Shown: one piece after another, positions 1 through 64,000 of the stretch
Layout: every line of letters starts with the position of its first letter
How positions within the stretch are numbered: the stretch's first letter is position 1
From: Podarcis gaigeae
Lineage: Eukaryota
Reading direction: 5' to 3' (one strand)
NCBI GenBank assembly: GCA_964106915.2
Contig: OZ066916.1
Length of the DNA: 64,000 nucleotides
Made by a program: the position numbers and the translations under genes
Notes under the pieces: generated by a model
What the model was told of the DNA's origin: nothing
The model's input: the letters and a program-made list of their open reading frames with translations, nothing else
Databases searched by the model: none

Positions 1-2454
1 TTTGTTTGTTTGCTTAGCTCTGATGAATTGGATGTCACCTTGGGAGCTTTTCAAGGTAGAATGGATGATTCATAAATTTTATAAACAAATATTTGCTGTC
101 CAAGTCATTGTGGGATGCCTTCTGCTGGCTAGGCTGGGAAAACCTTTAGGCTTGCTGACACAGCTACTTTGACCCAGTTGGACTTGGCAGTGGACAGACA
201 TAAGGCTGTGGGAACCTGTCAGGATTTGCACGCCCCTTGTTCCCTATTAAGAAACTTTGGAGAATGATAGCCTCCATTCATGAGGGTGCCTGTTACTGAA
301 TGTTGAACATGCCTCTAGCAAACTGCTTGCAGTTTGAGCCAGTGGAGATTCCCTGTCCCAGGCTTGATGTCCTTTACTCACTTAGCCCTGCCTGGTTAAG
401 GTCACTTTAGGACTGGATCTCTTCACGGCAACCCATTTCAGAGCAAAGTTGACAGACAGCAGCCCAGCCAGCCCACTTTGCATATTCTTGATAAAATTCT
501 AGTTCCTTTGTCACATGGGTTTGCTTTGGAAATGAACAGTAAAAAACAACAACACAAAACCACAATCTGGGGGGTTGAAAGTTTTGCCAGTGTTTCCTAA
601 GGATCATGTAACTCCCTGCAGCAATGCTTCAGTTCCAAAAGTTCACACTGCAATAAATCACATCCAGCAGTGCCACAGACTTTTTTGTTGTTGTCTTTGC
701 TTAAAAAGATTAAGGAGGCTGCTCCTTTGGAATCATTAACGTAGCCTGATTTAATGGCCCAGCTTACCTGTAACATTAAATCAAAACATGACTTACGGTA
801 CTTAGCATGAAGAAGCAAACATATAAGCTCCAGGAGAGATCATGGCTGCTTTGCTCATTTTGCTGCTGTGCTGCACTGAGCTAAACCATGGTTTGGTTTA
901 GAATGTTGTTCAAACCTGGGCTTGTGATTTAGGTCTCTCCAGATAGACGATGAACAGAAACCATAGGTTTTGGCAATGGTTCACAGCTAATGGTTATCTG
1001 AAAGGGCTAAACCAAGCAAAGTCAAATCATGGCTTAGCTCAGCACAGCACAATGGGAAAATGGCTGCGGAGGAGCAAAGTGGCCATTGACCACAACCTCC
1101 TTCCCGTGTTTGCTCAATCACATGAAGCCATGGTTTGGCTTAGTGTTACATGGCAATGAGGGCACTGATATACATGCAGACCAACTGTATTTTTCCTGTC
1201 ATGCATAGTGGCTGGATTGGAATGAGAGAGAGACAGAATCCACAGAATCCACAGTCATTTTTGTGACTGCTAGAGAAAGCACTACTATGAACACAGGGAT
1301 AGCTGGAGGCTTTCTTCTTGTTCACACTGAGATTTCACTATGTGATCTTGTATGGCAGAAGATGAGTTGGCTTGGCGAACTGACCCTTAAATACTTAGAG
1401 AATTTATGTGAAGAAAGTAAACAAAATCCCTTGTGACTGCAAAACTCAAACTTAGTCTCTCTCACTCTCACCCCCCCCCCCCCCCCCCGTCTTGCCTTGG
1501 TATTGATAGACTCTGCCTGTTTGCAGGAACCATTCATTTAACATTGTTTTGTACATACAGGGAGAAAAAAGAACACGTAAAGCCCCAACAGGTTTGGCTC
1601 AAGACTGATATGTACCTCTGCAGATTACAGAAGAGCTTGTGAAAACAAGGCTGTTAAAGCTGGAACAGACTGGAAAGACAGTCACGCATGAGATACTAAA
1701 CTGGTCATGAGACAGGGATTTGTTCTCACTGATGTAGAATAATAACCAAATAAAATGATGTGTTAAGTGATGGTCAGCCATTTATTTCAGCACAGGGAAG
1801 TTCACACTGGAAACAATTGACAATGGTATGAACACTTTATACTACCAAGGGAATAATGAACATTTTGTTTATTTATTTACAACTAGTAGACTCAAAGCTG
1901 TCATTGCTTGGGAATTCTAAAAAACAAAAAAAAACAACCAGTGCACATTTGGAAATCAGTGGTTAAAATCAGTGCAGTTATGAAAATTTCAGTCCATCAT
2001 CTTGACTCAAAATGGCTTCCAACTGTATTCAAACATCAGTGAAAAACCACTCCTTGATTTCAGGAAACATCATGCATTCTTTGTTTACAAAATCTTAAGA
2101 GGCGTCCAAACACATAGTGAACAAACAACTTTGCAAAATATAAAGCAAATACTTACATCCTGCTTTATAGTCCTGAGATGCTCTCAAAGAAGCTTCCAAA
2201 AGATTCTCAAAATAAGATCACATTCAAACCTGGTACAGGAACCAAAATCACTCAGTGTACATTAGGGACTAGGATTTTTCAGGCAGCATTTCCTGCCCTC
2301 TTCCTTGTCCTTCCCTGATGTCAGACCAGGCAGCAGTTCCCACCAAAATCTTGAGTCAAGGGAGTATTCTTGAGCAGCTGCATCTTGCTCTGCTCATGAT
2401 GGAATGGAAACAGACTTCCCCACTAGCAGTTGGCAAGCAGCAGATCCTCTGAGG

Positions 2455-2598
2455 CGCAGGGGTGGGGAACCTGTGGCCCTCCAGATGTTGTTGGACTCCA
2501 TCTTTCATCAGCCTCAACTATCATGGCTGATGGTCAGGGATAACAGGGGCTGTAGTCCAGCAACATCTGGAAGGCCACAGGTTCCCCACTTGCTCCTG
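2455..2598. mobile_element. hAT-type palindromic MITE
   Basis: GTGGGGAACCTGTGGCC..CCAGATGTTG arms, 8-bp TSD CTCTGAGG (2447-2454, 2599-2606); an older relative lies at about 20527-20660. Confidence 0.75.
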
Positions 2599-4639
2599 CT
2601 CTGAGGCAAGGAAGGGGGGCTCAGCAGCTGGATCTCGTTCAGCACATGATGGAACAATATGGCTCCTGAAACAAACTGATGTGCTGTTGCCCTATATTAC
2701 AACAGCAAGCAACCAAAAAATTAAACCCTGCATCCAAATCAAATATGGATAAATCTTTTCAACTTGTATATATGGCTTCTAAAACTCCTTAGTTCAAGCA
2801 GCTGGAGCTTTGGAGGACAGCTGCTACAGGTTGGGTCCAGAGTATTGATGATTTACAGATGAATCCTAAATGTGTATGTGTGTGAGATCTCTAACACAGC
2901 CACTGCTAAACCATGGTAACGCGTCAGTGGAAACATGGGAGGCAGAATGAATTGGTTCCCAACAGAACTTTAGAATTTTTGATCCTGCTCTCCCCCCAAA
3001 ACACACACACACACATTGGGCCTTAGATACAAGGCTGCTTCTTACCTGCTGCTGAATGCTCTGTTTTGGGTCTGCAAAACATTGCAGCACAAACATTGCA
3101 GGTGGTAGATCTAAGCCCAGCTCTGTGCACATCCCACAGCACATCCACATCACAGTGGATGCATGCCACCTTCCACAGGTGGAGCACCTTTTTGCAAGCA
3201 GAGGGGTACTTCTACCTCCTCCAGCCAGTGGCTCTGCAGGTCAGGACTGCACTCTTATGGCATTTTAGTACGTAATCCATTTCTTTACAAATATACTAGA
3301 TAAGAAAGAAAGAACCTGGACATGGAACTGCTAGTTTGCAAAGCAAATATATTTCTCCAAAAACAAATCTGCACTCACACTTGGAAACTCCCAACACTGT
3401 TTCTTGTTAGCCAGCTGCACAAACTCTGGCCTGATGTGCAGAAACAGCAGGGGAGGTGGCAAATTAATTATCATGGCATTTGGATGCTGCCCTGTAGCAT
3501 AGAAGTTTTCTGGACAGTTTGTCTTAAATAAGAAAGCAACTGGAACACAAAGAAGACACAAAACCCAAAGCAACATAAATACAACCAAACAAAACCTCAC
3601 CACATGCAGATTTTAAAACTGAACGGTCCACATTACTTCCAGTTGTTTAAAAGGCCTGGATGATGAGAAAATATCACAAAGACAGTGCCAAGTGAACCTT
3701 CCTGGGAAGGAAGGCTGCTCAATACAGTAAATAACTGGGTGGCCACTGCTGAAAAGGCCTTATCCCTGGTGTTTACCCACCTCACTTCATTCCTTAAGGG
3801 TCTCCAAAGAGCACCTTAAGGTTGGACTAGGTACATAGGATAGAAGGCAGTATTTCAGATGACCTGGTCACAAGCTACTCAGGGCATTAAGAACATAAGA
3901 AGAGCACTGCTGGATCAGGTCAGTGACCCACATCCTGTTCTCAGTGGCCTACCAGATACCTGTGGGATGCCCAGAAGCACTTTCTCCAGCTTTAAGGCAC
4001 TTTAAGTTGGGCCCAGAAAAGCACTCAGCGCCACTACAGTTGCCAAAGCACAGGGATAATATGGTCAAACCACCTTGTTCTCAATTGACAGCAGTTTCCA
4101 TGCCATTTTAAAAAGTATGTAGCACATTGCAATAATCGAAACAAGCGCATGGGTAATGAAGATTGACTGCAAGTTGCCTAGAGGCTGCCCCAGTTTAAGC
4201 AACTTACCAATTATAAATTACTGTTAATAACGATGGTGGACACGCAATATTCCTCCAAGTTAATGTATGCACAATATTTGACTTCAAGGTCATACGACTT
4301 AACCCACATGAAAACACTCCCTGCGTTTAGAAAAGAAGAGTGGATATCACAGAGTTCTAGCAGGCTCCGTGCTAGTTTTCTGGGTGCTGCGATTTATTTT
4401 TCGAGGGCGAAGGTGTGCTCAGTGATGCCATCAGGGCAAGGCTTTGGGACAGAAATCTAGGGCGCCATTAGGCAAAACGAGAAGGAGTGTCCCTAAACCA
4501 AGGGGTCCTGGCATAGTGCAATAAAGTGAAGAAATACACTTTATACACACTAGAGAAGACAGGAGTTGCACCTGGGTACAGGCAGAGTGCCATTCCCTCA
4601 CGTCCAGATGAGGGAAGAGGAGGGCTTCGGGGTAAATCC

Positions 4640-5170
4640 CCGCTGGCTTCCAGGCAGGCTCGAACCGAGCCATCGCTGGGAAAGGAGCCGCCGGGGCGGG
4701 CGGACGCGCCTCCCTCGGCGCACGAGGGGAGGCCCGGGCCCGCTGGGAGCCGCCCCTCCACCGCGCCGTCCAATGGGAAGAGCCGCGCTCGCCTTCCTCG
4801 CTTCCTTTCTCCCGCGGGAGGCGGCCGGGCGCTGGGCAGACGGGGAGCCGCTTCTCCGGCGCCGCCACCGTCGTTGAGGGGGCGTCCCAAGGAGGAGGCG
4901 AGCGGGAGAGGGCCGCCGCGGGCGTTTCAAAGCGGCGGGAAAAGGGCGAAGAGCGGCGGCTGGGCAGGCAGCCGCGAGTCCCGCGGGGCCATGGGTCGCT
5001 GCAGGCGGCGGCTGCTGCTGCCGGGGGCTCCGGCGCTCGCCCTCTTCCTGCTGCTGCCCGCTTGGCTGCTCGGGAGCTGCGCGGAGAAGCTCGGTGAGTC
5101 GGGGCCGCCGGGGCCATTTTTGAACGTTTCCTTTGAACTGGGAAAGTTTAGTGCCGAGCGCGGAAGGATT
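4640..5170 (+). promoter_or_regulatory. CpG-island promoter / first exon region of DCBLD1 with GC box (GGGGCGGG 4693-4700) and CCAAT box (4770-4774)
   Basis: Very GC- and CpG-rich stretch in otherwise CpG-poor DNA, surrounding the DCBLD1 ATG at 4991; motifs read directly; TSS not determinable. Confidence 0.85.
4991..5093 (+). CDS. DCBLD1: DCBLD1 exon 1 (signal peptide MGRCRRRLLLPGAPALALFLLLPAWLLGSCAEKL-G)
   Basis: GCCATGG Kozak context, basic then hydrophobic signal peptide, G|GTGAGT donor (phase 1) matching exon 2. Confidence 0.9.
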
Positions 5171-5182
5171 GTGTGAGAGAGT

Positions 5183-5186
<4 letters not shown>

Positions 5187-5268
<82 letters not shown>
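5187..5268. repeat. Compound (GT)n(GA)n microsatellite at the start of DCBLD1 intron 1
   Basis: Read directly. Confidence 0.95.
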
Positions 5269-5270
<2 letters not shown>

Positions 5271-5784
5271 CTCTCTATGTGTAGAGAATGACTGAATGCG
5301 ACAGCACTGGAAAAGCTCGTGGTTTAACTCTCTGAAAAAGATACCAGATGTTCTTTGCCTTCGAGGGATCAGATTCCTGGAGATTTAAAACAGCATTTGA
5401 GATTTCTTCCTTCATCGTCTTTTAATAATAATAATAATAATTATAATATATAATATAATTGTGCATATTGTGGCAGAGCGGATGTTTTTCTCACCTTTCC
5501 AATAAGTAGTTTGTGGCTGGTCAGCTTGTGTTTATTAAATGGTTGAAAATGCAGGACTTAAAGGCTAGAAGGTATTTGGGGTGAACTGGCACATAACAGG
5601 ACCAAGGTATGATTTGCGGTGCTACTCTTGTCAGCAGATGTTGTTGAAGTCCAGACTCCATCACCTGCGACCATTGGCCAAACTGTCTGGTGGCTCATGG
5701 AGTTGCAGTCCCAAGAACATCTGGCACACCAGCTAACCTTGTGCTAGATATATATTCTACTTTACCCCAATTTCCACATGGAAG

Positions 5785-5958
5785 AGACCTAGCTCAGCAG
5801 CAGAGCACATTCCTTGCATGCAAAAGGTCCCAGTTTCAGTCCTAGAAATCTCTAGGTAGAGCTGGGGGGGCTGCCTTGAAACCTAGGAGAGCTGCTGCCA
5901 GTCAGTGTTGACATTACTGATCTGGATGGATCAATGATCTGACTTGGTATAAGGTATT
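5785..5958 (+). mobile_element. tRNA-derived squamate SINE (Squam3-like)
   Basis: TAGCTCAG..AGAGCA..TTGCATGCA..GGTCCCAG head and GAGCTGCTGCCAGTCAGTGT..GGTATAAGG body; related copies at about 47915-48110 (-), 8355-8470 (-), 62560-62690 (+). Confidence 0.6.
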
Positions 5959-7747
5959 TGGCCTCCCAGTGTTGTTCGTCACAACAAAGCTTTGAAGGAG
6001 ATGGAGTTTATTTGCAAATGGAGTTCTGGGGTTGATGGACAGCAACTTGTCCTGCAGTGCTCAAATCAAATGTCAAGACTGTCCCATTTGCTTCCATGAA
6101 GAGATTCCTCCTTTGTACACATACGGCTGCCTTCTTTTTTGAAGGGAATGAAGAAGCCTGATGCATGATGTGTGTGCAGAGATGTAGATTGCGGGAGGCA
6201 GTAAAAGGCTGACTTGGGAAATTAATAAGGCCAGAGAATGCACACTTAATAGGACTGAAATGCAATGTTACTCACATTTAATATAAGATAATTTTCCACA
6301 TTTTGACAGTTGCTGCTAAATAGCTTGGCATCTTGCTGGGAAGCTGAGCATCAAAAGCTTTCTGAAAATCCTATCTTGACCATTAAATAGTGTGATGAGA
6401 AGTGTGAAATTGAATGTTTGCTTTTTAAATATAAGACGGTCCTTTGATTTTTGTGCTTTCCATTTCATCGCTGCATTTCTGCCTGTAAAACTTGTTTAGT
6501 TTGGCAATGCATTCCACAGGGACGAAACTATGCTTTATTTCACCCCGGTTGAAGACTTAGTTTGGCACCCCCACACATATATTTGTGTACACACACACAC
6601 ACACTCAATGGCACCCCTCTGGAGGCTTCATCCAGGGCAAAAAGCCTGGATAGCCCTGCCCCTGCCCCTCCATAGCTAAAGCTCTGCATTCCCTAAGGAA
6701 TCTGAAGTAGACAACCTGTAAATCATGCAATGGAAGATCACATATACTTTGTTCTCTGTTCTTAGATGCTTTGTTTGTGGTTTCAAAATTAACGGTAGTT
6801 TTCCTTCTCTGGAATCCTGTGCACGTTTACTTGGAATTAAGTCTTGCAGTGTGCTCATAGAGGTTCACTTCCAGGGTTCACCCCTGGTTTGTTATCCTTT
6901 TATGTTTGGTATTCCATGCAATTTTATTTCATTAGCTATGTGTGCACTTCTTAGGTGAACTTTGCTTTCTGTAACTCTTTGTTCATGTAGGAATTTCCAC
7001 TCCCGAAACCTAGGGCTGTCAATAATAACTTGAGAAAAGACGATGGATGAATGTAGGCTGCCAGGCGCAAGAGTCTTATCTAAGGGACGCTGTGGAGGTA
7101 CATTGATTTTGCTGGCTGAAACAGCTGAGGTAGAATGGAATCTCCATTACGTGCTGTGGAACTGTGACATCTGGCAGTTCTAGAGGGAGGACGGTCTAAA
7201 TATTCTAATTAAAAAGAGATGTTTTAACTGCACACAAGAGCTTTCCTTAAGGGTATAGAATTGCCAAATAATTTTTGCTATGCCAGTTAAAAATAGAGAT
7301 ATTTTTCCTCTCCTTTTAGTCTTTGCCCTCTTCCCCTACTCCCCCCCCCCCCACCTTTGCTTTGTCTGTGCCAGTAGAACAATGAATTATGCTGTCTTAG
7401 CTGATTTTAGTGCTTTATATAGTTTGACCCGGTTAATCCATGACTAGTTTAGCCATGTGTCTACGTAGCAGCAAGATTATAACAGTAACCCATATTTTAA
7501 AGTCGATGCATGTGGACTGTTTTTTTAAAAAAAAATCTTTTGATTTTTAATTTAGAATAGAAACACAAATTATGAAGTGCAGTTTTACTACAAAGCATAG
7601 TTGATTCTATGTAGTGCAATGGCTAAGAACCAGTGCCGGGAAGTCCCCCGGTAAACCTCAGTTCTGCCATGAACATACTAGTTGGTCTTAGGCCAGCCAT
7701 TACCCCTTTCTGTGTCAGCCCCAACAGCAGCAGCAACATGCAAGTAG

Positions 7748-7875
7748 GAGAGGACTCAGCTGGTAGAGCATGAGACCCTTGATCTCAGGGTCATGGGTTC
7801 CCCCCGTTGGGTAAAAGATTCCTGCATTGCAGGGGGTTGGCTCTCAGGGGTCCCTCCAAATTTACAGTCCTAAGC
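7748..7875 (+). mobile_element. tRNA-Lys-derived SINE with CR1-like tail (P.s.1/Pol III SINE-like)
   Basis: CTCAGCTGGTAGAGCATGAGACCCTTGATCTCAGGGTCATGGGTTC resembles tRNA-Lys(CTT) but is degenerate and is followed by a non-tRNA tail. Confidence 0.7.
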
Positions 7876-7899
7876 CTAAGCAAAGAAACTGATGGTGGT

Positions 7900-7913
7900 A
7901 GATGATGATGATG

Positions 7914-7953
<40 letters not shown>
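7900..7953. repeat. (GAT)n(AAT)n microsatellite
   Basis: Read directly. Confidence 0.9.
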
Positions 7954-7955
<2 letters not shown>

Positions 7956-9681
7956 GCCTGCCTTGAAAGACTGTAAAATGAGAGGATGTGAAATCCTTCA
8001 AACATTCAAAGTACTGTATAAATATTAAGACATTAATCTTCTGCAAAAGTTTTTCTAATGCCTGACTTGGTCTTGGGTATGTCAGAGGACAGGCATGGCC
8101 AGCAAAAGATTTAGTGTTAACCTTTGTATGTATTGATATTATCTGCTGTGATGTCGCTTGAATGACAGTGAATAATGAGAGTTGCGGTTATTCATTAGCT
8201 TGTTAAACAGGCCATAGCTGAATGAAATCGATACCCAAGGGTCTCCATAAGATTTTAACAATTGGAATGGGTATCAGTTTAACTCATTGCTAACATAAAC
8301 TTTTACTGTAAAATCTCGTTTATGTACCTAACGCATTTGCTTCCAAGACAATTGGAACATAGGAAGCTACCTTATGGGACCATTGCTCCACCTCTGCTGA
8401 CAGACAGCGAATCTCCAGTGTTTCAGACAAGGTTTTCTCTCAGCCCTGCCTGGAGATGCTGGGTGTTGAAGATGGTTGTGGGCTTACTGTACAAGCTTAA
8501 ACTGTGTGGTAATTATTTCTAGTGCGAGCAAAAATTACATTCCCGGCAACCTCTGTGCTGCTCCTGTGAGAGACTTCTGGGCAGAGGTGTCACCCACAAT
8601 TTCCTCCCAAAAGCGTGCTAGACCTGTCTCCAACCTGTTCAGTGGAAAGCTTTTTGCTTTCTCTTTGCCCTCTCTTTCTCTCTTCATGGAGAGACAAGGA
8701 GTAGGGTTGATGCTCTTCTGTGTTCCACTAGCTGAGAGATAAAACGGGGAGGGAGGCACCAACCAAAGGAACAAAAGAAATGAGACACATCCAAGTTGCA
8801 CAGGAAACAATGCAGTTTATTGAGGTCCCATACATTTTTTTATGCCACCGGGCAGGCGTGGGGGTGCAATTACACACACGCATGCACACACACAACAACA
8901 ACAACAACAACCTGGAGCTGCTTCCTTAAAATAACTGCTTGGAAACCATTGCACACTTCTCTGAAATAACTTGTAAGGCATCCTAGAGGGAGTTTTTATG
9001 CCTCTGGGCTTAAAAGCTGAAGTGCATTCCAACCATGGCAAACTGCTCCATTGGGCTGAGGGAAACAAAAGCAATAGGGAGTTGCTCTTGCATGAGTGCA
9101 CACTTGTCTCCTGGCAGAGACATACTTTTTGTCACTATGTGGGAGTGCTGCTGCTAGTATCCCAGTGGCGTTGGTATCTCCCATTTGAAACAACTTCACA
9201 TGATCAAGCTCCATGCCTGCAGAAGTAACAAGCTTTAGCATCAAACCTTATTGCTAAACAAAGTTGACCTGCACAAAATGGTGCTCTGTGGGATTTAACT
9301 TAGACACATACACAATCATTCCCTGAAAGAGTAATGCATTTCCAACGACATAGTGTTGACTGTATTATCTCAGCCCATTACAATCTGTGAGACATGTTTT
9401 GGGGGAGTTTTGTGAACAGATACTTCCATGTACAGAAAATATAGTGTCAGCAAGGAAAGATCCTGTCGTAGATTAGGCAGTATGTCTGTGCTTGCATGTT
9501 GTATTTCCCAAATTCATCCTTGTGATCCAAAGTCCCGTCTCAACAGCAGCATAAAAATGTCTATGGAGTTGTAGAGTCTTAAAGAGAAAGGGCAATGGAG
9601 CAAAGGGTGAGAAGGTGGTGTTCTAATGATGTTTGCTTGTTTTCTTATTAAAAGAGCAGTGCAGGTGCTTAGTACCTCAGT

Positions 9682-9931
9682 AGGTAAAGGTAAAGGGACC
9701 CCTGACCGTTAGGTCCAGTCGCAGACAACTCTGGGGTTGTGGCGCTCATCTCGCTTTATTGGCCAAGGGTGCCGGCGTACAGCTTCCGGGTCATGTGGCC
9801 AGCATGACTAAGCCGCTTCTGGAGATCCAGAGCAGCACATGGAAACGCTGTTTACCTTCCTGCCGGAGCGGTACCTATCTATCTACTTGCACTTGACATG
9901 CTTTTGAACTGCTAGGTTGGCAGGAGCAGGG
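9682..9931 (-). mobile_element. 5'-truncated Sauria SINE (different subfamily)
   Basis: Reverse-complement (ACCTTT)n tail at 9682 and body homologous to the other copies. Confidence 0.85.
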
Positions 9932-11904
9932 AGCAGAAGCTTTGACAAGTTCTTCTGCCCCATCCTCAATCCTAGGTAGAGCTGCTCTAGTTAGTTTGGT
10001 GTATCAGACTGGCTAGAAATGATCAAAAATGCGTTGGATCCTGGAGCGTTGTAGCAACATTTTAACGTGTTGGATCCTGGAGCATTGTAGCAACATTTTA
10101 ATGCCATATATGGATGGTTCACATGCACCCCAAATTTTAGCAAAGAACATGTAACTCCCACGACTGATTGACATCAGTCAATAAGTAATCCTGCTGAGTA
10201 AGTGTGCTTTCAGGATTCACATGCAAAAGCCTGTTTTACAGCCCTGACCACATTTGCATGTGAACTTTGACTTACATATCGGAGCTGGTTTCTTGCTTGC
10301 CGGGGCAGTCCTGGTTTTGTCTGGGTGTGGACAAATACAGTCTGCAGTGTAGTCAAGCACGTATGCAGCTGATGCTGGCAACTGCCCACTCCCTTCAGTT
10401 GCTGGATAGGGAAGTTCTAGCCATTCAGCTCTGCAGCTGATGGGTTTATTATTTTCACATTAAGCTTGGCTGTGCTAGTGTGCACCTGGCTGGGACAGGA
10501 CTTCTCACATGTGAAATGGACTAAGGATTTGCAGAGCAGCATTAGTGGCTGTTACTGTCAGGGAGGAAGCCAGCTCCCAACCCAGCTGTTCTGGCTTTGT
10601 GAAGTATATGTTTCACTGCCCAGTCCTATGTGTGTCTACTCAGAAATAAGTCCCACTGAGTTCAGGTTATTGTACGTAGGATTGCAGCTTTTGATGTTTA
10701 ATCACTTCACTTGTGACTTCTCCCCGCCCCACGAGCCCCTTGAGCCAGATAACAAAGCTTGTGAAATTTATTTCAAAAAAGGGAAGTTATCCAATGCTTC
10801 CATTTATTTACGAATGACTAGATTGTGAAATGTGAGTTTTTAAGCAGGGGCTTGTATACATCAGTTGTGAAACTTGTTAAGTTATTATGGAGACTTTTCA
10901 GTAGACTTTGTTGTTCAATGAATTCTGTGGAATTCAATCCCCCCTGCCCAACTCATTTCCCGTACATGCAGTACACAACTTTTTCAGTTTCTCGGGCTTC
11001 ATGCTTTCGGGGAGCAGCTTCCTCACTGAGTCACCTCCTGAGAACCTGGGCAAATTGTAAATTTTGAGGATGTTTGATTGCTGTTTTTGTCTTGTTATTC
11101 ACTATTATAATTTGTGCTGCTTTGTTCACCACTTCATGCGGATTTCTTCATCTCTTCTCCCCCCCCCCCCTTATTATTATTATTTTTTTTAAAATGCATC
11201 TAAATTCACAGTCTATTCATGCAGAATACTGGCCAGGCCTTTTGCCTTCCTGAGTGAACAGAGAATGCAGCCAATGCTCTGCTCTACAATTTGTAGCAAA
11301 AACCAGTGGCCATACTGTCTTTCAGAAAAGTTTATCTTCTGAAGGGAGATCCCTGTTCTGGACCCAGATCCCTGATCTGGACCCTCCGAGTTTCTGGAAC
11401 GCAATTTGAAAACCACTCGCAACTGTATGTGAATTGGGTTATAAACATTGATGTTGGGTGAGCAGGGAATCACTAGTTCTGTTGAATTGGAATATAATTA
11501 TTGTTGAGTAACAAATGTAACTTTCTGTATGGGAAAAAAGAATAAAATATTATAAAAAAGAAAAGCACTAAAGTAGTATTTTGTTTTTAGAGTATCTTCT
11601 TGAAATATAAACACTTGAAAGAGACAGATTCATTGTAGCTAAGGTTCTTCTTTAAAATAAAAATCGAGCATCCTGGTATTTGTGTGTTTATCAATATGTT
11701 CCAAGTTCTGTGCCTAGTGTACCAAGTTAAGTGAGATGAGGCCAGTAGCAGTATATATACAACGGGGCAGTTCAAGGAAACTGTGATGGTGGAGAAATGC
11801 TCCACTTTTTAATGTTTTCTCCTGATAATCTGCTAAGGCCACTGCTGGAATTGTGCACAGCCAATGCTGCCAATCAGATCAGTGTCTCCCACCAGAAGAG
11901 AGCG

Positions 11905-11905
11905 A

Positions 11906-11952
<47 letters not shown>
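11905..11952. repeat. (AAAG)n microsatellite
   Basis: Read directly. Confidence 0.95.
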
Positions 11953-11953
<1 letters not shown>

Positions 11954-12751
11954 CAAATGTGTCATTTTCATTCCCTTTGAGTTTGTTTGTGAAGGTCCCA
12001 AGCGCAGTGCGATGCTGGAAATTAAATGAAGAAAGGGAGGACATAGGTCCTCTTGATACACAGGTCTTTCTAAAACTAAGACCTACCCTGCCTTAAAGGA
12101 TTTAAAAGGGTAGTCAATAAGTAGAGCTGAGAATTAAGTATCAGGTTTCTTTGTTTAATTCATGATGCATTTTAATAGTTCACTTCTTTTTGTCTTGCAA
12201 TGGCACCTGGTTTCCTCCCTGAAAATTCTTGAGTACTGACACATCCTTGGCTTGGACCAGGGCAAACATTTTGGCTCCCTCTTCCCCCAACCCCAAAGCA
12301 TCTTGTTTCTCTAACAAACCTTAGTAAATATTTAGCTGCCCAGGATTGTCAAACCAGAAAAACTTGTGTGAGCTGTCCCAGACAAAGCCCTTCATAACCT
12401 TAAAAGTCCATATTGGGCAATGTAAACAGACACCTATGGGGAGGAGGGATTCCCGACATGCATTCCCTTTGCATCCACCCTCAGATATCCCTGAAGGCTC
12501 CTCTGTTTGGAGCAAGAGGCTTCGGGACAGATTGAGCTGCATGATGTTCCCCAACTAAAGAATCACTGATGTATTTTGAATAGGAATCACTACCCCAGTT
12601 ATATTATCCTGGTTTTATATGTTCAAGTATGTTTGTCTAGAACAGCCTTCTCTAAACTGGTGTCTGCTAGCCATTTTACAGTAGAATACAGTTTGCACTT
12701 TTACAAATGCCACTCATTTTTCCATTCTGCTTTTGTGATAAGTTGTGCCTC

Positions 12752-12983
12752 AGCAGTTCGAAAGCATGTCAAAGTGTAAGTAGATAAATAGGTACCGCTC
12801 CAGCGGGAATGTAAACAGTGTTTCCGTGCTCTGCTCTGGTTCTCCAGAAGCAGCTTAGTCATGCTGGCTACATGACCCAGAAGCTGTACGCCGGCTCCCT
12901 CGGCTAGTAAAGCGAGATGAGCACCACAACCCCAGAATCGGCCGTGACTGAACCTAATGGTCAGGGGTCCCTTTACCTTTTAG
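12752..12983 (+). mobile_element. 5'-truncated Sauria SINE flanked by a 62-bp direct repeat
   Basis: Body AGCAGTTCGAAAGCA...GGTCAGGGGTCCCTTTACCTTT; flanking duplication 12690-12751 / 12984-13045. Confidence 0.85.
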
Positions 12984-13173
12984 AGTTTGCACTTTTACAA
13001 ATGCCGCTCATTTTTCCATTCTGCTTTTGTGATTAGTTGTGCCTCTATCTAGTGTGGCAGTGCCTATGCTATGGAACTCCTTGCCTGTTGACAGGACCCT
13101 TTGCTATGCTGTGTTAGATGCCTGCTGAAGATTTTCCTGTTTCTGCAAGCCTGTCCAGTCACATTATTTAAAA

Positions 13174-13310
13174 TCATAGAACTGTAGAGTTAGAAGAGAC
13201 CACGAGGGTCGTCTAGTCGAACCTCCTGCAATGCAGGAATCTTTTGCCCATCGTGGGGCTTGAATCTATGACCCTGAGATTACGATTCTACCGACTGTTC
13301 TACCCCAGCT
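13174..13310 (-). mobile_element. Second copy of tRNA-Lys-derived SINE
   Basis: Reverse complement matches the 7748-7875 element (GATTCCTGCATTGCAGG body, CTACAGTTCTATGATT CR1-type end). Confidence 0.7.
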
Positions 13311-13445
13311 TAGTGACATTTGTTTTAAATGTTTCTTATTTTATCACCTTACATTTTTTGAAATTGGATTTGTGTGGTTTTAGCCATACTTTATATATAG
13401 TTGTGCACCACTTGAATGTATATATCTTTAGCAAGTGGACTACAA

Positions 13446-14100
13446 CAGGGTGAATAAAAATCAATGATTTTTTTTAAAAAATAAATAAAATCTTTCCTTT
13501 TTTTTTACTTAAATTTGATTTTTTTGATTTAAATTGGATTTTTAAAATAAAATGCTTTTGGAGGAAAAATCTTTCTAAAGATAGTTTTCTGTTTAAGTTA
13601 CATTATAGTCCAAAGGTTATTCATCAGGAAATAAGGATTTGTTTTAAGTTTTTCATGTGTGCTAAAACTCAGTCTAAGTTTAACACTGTTTAACCACATC
13701 AGTTAACAATCATGGATACATATGCTATAATATTATTTTAGTTAAATAAATTGTTTAAATTGTTATTAAGGAAATGATCATTTTTCTCCTTCCAATAAAG
13801 TACAGCAGCAAAGTTGTCCAAATATAAACACTTAACTTATTAAACCTCGCAATAATTTCATAATTATCTGTCTATGTATTTCTAATAGTATAACCAAATC
13901 AGTATTTTTTTATATAACTGTAAAAACTACTCTGAAAATTTATTGTTCCAAAAATGAAACCTTCATCTGGTTGTAAATATTAAGATTATACCAGCAAGAA
14001 TGAGTCTTTCTGTATAAAACAAAATGATTAAATCAAGTCTTACTGACTAGTGATTTAAATCGTGATTCAAACCAACTTGATTTAAATCAAATCCACCCTG
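13446..14100. mobile_element. Non-autonomous hAT-type DNA transposon (655 bp, AT-rich)
   Basis: Termini CAGGGTG...CACCCTG, subterminal GATTTAAATC-type repeats, 8-bp TSD GACTACAA/GTCTACAA. Confidence 0.75.
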
Positions 14101-15713
14101 GTCTACAATGTTAACAAATATATACAGCTCATACTGCCCATCAGCCTCAGCCAGCATGACCAATGGGCACTAGGTTTGGGAAGGCTGTTCAGGAATACTG
14201 TATACTCTTCACACAGATACTGTTCTATAGAACTACGAAAGATGTTCCGCAGCACATCACTCTGGAACTAAGGAGACAATTTTCAGAAAGTCTTGCTCCT
14301 ATTTACTCAGAGTACTTTTACTCCAAAGTATGTTGGAGGCTGCATTTCTGTACACTTACCTGGGAGTAAGCCACACTGAACTCATTCGAACTTACCATAC
14401 TTTTGATTAGATGTGTATAGGATTGTGCTTCTATGTTGGCTCCTAAGGAAACTCTTCCCAGATCTATGAGACTGGTGGACTTTTAACTTAGTTGCTGTAT
14501 TTGTAAAGGGATGAGTGAAGAGGGGGAGGAGAAGCTTGATAAATAAAGCTACCCTCCCCCAGAAATCGCTCTGTTACTTCTGAATGCAATTGCTTTTTCG
14601 GATGTGCTGTGCAGAAATATCAGGGGACTGTGCAGGCAGTATGACAATTCACCGTCATCCTGTTTCAGAATACAAAAGGGAACATCTGCCAGTAATGAAG
14701 CCCAAGGCTACATGTAGGTGGAGGAAAGAGGGTCCCAGCTTAGGTCATTCACTGTTAATATCAGGATCATTTCCTCCTAAACCATTTTCTTCTAGGCAAA
14801 AAAAAAAAATCCCATGGGTCAGAATGTAAGCACTGTATAGTACTCGTGCAAAATCATGCCTTTGTGTAAACCAGACAGAGGTAATCCCACATTCTTGTGT
14901 TTTCTGATTTCTGTTGCGCTAGTACGGAGGCCCAAGAATGTCATTCCTTCATGAGCAACCTCATAGGGTCACATGCTGGTGGTAGGTGGTTCCACATGAA
15001 AAAAGCGGGTGGAGCAACAGAAGTGGTCGTGAGGAAAGGGGTGTGACCTGCACAGAGTCTCGAAGGCTGGATAGAGCAGACTGGGGGGTTGCATTTGGCC
15101 GCTGGTTCTTAGGTTCCTTACCCCTGTTCTAATGGAATGGAATGTCTGTGTGGGGAAGAAGAAGGCAAGATCCCCTACTTTTCTTTACAAGGAGCACAGT
15201 GTTTTGTAGAGTCTGTGTGAAGACATTCTGTTTACCAGAGTGAGAGCAGTCACTTGGTGCAGATGAACATTTTACCACACCTTCTGCTGCTCACCTGCGT
15301 TTAACCCTTCAACAAGATGAGGTGAACCTTCCTTTCCCTTTATCCTGATGATACAGAAGATCATGTTATCCTGCGGTGAGAAAGCTCACCCATAAGTTAG
15401 TTGAGTGACCTGGTTGAGCAAGAAGGTCTGTATTCCTGATCCTGCCCCACTGTAAGGCAGAACAGGAGCATTTAAATAAGTTTGGTACATGATGGATTTC
15501 CATGGTAAACAGGAAGTGTGAGTCACATAGAAATTTGGTAGATTCTTAATTGGGGGTCCATGTACCGCCCCCCGTTCAGTCTGACCTGTTTTCAAGGGTT
15601 TATTGAGAACTTGCTTTAAATTTTAAAATGAAAAAAATAAAATAAGGAGGACTTCCATTTTGAAATAGTGTAGTGATTTGAAATAGGTATGTGCCTATTG
15701 ATGACAGCTTTGA

Positions 15714-15968
<255 letters not shown>

Positions 15969-18354
15969 TAACGATATACCAGTAAGACTGGATGCATTAA
16001 AATACTTAGAGCTCTAATTAACTCTTTGTTGAGCAAAGTAAGAAAGGCTTCCCTGAAACCAGTCCTATTTAAGATTTGTTCTTGAGCATTGGGTGTTTAG
16101 GACTGGGATGGCACTTTCCCCACTCAGCTAATGTAATTTGGTATGGTCATGCACAGGTGTTTAACCTGTAGACATTCAGATGATGTGGGATTCCAGGTCT
16201 AACCATTTGCCATGTTGGAATGGGCTGTTGGGATTTGGAAGGCTACAGGTTAACTAGTCCTGTTTTAAGGGAATGTTGTTCAAGGTAATGTTTAAGGTAC
16301 AGTTGTTGTTATATTGTTAGAAACTAATTTACGGGTTGCCTTTCACTTAAGTTGCAATTTGTTTTATAGTACTATAATAAAAACAACCAAAAATATATTT
16401 AATAAGATTTATTCTTTATGGCATTACTTTGCCATATTCCTGTGTTTTGTACTTCATTATTTAGAAGCTGGTTACTTTTTCCATTATGTCTGTATTCTGT
16501 AGAGCAGGAGTGGGGAGAAAGGTAGATGAAGATCTACTGTTTGATCTCTTGAGTGATTCATAGTAGATCAACATGTGTTTCTGACTCCAAATTGTTTAAC
16601 AATAACAATGACAAAATGACTCTTCCCTCCACCCTAAGTTATACAGGTGAAACGAAGAAGGCCAGAGGAGGGGAGCATATTTTTGTGTAGAACAACTGAG
16701 TTCAACCCTAGTACTCATAGTTCTTTGACTGGTGGTTCTTGGAATTCTTTTAAAATGCAAGAGTAGATCCTGCAGGCATGATGTCTGCCCTCCCCTGCTG
16801 TAAAGCACCAAACAACATTTCCTGTTCCATTCCAATTGTTGTTTTCTCTCAAGAGTCTACACACCCACACACACTTTTTTTTAAGGCCTTGAGACTTTCT
16901 GCTGACCTGTCTCTCTCTCATGCATGCATCTAGACTTTTAGCATAGGTTCTCATCGTCATTTGGCCAGGTATGCTGCTTTGAAAGCGCCAGACCAGTCAG
17001 CCATAGATTGAGTCAGCAGTCTTACTTACATCTGAGCAATAGACAGGTCATTGAGAAACGTAAGCAAGAGACAGCAGAAATATATCTGTGGGAAAATATG
17101 TGGAGGCAAATCTTGTGGGAAAATGTGGGAGTGGGTGGGAAGGTTAGGTGCAATGATCTCCAAATTATAAAACACTTTCCCCCCCCCCCCAGCTCGTGTG
17201 GCACATGGCATGACATATTTAAGAATTAACAGAAGTGATCTATCCTTCCTTGACTAACAAATAATTTTTCCTCCCTGTAGTTAAATTTGAAATCATTTGG
17301 TTAAGAAGCCCTATGTGGGGAGATGGATCTGATGGTTGAGGGTCAGTAAGGGGTTTCTGCACACTCTCACTCATACCTCTCTATCTCCATCCAAGCAAGA
17401 AAAAGAAATTCTTTTTCCAGAGTTCAGTGTGGTGCTCACATATTTAAATGATGGCAAGAGTCCATCTGTGTTGGCTTTGTCTGTTTGTCGGGGCCTCCAT
17501 TGCCAAACTACTCACCAGGTGGCAAGGATGGTCTGGCTGTCATGCATCAGAGCTGGACTCAGCTGGACTTGTGCCATTTTATTTTCCCTGCGATCTATGA
17601 CAAATGGTAACGGATGGAATGTGTATAGCGTAGTGCGGTCAAGAGCTAAGCATCATTCTTCATTTAATGTTTTCTCTCTTTTGTAAAATTGTAATATAGC
17701 TTAAATTAAAAAAATCATTATCAGCTTAAATTAAAATTAAAATTAAATTAAATTAAAAATATCAGCTTAAATCAAAAAATCAATTAATGAAATAATTTCA
17801 AATGTAATGCCTTTTTCGGCTGATTGGTTTTAGAAGTTAACTGTAAAGGTGCTTTATAGCTAATCATGTGAAAAAGTAAGACTGGTTCCAGGTTGACTTC
17901 TAATAGATTGTTTCCCTAAATTTTGATGGGTAGATGGGAATCTTAAGAAAACAATATTATTTCTTTTTTAAAAATTGAGAATGAACAGTTAAGTATTCAA
18001 ATATAGAATTCTTTTTATATGCCTTTATTACAATGTGCCATCTCAAGAAAAATGTGTTTGCTTTCCCCCTGTGTTGTGATTGCATTTAAAACTTGTACCT
18101 GGTGATGCTATCTTGTTGAGTCTATGCAATATTCAGTAGCCTTTGACTGTTGTACTCTTTCTGTAATGGATTGCTGCACTTTAAGAATGCTGTGCTTCAA
18201 AGGCTAGGGAGCCCCAGCCGTCTACAAAGCTAAAACAATTTGAAATGTTAATGCCAGCTTTTATCTCCTACTGAACACAGAATTGCAAGAATTTGGTGGT
18301 CTGAGTAACTTCAAAGATTACAAACAAAAATCAATTAATTATGCACATGGATAG

Positions 18355-18663
<309 letters not shown>

Positions 18664-19598
18664 TGAGTGCAATGATTCTCTCGCCCCATCATCTTACCTG
18701 GTTGCCTCTTTGCCCTGTCTGCTGTGGAAGGTAATACCCTGCCTGGTATTACCAGCAGATGTTTTAGAAAAGCACCTGGCCTAGATGAATGTGCTTAAGT
18801 TTTCTAAGTAGTTCAAACTGGTTTTATGGGTTTGGCCCCTTAGCCAACTGCTTGACCCGCTTGTTTTCCCTCTAGAAATCAAGCTCTGGGTGCTATTTCA
18901 ATAATGTGCTAATTCATCTAATAGATGGCACTGATGAAATTTGGCTCTTTCATGCACCTGAACATCTAAGTGCATTGGCTGCCATATAGAACTGGGAATC
19001 CTAATTTTGATCCCATTGGCTCATTTCTCATTGGTTAGGCCTTATTATCCTTGGGCTTCTTGATCTTCTGCAGGTATTTGAGCACTAGCTGATATAAACC
19101 AAGACTTTTCTTCAGACAAAGTTTTGATTCAGTTCCTTAAAGAGAACTCTTTTTTTGATGGTAGTTGAGACGCATCGCTCAGGCTGAAATCTTTTTGCTT
19201 CAGGCCTCTTGCCTTGGAACAAAATCCTCACTGTACAAAAATATTCCAAAAATGTCTGTTGGAATTCTTTCTACCACCCTCACTTGGCCATTGCTTCAGG
19301 ATGTAGTAGGATGTGACTGATCTCGCAATGAAGTTGTTGCTCTGAGGGTAGAGTCTAGAACAATTGCTCCTGTGCAGAAGAAAATGTGTATCCAGATGAA
19401 CAAATTGGGCAGGTGGGGGGGGGGGGGGACCAGGAGCAGAAGCTTGCTGGCAGAAGGAAACACTGAATAGGTGCTGTGGCTGCTGAGGGAGGTTTGAAAA
19501 AAGCTGGAATTGACTATCCACATCCAGTTCAGCTGGAATTGACTATCCACATCTTCTCTGTGTGATTCCCAAATAGCTTTTTTTTTAAACTTTCGCAG

Positions 19599-19650
19599 AT
19601 CTAATCACATGTCTGGAGAGAGCAAACCACCACGTGGAGAATGAATTCAG
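19599..19650 (+). CDS. DCBLD1: DCBLD1 exon 4 (DLITCLERANHHVENEF, start of LCCL domain)
   Basis: CAG acceptor after T-tract, AG|GTAAAT donor, 52 nt, frame continuous with neighbours. Confidence 0.92.
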
Positions 19651-20313
19651 GTAAATATAGGTTTCGGTGGCAATACACTCTGGTTGTCATGTTGCATCTT
19701 GCAATTAACATACTTACAGCTGTAGCCGGATACAGTCCATGACCGTTTGTGCTGCGTTTGGAACCCTGTTGCCAACCACAGGAATGTGTTTTTCTGAAGA
19801 TACTCGGAGGTATCTAAATCTGTGATTATCTTCTTACATGGGAGAGGCAGTGAAGTCTTCCTTGGAGAGAGATTTTGCATTCCAGAGTAATTAAGGAATG
19901 CAGCTTCAGACCACTGAACAGCCGTTATCTGTAGCATAACCAGTAATGCCAAGGGAAATTAGGGCAGTGCTTTGGGTACTGAATACTCCTGTCTTGGGGG
20001 TGGTTGGGTTTTAAAGCTCTAAGCATCTTGCAGGATCAGGCTGGAGGATTGAAAGCTGATCCATGTCAGTTTAAATTGTTTCTCGGTTCTCTTGAATAAA
20101 TACCCTTTGCAGTAAGTTTAAAGAGTAATGGCATGTAAGCCAGTTGCTCAAGGTGTGAACAGATGTAGTTGTGCTGTGTTATCTTTCTTCAATTACTATT
20201 GTTCCCTGAACATGTAAAATGCTAGAAGGAACTAAGCAGAACAAAATTCATTTCCATTGCTGCTTATGTGGCTACCTGTGCCATTTGGAGCACACGAATA
20301 TGCTAGAATTTAG

Positions 20314-20520
<207 letters not shown>

Positions 20521-21494
20521 TAGCGCAGCCTTCCCAAACCTCCTGCCTTCCAGATGTTTTGAACTGCAACTCCCATCAACCCTGACTATTGGCCTGTCTA
20601 CCTGAGGCCGATGAGAGTTCTTATCCAAAACATTTGGTGGGCACCAGGCTAGCAAACACGGTCTACAGAAAGCTAGAGATGTGACAGCATTGCTTTCTGA
20701 AGAATTTTTTATTGCAGATAAGCACAACCTAAAAGTTTAATGCTGGGCTCAAAGACTAGTAGAACAACCAGTTGTGCACAGTGAAGGTTAGTGCATTTTG
20801 CTGAAGACAGGAACTGGGAGAAATGGTAAATTATTCTTAGATTACCTCAGTTCGTTGAAGATGTTGGCTAGAAAATCATTTATTCTACCACTGTGCAATC
20901 ATAATTACAAAGTATGGAATCGGAAAAGAATTGTGCATAAAAGTATTATGGTGGTCAGCTGTTTTGTTAGTGCTAACAGTGTTACAGATTACATGTGCAT
21001 ATGCATTTCATACGTGCACATTTCATGTGGGCTTGTAAACTCAGCCATTTATTTTTGTTCAGGTCACAGTATAATAGGTATAGTTCTTCAGGTACAACTT
21101 CTTATTGTTCAGTTTGCAAAATGGGCGTAACTGCTTTTTAATAGCAATAACCAAATTTAGGAACATTTCCCTCAGCCTTGCCCTGCATATAGTATGATAT
21201 CTTCAGCATGTTGTTTTATTTGTCTGCACATATGATATGGAAATGACACTCAGTTAATTATTCTCTGAGGAAGGATGTGTGTGGGAGGATTACTACACTG
21301 TAAAATATTAACCTTAGAATATATTTGTCCAACAAGTAGATTTCTCTTAAGTCTCTTCAGCATGTTTTCACATTTAATTTAGGTAATTTAGCATACAGAA
21401 AATTGCTACTTCCTTTTGCATTTTTGACTTGAATTTTTTTAGGGCACCACGTTTATTCGTTTTGTTTTATTGTGCTGACTGTGAGTTTGTTTGA

Positions 21495-21674
<180 letters not shown>

Positions 21675-22791
21675 TAAGTATTGGTTGTGTTCATGCATAA
21701 TGTGTGTACTAGTCAGCCATGATACACACAAGCCTTTTTCTTGCACACAGAGTCCCTTCACTCCTTCCTTTGTGTGAGTTGGAAACTCTTGTTAACCATT
21801 GTTTTGTTCGAACTATGTACTGAAATGGCCACGTTTGGAGCATCATATTTTCACTTAATCAGCCAAGATGTGAACAGGCATTGTGCATACAGCTGCTTTC
21901 ATCCTCCCTTCACATGAGTAGGCAAACAGACCAGGAACTCTTCCATTATCTATAATTTCCCTTTGGATCGAATTAGAAAAACAATGGGTGGTATCCACTT
22001 TAAGTGATCCATCAGCACAATGATACTTGCACGATCCATCCACTTACACGCTGACACTTCATTCCGCCTTCTCTCTTTGTGTACCCCATAAATCTGTTCT
22101 AGGGGCTACCCCAACCCTCCAGAGCAGATTCGGGGAAGATGTGGGCAAGGGGAGGGAGGAGAGGTGGGGGAGCTCAACTGCACAATTGATTTCATTTTAG
22201 GTACTGTTAATAGTGACAGGCACTATCTATTCTCTTTGGGTGTTTTGAGTTAATAAACTGAGAGCTGTTTAGATTTAAAGTGCACTGAGTTATGCAGGCT
22301 CATGATAAAATTGCAACTGTATCCTTGGTCCCCCCCCCCTTGATATTCATATGGCACCCAGAGTTCACATATTGTACTAAAAAGCTGCAAAAACATGTAA
22401 ATTGCATGTCCCCTTCCCACAGAAAATTATGGGACACATTCAAGCCAGAGTTCAATGTATTGAATCCTCGTTGATTTCAAGTGGGGAGTTAAGCACAAGT
22501 CAACTGCTTCTTGTTATACTGTACTTACATCCTGCTCTGTTTTGAGAAACCCCAGAGCAACTTAGATGGGGCTCCCTAATGGTCTGGTCATTGGTCGCCA
22601 GAGTTAGATGATCCCTGAACTGTATAGTACGACCAATCCCTGAACTGTATAGTACTTTAAAGTATTTATTTTGGTGCATCAAGTTATAGGATCAAAAGGC
22701 AGGGTAAGAATAAAGCAGAACTATTTCAGCTTAAAATTTCTTGTACATGAGTAGCTAATCAAAATGATAATGTCATCTCTTTTTCTTACAG

Positions 22792-22832
22792 TGGCTCTCT
22801 GTCAGATAAGCGGATTATTTTTAACTCAAATG
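22792..22832 (+). CDS. DCBLD1: DCBLD1 exon 7 (DGSLSDKRIIFNSN)
   Basis: TACAG acceptor, G|GTAAGG donor, 41 nt, restores phase between exons 6 and 8. Confidence 0.9.
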
Positions 22833-23276
22833 GTAAGGCTATTTTTTTTTTTCATTTTAAACATTATTAATGCATAATCCAGGAAAAACCAAAGCACTCT
22901 CCAATTAAAATAAATACAATTTGGGGCAAATACAATGAACTACTTTATTTTATTTGCTTGTTAATGAAGAATGTATATACCACTTACTTTATAGGAGATC
23001 TCCAAGTAGTTTACAAAGAACCTATCTAAAATATTCATTTAAAAATAATAATGATAAAAGCAAATGTTAAAAACAAGTTATTATAACATAGATCAAATTC
23101 TTTTGTTTACTGGAGTTAGGCTAGGGCTCATGGGTGGGTAGAGAAAGAAAGCATTTTCAGAAACTGTTAATGATATTTGGGGGGAAATTAATCAAGTCTT
23201 CTAGGTTGATGATTATAGTCATAGTTAATACCGTTATCTGAAAATACACTTTCCTCCCTTTTTTTCACTTTGGAAG

Positions 23277-23492
23277 GTTGCAATCAATCACTGAACCTAG
23301 AAGGACGAAATGCATCCGATGGCCAGATCACGGCGTCATCCTTCTGGGATGAAACCAATGACATTGGGGAGGTGGTTCCGTGGTCTCCTGTTAGGGCCTG
23401 GCTCAAAGTCCAAGGGCCTTCCTGGGCAGCAAACCAGAGCAACTCTCGGCAGTGGCTAGAAATTGACCTGGGAGAAAGGAGAAGAATAACAG
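23277..23492 (+). CDS. DCBLD1: DCBLD1 exon 8 (F5/8 type C/discoidin domain, QITASS...QWLEIDLG)
   Basis: AAG acceptor, G|GTCAGT donor, 216 nt phase 1-1; discoidin motifs ITASS and WLEIDLG. Confidence 0.95.
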
Positions 23493-25104
23493 GTCAGTTG
23501 TCTGTCATAGCAAGAGTACGTCTCTTAAGTTAGATTTAAGTTTAGTGTCATTCAGTTATCGGTTGTGACCCTATGCAGCTTGCTTACTGTTCTTGTAAGC
23601 TAGATTTCCTCAGGTTTTAAGTGAGGTTTCAAATGGTACACCGAGCAAGGGCTATTTACAAATGTAATGTATATATGTCTCGTAACACTGCAACAATAAC
23701 TTTCTGCCAAAAAACAACAACCACTAAGGGTTGTATCCAATGTTAATCCTACTTGGAGTAGACCTGTTGAAATTAATGGACATTGCTTACTTAGGACCAT
23801 GAATTGCAATGAGTCTACTCTGAGTAAAATGCAGGTACTTACAACATTGAGTTGTTAAAACTAGCAAAGACCAATTGAAATACACCCCACCCCCCGAAAG
23901 GCTTTTAGGCCAAATTTTACTGCCCACACAGCTGCAGTTCAGGAGCAATATGCCTTTCCAGTAACCAAATGGGAAATATTTTATGGTTCGATAAATTGCA
24001 GAAGGCCCAATGGGGCTGAGGTACTCTTCTTATCAACAGCTAATAAGCCTTTATCATTGAAATGCAGAAAGGAATTCCTCATACTTGCATCTTCTATCGT
24101 CTTTTTGGAATCTTGTCGTTGGTTATAATTGTGTTCTTCTAAAGCTTTTAGACAAACAAAACTAAATATATATGAATTCTTCTGGGTTGTTAATGAGGCT
24201 CCATTCTTTTCATATATCCCTCAATTTGATCTTATCAGGAGCACCTTAGATGTTTTCCCTTACGCCTGCCATACTATGCTGGAAGTCTAGGACTTGCTGT
24301 TCTTGTAAATAATAGCTTACGGCTGGGGGCAGGGGAGTAGGGCACCAATTGCTGCACCCAGATAACAGGTTGCACAACACTGGGTGAGAATTTATTTGCA
24401 GGGCCCTGATAAAGGACACTTAGTCCCATTCTGAAAATGGTTCTTTTGCCACTATTCACACAAAGAGCCATGCTTACACAAATGCAACCACATCTGCTCA
24501 TGCCCTGCCTTACACACTCTCACGTGTGCCCCACCATTTCCCATTGTTCCACATCTCACATCTTCTGCTGATACCCAACAACTAGGGACAACATTCACTG
24601 TTACCATGATTGGTGATGAGAGTGTAGTTCTATTCTGGATTTGATCAAACTATGCATTGTGTTTTTAATACATAAGCTTCAGGCTGCAGCTGTGCATGTG
24701 CTCTTTTCTTTTGTGCATAGGGGGTGACGTGGATTAGGATTAGGTTTAATCCTTTCCTCCCCAACTGTGATGCTCCCCAAGACTCCTCCTCCTTTCTCAA
24801 ACACACCTAATAACACCAATAGGGATTTTAAAGTTCCTTTTTTATTATCAGTAGCTGCTGAAAGAGGTATGAACCTTTTGGGGAGAGGGTGGCATGACTC
24901 TTTGTGCACTGCAGTCCTGTTTTGGATTGGGTTCCCTTTGCTTGCTTTTGAGTAAGAAAAACCACACACACAATTGCAGGATAAATGTTAAATGTAATTA
25001 TAATTGGTACCCCAATTTCAGATGAGCCACTGCACACTTGGATATGGGGACCCTTTCCACATTACAGAAACACTTGTGTAATTAGCTGGAGGCCTGGTTT
25101 TTTA

Positions 25105-25129
25105 TATTATTATTATTATTATTATTATT

Positions 25130-25161
<32 letters not shown>
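25105..25161. repeat. (TAT)n(CAT)n compound microsatellite
   Basis: Read directly. Confidence 0.95.
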
Positions 25162-25706
25162 TTGCTGAGATCCCACTCAGCAGCTTACCTGAATCTGATT
25201 CGCCCGTCACATGGGAGCTATTCAGTGGTCAAAGAGGGGTAGGATGTGGCCTCACTTCTACTCCAGCAGACCTATAACCATCCCACTTCTTCTATGGACA
25301 TAACTGAGGCTGACCTACCCACCCCGTTTACATTTTGCCCCATTTTTGCAACTGTTTCTTGAGTCCATGTTGCTTGCGTGCTTTTGCAGTTTTGCTGGAC
25401 AAATTGCCAATGCGAAAGGAGGGGAGAGCATGTATGTTCAAATATTAATTAGCTTTCATTATCGGTTTTGTAGATGGTGGTGTGCTCACTAGAGACACTT
25501 GCCTGTAAAAATGATTCCTGTGATCCAGAGCGTGTACAAGTGTGATGCTCCAGATGAGCTTCACAAGTGCAGGAGTGCCTTTCCCCTATTGCTATTGACA
25601 GTGGGAGAGCCCTAGCATGTACATCTGAGGATGCCTTTACAAATAATATAGTAGAAAGCGAAAGGTTTTCAGGTGGCGACATTTCTTAATTTTGCTGCAG
25701 ATATAA

Positions 25707-25952
<246 letters not shown>

Positions 25953-28224
25953 TAAAGGGCAAGGGGGAAATGGTGGTTGCCGGGGGGGGGTGTTCTCCTG
26001 CAGCCCAACTTCCATCTTTCATCCTTTGCAGGCAGCTGGAGCTACTGGATTGTTATACTCATATCTTGTTTACTCCAATGGGTTTTCAGCACCCTCATTG
26101 CACACGTTGTGCTGTCTAGGTTTAGTTGTGACTTGGGTAATTTGCCCTGTCCCTTACTTTCAGAAGGCTCCAGTCTAGTTTCGCCATGGAGAAATGATTT
26201 CATTTGAAAACATTTGTAAGGAAGCTAGAGATTCCTCTTCACTAGAGGAAGCTGGATGAGCAGTTTGGCAGGAAAAAAATATTATTTGGGCTATGAGAAG
26301 AAGCAGGACAGTGTACTAAAGTGCCCTCTTTGCCATTTTCTTTCTTTATAGGTACAGTAAAATATGCTTTTGCATATACATACCCCATACGGACAGAGCC
26401 TTCTTCCTTCTTCAAATTTCACTGTGGGGGAAGCAGATTGGATTGTTTTCAGGGAGACCTATATGTGATGCAACAGCTTCTTGCCCCTCAAATCTTAGAC
26501 TGTTATTTGCCCTCCAGTAGATAAGAATTTGTATTTTTAAAATCAAATCAAAAGGGCTGCTTGTATTGTGAGCTGATTTTGCATGTACTTTAACATTATT
26601 TGAGAACTATTTTCTGTGAAACTACTGCTTGTGGTGGAGCAGCTTTATTCAAAACTATGTTTATAACTTTTAAGTGTTAGAAATCTTCCATTTTATTTCC
26701 CCTTCTCCCCTTGTCTTGAAAGCAGGACTTTTCTGGTTTCTAGCACAAGGTTGTAATTGCACAAGGATCTGATAAGGTGTGGCAGGGATATATACAGAAT
26801 ATTAAGGCTGCAATCCTGAGCACACCGTACAATAAACTAAGGGCCATTGAAAGCAGTGGGAATTACTTCCAAGGTTTGCTCTGTGATGGTGCACGACAAA
26901 CATTTAAAGCACATCTGCCCCCACAAAGAATTCCAGGAACTGTAGTTTAAGGGTACTGGGAATTGTAGCTCTGTCAAGGTTAAACTACAGTTCCCATGAT
27001 TCTTTACAGGGGAGATGCATTTTAAATGTGGGATGTGTTTTCAAGTGCACATCTACATTCTTATGCCCTTTTTCAGCTCCATGAATCAGTCTAGAAGAGG
27101 CATGGACTCCTGCTCATTTGACCTACAATAGGAATTGGAGAAGCTCAGCCTTTATCAGCAGGAGATAAAGCCAACTCTCTGCAAGCAAACTCTCTGATAA
27201 AGTCTCAGTTTGCTTGCAGCTTAGTGAGAGAAACTTACTTTTTTGCCCCTAAATACAAAGGGCAAGTTAGAGATCAAATCTGGAGAAGTTATTATCTCCC
27301 ACCATCATATACTCGTTTTGGATATTTTTTTTTTTATTACTGAGTTAGCTGCATTGCACTACATGGGAAATCCATCTGCTGCACAGATACTTCAAAAGCG
27401 CTCTATTCCACATAGTTGAATAAAAGTATGGGCTATCAACATATGATTGTAATTCATATTAGGCCTTCTGTGAAACCTTATACAAAAAATTATAAAAAGA
27501 GAGGGTTTTTTAATGGTATTAATTTAAAAGAAGTAGTATGTTTATTTTGCTTTCCACTGGCAGTGCTGATTAGTACTGTCCTGTCAGAAGAAAATCTCAA
27601 GAACGCTTTGAGAAAAATAAAACGGCCATCTCCCCATCGCTCTGGCTTCTTTGGCAGTTTCTCCTTCCCTTGCAGATCCCCCCCCCCCCCGTGTGTCCCC
27701 ACCCCCACACAGTTCCAAAATTTCCCCTAACCCCCAGAAGTTGATCTTAGGGGAATGGGGAGACTGCAGGGGTGAGGAGGCATTTGCCAAAGATCACCTT
27801 GATCCTTGTTCTGCCGACAGAAGGCTCTGCTAGATCAAAGGGTCTTCTGTCCACGGGGGATTACCAGCTGGATACCATTCTTTGGTGGTGGTCACTTTTT
27901 AAATCTAAAATGAGAAATGTGCTGCTCTTCCAACCCCACAACACTGAAGTTTCCAATACTTAATTCCCGTTACTAGCAAAGTGGATGGGCCCATGCCAAC
28001 CAGCAGGGCTGTGAAGCAGGATCACCCACAACAGACAGGGCATGGGGTACCTGCACACTTGGAGAGACAGCGTGCAGGGCAAAAGGGTATTATTTTGCAC
28101 ACACCCATTCCACTGTTTGTGAAGTTGCAGGAGGACTTGTTGCAGGAATACAGTTTTAGAAACAGTAAAAGAGTGGCATTGATTAATGGTGTGTTGAGGA
28201 GAGGAAACAGGCACCAGTAATGGG

Positions 28225-28259
<35 letters not shown>

Positions 28260-28700
28260 GTGCTAGAATTGTACAGGGCCAAAGCCTTCCCTTCAGTTGT
28301 TCAGGCTGAGACTGGCTCTACTGGTTGAATTAAAGTGGTATAGTGCTGACTCCGCAGCTTGCTGTGCATCCAGCCTCAAACTCTGCCACAATCTGAAGGA
28401 GGAGGAAGAGTTAACTACTCCTTGCTGGCCTTGGACTGTTTGGAGTTGAGCCTGGTTGCGCAACTAGCTGCTCAGCTGGTCACAAACCCTCTTTTTACTG
28501 CTGTACTGCTCCAGTTTAGGACTGCCTACATATTGGAGGAAGAGCTTTAAACTCTGGAGGGTTGAGGTCTTTCCCCACCATCCCCCAGCGGATCAGCACA
28601 GGCTGCTGTTGATTTTTATCCTTTGTGATTTTAAGGGGAGAAGTTGTTCATTGGCTTTAAACCAAATAATATTGTGGTTCATTTTCCTTTCAAACGGCAG

Positions 28701-28848
28701 GTATTCAAAGCCAACTCTAATCATGGAGATATAGTCCGGAATAATTTCATTCCCCCCATAGTAGCCCGCTACGTGAGAATTATTCCACAGAGCTGGAACA
28801 AAAGAATAGCACTGAAGGTGGAACTTATTGGTTGTCGCATAAACCAAG
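28701..28848 (+). CDS. DCBLD1: DCBLD1 exon 10 (F5/8 C end, VFKANSN...PPIVARYVRIIPQSW...LKVELIGC)
   Basis: CAG acceptor, G|GTAAGC donor, 148 nt; classic discoidin C-terminal motif. Confidence 0.96.
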
Positions 28849-28925
28849 GTAAGCCATTTTACCATTCGGGGGGCGGGGAGAGGTTTGTTTGGCAGCAGGA
28901 TCTGAATGCCCTTCAAATGTTTTGA

Positions 28926-29090
<165 letters not shown>

Positions 29091-29931
29091 TAACTTTAAC
29101 GGAGGGCAAAAGTCTTAGCACAACTCCTACCACAGACTGTGACAACTTTTCAGAAGTGATAATGTAAACCTATTTCTAAACCACCTTTTTGAACCCCAAT
29201 TTTCAAATGCCTGGGAACAAAATGTGATTCATTGGGGGTGAGGTTGGCAGGGCACATTCATGTCTTTGCTACATGGTTTTTACTTTATGAGGGCCAAATG
29301 ACCAGAAAACACAGTGACATGTGTTCTGGATATATACAAGGCTTGGTATAACTTGAGAGGTATCCAATGCTTAATACCGATCTAAAGTGGGTGCAGGTCT
29401 GAGCACACGGAGTGGTATTCAACACAGAAGAACACATAATCAAATTATTAGTTAAGCCTGCATATGGGCAAGCCTGCTGCACCCAGATGCAACCACATTC
29501 CTCTTGCTGCACTCTTTCCCTTGTGCAAATGGGGAAAGAAACCAAGAAGAAGGCCTCAGTTAACCATGGCTCCCTACTACATGCAAGCTAGAAACTGTGG
29601 TTAATGACTTTCAAAACTTGGCTTGTTTGGAATCCATTGTGCATAATTCCTGGCTTGTACGTAACAAGAAGCCATGGTTAACAGCAGCTCCCCACCCCCG
29701 ATCATGTGAAGGGAGGAGTGAAATGGGAGCAAAGGGTGCAAGGAGGTCATGCATATCCTTGCTTGTTAAGCCAGGATTCAAAAATAATGTGAATTAAGTC
29801 TCACTGTTTCCTGGGTTCTACATACTCCCCCCTATATACCAGTACTATGTGATATGTAGTCCAGCCCTCAAGCTAGTTTTTCAGCTGGGTTTTCAGTACA
29901 TTGTAACTTTTTATCTTCATTTCTTTTTAAG

Positions 29932-30022
29932 GACTGAATCTCACTACCATAATCGTTCCAGTAGTAGTGGTGCTTTTGCTGTTCCTGATATCTGGAATTG
30001 GTATCTATGCTGTTGTACGAAA
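29932..30022 (+). CDS. DCBLD1: DCBLD1 exon 12 (transmembrane helix IIVPVVVVLLLFLISGIGIYAVV)
   Basis: AAG acceptor, GTATGT donor, 91 nt; 23-residue hydrophobic run followed by basic residues. Confidence 0.93.
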
Positions 30023-31445
30023 GTATGTAACTCTCACTTCTCCCTCTTCAGAGTTGAAAAGCTTAAAAATTCTTGTGGTGGCATTTGGACACATAACAGC
30101 CTTTTCCTTAGCTGTTTAGTAGGTTAAAGAGTAACTGGCAGATTTACCAGCTAACAGGAATACACCTGATGATTGCCTTCGGTGGTTTTACAGCAGAAGA
30201 GGAAAAATGCTATGACCAAAACCTATGACTGTATTTGCATTATTAATACGAAGTCCCAAGCTTAATCACCGGCATTTCAAATTGTGCCGCCTGGGCTTCC
30301 TCAAGTCCCTTGCCAGCTCCTCATTGTGCTCCGGCTCGTCCAATGAGCTCTTCTCCCAGCTGATGTCCCCATGAATTGCAGGGAATGGGAAACGGTGGCT
30401 CTCTTCACGGAAGGAGTCTTCCAGCCTTTTAGAGACAAGCAAGCTAAAATAGGAAGTTCCATGAAAAACAGCAGAAAGATTTCCACAATGATTCATTCCT
30501 CACCTGAGGGCTTTTCTGATCGGGAAAGAGATGACCTATGCAAAAGGCTCGTGGGCGGTGCACTTTCTTCCTCTCTCTTTCTAACCAGTTGCAAAGTCCA
30601 TTCCCACCATTTTATAAATATAAAACAAGGAAGAACTACAAGACTGTCTTATAGTTGCACCCCAAAGGAAAGCAGTCCACTATTAGTAGTTCATTGCTTT
30701 AAGTGCTTAAATACAACCTGCAATTCATTTAAGCCTGCATTTCTAAACATCCTTACTTAGGAATGAAATTGTAGTATGGTTGGTCTTTGTAGTTGGCCAC
30801 CAGAAAAATAATGATTCGCTAGTAATTTTAGGCACAGTCAGTAGATTCCGATGGCACCTGTCAGGGGCATTACTGAGCAATTAGAAAGATTTGGAGCACA
30901 AGCCCATGAAACAAATATGCCTACGTTAATGCATATTTACATTATACAAATTTAGTCTGATTTTCAAAGGGAAAGGAATTTACTCTGGCTCTTGCCATCA
31001 TTCTATTTTATGTGGGTTGGTCTCTCTGCCCTACCTGGCAGGAATTTCTACTTATGTATATATGGAAACTGAAAGAATCTTTATCCAGTATCATATCTGT
31101 CTGTTTACCTGTCTGTCTCTCCCCCCCCCCCCCACACACACACCCTTGCCCAACTCATTCAGCAAATCAGGATGGTGAGTGGATGGGTCTCATCAGTATT
31201 CTGCTTTGCATTGTGCCTAGCTACCCTGTAAGCATTTTCTTAAGTTTTCAAAAGAGGCGGTAGATCCAGGGTTCAGCATAAAGACCCAGGTCTCCGTCTC
31301 CAAGGGACACCCAGTGCCTCTAGTAGCAAAGTTGGGGAAGATCAGTGCCTGAAAATCTAGCCTAGACAGTCAATAGGAGTTGACAGTCACTGGTTCAATG
31401 GAACTGACTGAAGCCAAGTGCTATTGTTGCTGTTCTTCATTATAG

Positions 31446-31495
31446 GAGAGGAAAGAAAGGAGGTGCTTATGGCTCATACGACACCGGGAAACCAG
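31446..31495 (+). CDS. DCBLD1: DCBLD1 exon 13 (KRGKKGGAYGSYDTGKP)
   Basis: TAG acceptor, CAG|GTGGGT donor, 50 nt bridging phase 2 to phase 1; basic stop-transfer segment. Confidence 0.88.
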
Positions 31496-32372
31496 GTGGG
31501 TGGTAAAAATCGTGGTTTTGTTCATCATCTGACAATAATGAGAAAGGGAAATGTTTATGTAGTTGTAACAATATCTTTGTGTGCAGTGGGACTAATTCCC
31601 CTTAAGGATCTTACACGCAAATAGCACAAGAACTTTTAATATATGTAATGGATGGGTGGAACTGGAGCAGGCATTGACAGCAGCCAGCGACAGTTTCCTG
31701 TGCTTAGTACTTCCTGATCCTTGGAATCACTGTGGCTTAATCTGGATGGCTTGGATCACGCATCCATTATCCATGTCAATCTCTACCAGGGGATAATTTA
31801 ATAGGAAAAGGGTTTTGTGGAACCATTTTCATTAAAAGTTTTGGCTCAGTGTTTTTTGATATCACACTCTTGTTCCGTTCTCCCTTGCGGGCCTGCTTCC
31901 ATGAGATGCTCACCAAGTCCAAATTTAGCTTTGCTTTGAAATTCAACAGTGCACTGCTGTTGAGATGCATTGTTGGGGAGGGAGATCCAAAAATGATCAG
32001 CAAAGCAGCTGATTTAAAATTAAGTGTGTTCATGACTCCAAGAGAGCGTCCAGATGACAAATTGCTGGGATCAGAGAGTCCCTTGTTGACCATACTAGAT
32101 GAGCTTCTGCTGATTTTTTCACACACACATGCACGGACACACGCACACGCACTGCAGCTCTCACCCCCAATATCTCCCTTCATTCAAGCTCTCAAGGGTG
32201 ACTTGTGAGGAACACAAGCAGCTGCAGGATGGAAGGGAAGATAGTTGTCAGGATTTAGCCCTATGTGCTCTGTATAGATAGACTGATCTCTGCTAGTGCA
32301 AGCTTCTTTTAACCCTAGGTCTATTACATGTCATCCTTTCCAACACAGTCTGAATCAAACTGACAGTTTTAA

Positions 32373-32585
<213 letters not shown>

Positions 32586-32661
32586 TGAAAACAATCCCTA
32601 TGTAGCACGTAAGAAACGTAAAGAACAGGCTTAGTTTGCCCATCCGTAAGGATTGGCAGAA

Positions 32662-32775
32662 TAGAACTTGTACCATTTTTAAATTTATTTATCATATTTC
32701 TGTTATTGCCCTGCCAGTTAGAACTTGTACCATTTTTTAATTTATTTTTCATATTTCTATTATTGCCCTGCCAGT
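32662..32775. repeat. 57-bp tandem duplication in DCBLD1 intron 14
   Basis: TAGAACTTGTACCATTTTT...GCCCTGCCAGT occurs twice head-to-tail with a few mismatches. Confidence 0.9.
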
Positions 32776-33842
32776 GTGTTCACATAAAACTGTTGGCATT
32801 CTTCTTCCAGATACCTGTAGAGTAATGGCTTTGGCATTCCAACATTCTTCCTCATCAGGTTACCCATGTGCGATATCAAAGACATTAAGAAGAGATTTCC
32901 CAGTCAGGCCCCTCTAGCCCAGCATCCCATTCTCACAGATGCCTTTGCAAAGCCTGCAAGCTTGACATGAGGATTTTGTCTGAATTTCTATTATTCCTAG
33001 CATTGGCTATCCAGAGGCATACTGCCCTAACAGTGGGGGCAGAACATAGCTATCATGACTAGTAGCTTTTTGGAGTTTAGCTGTAATTTGTGGTACCATC
33101 CTTTTAGATAGGATGGTGGATAAATTTGACAATTGTGTGCATGTTTTCTTGCTTAGTAACTCTAACATTATAGTGCACATTTTTTTCTTTCTGTTGCACA
33201 TGGCTCATGTAGCTTGTATAATCAATAGCTATTGCTCTACTAAGGATCTACTGTAGGAATCTGTTTTTGACCTTTGATAGACTGAAGACTGGGTTTGTCA
33301 GTAGAGCGAGAAGGATGGTTTGATCTTGTGGCGAGAAGGCAGGGGAAAAACAAATGGTCTCTAATAAAATTTGTGCATGGAGGCAGGAGTACTCCAAGGA
33401 AAATCTTACGATTCTTATAAATATTTATTGCTTGTTGCCATAGGCCATTGCAAATAATGAATTAAAAATGCCCATTGACACAAACATAAAACATGAGCCG
33501 GTATGCTTCTTATTTGTTCTTGTCTTGAACTTAAAATGCATATTTGAAGCATCCTGGAAATATGCTTAATTTTAGCTTATTCAAGTTAATTAATTGCCTT
33601 GACAGTCCACCCACATTTGATTCAAAGTACTTGCTTGAATTTTCTTTGCTGCAGTTGGGAAATAATATCCCTTGGTCAGACGACTCAGGGATAACAAAAA
33701 AAATATCTGTCTCCTGTAGGAACAATAACAGTTTCTTTCTGGGAGAAGGCAAATAATATAGCAGATTGCTCAGCACAAATTAAGGTGGCATCTAGTATTT
33801 GGTGTGATCTGAGATTCTGATGTGATTCTGTTTCCCATCTAG

Positions 33843-34357
33843 ATTATCAACAGCCTCTCATGATAGGAACTGGGACAGTAACCCGAAAGGGATCCACTTT
33901 CAGACCCATGGACACAGAGAATGAGAAAAAAGGTAGCGCCGAGACTGGGAACCATTACCACTGCCCACAGAGAGCAAATCGGCACGATTATGCACTGCCT
34001 TTGACCAACCATGAGCCTGAATACGCCACTCCTATTATAGAGCGACATGTAGGAAGAGAAAACGCTTTTCCTTCAGAGAGCTGCTATAACATTCCTACTG
34101 CTTCCGCTGCGCATAAATGTTCCCTTTCCACAGGCACTTTCACTGCCTTGTGCCAGACTGAAACGGGGAGTGAAGATTATCAAACACCACAAAGTCAGAA
34201 GGAGTATGACAAGCCAAAAATGAAAGCCTTGCCCACACTTGACTACAATACTGGCTATCAGAAGCCCCAAACCAGTTTATTGACAGATGAGGGCTATTCG
34301 ACACCCAGATACTGCCTAAAACCGGTAAATCAGACTGCAATGACAGCTCTTCTGTAA
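33843..34357 (+). CDS. DCBLD1: DCBLD1 exon 15, last coding exon (DYQQPLMIGTGTVTRKGSTFRPMD...NQTAMTALL*)
   Basis: CTAG acceptor, open frame to TAA at 34355-34357; YxxP-rich tail and C-terminal QTAMTALL typical of DCBLD1; total CDS 2133 nt = 710 aa. Confidence 0.96.
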
Positions 34358-34561
34358 CCTTAAGGACCAGTGGAAACTCACTGCCATAATGTTTAAAGCA
34401 CTGGATTAGATTTAGAGCAAAACAAAATTTGCTCTTGGCTGAGGAGTGAAAGCTGTTCGTTGCTGCCTTTGCGGTAGAGTCTTCAGGCAGTCAATTCTCT
34501 GCAGCTGCGATATTGGTGCTCCACTCTAACATTGTGCAATGTGTACATACATTTTTAATTT

Positions 34562-34567
34562 AATAAA
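34562..34567 (+). terminator. Candidate DCBLD1 polyadenylation signal AATAAA
   Basis: AATAAA about 205 nt after the stop, upstream TGTA, downstream GT/T-rich tract (CTGTTTTGTCCTGTGTGGGTTG). Confidence 0.65.
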
Positions 34568-35966
34568 AATAACTTAAACTTTAATCTGTTTTGTCCTGTG
34601 TGGGTTGGGGGCTGTCAGTGAGAAGAACTGGTCACTGCACTGATTTCTAGACAAGGTAGGACAGTGTCCTAACAAAACAGCACGGCGTCTGGGGTTGTTT
34701 TCCTGTTGGTAGTTGTGCTAACTAGTTCTGACATGTTACACAGAAGTGGGAGCTAATTAAATTTAAAAGCTAATTTCCTCGGGTCATATCCTATGCTGCA
34801 GAACCCCCTGCTTTGAACAGTTTTAACTGTGTGGATAAATCTGTACTTGTTCTGGGCAAAATAAGTTTTGAAAAAATGAGGGATGGTGCATGGTATTGTG
34901 ATGAGAAGTGATGCTAGTCAATTGCCACTGAGAAATAGTGGGGTCTTCTGTTTCATGGATTTAACTGTGCCTGTAAATGGTCCATTCTTTAGCCCCAGAT
35001 TAGGACAAGGGAAAATACCAAGACTAGAACACAGAGCTGAGTCTCTGCCATGGCCCTAAATATGCACCTCTTCTCCACCATAAATTGCTAATAGAAAAAC
35101 AGCGTAGTTGAGATCAGGCAGCCAGTAGGTTTCTAGAAGTAATTTTTCAAACTCACCTCTAGTTTCATAATAGCATCTTCTGAAAAATCAGTACATATAC
35201 TGCCCACTCTGCAGTAAGCCCCACCAAATACTGTGGATATTATAGTAGCACAACCTAAGCCTAGCAGTAGTAGTTTGCTTTGGGTCTGCCATCTCATTAA
35301 AAATGGGCTCTGCAAGTTGCATATGGAAATATTTTTTGCTAGTTTACTCGCAGATGCTTAGATATTTCGAATGCATTGTTCACAGGCTCCTTGTGGCAGC
35401 TTTGTGTTAAAAAATGTTTTTTGTGACTTTGTCTCAAGGGTTTCTTTAAAAAGGGGGGGCAGGAAAGATTAACTGGAATAGCTGTAAGGATCTCTGCTTG
35501 TTATACTGACTTTTCCATCTGGTTCTCACGACTTTCCCCAGGCCACCACCTACTCCCCAAGCCACCTACCTTTCTCTCTGTCCTTTTCCTGTGCTTTCGC
35601 CTGGCTGGAATGAGTCCTTCAGCTCTGATGATGTTTCATTCTTACTTAGATGGGGGGTGGAGAGATGTGTGGAGCCAACTGGGCAAAATTAAGAGTTCCA
35701 TCTGCTGCCTTGCCCCCTTTTTCCTCTGCCTCTGCCCACTACTGGTATGCGACCCATGGGAGGTTGCTTAGGACAGCAGGTAGCCCTCAGGTACCCCCAC
35801 CCCTGACCTGACCCCTTCCTGTCTTTCCTAGCTCTGTTGTCCAAGATTCTCTAGGGACCAGTTCATGCGTATATTTCCTACAAAGATGCACCCTGCCAAG
35901 TGTACAGCTGATGAAACAGACACTTGCATAATCTTCACACATTATGGCATTCCTAACAAACAAACA

Positions 35967-36168
35967 AAAAATATCCTTCCAGTGGCACCTTAGAGACCGA
36001 CTAAGTTTGTTATTTGTATGAGCTTTCGTGTGCATGCACACTTGCACACAAAAGCTCATACCAATAACCAACTTAGTTGGTCTCTAAGGTGCTACTGGAA
36101 GGATTTTTATTTTTATTTTGTTTTGACTATGGCAGACCAACACAGCTACCTACCTGTAACTAGAACTA
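35967..36168. mobile_element. Inverted (head-to-head) pair of the same Penelope-like repeat with truncated hammerhead cores
   Basis: 35967-36043 is the reverse complement, and 36043-36168 the forward copy, of the 62-kb element unit; the junction lies at the GTGTGCATGCACAC palindrome. Confidence 0.78.
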
Positions 36169-39100
36169 AGGTATTCCTATCCCTCTTGCATATTTTTCAT
36201 CCCCTACAGCAGTACACTTCTCAGCTAGGAGAAATACTCTGCTAGGGTGAAGCAGCCCCCTAACTGGATAGGTCAAGGATTGAATCTAGAACCTTGTACA
36301 TGAAAAGCATTTGCTTTTTCATATACATTGTGGCCCCTGCCTTCCCTCCTGTGCAGTCTAGGAACCGTGTTTTCTGGGAGCCAGGCTTTCAAATAAAATG
36401 TAATGCCAAAGCTTTCAGCTCTCTTGATAAGACGACTCCTTCTACTGAGTGCAAATCCTGGTATTGCAATAGCAGGGTGTCTGGTACAGCTGGCCTTGGC
36501 AGTGTCCTTGTCAAAGCAAAGCCAGGGAGGAAGATAAGAGAAGACTGCAGCCAAAAGGCCTTGGCTGAGAGCAGGCATTAGAGGTTGTGGTGAGACTCCT
36601 AACAATGTGTGGAGTTATTCGTATTAGTATCCGTATATATTTATTTATCCATCCCCCGCGTTCTTCCCTGACAGAGACTCAGGAATGTTATTATCAAAAC
36701 CCAGGAGTTTGTAAAAAGTTTCGATTTTTAACACCACCACCAAATGCTTCTAAATATTTCTAAATCTTCACTCCTTTAAAGCATTGCTCCATTGTTTTGC
36801 AAATAGGGAACGATAGCAGTTTGCTTTCCTCTTAAATGAATTCTGTATGTCTCTGGTTTCCACCAGAGGGCTCAGGCCATACAAAAGTTATTTGAAGGAC
36901 ATCTAGAAGACTGGACTACACCTCACAAATACATAACAATTATTATTTAGATTCATCCAGATTTGCTCATCCTTGTTTTGATTTTTAATTAATCTACCAC
37001 TATGTCTGTAAAGTGTTTAAGAGGAGCTTACAATATTATCTGGTCTTAAAATGTGTTGGTGTTTGACTCACACTTGAGAGTTCATGTAGCAACGAGGCAT
37101 TTGTGAGTATAATAGCACACATCGCTTTCCCCTCAGTCTTGGGGTGGAATCTGATCCAGGGCAGTAATGACCAAACATAATTAGCTGCAGAGGGTTTGTT
37201 TATTGATCTAAATGTAACGACCTGATGTTCACATTCCAGTTTTTATGGACAGGTCTCGGCGAAATGCAGCTGTACTCTGAAAAGGAACCTATAAAGAGCA
37301 GTGCTACACTTTACCATAGCTTCCACCCTCCTCCCTGCTGAGAGCAACAAGGGTAACTGGTTGCAAGTATGAAGACAGGCGAGGCTGGTGGCGCAGTGCC
37401 CATTCGCCCAAATGGACCTGCCACCACCACCAAACAGGCCTCTCAGTTGAAAACCAATGATAGCTAGCCACACCTCCTGAAGGCTCTACAAGGCCAAGTC
37501 ATGCGCATTTGCTTGCAAGCTCTGCAAGGACAAGAAAAGAAATCAGATAAGTTTATGAGTTGTGATGGGGTGGAGTGGAGATGCCAAAGTTTGGGATGCA
37601 GCCATGTCATCTACTGTTTTATAGCTTAGAATACTTTAGACACCACTCATTTTCCTATCCTGCTAAAGCTTGTGTTTTCTAACTTGAAACAAGATCTGCA
37701 GGACACCATCACATACAGAAGCTGCAGTGTATCTCATGCCTGCTGGCTCTTTCACAGAGGAATTATATATTCATATCTCTCAACTGCTCACTAACTGCAG
37801 AATGCACTGCATCTTTATAAAAGCATTTGCTCTCTAGCACCTTATCTGTGCTTGCAAGCAACGTAGGAGGCAACAGGATCATATCAGGGGTCTGGCTGAC
37901 TAGTGTGTGCTCTCTTCGCCAACAGTTTCCCAGATTGGTTTCCTCTGAGTTTGGGAACTGTCTTCCCAAGAGCCACGATTCATAAGCCTGCAGCAGCTTT
38001 TAAAAGTGACAACCCTTTGTCTTCAGAGAAATGGTGTGTGCTTGAAAGACGTGCAATATTCAAGCTTCCTGGTTTGTTTGGTTTTTTTTTAAAAAAAAGG
38101 GAAATAAGGTTTTGTGTGGGTGGGCAGCAACATCACACCACATCAGGCAGACTTTCAGATGCACTGTCCTAGAACTGTATAACTCCATGCAAAACCTTAC
38201 AGTGACAAAACTACGTAACCCTAAACCCTATCAACCCACAAACAGGATTGCATCAAAGACCAGTTAGTGGAGATACTAGTGCAGTCCAGGAACATTTCAA
38301 GAAACTCAGAAATGATTTTTGAATTATGATGCTGTAGACAGTGAGAGTCTCATTTTTCAGATGGCACAATAAGTGATAGCTGTGTAGAATCAGGCAACAT
38401 ATTAGAAAGATTGTGTATATCTCCTTGTTTTAGAATGCTGTTGGTTTTATTGGTCTTTTTTGGATAAAAATTTTGCACCATTTTATGTAAACCAATTAGG
38501 GATTTGTCATTTTCTATTAAGTGGTCTATATGTTTTGTTAGATGAAATCAATCAATATTTTGCCCACACAATTACTATGAGACGCGTGAAGGTTACGAAC
38601 AAATGTTTGCGCTCTCCATTCCTGCTGATAGCAGAAATGTAAGAAAGAAGACACCAGCAAATATCGTAAGCAGATCTTCTTTAAGACAGCTTTTCTCATT
38701 TATGGCTAAGCTGTTTATCCTTAAGTGACACCATCTGTTCTCATTGTCAGTTTTGTGAAGTGTGAATTGGCCAGCAAGAAGAAATACTGTAAACTCAATG
38801 TAGTGCACATGTAAATGCCATACTGAGCTGAGAAACAGGAAGTACGGAAATGAAAACTTGATAATTTTCATTTTATTGTAGACAATTAGTCTGCTTAATA
38901 CTCAGGTCTCCTGTCTGGCCATTCAGAAAGAGACAGAGATTTATGCACAGCAGTGCTAAATCCATCACATATTGCAAAGAACATTGAAAGTTTTATAAAT
39001 CTGTCACTATTACATTCATTGTAGTATGGCAAAGAATAGTAAATAACTATTTCAACCTTAAGTTACAACATAGTTAGACTGAATAATTTTGATTTATGGC

Positions 39101-39899
39101 AGTGCAGCTCTTACTTCAGTGGGACAAACAGTCAGTCACGAAGCTGTGGTATTTATTGAATTCAAAACCCTTCCTCCACACCAAAGCCCAGCAAGCAACA
39201 ACAAAAACTCTTTTCAATCAGCATTAAAGTGGTTATTGAACCACTTGCCTTCCATAGCTTATTTTGAAGCCCAAATGAGGTCACAGGAAAGCAGATAGGA
39301 TTGTCTCACGCCTGTTTTGATATATCCCAGAACCTGACACAGCTACGTATTCTTCCAAAGCAATCTCTAGCCTCGGATAACAAAGGAAGCAGATGCAGCA
39401 GCCAATGTTTTTACTGTATACCCCACTTCCACAGACAATACATCAGGATGCTACTGTAATCACTTAAAGGTGTAAGAACATAACAAGAAAAACTTGTTGG
39501 CAGCAAAATGCACCTTTCAATGACCTGTCTGACCAGTAAGGTTTTTAAGAGGTCTGAAAGAATTCTAGGAGCTGTGTTCCCCCCTCAAAGAACTACTGTT
39601 TCCAGCACCCAGAACAAACTACAGCTCCCAGGGATGTGTCTGTGGGGAACCATATGTTCCAAATGTATGGTACATACGCAGCCAGAGTTGTGTGTGTGTA
39701 CCTCAAGTACCTCCACCAGCAAATGGAGACTTCTCCTAATGCTCACCTCTGGTTTTTGGACCCTCATGTTGCATCAGTTATGAATGACATCATAACCAAT
39801 TATATATGCATTTGCATTTTTGTAGATTGTTACATTTTGCAACACAGGGGTTTGTGTTTGTTTGTATGTTAAAATCTGGCTGGGAGGTCCTGCTTAGCA

Positions 39900-40230
39900 A
39901 CCTGCTGCCAAGTGATATCTATTCTGCGGTGACTTCAGAGACGGTCTTCTCGGGACTGGCCCCCTCCTTATGGAATGCTCTCCCCTCTGAGCTCTGACTG
40001 GCACCTTCTCTTTTTGTCTTTCAGGGCCAGCTGAAAACATGGTGCTTCCCCCCCACCCACTCAGGTTTTTGTAGGATGCTAGCTGTCGTTACCAGGTAAT
40101 TTTAACGGGTTGCTGTAGTTATGTGCCTTATCTGTTCTTGTTTTATATTAAGATGGATGTTCTATTCAAATTGCATTAGCGTACCATGCCCTGGATCACT
40201 TGTGATGAAAGGCAGGATGAAAATATTTTA
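39900..40230 (+). mobile_element. L2-type LINE 3' end fragment
   Basis: FSGLAPSLWNALPSEL motif typical of the L2 ORF2 C-terminus followed by T-rich 3' tail; similar fragments at about 3690-3890, 13050-13160 and 61200-61400. Confidence 0.65.
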
Positions 40231-40818
40231 CATAAGCACTGTGAGAAGCTAAGACTGAGAAGTACTTTGGATCCCACTCAAGGACTTGACACACTTTGTC
40301 ATAGCGTTTTCCGAGAAGGAAATCTGAAGCGTTTGCTGCCACCTACTGACATTTTTAAAATATAGACACAGGCTTTACATTTCCTGGAATTCAAAGCTAC
40401 ATGAGAAATGGGAAAAGGTTAAAAACCAAAACCAGCATGCTAGATATATTTTGCTCTTCCTTCAAACAAGTTTTGTTTGCTGCTTAATGTCTCTTGCTTA
40501 ATTAGACCTGCTACTTTAAGGAGATTCAGGGCCTCATGAGGCTGAAGATCTGCTCTATTAAATCACCCCTTTTAGTACAAGCAGCTCAAGGCTCTTCATT
40601 TCCCCGGGTTATCCTCGCAACCATGTTGTGAGGTACGCAAATCTAAGCAACAATGATTGGCTCCAGGTCTCACCACAAGTTTTAAGGCAAATTTAATCCT
40701 GGGGTAGGAGTCACCTCACCACCCTTGTCAGCAAAGCCCAAGGATTTCCATTTGCATAAGGCGTCCCCACCCTCCTCCAAATTTGGCACTGGGGGTCTAG
40801 CAACCCCCCAGAACAGTA

Positions 40819-41052
40819 CAGTGGTACTTCTAGTTAAGAACTTAATTCGTTCTGGAGGTCCGTTCTTAACCTGAAACTGTTCTTAACCTGAAGCACCACT
40901 TTAGCTAATGGGGCCTCCTGCTTCCACTGCTTCGCGATTTCTGTTCTCATCCTGAAGCAAAGTTCTTAACCTGAGGTACTATTTCTGGGTTAGCAGAGTC
41001 TGTAACCTGAAGTGTCTGTAACCTGAAGCGTCTGTAACCTGAGGTACCACTG
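40819..41052. mobile_element. Tc1/mariner (Tigger-like) MITE
   Basis: TA TSDs, TIR CAGTGGTAC, internal repeated TAACCTGA motif. Confidence 0.85.
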
Positions 41053-41704
41053 TACATGGGGAATGTCTTTCTATCTGGAAAACTGGAATATTTGCACAGA
41101 TGAATGAATGGAAGTGTGTTGCACTGAATCCCATTCTTGGTCTCCCAGGCCTTAGGGCACTTAATATCCCTCCATCTAATTCCACATTCGGGGGGGGGGG
41201 GGAGATGTAGAAGTCGTGGAACGGGAATTATTATTTCCCATGGGGCTGCAAATGTATGGGGGTCCCTTGTTAGCACCTTTAAAACAAACCAACTTAGGCT
41301 TCAGTCTACTTACCAGAGAGCAATTCCCAGGGAAAAATCAGCGCAGCCTGTTGTAGTCCCCGGCTTGCCATTGTCCACTTTCTTTCAACTAGAGGCAGAC
41401 AGCCTGTTCCATAGATTTGGTGCTGAACAGGATTTTGTAAAACAATTCCTTTGCAGCTCTGGACATTTGTAAAAATTTAAAAGCCAAGTTTCTTTAAATT
41501 GCAATAGTTTACTATTAAAGCACATGTTTCACTGCATTTGTTTAAATAAATGTTTACTTGTTGAAAATGAAGATTAAAAATGCTCCTTCACAGGATTTTA
41601 AAAGTGCCTTTTGGAGTTCATTTTCCCCAATTAAAATTCATTTTAAAAAGGAATTCACCCCAAAGGGCGAAGTTCTTTTTCCTCAAGACTATATGGCCCA
41701 GGAA

Positions 41705-42045
41705 GGGACGCAGGTGGCGCTGTGGGTTAAAGCCTCAGCGCCTAGGACTTGCCGATCGAAAGGTTGGCGGTTCGAATCCCTGCGGCGGGGTGCGCTCCCA
41801 CTGCTCGGTCCCAGCGCCTGCCAACCTAGCAGTTCGAAAGCACCTCCGGGTGCAAGTAGATAAATAGGGACCGCTTACCAGCGGGAAGGTAAACGGCGTT
41901 TCCGTGTGCAGCTCTGGCTCGCTGGCCACGTGACCCGGAAGTGTCTCCGGACAGCGCTGGCCCCTGGCCTCTTAAGTGAGATGGGCGCACAACCCCAGAG
42001 TCTGTCAAGACTGGCCCGTACGGGCAGGGGTACCTTTACCTTTAC
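41705..42045 (+). mobile_element. Sauria SINE, near full length
   Basis: tRNA-like head with A/B-box-like GGTGGCGCTGTGG and GGTTCGAATCC, (ACCTTT)n tail, 13-bp TSD CTATATGGCCCAG (41689-41701, 42046-42058). Confidence 0.9.
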
Positions 42046-42485
42046 CTATATGGCCCAGAAAAAATAAGAGGCCCAGAGTTCAGACAATTATTGGGGGGGG
42101 GGGAGGAATTCCAGAGTTGTCCAGCAGTCACACAGAATGTATTCTAATATGCCTTTATCACACAGATGCATTGCATAGACAAGAGGAGAGTGCTCTTGTG
42201 CTCATGTTCTGCTCACTGGCTTCCCATACACATTTGGTTGGCCACTGTAAGAACGGGATGCTGGACTGGATAGAAGATTGGCCTGCAGGCTCTTCATATG
42301 TTCTTTATTAAAATTAGGTAAGGTCAATCAGGGTCAGTGCTCATTCTCAACACATCACTTTGGGCAATTAAGTTTTTAGTTGCAACTAACTACACTAATG
42401 CGCAACTTGCTCTTGAACTATCATTGAGCAAAAAGGAATTCTGAAATGTAAAATTAAGTGTTCCAACCACAATAATGCAAACAAC

Positions 42486-42491
42486 TTTATT
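42486..42491 (-). terminator. Candidate GOPC polyadenylation signal (AATAAA on - strand), implying an approximately 3.75-kb 3' UTR
   Basis: Minus strand reads TGTAAATAAAGTTGTTTGCATTATTGTGGTTGG: TGTA + AATAAA + GT-rich downstream; 42.5-46.2 kb is AT-rich and poor in recognisable repeats. Confidence 0.55.
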
Positions 42492-45400
42492 TACAGGCTA
42501 ATCAAATTAATCAAACTCAGTTTAAGTAAGTAGAATTAAGTTGCAAAGGTCTGCAGGACTGAGGTCAGCATAAAATGGAAGGGGAATTAGCAAAGACTAT
42601 ATAACCACAAAAATCTGGACATTGCATGTTGCCCAATAGTCTTACAAACTCTTACATGTGTGGAATGCTGGCTTAAGGGAAACTGAGGCACACTTCAGAA
42701 AACAGATTTCTGTTCAGCAAAATGCCAGCTCTGGGTTCAGTCTGACATTTCACCAAGATTCAGTTGTTGGTTTCAAACATTAGAAATCTAGTATTCCAGG
42801 GATTTTACTTCTCCTGTAGCTTCTGCCATCTTTAAAAACTGCAAGAAATAACAGTCTAGATGGCTAATGGAATACACATACAATTAGAATGTAAAATACA
42901 AATTTTCTGACAAACTCTATACAACTGAGCATAAGAATATTGACTTTCCCCAAAAGGCCTTCAAGCCTAATTCATCCAGCCCTTGGAAAACTAGCTATTG
43001 ACAAAGCTGACGTACCATGTCTGAAAATTCCAACATATTACAGTTGCCAGTGTGGCACTCTACATGATTGGTCAAATAGCAGTGCAATCACAATAATTCA
43101 CAATAGCATCAGAGCAAAATTTCAGAGGTCTGGGCTTTCCCAAAGTGTGCCTAGACAAAACAATGGTGGGAAGTGTCTGAGGGAATTTCTGTGCAGTTAT
43201 TTATCAGTGCCGTTTACAACCGTTCACTGACTTGTGTGCAGTGATACCATCACAAGGAGAACAAAGCAGTACCAGCAAACAGTGTTCAACAATAGCCTGA
43301 TTTTAATAAATAGCGAAGTTGTGCAAATGCAACAGAGAAAGGTTGTCTGCATTTTTGTCACTTCAGACAGAACAAAAGTATATCAAGCGGAGAACATGCT
43401 TCTTCGCTTGAGAGTGGAAAGTAACATTCTCTCATAGATAATCCCTGGATTACTGTTAACAAGGGATATAGGAAAGCTCTTTCGATAGACCAAGATTCAA
43501 CATGCTCAGAAATAGTGCAAAATGGAGCAAACATTGAAGAGAGTTCATTCTAAAAAAGGGGGATACCAGGTAATTTCTTTCGCACATGTCCTACTGACAA
43601 AAACAGGCTTGTGTAGGAACACTGTGCTCCTATGTCAACTCTCCATTTTGCTCCCCTTTAGATTCCCTAATGAAAAGCAATACACAGGGAATGTTTTTCT
43701 AATATACACCAGAAAACATCATATGCTGCTTAACAGCCTCATACGGCAGGGCAAAGGCACATCCATGAACAGCAGAAAATGCAGCCTTTCCAATTTCATG
43801 GCTTGCTTAAAATACTAGTCTTGCAATGGAGGCAGTATCATGGTTAAGATTACTTTAATATACAGTATTAAAGGAGCAGCTATAAAATTTTACTGCAAAT
43901 CAAATACAGTTCCATGAGCAAAATGACACACAAAAATTATTTTATGAGCAACAGTTAAAGAATTTATAAATAGCAAAATCTTTGCATAAAGTATTTACAT
44001 TTTAAAGATTTCTCTATAAACATATGTATATATATAGTGCACCTAGGAGAGACAAGTTTAACTGTGTTCTACAACACAATGGTTTTTTAACATTAAACAT
44101 TAGGTTAACTGACATTACACTAAATGCCTTTCGCTCGCTGTCAATTTATGTACATTCTATAAAAACACTTACAAAGCTGTCATTTTACATTATTTGCACT
44201 CTCAAAATACATCTTTACATGTTACATTTTAATGGCCCGCAAAACAATGAATGGAAAGCAGGCGTTTCATGCTTTATCCTATTATAATAAAAGCTATTAC
44301 ATGGTTTTTAACTGTTTGCATATGGAGAGTGTGCGCTCTAATAAGATATAGATACATACATACATATATATATATAAACATACACACATACACATAACTG
44401 AACAGCAACCTAGCCAAGACAACCCCCAATGGATTCTAAAAATGCCTTTGGCATTCAGGTGTAAAACTATTTTGCACGTTTGGGGTTTAAAAAAATATAC
44501 CGTAGTTCTGTAAAATACTAGGACTATTATACTGTAACAAATTTGGTACGTGATCCTGCACAGTCTTAAGTATCACCTGGCAAGATACAGGATGCACTCA
44601 ATTCCCACTTGCTAAGGGCCAGTTGATTCAAACCTCTCAATGTAGCACAGCGTGGGTAACCAATGACATGGCAAGCACTGCATTTATGGATGGAAACAAT
44701 GATCGCTATGACACGATCATAACTGGAGAACACCTTCCTCAAGGGATCTAATCACATGGAGTTCTGGTGGTCTACAGACTTTTAAACACACAACAGGCAA
44801 CTGGGCAATCGCTTTCATGTTGCCTTACAACACTGCAATACATCTTAAAAAAACAGATGTAAAAATGGTATGATGAAGCATTCTCTGGACACAGCCTGAA
44901 GCAATCTGATGACTATTTAGCCACAGATTAAATGGTTTATTATGTATCCAACACCATCCTCCCATCTTAAGAGTGTCAAGTGAATCAGTTCCTATAGCAA
45001 AGGATTTAAATCAAAAATTTGAATCGCCCCTCTTAGCAACTCTCGTATAAAACCATGCCTACAGAGAATGTTTTGTAAACTTTTTGGACTGCATTAGAGG
45101 CACATTTTCATTCCAATGCACAGCAACCTTTACAGTTATCCATGTGGACGGGATATATGTGGAAATAGGTTGTTAAAGAATCTAAGGCATGATGTACTCC
45201 CATTCTGTGGATGAGCCACATTGTCAAAAGTGTAACAGTACTATTAGCCTGTAGGGCACAGAGCTCCTTTAGACAGCCCAGGGTCACATAGATGGCACTG
45301 TGTGGCAACTGTAAAAAAGACTATGCAGTGGAAAGAATGGTCATCTAACTCCATCCTAATTCAGTTCACACAGAATGGTAGCCACCCAATGATACAATTC

Positions 45401-46235
45401 TGTAAGTTGAGCATGCTACACTTAAGGGCAGACATAATTCCAAGAGGCCAATTTTACACTTATTTTGCATTTTAAAATTAACAGTATTCTGTTTAATACC
45501 TTTGGAGAATACTTCACATCCAGCATTGATTGGCAGGAGAGTTTAAAGGAATATATTTATATATATATGCTGCATTAAATAATGCTGAAAAACATCTCAG
45601 GAACAGATCACTAGGATCTATTTCAGAGATTTAACGTCACAATAAATATTTAGCAGCTAAAATGTTTTGTATGTGTATGTTTTAAACCAAACTTATTTTT
45701 GTATATTGTGAAAATCTGAAATGAATTGACTTTGCTGTTTACCTTTTTACAATACACATTTTAAAAGCAACTAGGTAGGTCAGGAATATACCTCTGAGAA
45801 ATCATGTCTCCCTTATATATGGTCATTAAAATCTATTCCTCTATCAAATGAATGCCAATTTTCTGCTTCTATTAGTCAGAGGATCCAAGTGTCAAAGTTC
45901 TTTTGCTTTAGTCTATCCCTTTTACCATAAACAAGATCCAAAGTTAAATTCAAGAAAAGCCTTTGGAAACAACATGCTTTGGTGCTTATAATTCAAGGGA
46001 AATTCATCTGACATGCAACTTCTTAGAAAAATGGGAAATTTTACACATTTAGATACGCTCATAATGAAGCCCTGAGGTAACCAACAGAACAGCTTTTTTC
46101 CAGGCAACAGCAACACAGCTTCTCTTTATCCCTTTAATCGTCCTTTATAATTTTATGTGGAATTTTGAATGCAGAACGGTCTACACAACCTGTCTTGAGG
46201 AAGAGACCAGTCCCACTGATGAGTTAGGGGTGGTT

Positions 46236-46348
46236 TTAGGCTAAGCTTTCAGCAGATTGGTCTAGTTTAGATATAGTCTCTTCTGTTTCAACTGAATTTC
46301 CTAGGTCTCCATTTTCATGGCCATCAATACTTGCTTTCTTATCAAACA
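46236..46348 (-). CDS. GOPC: GOPC exon 9, last coding exon (VFDKKASIDGHENGDLGNSVETEETISKLDQSAESLA*)
   Basis: TTTTGCAG acceptor, phase 1 matches exon 8, HENGDLG motif, TAA stop at 46238-46236. Confidence 0.9.
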
Positions 46349-47134
46349 CTGCAAAAGAGAGAAAAGAATGTTTGTAACATTTTATAGTACAGCATCCTAA
46401 AGTTTACAAACTGACCCACCCAACAATTTTTGCTGATAAGGAGAAAACATGCACCAATGCTGCACAGGAAGGCAGAAATTCCAAGACTTCTAGAAATGGA
46501 CTGTATATAAAACAAGTTAAGAAGAATAGGGACTACTGCAGGCCAAACGACCTTTTCCCCATCTACATGTGCTCTTGCAGAGGGTTAGGAATTAATATGG
46601 CTCTCCACTTCCCCTCTAACAAGACCTTCCAACTAGTACAGAAACACCACACGAAACAGAAAATTCCAGTAACCAGCAAAACAAGGAAGTGCCTACACAA
46701 TGCAGAGGCACCCCCAAGTTATGGGTAGGGATTTGGCAAATCCAGATTTTGAAAATTGTACTGCATTAATCTTTGACCATGTGAAATCTTTAAATCACAT
46801 CACAAAAATAGTCACCAAGAAAGAGGAAAGGAAGAATATACCTACAATTTCAAATCAAGAGTCTGCTTTATGGGAATATAGGGAAATATGACAATATTCT
46901 GACAAAAATAGCAAAGGAAAACGATGAGCTGCCATTCTGCCCAAGCGTTATATTTACCAAGAACATATATGGTTTAACCTTGCATGTTGTGACACAACTG
47001 CATAACTGTCATTCCAATCTAAGGACAGATTATCCTAAGCATATCCAAACAATTGAATCTAAATTTACAAAATCAAGTTTTACTTGAAATGTTGTACCTT
47101 AGTTATTAAAAAAAAACCAACCCAGAACATTTAC

Positions 47135-47315
47135 CTTGCAATTGTTTGACATCTCCACATCCAGATTTTCTATTAGAAGCAGAGTTTCCACCTTCCTCCA
47201 ATTCGTCAAGATACAGACGATAACGATGTCCACTCTCATCCTCATATTCTACATTTTCATCATCTGAGTCCACTTCTGGAGCAACGTACACAACTTCAAA
47301 CTCAATTTCCCCTCT
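47135..47315 (-). CDS. GOPC: GOPC exon 8 ([40 protein letters not shown]...)
   Basis: CTAG acceptor, G|GTAAAT donor, 181 nt. Confidence 0.96.
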
Positions 47316-47914
47316 CTAGAATACAGAAATGAAGATTATGTTGCTTCTAAGAATGGGCAGTCCATTCAGAACACTTAAAATATGAAAACTCAGAACTATA
47401 GCTATACAACAGAATAGTAAAAAAAAATTCCTAATATAAAAGAAAAGCCAGATCAAGTCTTACAATACATGCCTACAGAGTATAGTCATCCAGATAATCC
47501 TTGCTGAAATAAGAACGTTTGGAAGGACTTTCTGGACACTCTGAAGCAAGGCCCAAAATGAATGGACTACTGCTCAACTTTAGTTTAATTCTGGATGTGA
47601 CTTACATGTATGGAAACTGGGTTTGTTTGTTTTTTGAAAATGGCAATACAGACAATTTTAAGAGTCTCCAAAACATTCATCTGGTGAAACTTGCACTTTC
47701 AGTAATTGCAGAAGAAAACTTCACACAGAATGTTTGCCCTACCAGTAGTGGACCTCGGGTCTCAAATTTAAGTGGTGCCCTGTGTGACGCCCAAATTTGG
47801 TGCTCCCCACACCCCTTCTCATGTTCCATTCTAAATCTTAGTTGTGGCAACCCCTACAGCGCCCAGTGCAACTGAACCAGTCATGCTCCCCTAAATCTGC
47901 CCCAGGCCCTATCT

Positions 47915-48110
47915 TAGAAACATAGGCAGCTGCCTTACACCAAGTCAAACTGCTGGTCCATCTAGCTCAGCCTTGTCTACACTGAATGGCAGGGGCTCTC
48001 CAGGGTTTCAGAGAAGGAATCTTTCCGAACCTTGTCGGGAGATGCCAAGGACTGAACCTAGGACCTTCTGTCCTTTGCATGCAAAGTATGTGGCTCCACT
48101 ACTGAGCATC
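47915..48110 (-). mobile_element. tRNA-derived squamate SINE (Squam3-like)
   Basis: Reverse-complement homology to the 5785-5958 element. Confidence 0.6.
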
Positions 48111-48287
48111 TGTATGCTGCCCAGTAATTAATAAACCCTTCCTCTTAGTGCTTGTGTTCAGACATACACAGTCATAGAGCTGAAATGGAGAAATGTCAGG
48201 AGGCCCTGCCCCAATTATTGGCCAAACCCCACTAAATGTATATATGCATATTAACAGTTCAGTATTCATGATATAAAAATAAAATAC

Positions 48288-48452
48288 CTGCTGCGAAAGA
48301 ATAGTTACAGCTTCTTTATGTTTGGCATCTCTCAAATTTACACCATTTACTGCCAAAATGGCATCTCCAACATGCAGACCTCCACATCGATCAGCAGGCT
48401 GACCTGGGTGAATTTCAGAGATGAGGATGGGAACACCATGCTCCTTTCCACC
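48288..48452 (-). CDS. GOPC: GOPC exon 7 ([40 protein letters not shown]...[11 protein letters not shown])
   Basis: ATAG acceptor, CAG|GTATTT donor, 165 nt; PDZ core motifs GD.ILAVNG and HKEAV. Confidence 0.97.
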
Positions 48453-48823
48453 CTATCACAATGAGATAACACAAGTCAGGAGATTGCCACAATTTCAAAA
48501 TGAATTATAGCCTAACACTGTGTATGTTCTTCACTGTAGATTTCAAAAGTGTTGAATTCATGCTGCTCTTCAACAAATAAGTATTTGCTGCTCTGCGTAT
48601 TTGATGTATAGCACAGTTTATAATGCATTTGTAGCAGAGATTTCACAAAAGCATAATGAAAAATTTAAGTTCTTTCAGTTGCATTTATAAGAGAGTTACA
48701 AAAGCAAGCATTTGATATAGGTAACATGGGCCAGTGTGACACACAGGAAATATAAAATAAAATGTTAAGTATCTTGTTAGTAAACACTGAATCCTAGAAA
48801 AAGAAAATAAATTCAAATATTAC

Positions 48824-48919
48824 GGTAATTGAAATGCCCAGTCCTTCGTGATCTTCTTTAACCAATAGAACTTTCCTTATGGGACCAACACCTTGACTCT
48901 TCTTTAAAGAATCTGGATC
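48824..48919 (-). CDS. GOPC: GOPC exon 6 ([35 protein letters not shown] start)
   Basis: CTAG acceptor, GTAATA donor, 96 nt; PDZ carboxylate-binding loop GLGI. Confidence 0.96.
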
Positions 48920-50004
48920 CTAGTTTAAAAAAAAACAAAACAGCTATGGCAATGCTTTTTCAAAGTTTTCCAGAGATTCACAGGACACTACTATCACTAC
49001 AGGCAAAATTATCTCTAAATTCAGAATGCTATAGACATTGCTGCTATAAGAAAATCACCTTTCTAAAGATTACTCTGGAAAAGATTACTTTAGAAAGGAA
49101 AACACATGCACCTCAGCCCCATCCAAGATCCGAGTTGATGTGGCACAAGCAAAGGTTTTTCCTACATTGGCTTCAAGATAAGCAGAATTAAACACATTTT
49201 GGGCACTAAAAAGCAGTTAGAGAAAACCCTTGTTACAGTTCTGGAAGTCACAGCGATGTTCCAGAAGTAGATGGATACAAACTTCCATTTTGATGGGATT
49301 TAAGAGGCTGGAAGAAGTCCCACCACCCTCACTTCCCCTTTCCACAGTACCAGAGCAACAGGCCTTATAACTTCCAGCACCACAAGTGTTTTTTAACTGA
49401 AAGTTTTTTAGGTTGTTTTGGGGGCCCAGTTTAGGGCCTGAAAGGTTGTAAACAAAAAAGCAATGCATTCCTTTGTGCCAGCACTATAAACCCCATGTGT
49501 TTCACCACCTCTGAGCAACAGGTTGTATGTTCAAGAGCTTGGAAGACTCAGTATGCAGTGCAGAGGACAGGCTGGGACAGGAAGGACCAAAGTTCAAATC
49601 ACCACTCAGTCATGAAGCTCACATGCTTATTGTATTCCAGACACTAAATCTCAGCCCAGCCTACTTACAAGGGTTATTGCAAAGCTCAAATGGACTATCC
49701 TGAGCTTCAGAATTTAAAAGCAGAATGCCTAATAAGATTCTCACATCTATAAATTAAGGGTGCTGTGGATGTAAATGCTGTGATCCCTTTCAATACTGAA
49801 TACCTTTTTTTTTATTTACAGCACAATCTTAACTGTGTTTGAGATAAAGTCCTATTGACTTCAATAGGAGATAAGTCCTATTGACTTTAAGAAGGATTAC
49901 TCCCAGGTAAATAAAGTAATGACTGCAGCCTATGTCACTAACTAGGATTCACTTAGTCCAAATCCCAATACAGAATATTGTAATTATTCCTTAAGTTTCA
50001 TATA

Positions 50005-50224
50005 CAGTTGTACCTTGGAAGTCAAATGGGATCCGTTCCAGAAATCCGTTTGATTTCCAAAATATTTGAAAACCAAATCACAGCTTCTGAAGCTGTGGAA
50101 GCCCCATTGGACGTTCAGGTTCCAAAAGAACGTTTGCAAACCGGAACAATCACTTTCGGGTTTGCGCCGTTCGGGAGCCAAAACATCTTGAGTTCCAGGG
50201 TGTTCGACAACCAAGGTACGACTG
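50005..50224. mobile_element. Tc1/mariner (Tigger-like) MITE
   Basis: TA TSDs, TIR CAGT(T/C)GTACCTTGG. Confidence 0.85.
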
Positions 50225-50490
50225 TATGTACAATTTCAACATTTCTTCCCCTTGACTATTGAGGCAAGTTAGTAAAAAAAAAGAAAAATGCACTCTTTAC
50301 ACGCACTGTGATAAAACAGTGTTGTAATTTAATCTACAAAAAATGAAATTCCTTTTTTCTGCCCCATTGATCTGAGCCATAATAAGAATTTCAGTTTTGA
50401 ATGGCAAGAGATATATTAATATATCCAATGTTGACATACATTTAAAGGTACAAACATTATATTGACAAATGTTGAAAACAAGAAGCTTAC

Positions 50491-50656
50491 ATGTCCTGGG
50501 GGTACTTGCATGGGTCGCTTTAGATCATTACGACCACGACATGCCCTGATCACAGTTTTATGCCGGTGCAGATGGATTTCAGCTTCCAGCTGGTTCCAGA
50601 GTTTATCATGAGCAGGTCCTTTCATATCTCTGCCTAGTAACTGAATTTGCTGAACC
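50491..50656 (-). CDS. GOPC: GOPC exon 5 ([26 protein letters not shown]...PMQVPPGH)
   Basis: GTAG acceptor, GTAAGC donor, 166 nt. Confidence 0.96.
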
Positions 50657-51594
50657 CTACATAATGAGAAAAGAACATGATATGTATGAAGTGAGAGGTT
50701 CAAACTACTCTTTGATTTGCTCTCTCAGTGCCATGTTCTCAAGTCCAATAAAGAGGTAATCAAATGGCTTACAGTCACTACAATAATAGGGAAAGAAAGT
50801 GGGGAGGGTGCTGTACCATACTCTTTCATAGCCAAGCTTAAGGCTGCTTCCACATTTGGCATTTACTGTGGAATAGACATGCTTTGTTCACTCACTTTTT
50901 AAGGAGTATTTGCATAATGTCATGAGTAAAACATCCCCCTCACATTTTACCTGTTCAGCTGCAGACTTTTCGAGAGCTAAAAAATCCCTCTATGGATGAG
51001 CTGTGCAATTTTCCCAGGTATAGGTGGCCTAACTGCCACTCTGGCCAGTTAAACTGCTCTTCCTTCTACATGATCCATTTTTCTTCTCCAGGAATCAAGT
51101 CAATCACTTAAAACCTTGGTTCAGATAGCACTGTCTCTGTATCTGTTTCTTCCCCCTTCCCCCTGTATTCATGATCAGGAGTGCATTGAGGAGGGAGTAT
51201 TTAAACCACACATGCAGGTCCCAATGAAAATAACCCCCTTCCAATGTTTCAAGCTCAGGAAAGGGGAATTGTCCACTTTACTACATAAAGTTAGAATCTG
51301 GGAAGCAGAATTGCTATTCCACTTCCAGCTTGAAGCAGAACTAGAATGATTGCAGAATGCTAAATTGCCCATGTTTGGAAGCAACCCAAGTCCGACCTTG
51401 TGAATCCCGGTCCTTATCTTCTCCCACTACAGATAGTTTTTATAGCAGTTCAGCACTATCCTGATAAGCTCTTATATTCTACTCTTCCACATCCCCCATA
51501 TGGTCCACACAAGTACCCTGAGATCAGGCATGTCAACACCTAAACAACAATTCTGTCCCAAATGTCCATCGCAAGCTACTGAATTTTTACACAC

Positions 51595-51770
51595 CTTCCA
51601 GCTAGCTCTTTATCTAAATATTTGGCTGCGAGTCTTGCCCCATATACTTCAGCCTGGAGCACAGCTATGTGTCGACGAAGTGCCTCATTTTCCTTCCGAA
51701 GTAGCTTCACTTCAGCTTCAAGTTGAGCTTCTTTCACCTTTTCTTTCTTGTTGGCTTCAAGTTCTCTCTC
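51595..51770 (-). CDS. GOPC: GOPC exon 4 ([21 protein letters not shown]...YLDKELAGR)
   Basis: CCAG acceptor, AG|GTGTGT donor, 176 nt; second coiled coil. Confidence 0.96.
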
Positions 51771-53329
51771 CTGGTGAAGTAAAGACCCTGGTTATTTTAG
51801 CCACAAGCTAAACATTCCTATTATGTGGATATGAAAACTGCAAGCATCTTTAGTCTAACCTTTAATTTCACAGAAAAAACCATGACACACAACATTTAGA
51901 TACAATCTGCGTGTACACATTTACAACGGTTTTGCAAGTGAGTAGAAAAATATTCATGCCACAAAGCATTTTACAAATCTCAATGTTTTACAGCTGCATC
52001 AGAAGGCAATTTGAGGGACAAGTCTGGAAAGCTACATTTGTTCAAGAAGAACTAACTACAATTGAGCTATCATAATGTGAAACTGTTTTTATGACACAGC
52101 AGCTAATTTAGGATAATACAGCATGGCACTGCTTATTAAAAGAATTGCAAATATGAAGAAGAAAGGCAACTAGTTGGCTAAAATTATGTATATTTAAGAC
52201 ATATGGCAAGCATGTTAAATGAACTGATGAAAATAAAATAAGCTTCTTTAAAAATAAAGTGGTTTTTTAAACACACAAACGTGATACCCAGCACTGCTGT
52301 TCCAAGGCATATTTAATTGCCAGGGAACAACACAGAGATAAGACTTCAGGAACTGGGGCTTTTTATTTAGGAAAAAAGGTAGGGAAGGGGACAAAGCACG
52401 AGAAAACTTTAATAAATATGAATAGTGTAGTAGAGAAAGTAAAGAGAGAATGTATTCCCTCTCTATCCTCCTCATTCCTAATGGACAGAATGGATATCAC
52501 CCAATGTTTACACTACAGAAAGGTACAGGAATGGAGAAATGAAGTTTTCCTGTTTAAAATTGAAATACACTAGAAAATTCACACTGAACCTCACAATTTC
52601 TTATCTATATTCCAATAGGATTTATAAAGGTTTCTAAGTATCTATAAGTTTAAAAATTGCAAGTTAAGTTCATGAACTATTTTCATTTTTAATTTCTGCA
52701 CATATATCATGGCAGCCTGGGCAAAAATATGCCATCATGCCATTGGCTTTTGGAATGCAACCACTGAAGGGTAGGTAGGAATAGAATGCTACATAAATAT
52801 TCCATCATGTGACAATTTTTTTTTTTTTAATGCTGTTTTACAGGACATATAAGTATTCTTAAAACAATGTGGATTCTGGACAAAAAAAACAGACAAACAT
52901 TTTAGGTTTCACTGCACTTTGTGTGATGTTTTGGTTCTTGAACAGCTGACTGCCATGTCATATCACAGCTGATTTTGTTCAAAGCCTGAGTGCATCACAG
53001 AGTTAGTTGCTTGGATCTCTGGATTGCGATCAAAGTCAGTCTTTAATAACTTGCTACATTTAGACTCAATGCCAAGCTTTACTTCAAAATTCCCACATTA
53101 GTCATAGCAATCAACAGCAGCAATACAGACATGCATGTTGAGTGGAAAAGAGCATCAAATCTAAAAAGAATACTGAACATAAACAAGGACTTAGCTAAGA
53201 AACTGTGGAAAGGAAAGAATCTAGCAGACATTCACTGGCACTAACTCTCCAGGCTAATATGCGCAGCTCTGCAGAAAACTACTGCACTGCTTTGAATTAA
53301 ACACAGATGAAGACAGCCAGTGAACTTAC

Positions 53330-53353
53330 CATATCCTCCACAGAAGGGGCAGA
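53330..53353 (-). CDS. GOPC: GOPC 24-nt alternative microexon (SAPSVEDM), counterpart of the 8-aa insert of the neuronal isoform nPIST
   Basis: T-rich tract + CCTAAG acceptor, ATG|GTAAGT donor, frame-neutral 24 nt between exons 2 and 4; resembles mammalian SGPSVEEL. Confidence 0.88.
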
Positions 53354-55182
53354 CTTAGGATGAGAGAAAAAAAGTTTAGTAATTAGAAATACTGGCCAAA
53401 AAAAATATCAAAATTATAGGGCCATACATCGACAAGATTCTCAGTCTAAGCAGTAATCAAATTGTATGATCCATGGTTGCAAAGAAGACAATTACTATAA
53501 ATACTTGCTCATTGAAAATGGAATTTCTCTCACACTGTGAAATGGGGAAATGTCTCCAAATAAATAGAAATTGTGATTTTACTAGGAAATAATTGAAGCC
53601 TGCACTGCAACAAGCATTCTTTTTTAAAAAAGAGGTGTGAATACTGGTGGGGCAAATTTTAAAAGAAGACTGGTCTGGATATGATCTTTTTTCAGTTCCT
53701 CTTCCTTCTTTTTCATGGGCACAGTCATCATCTGATATGGTTTGAACAAGAACTAGCAGGAACTGAAAAACAAGTATGCCTTTCCAGCTAACAATGAGCA
53801 GCAGATTTTGTACGTTATCACACCTTTTACATAAACTAAGCATTTCCTACAATACCCTCAAAAAGTTACTGATATTTGTTTCTTGGCAAAATGAAGATTT
53901 ATACTTTTGATTGACCATCTAATTTTAAATCAAATAATCAATCACTTCAAATGTATGTCTGGAATTCAGATTGCTACTCAGGTTCATTGATAAGACCTGT
54001 ACTAGCCCACTCGAACTTTTGATTTCTTTAGCCAACCACTGTGTGGGAATAGGATGTTGGACCAGATAGGCTTTTGGTCTGATTCAGCAGGGCTCTAATG
54101 TCCTTATGGTGCTTTTGAAACTCCCCTTGGTTTCAAATTGTAACTTGCTAGGTATATATGTGTTCCTATAAAGGGGAAGGGACTTTGGGCTCACAAACCT
54201 TATTTCACAGTTCTTAATTCTAAGTGTCTGTGAATAAAAGGCTAAGATAGAGTAGCCCAAATTTTGTTGACTCTAGCCATGAATAAAATCTCATGCAGCC
54301 CCTAGCACACTGGAATTCGACTGACTAGATAGTTCATTAAATACATGACGTGCTACTATAACTAGACAAGCACTTAGAAAGCTCTTACCCAAATGTGTGC
54401 TACTTCATAATTCCATAATACTGAATTCAATCCACAAAAATAGGAGATGCAAAAATCCTCCTCTAAAAACTTCTAACTATGACAGTGGACTACATCAGGG
54501 GTGGGGAATCTTTTTGGCCCAGTGGGCCAGTTCTCTATCTCCTCCACCCCAATGGGGTGGTCAGAGCTACTCATTAGTCATCAACTGACATCATAATGAC
54601 ATCAGTTGAGCGATACCTGTCAAAGCTCAGCACTTCCCCAACACCTGGCTATCAGCTGGTTGCCTTGTGCTAGGGAAGCGCTGAGAACAGGTCTTGGAAA
54701 AAGATTTGCACAGCACTTCCCCAATTCCCAAAACGATTGTTGGGCCTTTGGGAAGTGATTCACGAAGCACTTTGCAATCCCTATTCTCAGCACTTCTCAG
54801 GCACTTTGTACAATGCTTCGGAAGGATCCAACAACCAGCAGCTTGTCAGACTCTTGCATAACAGGTCACAAGGTGTACAGTCCCTGCAAAGCCCCTTTTG
54901 GTCAAGCACCGCCTTTATGTGTTCCACATGTGATTTCATATGTGATGCCCAGTGTAGGGAAGATGGCTTGGCAGGTCAACTAGATAGTCTTGGCAGGCCA
55001 AATTGGGCTGATGGGGGGTGGGGACTCCATTTTACATCTCTAGCTAATAGATTTAACAGTCTCTTAGGTAGCAAGCCTAACCATGGCAAGTGACATTCAG
55101 ATAAACTAGATAAACTGCTTCCTAGATAATACAGAAAGACAGAAGATGAATTCTGTGAGCACACATGCATACAAATAAAATA

Positions 55183-55349
55183 CAGTATTTATTCTAATCT
55201 AATGCTCACCTTTTTGGCCAAATTACATTGGGAAAATTCGATTCGATGGCACATTTACATTCGTCAGCAAATACTTTTTTTGGTTTAAAGGTTCTGAAAA
55301 TTGAGGTGTACATTAGATTTGATGGCGCATTAGACTCGAGTAAATACAG
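55183..55349. mobile_element. Tc1/mariner (pogo-like) MITE
   Basis: TA TSDs, imperfect TIR C(A/T)GTATTTA.TC.A.TCTAATGC. Confidence 0.7.
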
Positions 55350-55407
55350 TAGTTTGGAGTAACAATTCTGCTGTAAAAAATAGGTCCTTTCTGTTACTAG
55401 TACTCAC

Positions 55408-55572
55408 CAGCTTTGCTTTTATTGTCCCCGAGTCAACACTCTGACCAGTTTTTGCATGGAGTTGAAGCTGGATGGCATGGAGTTGTAATAGTTGATCGTG
55501 CACCTCTTTTTCTAATACTGCTTTTTCAGCCCGTGTTTCTATCAGTTCTGATTTCATGTCCACTAGCTGTGC
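55408..55572 (-). CDS. GOPC: GOPC exon 2 (coiled coil, [17 protein letters not shown]...SGTIKAKL); exon 1 is outside the window
   Basis: CCAG acceptor, GTGAGT donor, 165 nt phase 0-0; near-identical to recognised GOPC sequence. Confidence 0.96.
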
Positions 55573-56113
55573 CTGGAACATAAGTTATTCAATAATCCAC
55601 ATGATCAAAAAGTCTATAGAAAAAGATATTTTGACTCTGGATGTTTTCTGTCCTTCAAATTAGTGTAAATCACCAGTTTTTAAACCAAAGAAATAACACA
55701 GGTTTCTTTACATAGTCACAAAACCGCTTAAGTAGAAGTTTTTTTCAATCTGTTCAAGCTTGAATCCTAAACACAGATTGAATCAGACTGATTGATCAAT
55801 AACGGGAACAGAATATTATGGAATAAACTGAAAAAGTGAGAAGATTCCACCCTTTAATAACATGTTAAAATCCTGTCATACAGGAATGGTGGTCATTTAT
55901 ACACAATGATATTAAGGAACAGACCTACCGAGTCATAACATATATGGAATGTTTGGCACAACCAATCAGAAATATATTACATACTGAAAGAGAAAAAGAA
56001 TGTTTGTGCTCAAGTTCCAAGCAAGTTTGGCAAATCATATTCTAACAGTTAGAATGGTAAAATTCTATGGTTAATGACAGTTAAAGATTTAGCATAACCT
56101 CTACCTGATTAAA

Positions 56114-56480
56114 GGGACGCAGGTGGCGCTGTGGGTTAAAGCCTCAGTGCCTAGGACTTGCCGGCTGAAAGGTCGGCGGTTCGAATCCCTGCGGCGGGGT
56201 GCGCTCCCGCTGCTCGGTCCCAGCGCCTGCCAACCTAGCAGTTCAAAAGCACCTCCGGGTGCAAGTAGATAAATAGGGACCGCTTACCAGCGGGAAGGTA
56301 AACGGCGTTTCCGTGTGCAGCTCTGGCTCGCCAGATGCAGCTTTGTCACGCTGGCCACGTGACCCGGAAGTGTCTCCGGACAGCGCTGGCCCCTGGCCTC
56401 TTAAGTGAGATGGGCGCACAACCCCAGAGTCTGTCAAGACTGGCCCGTACGGGCAGGGGTACCTTTACCTTTACCTTTAC
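56114..56480 (+). mobile_element. Sauria SINE, full length
   Basis: Same head/body/tail as the 41.7-kb copy; 12-bp TSD CTACCTGATTAA (56101-56112, 56481-56492). Confidence 0.9.
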
Positions 56481-56718
56481 CTACCTGATTAATGTGTTTC
56501 AGCAATGAAAGACCTCTAGCTGGGAATTCGCTTTTGCTTTCTGCTATGTAAATTGTTTAATAACAGAGGCCTTTTAGTTTATCTAGTAAGCCTTAAAATT
56601 CAACTGGGCATTAACAGCATACAAATATATGATTCAGTTAATATCCTGTGATCTTTTAACACAGCTAACAGTAAATTGTTTCCTGCTTGTTTATTCTTAC
56701 TGGTATGTCAGTCTACAA

Positions 56719-56854
56719 CAGGCTTCCTCAAATTCGGCCCTCCAGATGTTTTGAGACTACAATTCCCATTATTCCTGACCACTGGTCCTGCTAGCTAGGG
56801 ATCATGGGATTTGTAGGCCAAAAACAGCTGGAGGGCAGAGTTTGAGGATGCCTG
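56719..56854. mobile_element. hAT-type MITE (related core, different termini)
   Basis: Imperfect palindrome CAGGCTTCCTCAAA...TTTGAGGATGCCTG, perfect 8-bp TSD GTCTACAA. Confidence 0.85.
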
Positions 56855-57029
56855 GTCTACAAAATAGTAGTGGATTACCCTACACCTTACTGTGCTTTAG
56901 GAAAGCCTGGAGGAATGTAATAGCCTTTACCTTAACTGTTTATTGATTTTATGGTTATTGCTGAAGGGTGTGAGTGGGTGGTAGACCAACCCCCAAGTAC
57001 ACTAGGCATTGTTAAACTGTAGCATAACA

Positions 57030-57165
57030 CAGTGTTTCCCAACCTTGTGCCTCCAGATGTTTTTGGCCTACAACTCCCATCATCCCTAGCTAGCAAGACC
57101 AGTGGTCAGGGATGATGGGAGTTGTAGGCCAAAAACATCTGGAGGCACAAGGTTGGGAAACACTG
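57030..57165. mobile_element. hAT-type MITE with perfect 58-bp inverted arms
   Basis: Arms 57030-57087 and 57108-57165 are exact reverse complements; perfect 8-bp TSD GCATAACA. Confidence 0.9.
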
Positions 57166-58239
57166 GCATAACACATTTACAATTTATCACTGCAAGAAAC
57201 GAAAGGCTATAGTAGTCTAAACAGTGGTGTGTTATAATTCATGATCACTATTTTCTTTAATGTTGATTACTCTTTCACAGCTGTAAGAGCTTAGAAAAGA
57301 CACTCTGCCAATTGCAAACAATAATGACTGAGCAAGTCTTGCTGATATAATTGCTGTCTTGCGCAAACATACAGTCTAGATGTACAATTTGCCAACAGGA
57401 AGTCAAAAGCTAAAAACTGACTTGTTGCTTACAACTGTTTAGCAAAACTGATCTCCTCTGAACTAAATGGGGGAGAAAGATTGGACAGCTTTAACAAGAT
57501 TTATGTGCACACTTCACTACAGGAATCACTAAGATGGTTAAAACTGTATTATTTTAAAATATTTTTTCATCCTACCATTCAACTTAAGGGTTTCCAAGGC
57601 AACCACATGAACTACAGGGTATAGTAAGTAATGCATTTAGAAGTGCTAGGCTCCGTATGGAAATTGGGAGATTTTAATTTGCCAATAACTGATTCCAGTG
57701 AGGGAAAGTGTATTGGGTGTATTGTAAACTTTACTTCTCATTAATATTGATTATTGCTTAAAGTTGTTCTAAAATACAATTTTTAAGTCAACTTCAATTC
57801 CTAGACTTCAACAAACTTTTAATTAGAACATAAACTTACATACAAATAGGGTTTGATCCATCACTTTTTATCTATGGATGTGTTACTGATTTGATTCAAA
57901 CAAGAGAAGGAAGGTACATTTGGATCAGAAATAGAGTAAGAAATAAAAGACAGCACTGATGCTCTCTAATCACCTTCAAGCTATTAATATGCTTAGAACA
58001 TCAGTGTCATTATTTGTCAAAATATTTCTAACTTGCTTTATTAGCAGTTGATCTCAGGTTGGAATATACCTGTAAAACAATCAATAAAACAATCCTTGAA
58101 ATTCAAAAACCATAAAGCACTAGTTATATTCAATACAAAGTCTAAAATGCTTGACACCAACAAACAGCACAAGCAGGTCAAAAGCTGAACTACTCTCAAA
58201 ATGGTCCAAAAGTCAAAGAAAAAAGTAAGGTTTTAATTT

Positions 58240-59870
58240 GTGCCAATTTATAGTCAATATCAGTGTCAGGAAGGCAGGGATTCCATAATTGGAGCACCAC
58301 AACAGAAAAGGATCTCTCCTGCATCTCCACATAATGTTCAGCTTCCAGGGGAGGGACGCACAACCTAGCAAATGTTAATTCTCAGGGAGAAATATATGCA
58401 GAGGCGCAACCTTGCAAGTACTGAGGTACCGAGCCATTTAGCGCTCTAAATTAACACATTGAAAGCAGACAGGAAGCATTTGGCAGTCAATGTAATTTCT
58501 TTATGATCAGCCGTAGATGGATTATATGAGAGACTCCCAATGGCAATCTTGCTGCTGGCTTCTGTCCCTTTTATGTCATCTTCAAGAGCAGCCCCATGTA
58601 GAGCACACTGCAGTAATCTAACTGCAAAGTTACAAAAGCAGACACTCTTATGACTAGACTGCTTCTGTCTAGCAACAGTCAACTGGCAGGTCAGTCAAAA
58701 TTTGCCGAAGCTGCTCCAAGCCACCAAAGCTCTTAAGCTTTGAGTGGCAAGATTGAATATAGAGTACTCCCAGCCTACATTCTTGTTCCTTCAGGATTGC
58801 AGTCCCATCTAGACCAAGTTGATCACCTAATTTCTGGAATCAAAACCCACCAATCCACTGAGCCTCCATCTTGTCAGGATGCAGTTCCAGTTTACTGGCC
58901 CTCATCCAGTCCATAACAGCAGGCATATGGCTATAGACACCCAGGATTTGCACAACCTCACCTGTCTCAGATGTCATGAAGCAACACAGCTGGGTATCAT
59001 CAGCATACAGCACACCATAATCAGCACACCAGCTCCAAAAGTTTCAGTGACCTCTCTCAATGGCTTCATAAAGTTGTTAAATAGCAAGGGGGGGGGGCAG
59101 AATAGAACCCTGTGGTCTCCCACAACTTGTCATGGAGCAGAGCAGAAGTTCGTCAACACTACATTATGGAACCTATCCTATAAGTAGGAATAGAACCATG
59201 ATAGTACCATGCCCCAAACATCTATCCCACAGAGCTGATATGTGCCATGACAGGCAAGGGTTGAGAGCACCTGTAGTTGGTTGGATTCACTGATTCAATC
59301 GTCTCATCCACTTCCTCAGAAAACACCAACCAAAGCTGATTCCAAGATACCTGAATAGACAGTACACTGGACAGCTCCACAGATATTGCAACTTGACACT
59401 ATAGTTGGGACAATAGGATACAAGCAACTTTTTCTTCCAAGTGTTTAACAAATTTATCACAGCAAATACCCAGGGATCCAATCCACTTCCTTCTAAATCT
59501 GACTACAACAGACTCTTTACTACTTAGAACCACTCTGCTGGATGATACTGCAATGGATGAAGCAAAATAAGTCCTTTAGACATGGCACTGTGCTCAGTCA
59601 TACTCAATGAGGGATCTCCACCATCAAACCAATCTAATGAGGAAATGGTCTCTCCATAACAACAGTGTTAATGGACAACCATCTCCCCAAGAGTTTGGAT
59701 CCCAGCAGAAAGGAGATTCTATCTTGTATCACTGCCTTAGAAGACCAGGGGGCGGGCATAGAAGAGCTTCTGAAGAGAAGATCACTTGGGCAGAGCTCCA
59801 GGGTTGTTGTGAGGACCTCGGTGATAAATTTTGCACAATAAAAAATATTACATAAATAAACAGCAATATG
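58240..59870 (-). mobile_element. Degenerate L2-type LINE ORF2 (reverse transcriptase) remnant
   Basis: Minus strand gives LYADDTQL at about 58987-59010 and a PQGSIL..LLFN-like motif at about 59075-59120; frame is broken; boundaries approximate. Confidence 0.75.
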
Positions 59871-62025
59871 CTTACAATACCATACCATTCTGAAAAAACA
59901 ATTTCAAACCAGAACTTTAAAAACTATACCAACATGAAAGGGACTCAGCTTAGCATATCACTACATCCTAAGCCACACTAGAAGAACAGACTGTAATGCA
60001 CATCACTTTAGAGAAGGAAGGTGACTACCTTTTACAAAATATCAAATTCATCAGTCTCAACCAATTTATTTTTAGAAATCAGCTATTATCATCAGGATCC
60101 TCTGAAGAGAATAACTGAAAGCAGCTTATCTAGCCTACAACACACATTTTTCAGTAAGGTAAGTACCAGCTGAAGAATACTTTATTTTATTTTTACCCTG
60201 AAAGTTTAAAGTGATGTGCCTAAGGGAAACCTATTTTAACTCTATGTACATATTAGTTAAAGCATTTGTTTGGCCCTTTTAAATTCAGAATACAACTTCA
60301 GAGGAAATACATTACTGAGGCTTATAATATTATGAATAAAACAAACATTGAGAAAATGTTCACTCTGTTCATAATACAACTGAGCGTCATTCGATAAAGC
60401 TATTGGCAGTAGGTTCAGGACAAAGGCACTTTTTCACATATCATACGAATGACCTATGGATTCACAAGATTTAGTTCTGGGCAGATGTTAAAAATGGTTC
60501 ACTGTGACTACCAGGTTGACTCTCATTATCATAAGCTGAGGAAAAACTGGCTCTGCATTAAAAAGACTTCCAAGGCTTGTGTTAGGGTCACTCTCCACTC
60601 ATGTGCCCAGCTGGGACCAAACACAAACCGAGATACTGTCCACTCAACTGGGACCTTTAACTGTGCACTGCAGGAAAAGGTTGGTAATGGGAGGCATGCT
60701 ATCTTCCAGCTGTTTCCCTTTATCACTTATTTCATTGAAGAACTACCCTGGTGTTCTTCAGAAGTCTATAGACATAGATCTAAAACCACCATTGCAATGG
60801 AGCAAATGTACAGTTGATATTCATTTGCAGCAGCATGGGAAAAAGTATTTCCTCAAGGTAGCACTCTGTTGTAAGGATATCACATTTCCCTGGCACTTTC
60901 AAAACACAAGGTTTTATAAAAACCATTTCCATACAGCTCTATAACAGAAAATGACAGCTGATGAGTGACCTAACTGCTGCCTGTTCTATGCACTCTCTGT
61001 TTTCTGAATTTCTTTTTAAAACCTGTTGTTTATGAAAAACGTGTAACTTAGATTTTGAGTGCTTCCCCCATACTACTCATGGCATACTTATAGGAGGGGG
61101 AATGGTGAACACGAAAAACCTATCTTTTTCCTCACACGACCTCACAAAAATGACTAGAAGAAAATGAAACAACTGAATAGGATGAAGTCAGGAAGTTAAC
61201 AGTGGGGCTGCCTACCAAATCTCTGCTGAGAGAGCGTTCCACAGAATGGGAATGGCAACACTAAATGTCTGACCCATAGTTGAGACCAGGAAGGCTTCGG
61301 AAACATGGGAAACTAACAGTACTAGGCAACCAAGCTGGGAAATAAGAGTGCAGGTGGTCATTAAGATATCCTGGACCTAACTTGTTCACGGCTTTGCAAA
61401 TAATAATATGAAGATCAGACATACAATTTGAAAAACAATGTACTAATCTATAAAATATTAATAGTATTTCAATACCATAGGAAATAACTTTTATTAACAA
61501 AGGCTTTGTGAGTCTTCTTCAAAAGAAAGGTATAAATTCATTTGTAATAACTTAGCTTCATTGGGGTATATTCAGTGATGGCTCTGCAGTAGCAGAAAGC
61601 ACTTTTGCAATTCAGGATACCTGATTTTCTTTTATTCTCCCTACTTACTGCAGACCCTTGGAGCCCTTTAAAAGCTGCTCATGGTATGGGGGACCTTCAG
61701 GTATAATATGAGACATGTTATAGAAAGCTACAGCAGATACAAGCATTTGGCAAAAAAAATACCTTCCACAAGTGAGAACCAACACTTAACACAAACTGCA
61801 GTGTTAATTTGGAATATATAGAATTGTGATGCAAGAATACTTGGGGAAAAGCAAAAAAGATAACATGATGATCTCACTATGTCCTGAGCACAGTTGACTT
61901 CTACAGTCACTGGGCTTCTTATAAAAAAAATGACAAAAGGAGAAGAACATTATAAGCTAGCTTTAAAAATGAACTAGTATGCTGAACAGTGGAGGGGAAG
62001 GAAGTCTTTCAGGTAACCTGGTCCA

Positions 62026-62065
62026 GGTATCTGAAGAAGTGTGCATGCACACGAAAGCTCATACC
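62026..62065 (+). ncRNA. Minimal type-I hammerhead ribozyme motif, copy 1 (predicted cleavage after C62060)
   Basis: Stem I GGTAT/ATACC; core CTGAAGA; stem II GTGTG-CATG-CACAC; GAAA; palindromic AGCT stem III; CUC triplet. Confidence 0.72.
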
Positions 62066-62206
62066 AAGAACTAACTTAGTTGGTCTTTAAGGTGCTACTG
62101 GAAGGAATTTTTTTTGTTTTGACTATGGCAGACCAACACGGCTACCTATCTGTAACTGGAACTATGGAACTGGAACTATGGAAGGCACCACATTGAGCCG
62201 CATGAA

Positions 62207-62246
62207 GGTATCTGAAGAAGTGTGCATGCACACGAAAGCTCATACC
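62207..62246 (+). ncRNA. Minimal type-I hammerhead ribozyme motif, copy 2 (predicted cleavage after C62241)
   Basis: Identical to copy 1, 181 nt downstream. Confidence 0.72.
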
Positions 62247-63137
62247 AAGAACTAACTTAGTTGGTCTTTAAGGTGCTACTGGAAGGAATTTTTTTAGTAT
62301 GCTGAAGTCACATTATAAATTGATGACAATCACTTGTTCAGACAAGAGTAAGTTCACATTACTATAGAATAACTAGGATTTCAAGAGTGGACCAGTTTCT
62401 AAGTTCTATCTTAAAGCCTAATGTTACTAAATAATGGCATTGCAGCTTACTAGACAGATGATCTTTTGCAATATATAGTGCTGGAACTTCAAACGTATCT
62501 GAGGTTTCAAAAACACTTTTTTTCACATAGAGTATCCCAGGATGAATCCCTGGTCTCTTCAGTTAAAAGGGATTGGGAGCAGCAGGTAATGTTAAAGACT
62601 ATCAATCTGAAACTCTGGAGAGAGACTGCCAGTCAGAGTAGACAATACTAGGCTAGACAAAGAAATTGTCGAACCTGGTATAAGGCAGACTACCAACCAG
62701 ACTACCAACATTTATTTTGAGCACAGTCCTATTAGAAACAGAGTTGAAAACTTATCAGGTTAACAGGGTTAAAATGGTACCATTAGAGTCTATTTTGTAT
62801 TGTTTTGCTTTATATATGTCTGCCTTGTGTTTTCATTGTACATCACCTTGAAACAATTGTATAGAAAGTGATTAATAAACTGATGATGATAAGAAGAACA
62901 TTAACCCCAATATTTGAAACTATTAAGATAAGGATGGGGAATATTTTTTTGGCCACATTCCCTCTTGGCCAATTTTCTGAGGGCCAAGACAAATGTGGGC
63001 ATGTACCACACATGCAGACTCTCACTCTTCACACCCCAAGCATCTGCCTTGGAAACTGCAGCTCCATAAAGCCTCCTCATGCAGCTCAAAAAGAGCCTCC
63101 TCATACATGACTGCCTATAGAAGGCTTTGTTCTATGC

Positions 63138-63297
63138 CAGGGGTGGCCAACTCCCAAGAGACTGTGATCTAATCACAGAGACTGGCAGTGATCTACCCCC
63201 TGGGGGTTCAGGTCAAAGTTGTTGAGCTTTTTTTTTAAGGAGGAAGAAAGCCTTGGGGTTTTTTTGGGGGGAGAGATCTGCCTGTTGGAAGTGCCTG
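63138..63297. mobile_element. hAT-type MITE
   Basis: CAGGGGTGGCCAAC...GTTGGAAGTGCCTG termini, TSD TTCTATGC/TTCTATCC. Confidence 0.65.
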
Positions 63298-64000
63298 TTC
63301 TATCCTAATTGCTGTAGGGGGGAGGGAATGCTGCAGGCAGGATCAGAAGGAGCAGCTGACCACATCCAGTCCATGGGCTCCCTGTTCTTCATCCTATTTA
63401 TTAAGATATGAACTTCATTATATGTGCACTGTAAACAATTCTGAATCCTATATCTGCTTATAAGTCCTTAAACATAACTGTTATAAGAATTAGTGAGTGG
63501 GAAAATTAGAGCGAGAAATGGGAAGGAGTCTACTGTACTGTGGCCCAGCTCCAACACCTTAATCTTAGTTAATGTTCATCTAAATCTCTGCAGCCCTAAC
63601 TTATTTTGTCTGTCCTCTAAAGAGATCTAGAAGACTTATTCTGGTGAAATATGAAGATTTTCTACCTGAAGAAATAAAACAGACTGCCAATGTTTCTTAT
63701 GGGCATGGTCCTATTCTGGATGAAATTTTCTTCACCATAGTAAAATCCTGGAATTGTGTGTTATTCAGACTTAACCTATACAGCATTGCTCTACAACTGT
63801 TACTGAATGATAATAATCAGACTGATACATTTTATTCTAATATGCTCATACCCATGCCTGCTACTACTTACTATCGTATGTACTTAATTTTTTGCATGTT
63901 GTTTGTAGCCACTGTCTTGTCCATAATAGTACTTATAATTTGGATTTAGCGGCCCAATACTATAAAGTTGTGAGAGATAGTTATTTGTTCCATCTAACAA

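What the first reader, a model, noticed from the sequence alone, without database searches (positions are those of the whole stretch)
61975..62306. Young insertion carrying two tandem minimal hammerhead ribozymes 181 nt apart (Penelope-like / retrozyme-type element)
Seen: a 308-bp insert with a perfect 12-bp TSD contains two 100% identical 90-bp repeats. Each begins GGTAT-CTGAAGA-A-GTGTG(CATG)CACAC-GAAA-GC-TC-ATACC. This gives stem I (GGUAU/AUACC), the CUGANGA core, a 5-bp stem II, GAAA and a CUC (NUH) site. Stem III is reduced to the palindrome AGCU, which cannot close in a monomer. Established: Penelope-like elements and animal non-LTR retrozymes carry minimal type-I hammerheads with palindromic stem III that work as dimers, and tandem copies release monomers that can circularise. 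Inference: the two copies could pair through AGCU/AGCU, cleave after 62060 and 62241 and release a 181-nt non-coding RNA (internal stem GTTGGTCT 62079-62086 / AGACCAAC 62130-62137), mobilised in trans by an autonomous Penelope RT. There is no ORF, the repeats are identical and the TSD is intact, suggesting a recently active, possibly uncharacterised lizard family. The ribozyme strand is antisense to GOPC, so the host pre-mRNA would not be cut. Caveats: there is one extra A after the core, and the 38 nt before copy 1 differ from those before copy 2.
Basis: partly seen in the sequence, partly recalled or inferred. Interest (0 to 1): 0.88.

Follow-up and report, generated by a model that had tools for sequence, protein, structure and literature searches.

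The report
Penelope-type mini-retroelement with two hammerheads
A 308-bp piece of a very abundant lizard "jumping gene" family, carrying two copies of a tiny self-cutting RNA motif, was pasted into an intron-like stretch next to the GOPC gene; it is real but an ordinary member of a class already described, and the RNA data show no sign that it cuts itself or forms a circle.

Summary
A 308-bp insert (61987-62294) lies between perfect 12-bp target-site duplications. It holds two identical 90-nt repeats 181 nt apart, each starting with a complete minimal type-I hammerhead motif.

Reads from public runs show that only 62027-62157 (hammerhead plus a 59-nt hairpin) is the abundant family. Its depth is about 100,000 times that of the single-copy flanks. 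Copies end either near 62115-62121 or near 62157. This matches the two internal reverse-transcription start sites, and the 30-40 bp "tail" between them, described for an Anolis PLE.

The 38-nt leader and the 49-nt spacer that make up the 181-nt unit are minor variants.

RNA from a related species reads the repeat equally in both directions, and 97% of reads run on into unrelated flanks. No read ends pile up at the predicted cleavage sites, and the unit-specific spacer has almost no RNA.

Verdict: this is a non-autonomous PLE-derived (retrozyme-like) mini-element. The class assignment is right. Self-cleavage and a 181-nt circle are unproven, and novelty is low. This scan had already found the same family elsewhere in this genome.

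The parts
61975..61986 (.). Left target-site duplication TAGTATGCTGAA
   Evidence: (D7)
61987..62294 (+). The inserted element, 308 bp, with no ORF above 38 aa. Layout: leader, then module A, then spacer, then module A truncated at its T-run.
   Evidence: Both junctions are also present in contigs of DNA run X1 (table 8, records 1 and 8).
61987..62025 (+). It is a low-copy sequence: depth about 90-120 against 11 in the flanks.
   Evidence: tables 2-3. It has no significant similarity to the unit (score 20, against 16.6 +/- 2.9 for shuffles).
62026..62065 (+). Minimal type-I hammerhead motif, copy 1. Helix I: 62026-30 / 62061-65. Core CUGAAGA: 62031-37. Unpaired A: 62038. Helix II: 62039-43 / 62048-52, with loop CAUG. 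GAAA: 62053-56. Palindrome AGCU: 62056-59. C17: 62060, with predicted cleavage 62060|62061.
   Evidence: Architecture as in PMC4209133.
62079..62137 (+). 59-nt hairpin (GUUGGUCU...AGACCAAC) with a U8 run (62108-62115) in its upper part, followed by an AC-rich stretch. Inferred to be the region where the PLE reverse transcriptase binds and starts.
   Evidence: It is predicted in all folds. The family's 3' ends fall at 62115-62121 and about 62157 (table 7). The comparison is with PMC11167929.
62027..62157 (+). Extent of the highly abundant family core (hammerhead plus hairpin plus 'tail').
   Evidence: table 2: summed word depth is 0.6-1.3 million here, against 11 in the flanks. Loose ends lie at 62027 and 62156-62158.
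62158..62206 (+). Subfamily-specific spacer that completes the 181-nt unit. A 14-nt tandem duplication (62151-62178) overlaps its start.
   Evidence: D6. In one search, DNA depth is about 7,500 (about 0.6% of the core) and RNA depth is about 1.
62207..62246 (+). Minimal hammerhead motif, copy 2, identical to copy 1. C17 is at 62241.
62247..62294 (+). Second copy of the linker and the 5' half of the hairpin. It ends inside the T-run, which is the family's proximal 3' terminus.
62295..62306 (.). Right target-site duplication. Its first T could equally belong to the element's T-run.
   Evidence: D7, D1
35962..36171 (.). Older locus of the same family. Two truncated copies lie head to head, joined inside the helix II palindrome near 36043: a minus copy at 35962-36043 and a plus copy at 36043-36171. 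They are 88-91% identical to the young unit.

Best explanation
The insert is a short, non-coding derivative of a Penelope-like retrotransposon, also called an animal 'non-LTR retrozyme'. It was copied into this site by a PLE reverse transcriptase/GIY-YIG endonuclease supplied in trans. I infer that the template was a linear, more-than-unit-length transcript of a source locus with the layout leader - module - spacer - module. Reverse transcription then started internally, in the U-run of the downstream module's hairpin, which is the family's proximal start site. It ran back through the spacer, the upstream module and the leader, leaving a 12-bp target-site duplication. Each module carries a PLE-type minimal hammerhead with no helix III of its own. 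By analogy with published PLE hammerheads, two copies could form a double hammerhead, with helices I and III built between the copies. They would then cut after 62060 and 62241, probably slowly and with protein help. Shown here: the insertion anatomy, the motif, the family's abundance and boundaries, and the lack of RNA evidence for cleavage. Inferred: the PLE machinery, internal initiation, and any catalytic activity.
For: - TSD, identical repeats and motif.
- The motif occurs only at these two places, with 0 hits in 100 shuffles.
- It meets every feature that Cervera & de la Pena 2014 list for metazoan PLE hammerheads: the CUGANGA and GAAA boxes, an unpaired base between 9 and 10.1, G10.1-C11.1, a palindromic 15.1-16.1, and a helix I of 4-5 bp.
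- The Anolis Poseidon_Ac consensus has the same architecture with an unrelated sequence at its tandem junction: CUGAGGA-U-GCCUGC...GUGGGC-GAAA-CG-UC (read by eye).
- Family core 62027-62157 has about 1.1-1.3 million summed depth against 11 in the flanks.
- The four pieces in this 64-kb window extrapolate to the same order of magnitude, roughly 10^5 copies.
- There are two classes of 3' end. The proximal class (62115-62121) includes this insert and the old minus copy. The distal class (about 62157-62167) includes the old plus copy and the loose ends. They lie 36-50 nt apart.
- The distal end is about 120 nt after position A9. In the Anolis PLE, reverse transcription starts 111-118 nt after the equivalent position, and a 30-40 bp 'tail' lies between its two start sites.
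- Head-to-head inverted joins occur both in the window and in contigs (table 5). This fits a PLE enzyme that nicks and extends both strands.
- Reptile retrozyme consensus lengths average 176 bp.
Against: - No RT/GIY-YIG ORF lies in this window, and no parent element with this hammerhead and hairpin was identified, so the link to a particular PLE clade is untested.
- The sequence is not similar to Poseidon_Ac beyond its architecture.
- Some of the loose ends near 62108-62121 may come from T-run length variation or subfamily divergence rather than from true termini (tables 4 and 7).
- Conservation of the hammerhead relative to the rest of the unit could not be shown. Among the rows printed, 1 of 39 hammerhead positions and 6 of 92 other positions vary at 5% or more in the DNA run, which is not significant, and 35 rows were not printed.
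- No cleavage ends were seen in RNA.
- The double-hammerhead fold is 22 kcal/mol less stable than the minimum-energy fold, which pairs the two 14-nt helix II palindromes with each other.
Confidence: 0.85

Rival explanations
1. One reading: this is an active retrozyme. The two hammerheads dimerise through AGCU/AGCU and cleave. The 181-nt monomer is then ligated into a circular RNA, which is the transposition intermediate copied by rolling-circle reverse transcription.
For: The tandem layout, the 181-nt unit, the TSD and the lack of an ORF fit the published description of animal retrozymes. Reptile retrozymes averaging 176 bp are reported. The unit-specific spacer is multi-copy in DNA run X1, at about 7,500 against 11. 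The two repeats are identical.
Against: - The leader 61987-62025 is not the end of the unit, so the insert is not a pure multimer of a circle.
- RNA runs X23 and X24 show a depth of about 1 over the spacer against about 300 over the core, no pile-up of ends at the cleavage sites, equal depth in both directions, and 97% of reads running into unrelated flanks.
- PLE-type minimal hammerheads cleave poorly in vitro.
- Eight of nine Xenopus retrozyme dimers did not cleave.
- In Anolis, no RNA-seq reads end at the hammerhead site, and ribozyme mutants still insert.
- The motif lacks the loop-loop contacts of canonical retrozyme hammerheads.
Confidence: 0.15
2. This is a dead by-product. The hammerhead sequence rides along as part of the 5' region of a PLE transcript and has no role for this element. 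The 10^5 copies are just 5'-truncated PLE ends decaying neutrally.
For: Most copies are solo fragments embedded in host transcripts in both orientations. G12>A, which is CpG decay and inactivating, reaches about 13% of depth in the DNA run and is present in the old copy at 36 kb. Hammerhead mutants do not impair insertion in vitro.
Against: The same architecture is kept across unrelated PLE sequences: this family versus Poseidon_Ac, and across animals generally. That implies selection on master copies. The family's sharp 5' boundary at 62027, exactly at the start of helix I, is not what random 5' truncation would give.
Confidence: 0.35
3. This is a chance hammerhead-like motif in an ordinary SINE or LINE-mobilised repeat.
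For: There is no Rfam hammerhead hit. The fold of the 131-nt core is no more stable than shuffled sequence, z = 0.39.
Against: The descriptor had 0 hits in 100 shuffles. All PLE-specific hallmarks are met. There is no tRNA-like part and no poly-A or LINE-type tail. The termini pattern is PLE-like.
Confidence: 0.03

Closest known systems
Minimal hammerheads of metazoan Penelope-like elements (Cervera & de la Pena 2014, PMC4209133; dimer cleavage per Lunse et al. 2017, known here only as cited in PMC6765202)
   Same: Type-I topology. CUGANGA and GAAA boxes. An unpaired base between 9 and 10.1. G10.1-C11.1. Helix III reduced to a palindromic tetranucleotide. A short helix I with no loop 1. Massive dispersal as solo motifs, with occasional pairs on opposite strands.
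   Different: Here the motifs flank a 49-nt spacer plus a hairpin instead of a 2.5-3 kb RT/GIY-YIG ORF. Helix II is 5 bp and sits inside a perfect 14-nt palindrome.
Poseidon_Ac (PAc) of Anolis carolinensis (Frangieh et al. 2024, PMC11167929)
   Same: The same hammerhead architecture at the junction of tandem units. An AC-rich region and hairpin about 110-120 nt after A9, where copies end. Two alternative ends 30-40 nt apart (the 'tail'). Insertion into AT-rich DNA. Partial tandem copies.
   Different: There is no sequence similarity beyond the core boxes. There is no ORF. The parent clade (Poseidon, Neptune or other) is undetermined.
Animal non-LTR retrozymes (Cervera & de la Pena 2020, PMC7229834; Li, Clavereau & Pollet 2026, bioRxiv 10.64898/2026.07.22.740005)
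   Same: Non-coding tandem units within the 170-400 nt range, each with a type-I hammerhead. Low GC. A TSD longer than 4 bp. Co-occurrence with PLEs. Reptile families averaging 176 bp.
   Different: Only 1.5 units are present, with a non-periodic leader. The hammerhead is the PLE-type minimal form without loop-loop contacts. No circular or unit-length RNA was detected.
Earlier finding of this scan, s1-656169 (same genome, MDN1 intron)
   Same: A short TSD-flanked insert with two tandem hammerhead motifs (186-nt spacing) of an abundant lizard family. It was judged ordinary, and no RNA circle was seen.
   Different: It is a different locus with a slightly different unit length. I did not compare the sequences directly.

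Membership tests
PLE-type minimal hammerhead | Conserved core boxes CUGANGA and GAAA, and an H17 cleavage-site base preceded by U16.1 | tested here: met
   CUGAAGA at 62031-37, GAAA at 62053-56, U16.1 and C17 at 62059-60; identical in copy 2
PLE-type minimal hammerhead | An unpaired nucleotide between A9 and G10.1, and a G10.1-C11.1 pair | tested here: met
   A at 62038; G at 62039 paired with C at 62052. The feature is listed in PMC4209133.
PLE-type minimal hammerhead | Helix III absent or 1 bp, with palindromic positions 15.1-16.1, so that two copies can build it in trans | tested here: met
   AGCU at 62056-59. The nested double-hammerhead structure can be drawn, with an energy of -64.8 kcal/mol when enforced.
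PLE-type minimal hammerhead | Self-cleavage, as a dimer | not testable with these tools
   There is only indirect evidence: no RNA-seq ends at the sites in runs X23 and X24, which come from a related species.
PLE-type minimal hammerhead | Covariation in helices I and II among family members | tested here: inconclusive
   Only two other, truncated copies lie in the window. The variant table is partial. Scans of the metagenome, viral and prokaryote collections gave no true copies. Across families, the comparison with Poseidon_Ac shows different helices but the same architecture.
Penelope-like element (autonomous) | A single ORF with a telomerase-like RT and a GIY-YIG endonuclease | tested here: not met
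   No ORF above 38 aa lies in the insert. I recognised no RT-like sequence among the window's ORFs of 70 aa or more, by eye only. The element is non-autonomous.
Penelope-like element (insertion signature) | Partial tandem copies (pseudo-LTRs), a variable TSD, and alternative 3' ends that differ by a 30-40 bp 'tail' because reverse transcription starts internally | tested here: met
   1.5 tandem units and a 12-bp TSD. The 3' ends lie at 62115-62121 and at about 62157, as compared with PMC11167929.
Animal non-LTR retrozyme | Tandem non-coding repeats of about 150-450 bp, each with a type-I hammerhead | tested here: met
   181-nt spacing, two motifs, no ORF
Animal non-LTR retrozyme | Expression as abundant linear and circular unit-length RNA | tested here: inconclusive
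   The unit-specific spacer 62165-62195 has an RNA depth of about 1, against about 300 for the core. There are no end pile-ups. However, the RNA runs are from organism H, whose contig piece on the right flank (62395-62560, X17) differs from the window at about 4% of positions. In H's contigs the spacer also makes up a smaller share of the core's depth than in DNA run X1 (about 0.09% against 0.6%).

The most novel reading that the evidence does not exclude
The 181-nt-unit subfamily, whose spacer has several hundred times the single-copy flank depth in DNA run X1, is a currently active lizard retrozyme. In the window's own species it would be cut by its double hammerhead with help from the PLE protein, circularised, and copied from the hairpin's internal start sites. 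The 131-nt module of hammerhead plus hairpin would then be the minimal cis-acting cassette that recruits a PLE reverse transcriptase.
Probability: 0.15. Interest if true: 0.45.

Novelty: new member of a known kind. Interest (0 to 1): 0.2.

Why it matters
It matters little as a discovery. Hammerheads in Penelope-like elements, their action as dimers, their derivatives (retrozymes) and their presence in reptiles are all published, and this scan had already met the same family in this genome. The locus is still a clean, young example. It has an intact TSD and identical repeats, and it shows in one small insert the two published signatures of PLE integration: a partial tandem copy, and a 3' end at an internal start site. 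The 131-nt module, present about 10^5 times, delimits what may be the minimal RNA a lizard PLE enzyme needs in cis. That could be tested with the in vitro system published for Anolis.

Tried and rejected
- **Rfam at E<=10 over 61000-63500:** no hammerhead family matched. I do not count this against the motif, because it has no closed helix III (my inference).
- **Search for divergent copies for a covariation test:**
  - A metagenome scan with a two-block pattern gave 18 loci. None has the hammerhead core upstream of the match and none resembles the family, so I take them all as chance matches.
  - A stricter three-block pattern gave 0 hits in the prokaryote genome collection and 0 in the viral collection.
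  - No covariation test was therefore possible.
- **Earlier findings of this scan:** look-ups by place, by sequence and by the word GOPC returned nothing.
- **Leader as a diverged copy of the unit:** rejected. The local alignment score is 20, against 16.6 +/- 2.9 for shuffles, with a shuffle maximum of 30.
- **tRNA-derived SINE:** rejected. ARAGORN finds nothing.
- **Unusual thermodynamic stability of the 131-nt core:** rejected, z = 0.39.
- **First double-hammerhead model:** with helix I formed in cis, the structure is a pseudoknot. I redrew it with helices I and III both formed between copies, which is nested.
- **Failed script:** one folding script was killed by the sandbox and was rerun.
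- **Lunse et al. 2017 (PMC5785218):** not held in the library, so it is cited only through PMC6765202.
- **Not possible here:** Repbase/Dfam naming of the family, and a genome-wide census.
Full report
**What is in the sequence**

- A perfect 12-bp direct repeat, TAGTATGCTGAA, lies at 61975-61986 and 62295-62306 and brackets a 308-bp insert (D7).
- Inside the insert, 62025-62114 and 62206-62295 are identical, 181 nt apart (D1).
- Each copy begins with GGUAU-CUGAAGA-A-GUGUG(CAUG)CACAC-GAAA-GC-UC-AUACC.
- In hammerhead numbering this gives:
  - helix I (5 bp);
  - the core C3-A9;
  - one unpaired A;
  - helix II (5 bp, with G10.1-C11.1);
  - G12-A14;
  - a helix III reduced to the palindrome A15.1-G-C-U16.1;
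  - C17, at 62060 in copy 1 and 62241 in copy 2.
- A descriptor demanding all of these features matches only these two places in the 64-kb window, and matched nothing in 100 shuffles of the window.
- Rfam finds no hammerhead even at E<=10. I read this as the models needing a closed helix III, but I did not test that.
- The insert has no ORF above 38 aa and no tRNA-like part.

**Gene context**

Exon-like ORFs of GOPC lie on the minus strand at 48.1-55.6 kb. The PDZ piece matches the GOPC PDZ structures in the PDB at E = 1e-6. DCBLD1-like exons lie on the plus strand at 15.7-34.4 kb; I named these by eye from the ORF translations.

The element therefore lies 5' of the known GOPC exons, in gene orientation, and is antisense to the gene. 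I could not tell whether it sits in intron 1 or upstream of the gene, because no first exon was seen between 56 and 64 kb.

**What the family is**

One call laid four public runs on 61700-62600.

DNA run X1 (coded organism A):
- It carries both junctions of this very insertion, in contigs with about 1% differences in the flanks. The insertion is therefore not private to the assembled individual.
- Its flank depth is 11, while 62027-62157 has a summed depth of 0.6-1.3 million.
- The tool warns that this figure is not a copy number. Even so, it gives the same order of magnitude, about 10^5, as extrapolating from the four pieces seen in this 64-kb window.
- The leader 61987-62025 has a depth of only about 90-120.
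- The spacer, measured over 62165-62195, has about 7,500.

So the abundant family is the 131-nt module of hammerhead plus hairpin. The 181-nt unit and the leader are minor variants.

Loose ends mark a sharp 5' boundary at 62027, the first base of helix I. They mark 3' boundaries at 62115-62121 and at 62156-62158.

The window's second locus of the family (35962-36171) consists of two truncated copies joined head to head inside the helix II palindrome. One ends near the equivalent of 62120 and the other near 62157-62167. The present insert ends in the T-run, at the proximal site.

**Comparison with the literature**

Cervera and de la Pena (2014) described minimal hammerheads in the terminal repeats of PLEs across animals, including reptiles. 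Apart from the boxes their search imposed, they list four recurring features:
[quoted passage not shown] - the G10.1-C11.1 pair;
- palindromic 15.2-16.2 positions.

They also note low activity in vitro, seen only as dimers or trimers. The single motif here shows the last three of those features. The first could not be tested here (see "What could not be settled").

Frangieh et al. (2024) showed several things for Poseidon of Anolis carolinensis:
- The hammerhead straddles the junction between tandem units.
- Reverse transcription starts internally, at two adjacent sites in an AC-rich stem-loop 111-118 nt into the ORF, which begins at A9.
- The 30-40 bp "tail" of genomic copies is the stretch between those two sites.
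- Both DNA strands are nicked and extended.
- The ribozyme cleaves only with protein present.
- Ribozyme mutants still insert.
- No RNA-seq reads end at the cleavage site.

Here the distal family end lies about 120 nt after A9 (62037), after a hairpin and an AC-rich run. The proximal end lies 36-42 nt upstream of it.

The Poseidon_Ac consensus given in that paper has the same motif architecture but no other similarity to this family (compared by eye). This family therefore belongs to another PLE lineage, which I could not name.

Li, Clavereau and Pollet (2026 preprint) argue that animal retrozymes are non-autonomous PLE derivatives. They report retrozymes in four of five reptiles, with a mean consensus length of 176 bp, and only one of nine Xenopus dimers cleaved in vitro.

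**Mechanism**

The most economical reading has four steps:
1. A source locus with the layout leader - module - spacer - module was transcribed.
2. A PLE enzyme supplied in trans nicked this AT-rich site.
3. It began cDNA synthesis in the U-run of the downstream module.
4. It copied back to the leader.

The non-periodic leader has no significant similarity to the unit. That speaks against a pure rolling-circle copy of a 181-nt circle.

For catalysis, the two motifs can form a nested double hammerhead in which helices I and III are both built between the copies. Enforcing it gives -64.8 kcal/mol. Two separate monomer folds give -74.4. The minimum-energy fold gives -87.2, and in it the two 14-nt helix II palindromes pair with each other. 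These are nearest-neighbour energies without tertiary contacts. They fit the published picture of weak, assisted cleavage.

**RNA evidence**

Runs X23 and X24 are stranded bulk RNA-seq raw reads from coded organism H. A contig of H (run X17) that covers the right flank differs from the window at about 4% of positions. In those two RNA runs:
- Depth is about 300 over the core in each direction.
- 97% of laid reads continue into unlike sequence.
- No place qualifies as a pile-up of read starts or ends.
- Depth is about 1 over the unit-specific spacer.

The repeat is therefore read mostly as a passenger inside longer host transcripts. Nothing points to cleavage or to a unit-length RNA. The spacer subfamily is also rarer in contigs of organism H (run X17), so this is weak evidence about the window's own species.

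**What could not be settled**

Conservation of the hammerhead relative to the rest of the unit is inconclusive.
- Among the printed rows, only G12>A (13% of depth; a CpG site) and C17>U (3%) vary inside the motif in the DNA run.
- Six positions outside the motif vary at 10-35%.
- However, 35 rows were not printed, and the difference is not significant.

Attempts to fetch divergent copies from other collections found only chance matches or nothing.

**Verdict**

The proposed self-excision and circle are unproven, and the available data do not favour them. Novelty is low. An earlier report of this scan on the same genome (s1-656169) reached the same conclusion for a sister insertion.

Noticed in passing
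window 62055-62090 and 62259-62270 (family-wide, from RNA runs X23/X24): There are strand-specific A>G differences in RNA reads. At 62078, for example, 124 of 356 reads in one direction show it against 14 of 300 in the other. They are nearly absent from DNA run X1. This looks like ADAR-type A-to-I editing of the repeat, as expected if inverted copies form double-stranded RNA. No DNA from the same individual was available, so it is unproven (table 3).
   Followed up: partly
window 35962-36171: An older locus of the same family. Two truncated copies are joined head to head inside the helix II palindrome near 36043. The plus copy has G12>A (CpG decay) and a 7-nt insertion in the T-run. Similar 'opposite strands' joins at 62027 appear in contigs of X1 and X17 (table 5).
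   Followed up: partly
just upstream of 62027 in other family copies (table 7): In RNA of organism H, most copies share the upstream sequence ...CTTCTGTTTCAGT directly before helix I. This is a pyrimidine tract plus AG, like a 3' splice site. In D. virilis Penelope an intron ends exactly at the 5' end of helix I (PMC4209133). That might explain the family's sharp 5' boundary. This is speculative.
   Followed up: no
window 61751-61790, minus strand: GTTGGTTCTCACTTGTGGAAGGTATTTTTTTTG resembles the family's hairpin 5' arm plus T-run, in the opposite orientation and with a deletion. It lies about 200 bp from the insert. It may be a very old relic of the same family or a chance match. No extra read depth is seen there (I1, 17, 48).
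   Followed up: partly
window 4.4-34.4 kb (+) and 48.1-55.6 kb (-): DCBLD1-like exons (CUB, LCCL, discoidin; named by eye) lie on the plus strand and GOPC exons on the minus strand, so the two genes converge tail to tail. A GC-rich stretch with long ORFs on both strands, which looks like a CpG island, lies at 4.4-5.2 kb.
   Followed up: partly
window 62039-62052 and 62220-62233: Helix II plus its loop is a perfect 14-nt palindrome (GUGUGCAUGCACAC). Two copies can therefore also pair through helix II. This inactive pairing dominates the predicted minimum-energy fold of the 308-nt transcript (I3, 24).
   Followed up: yes
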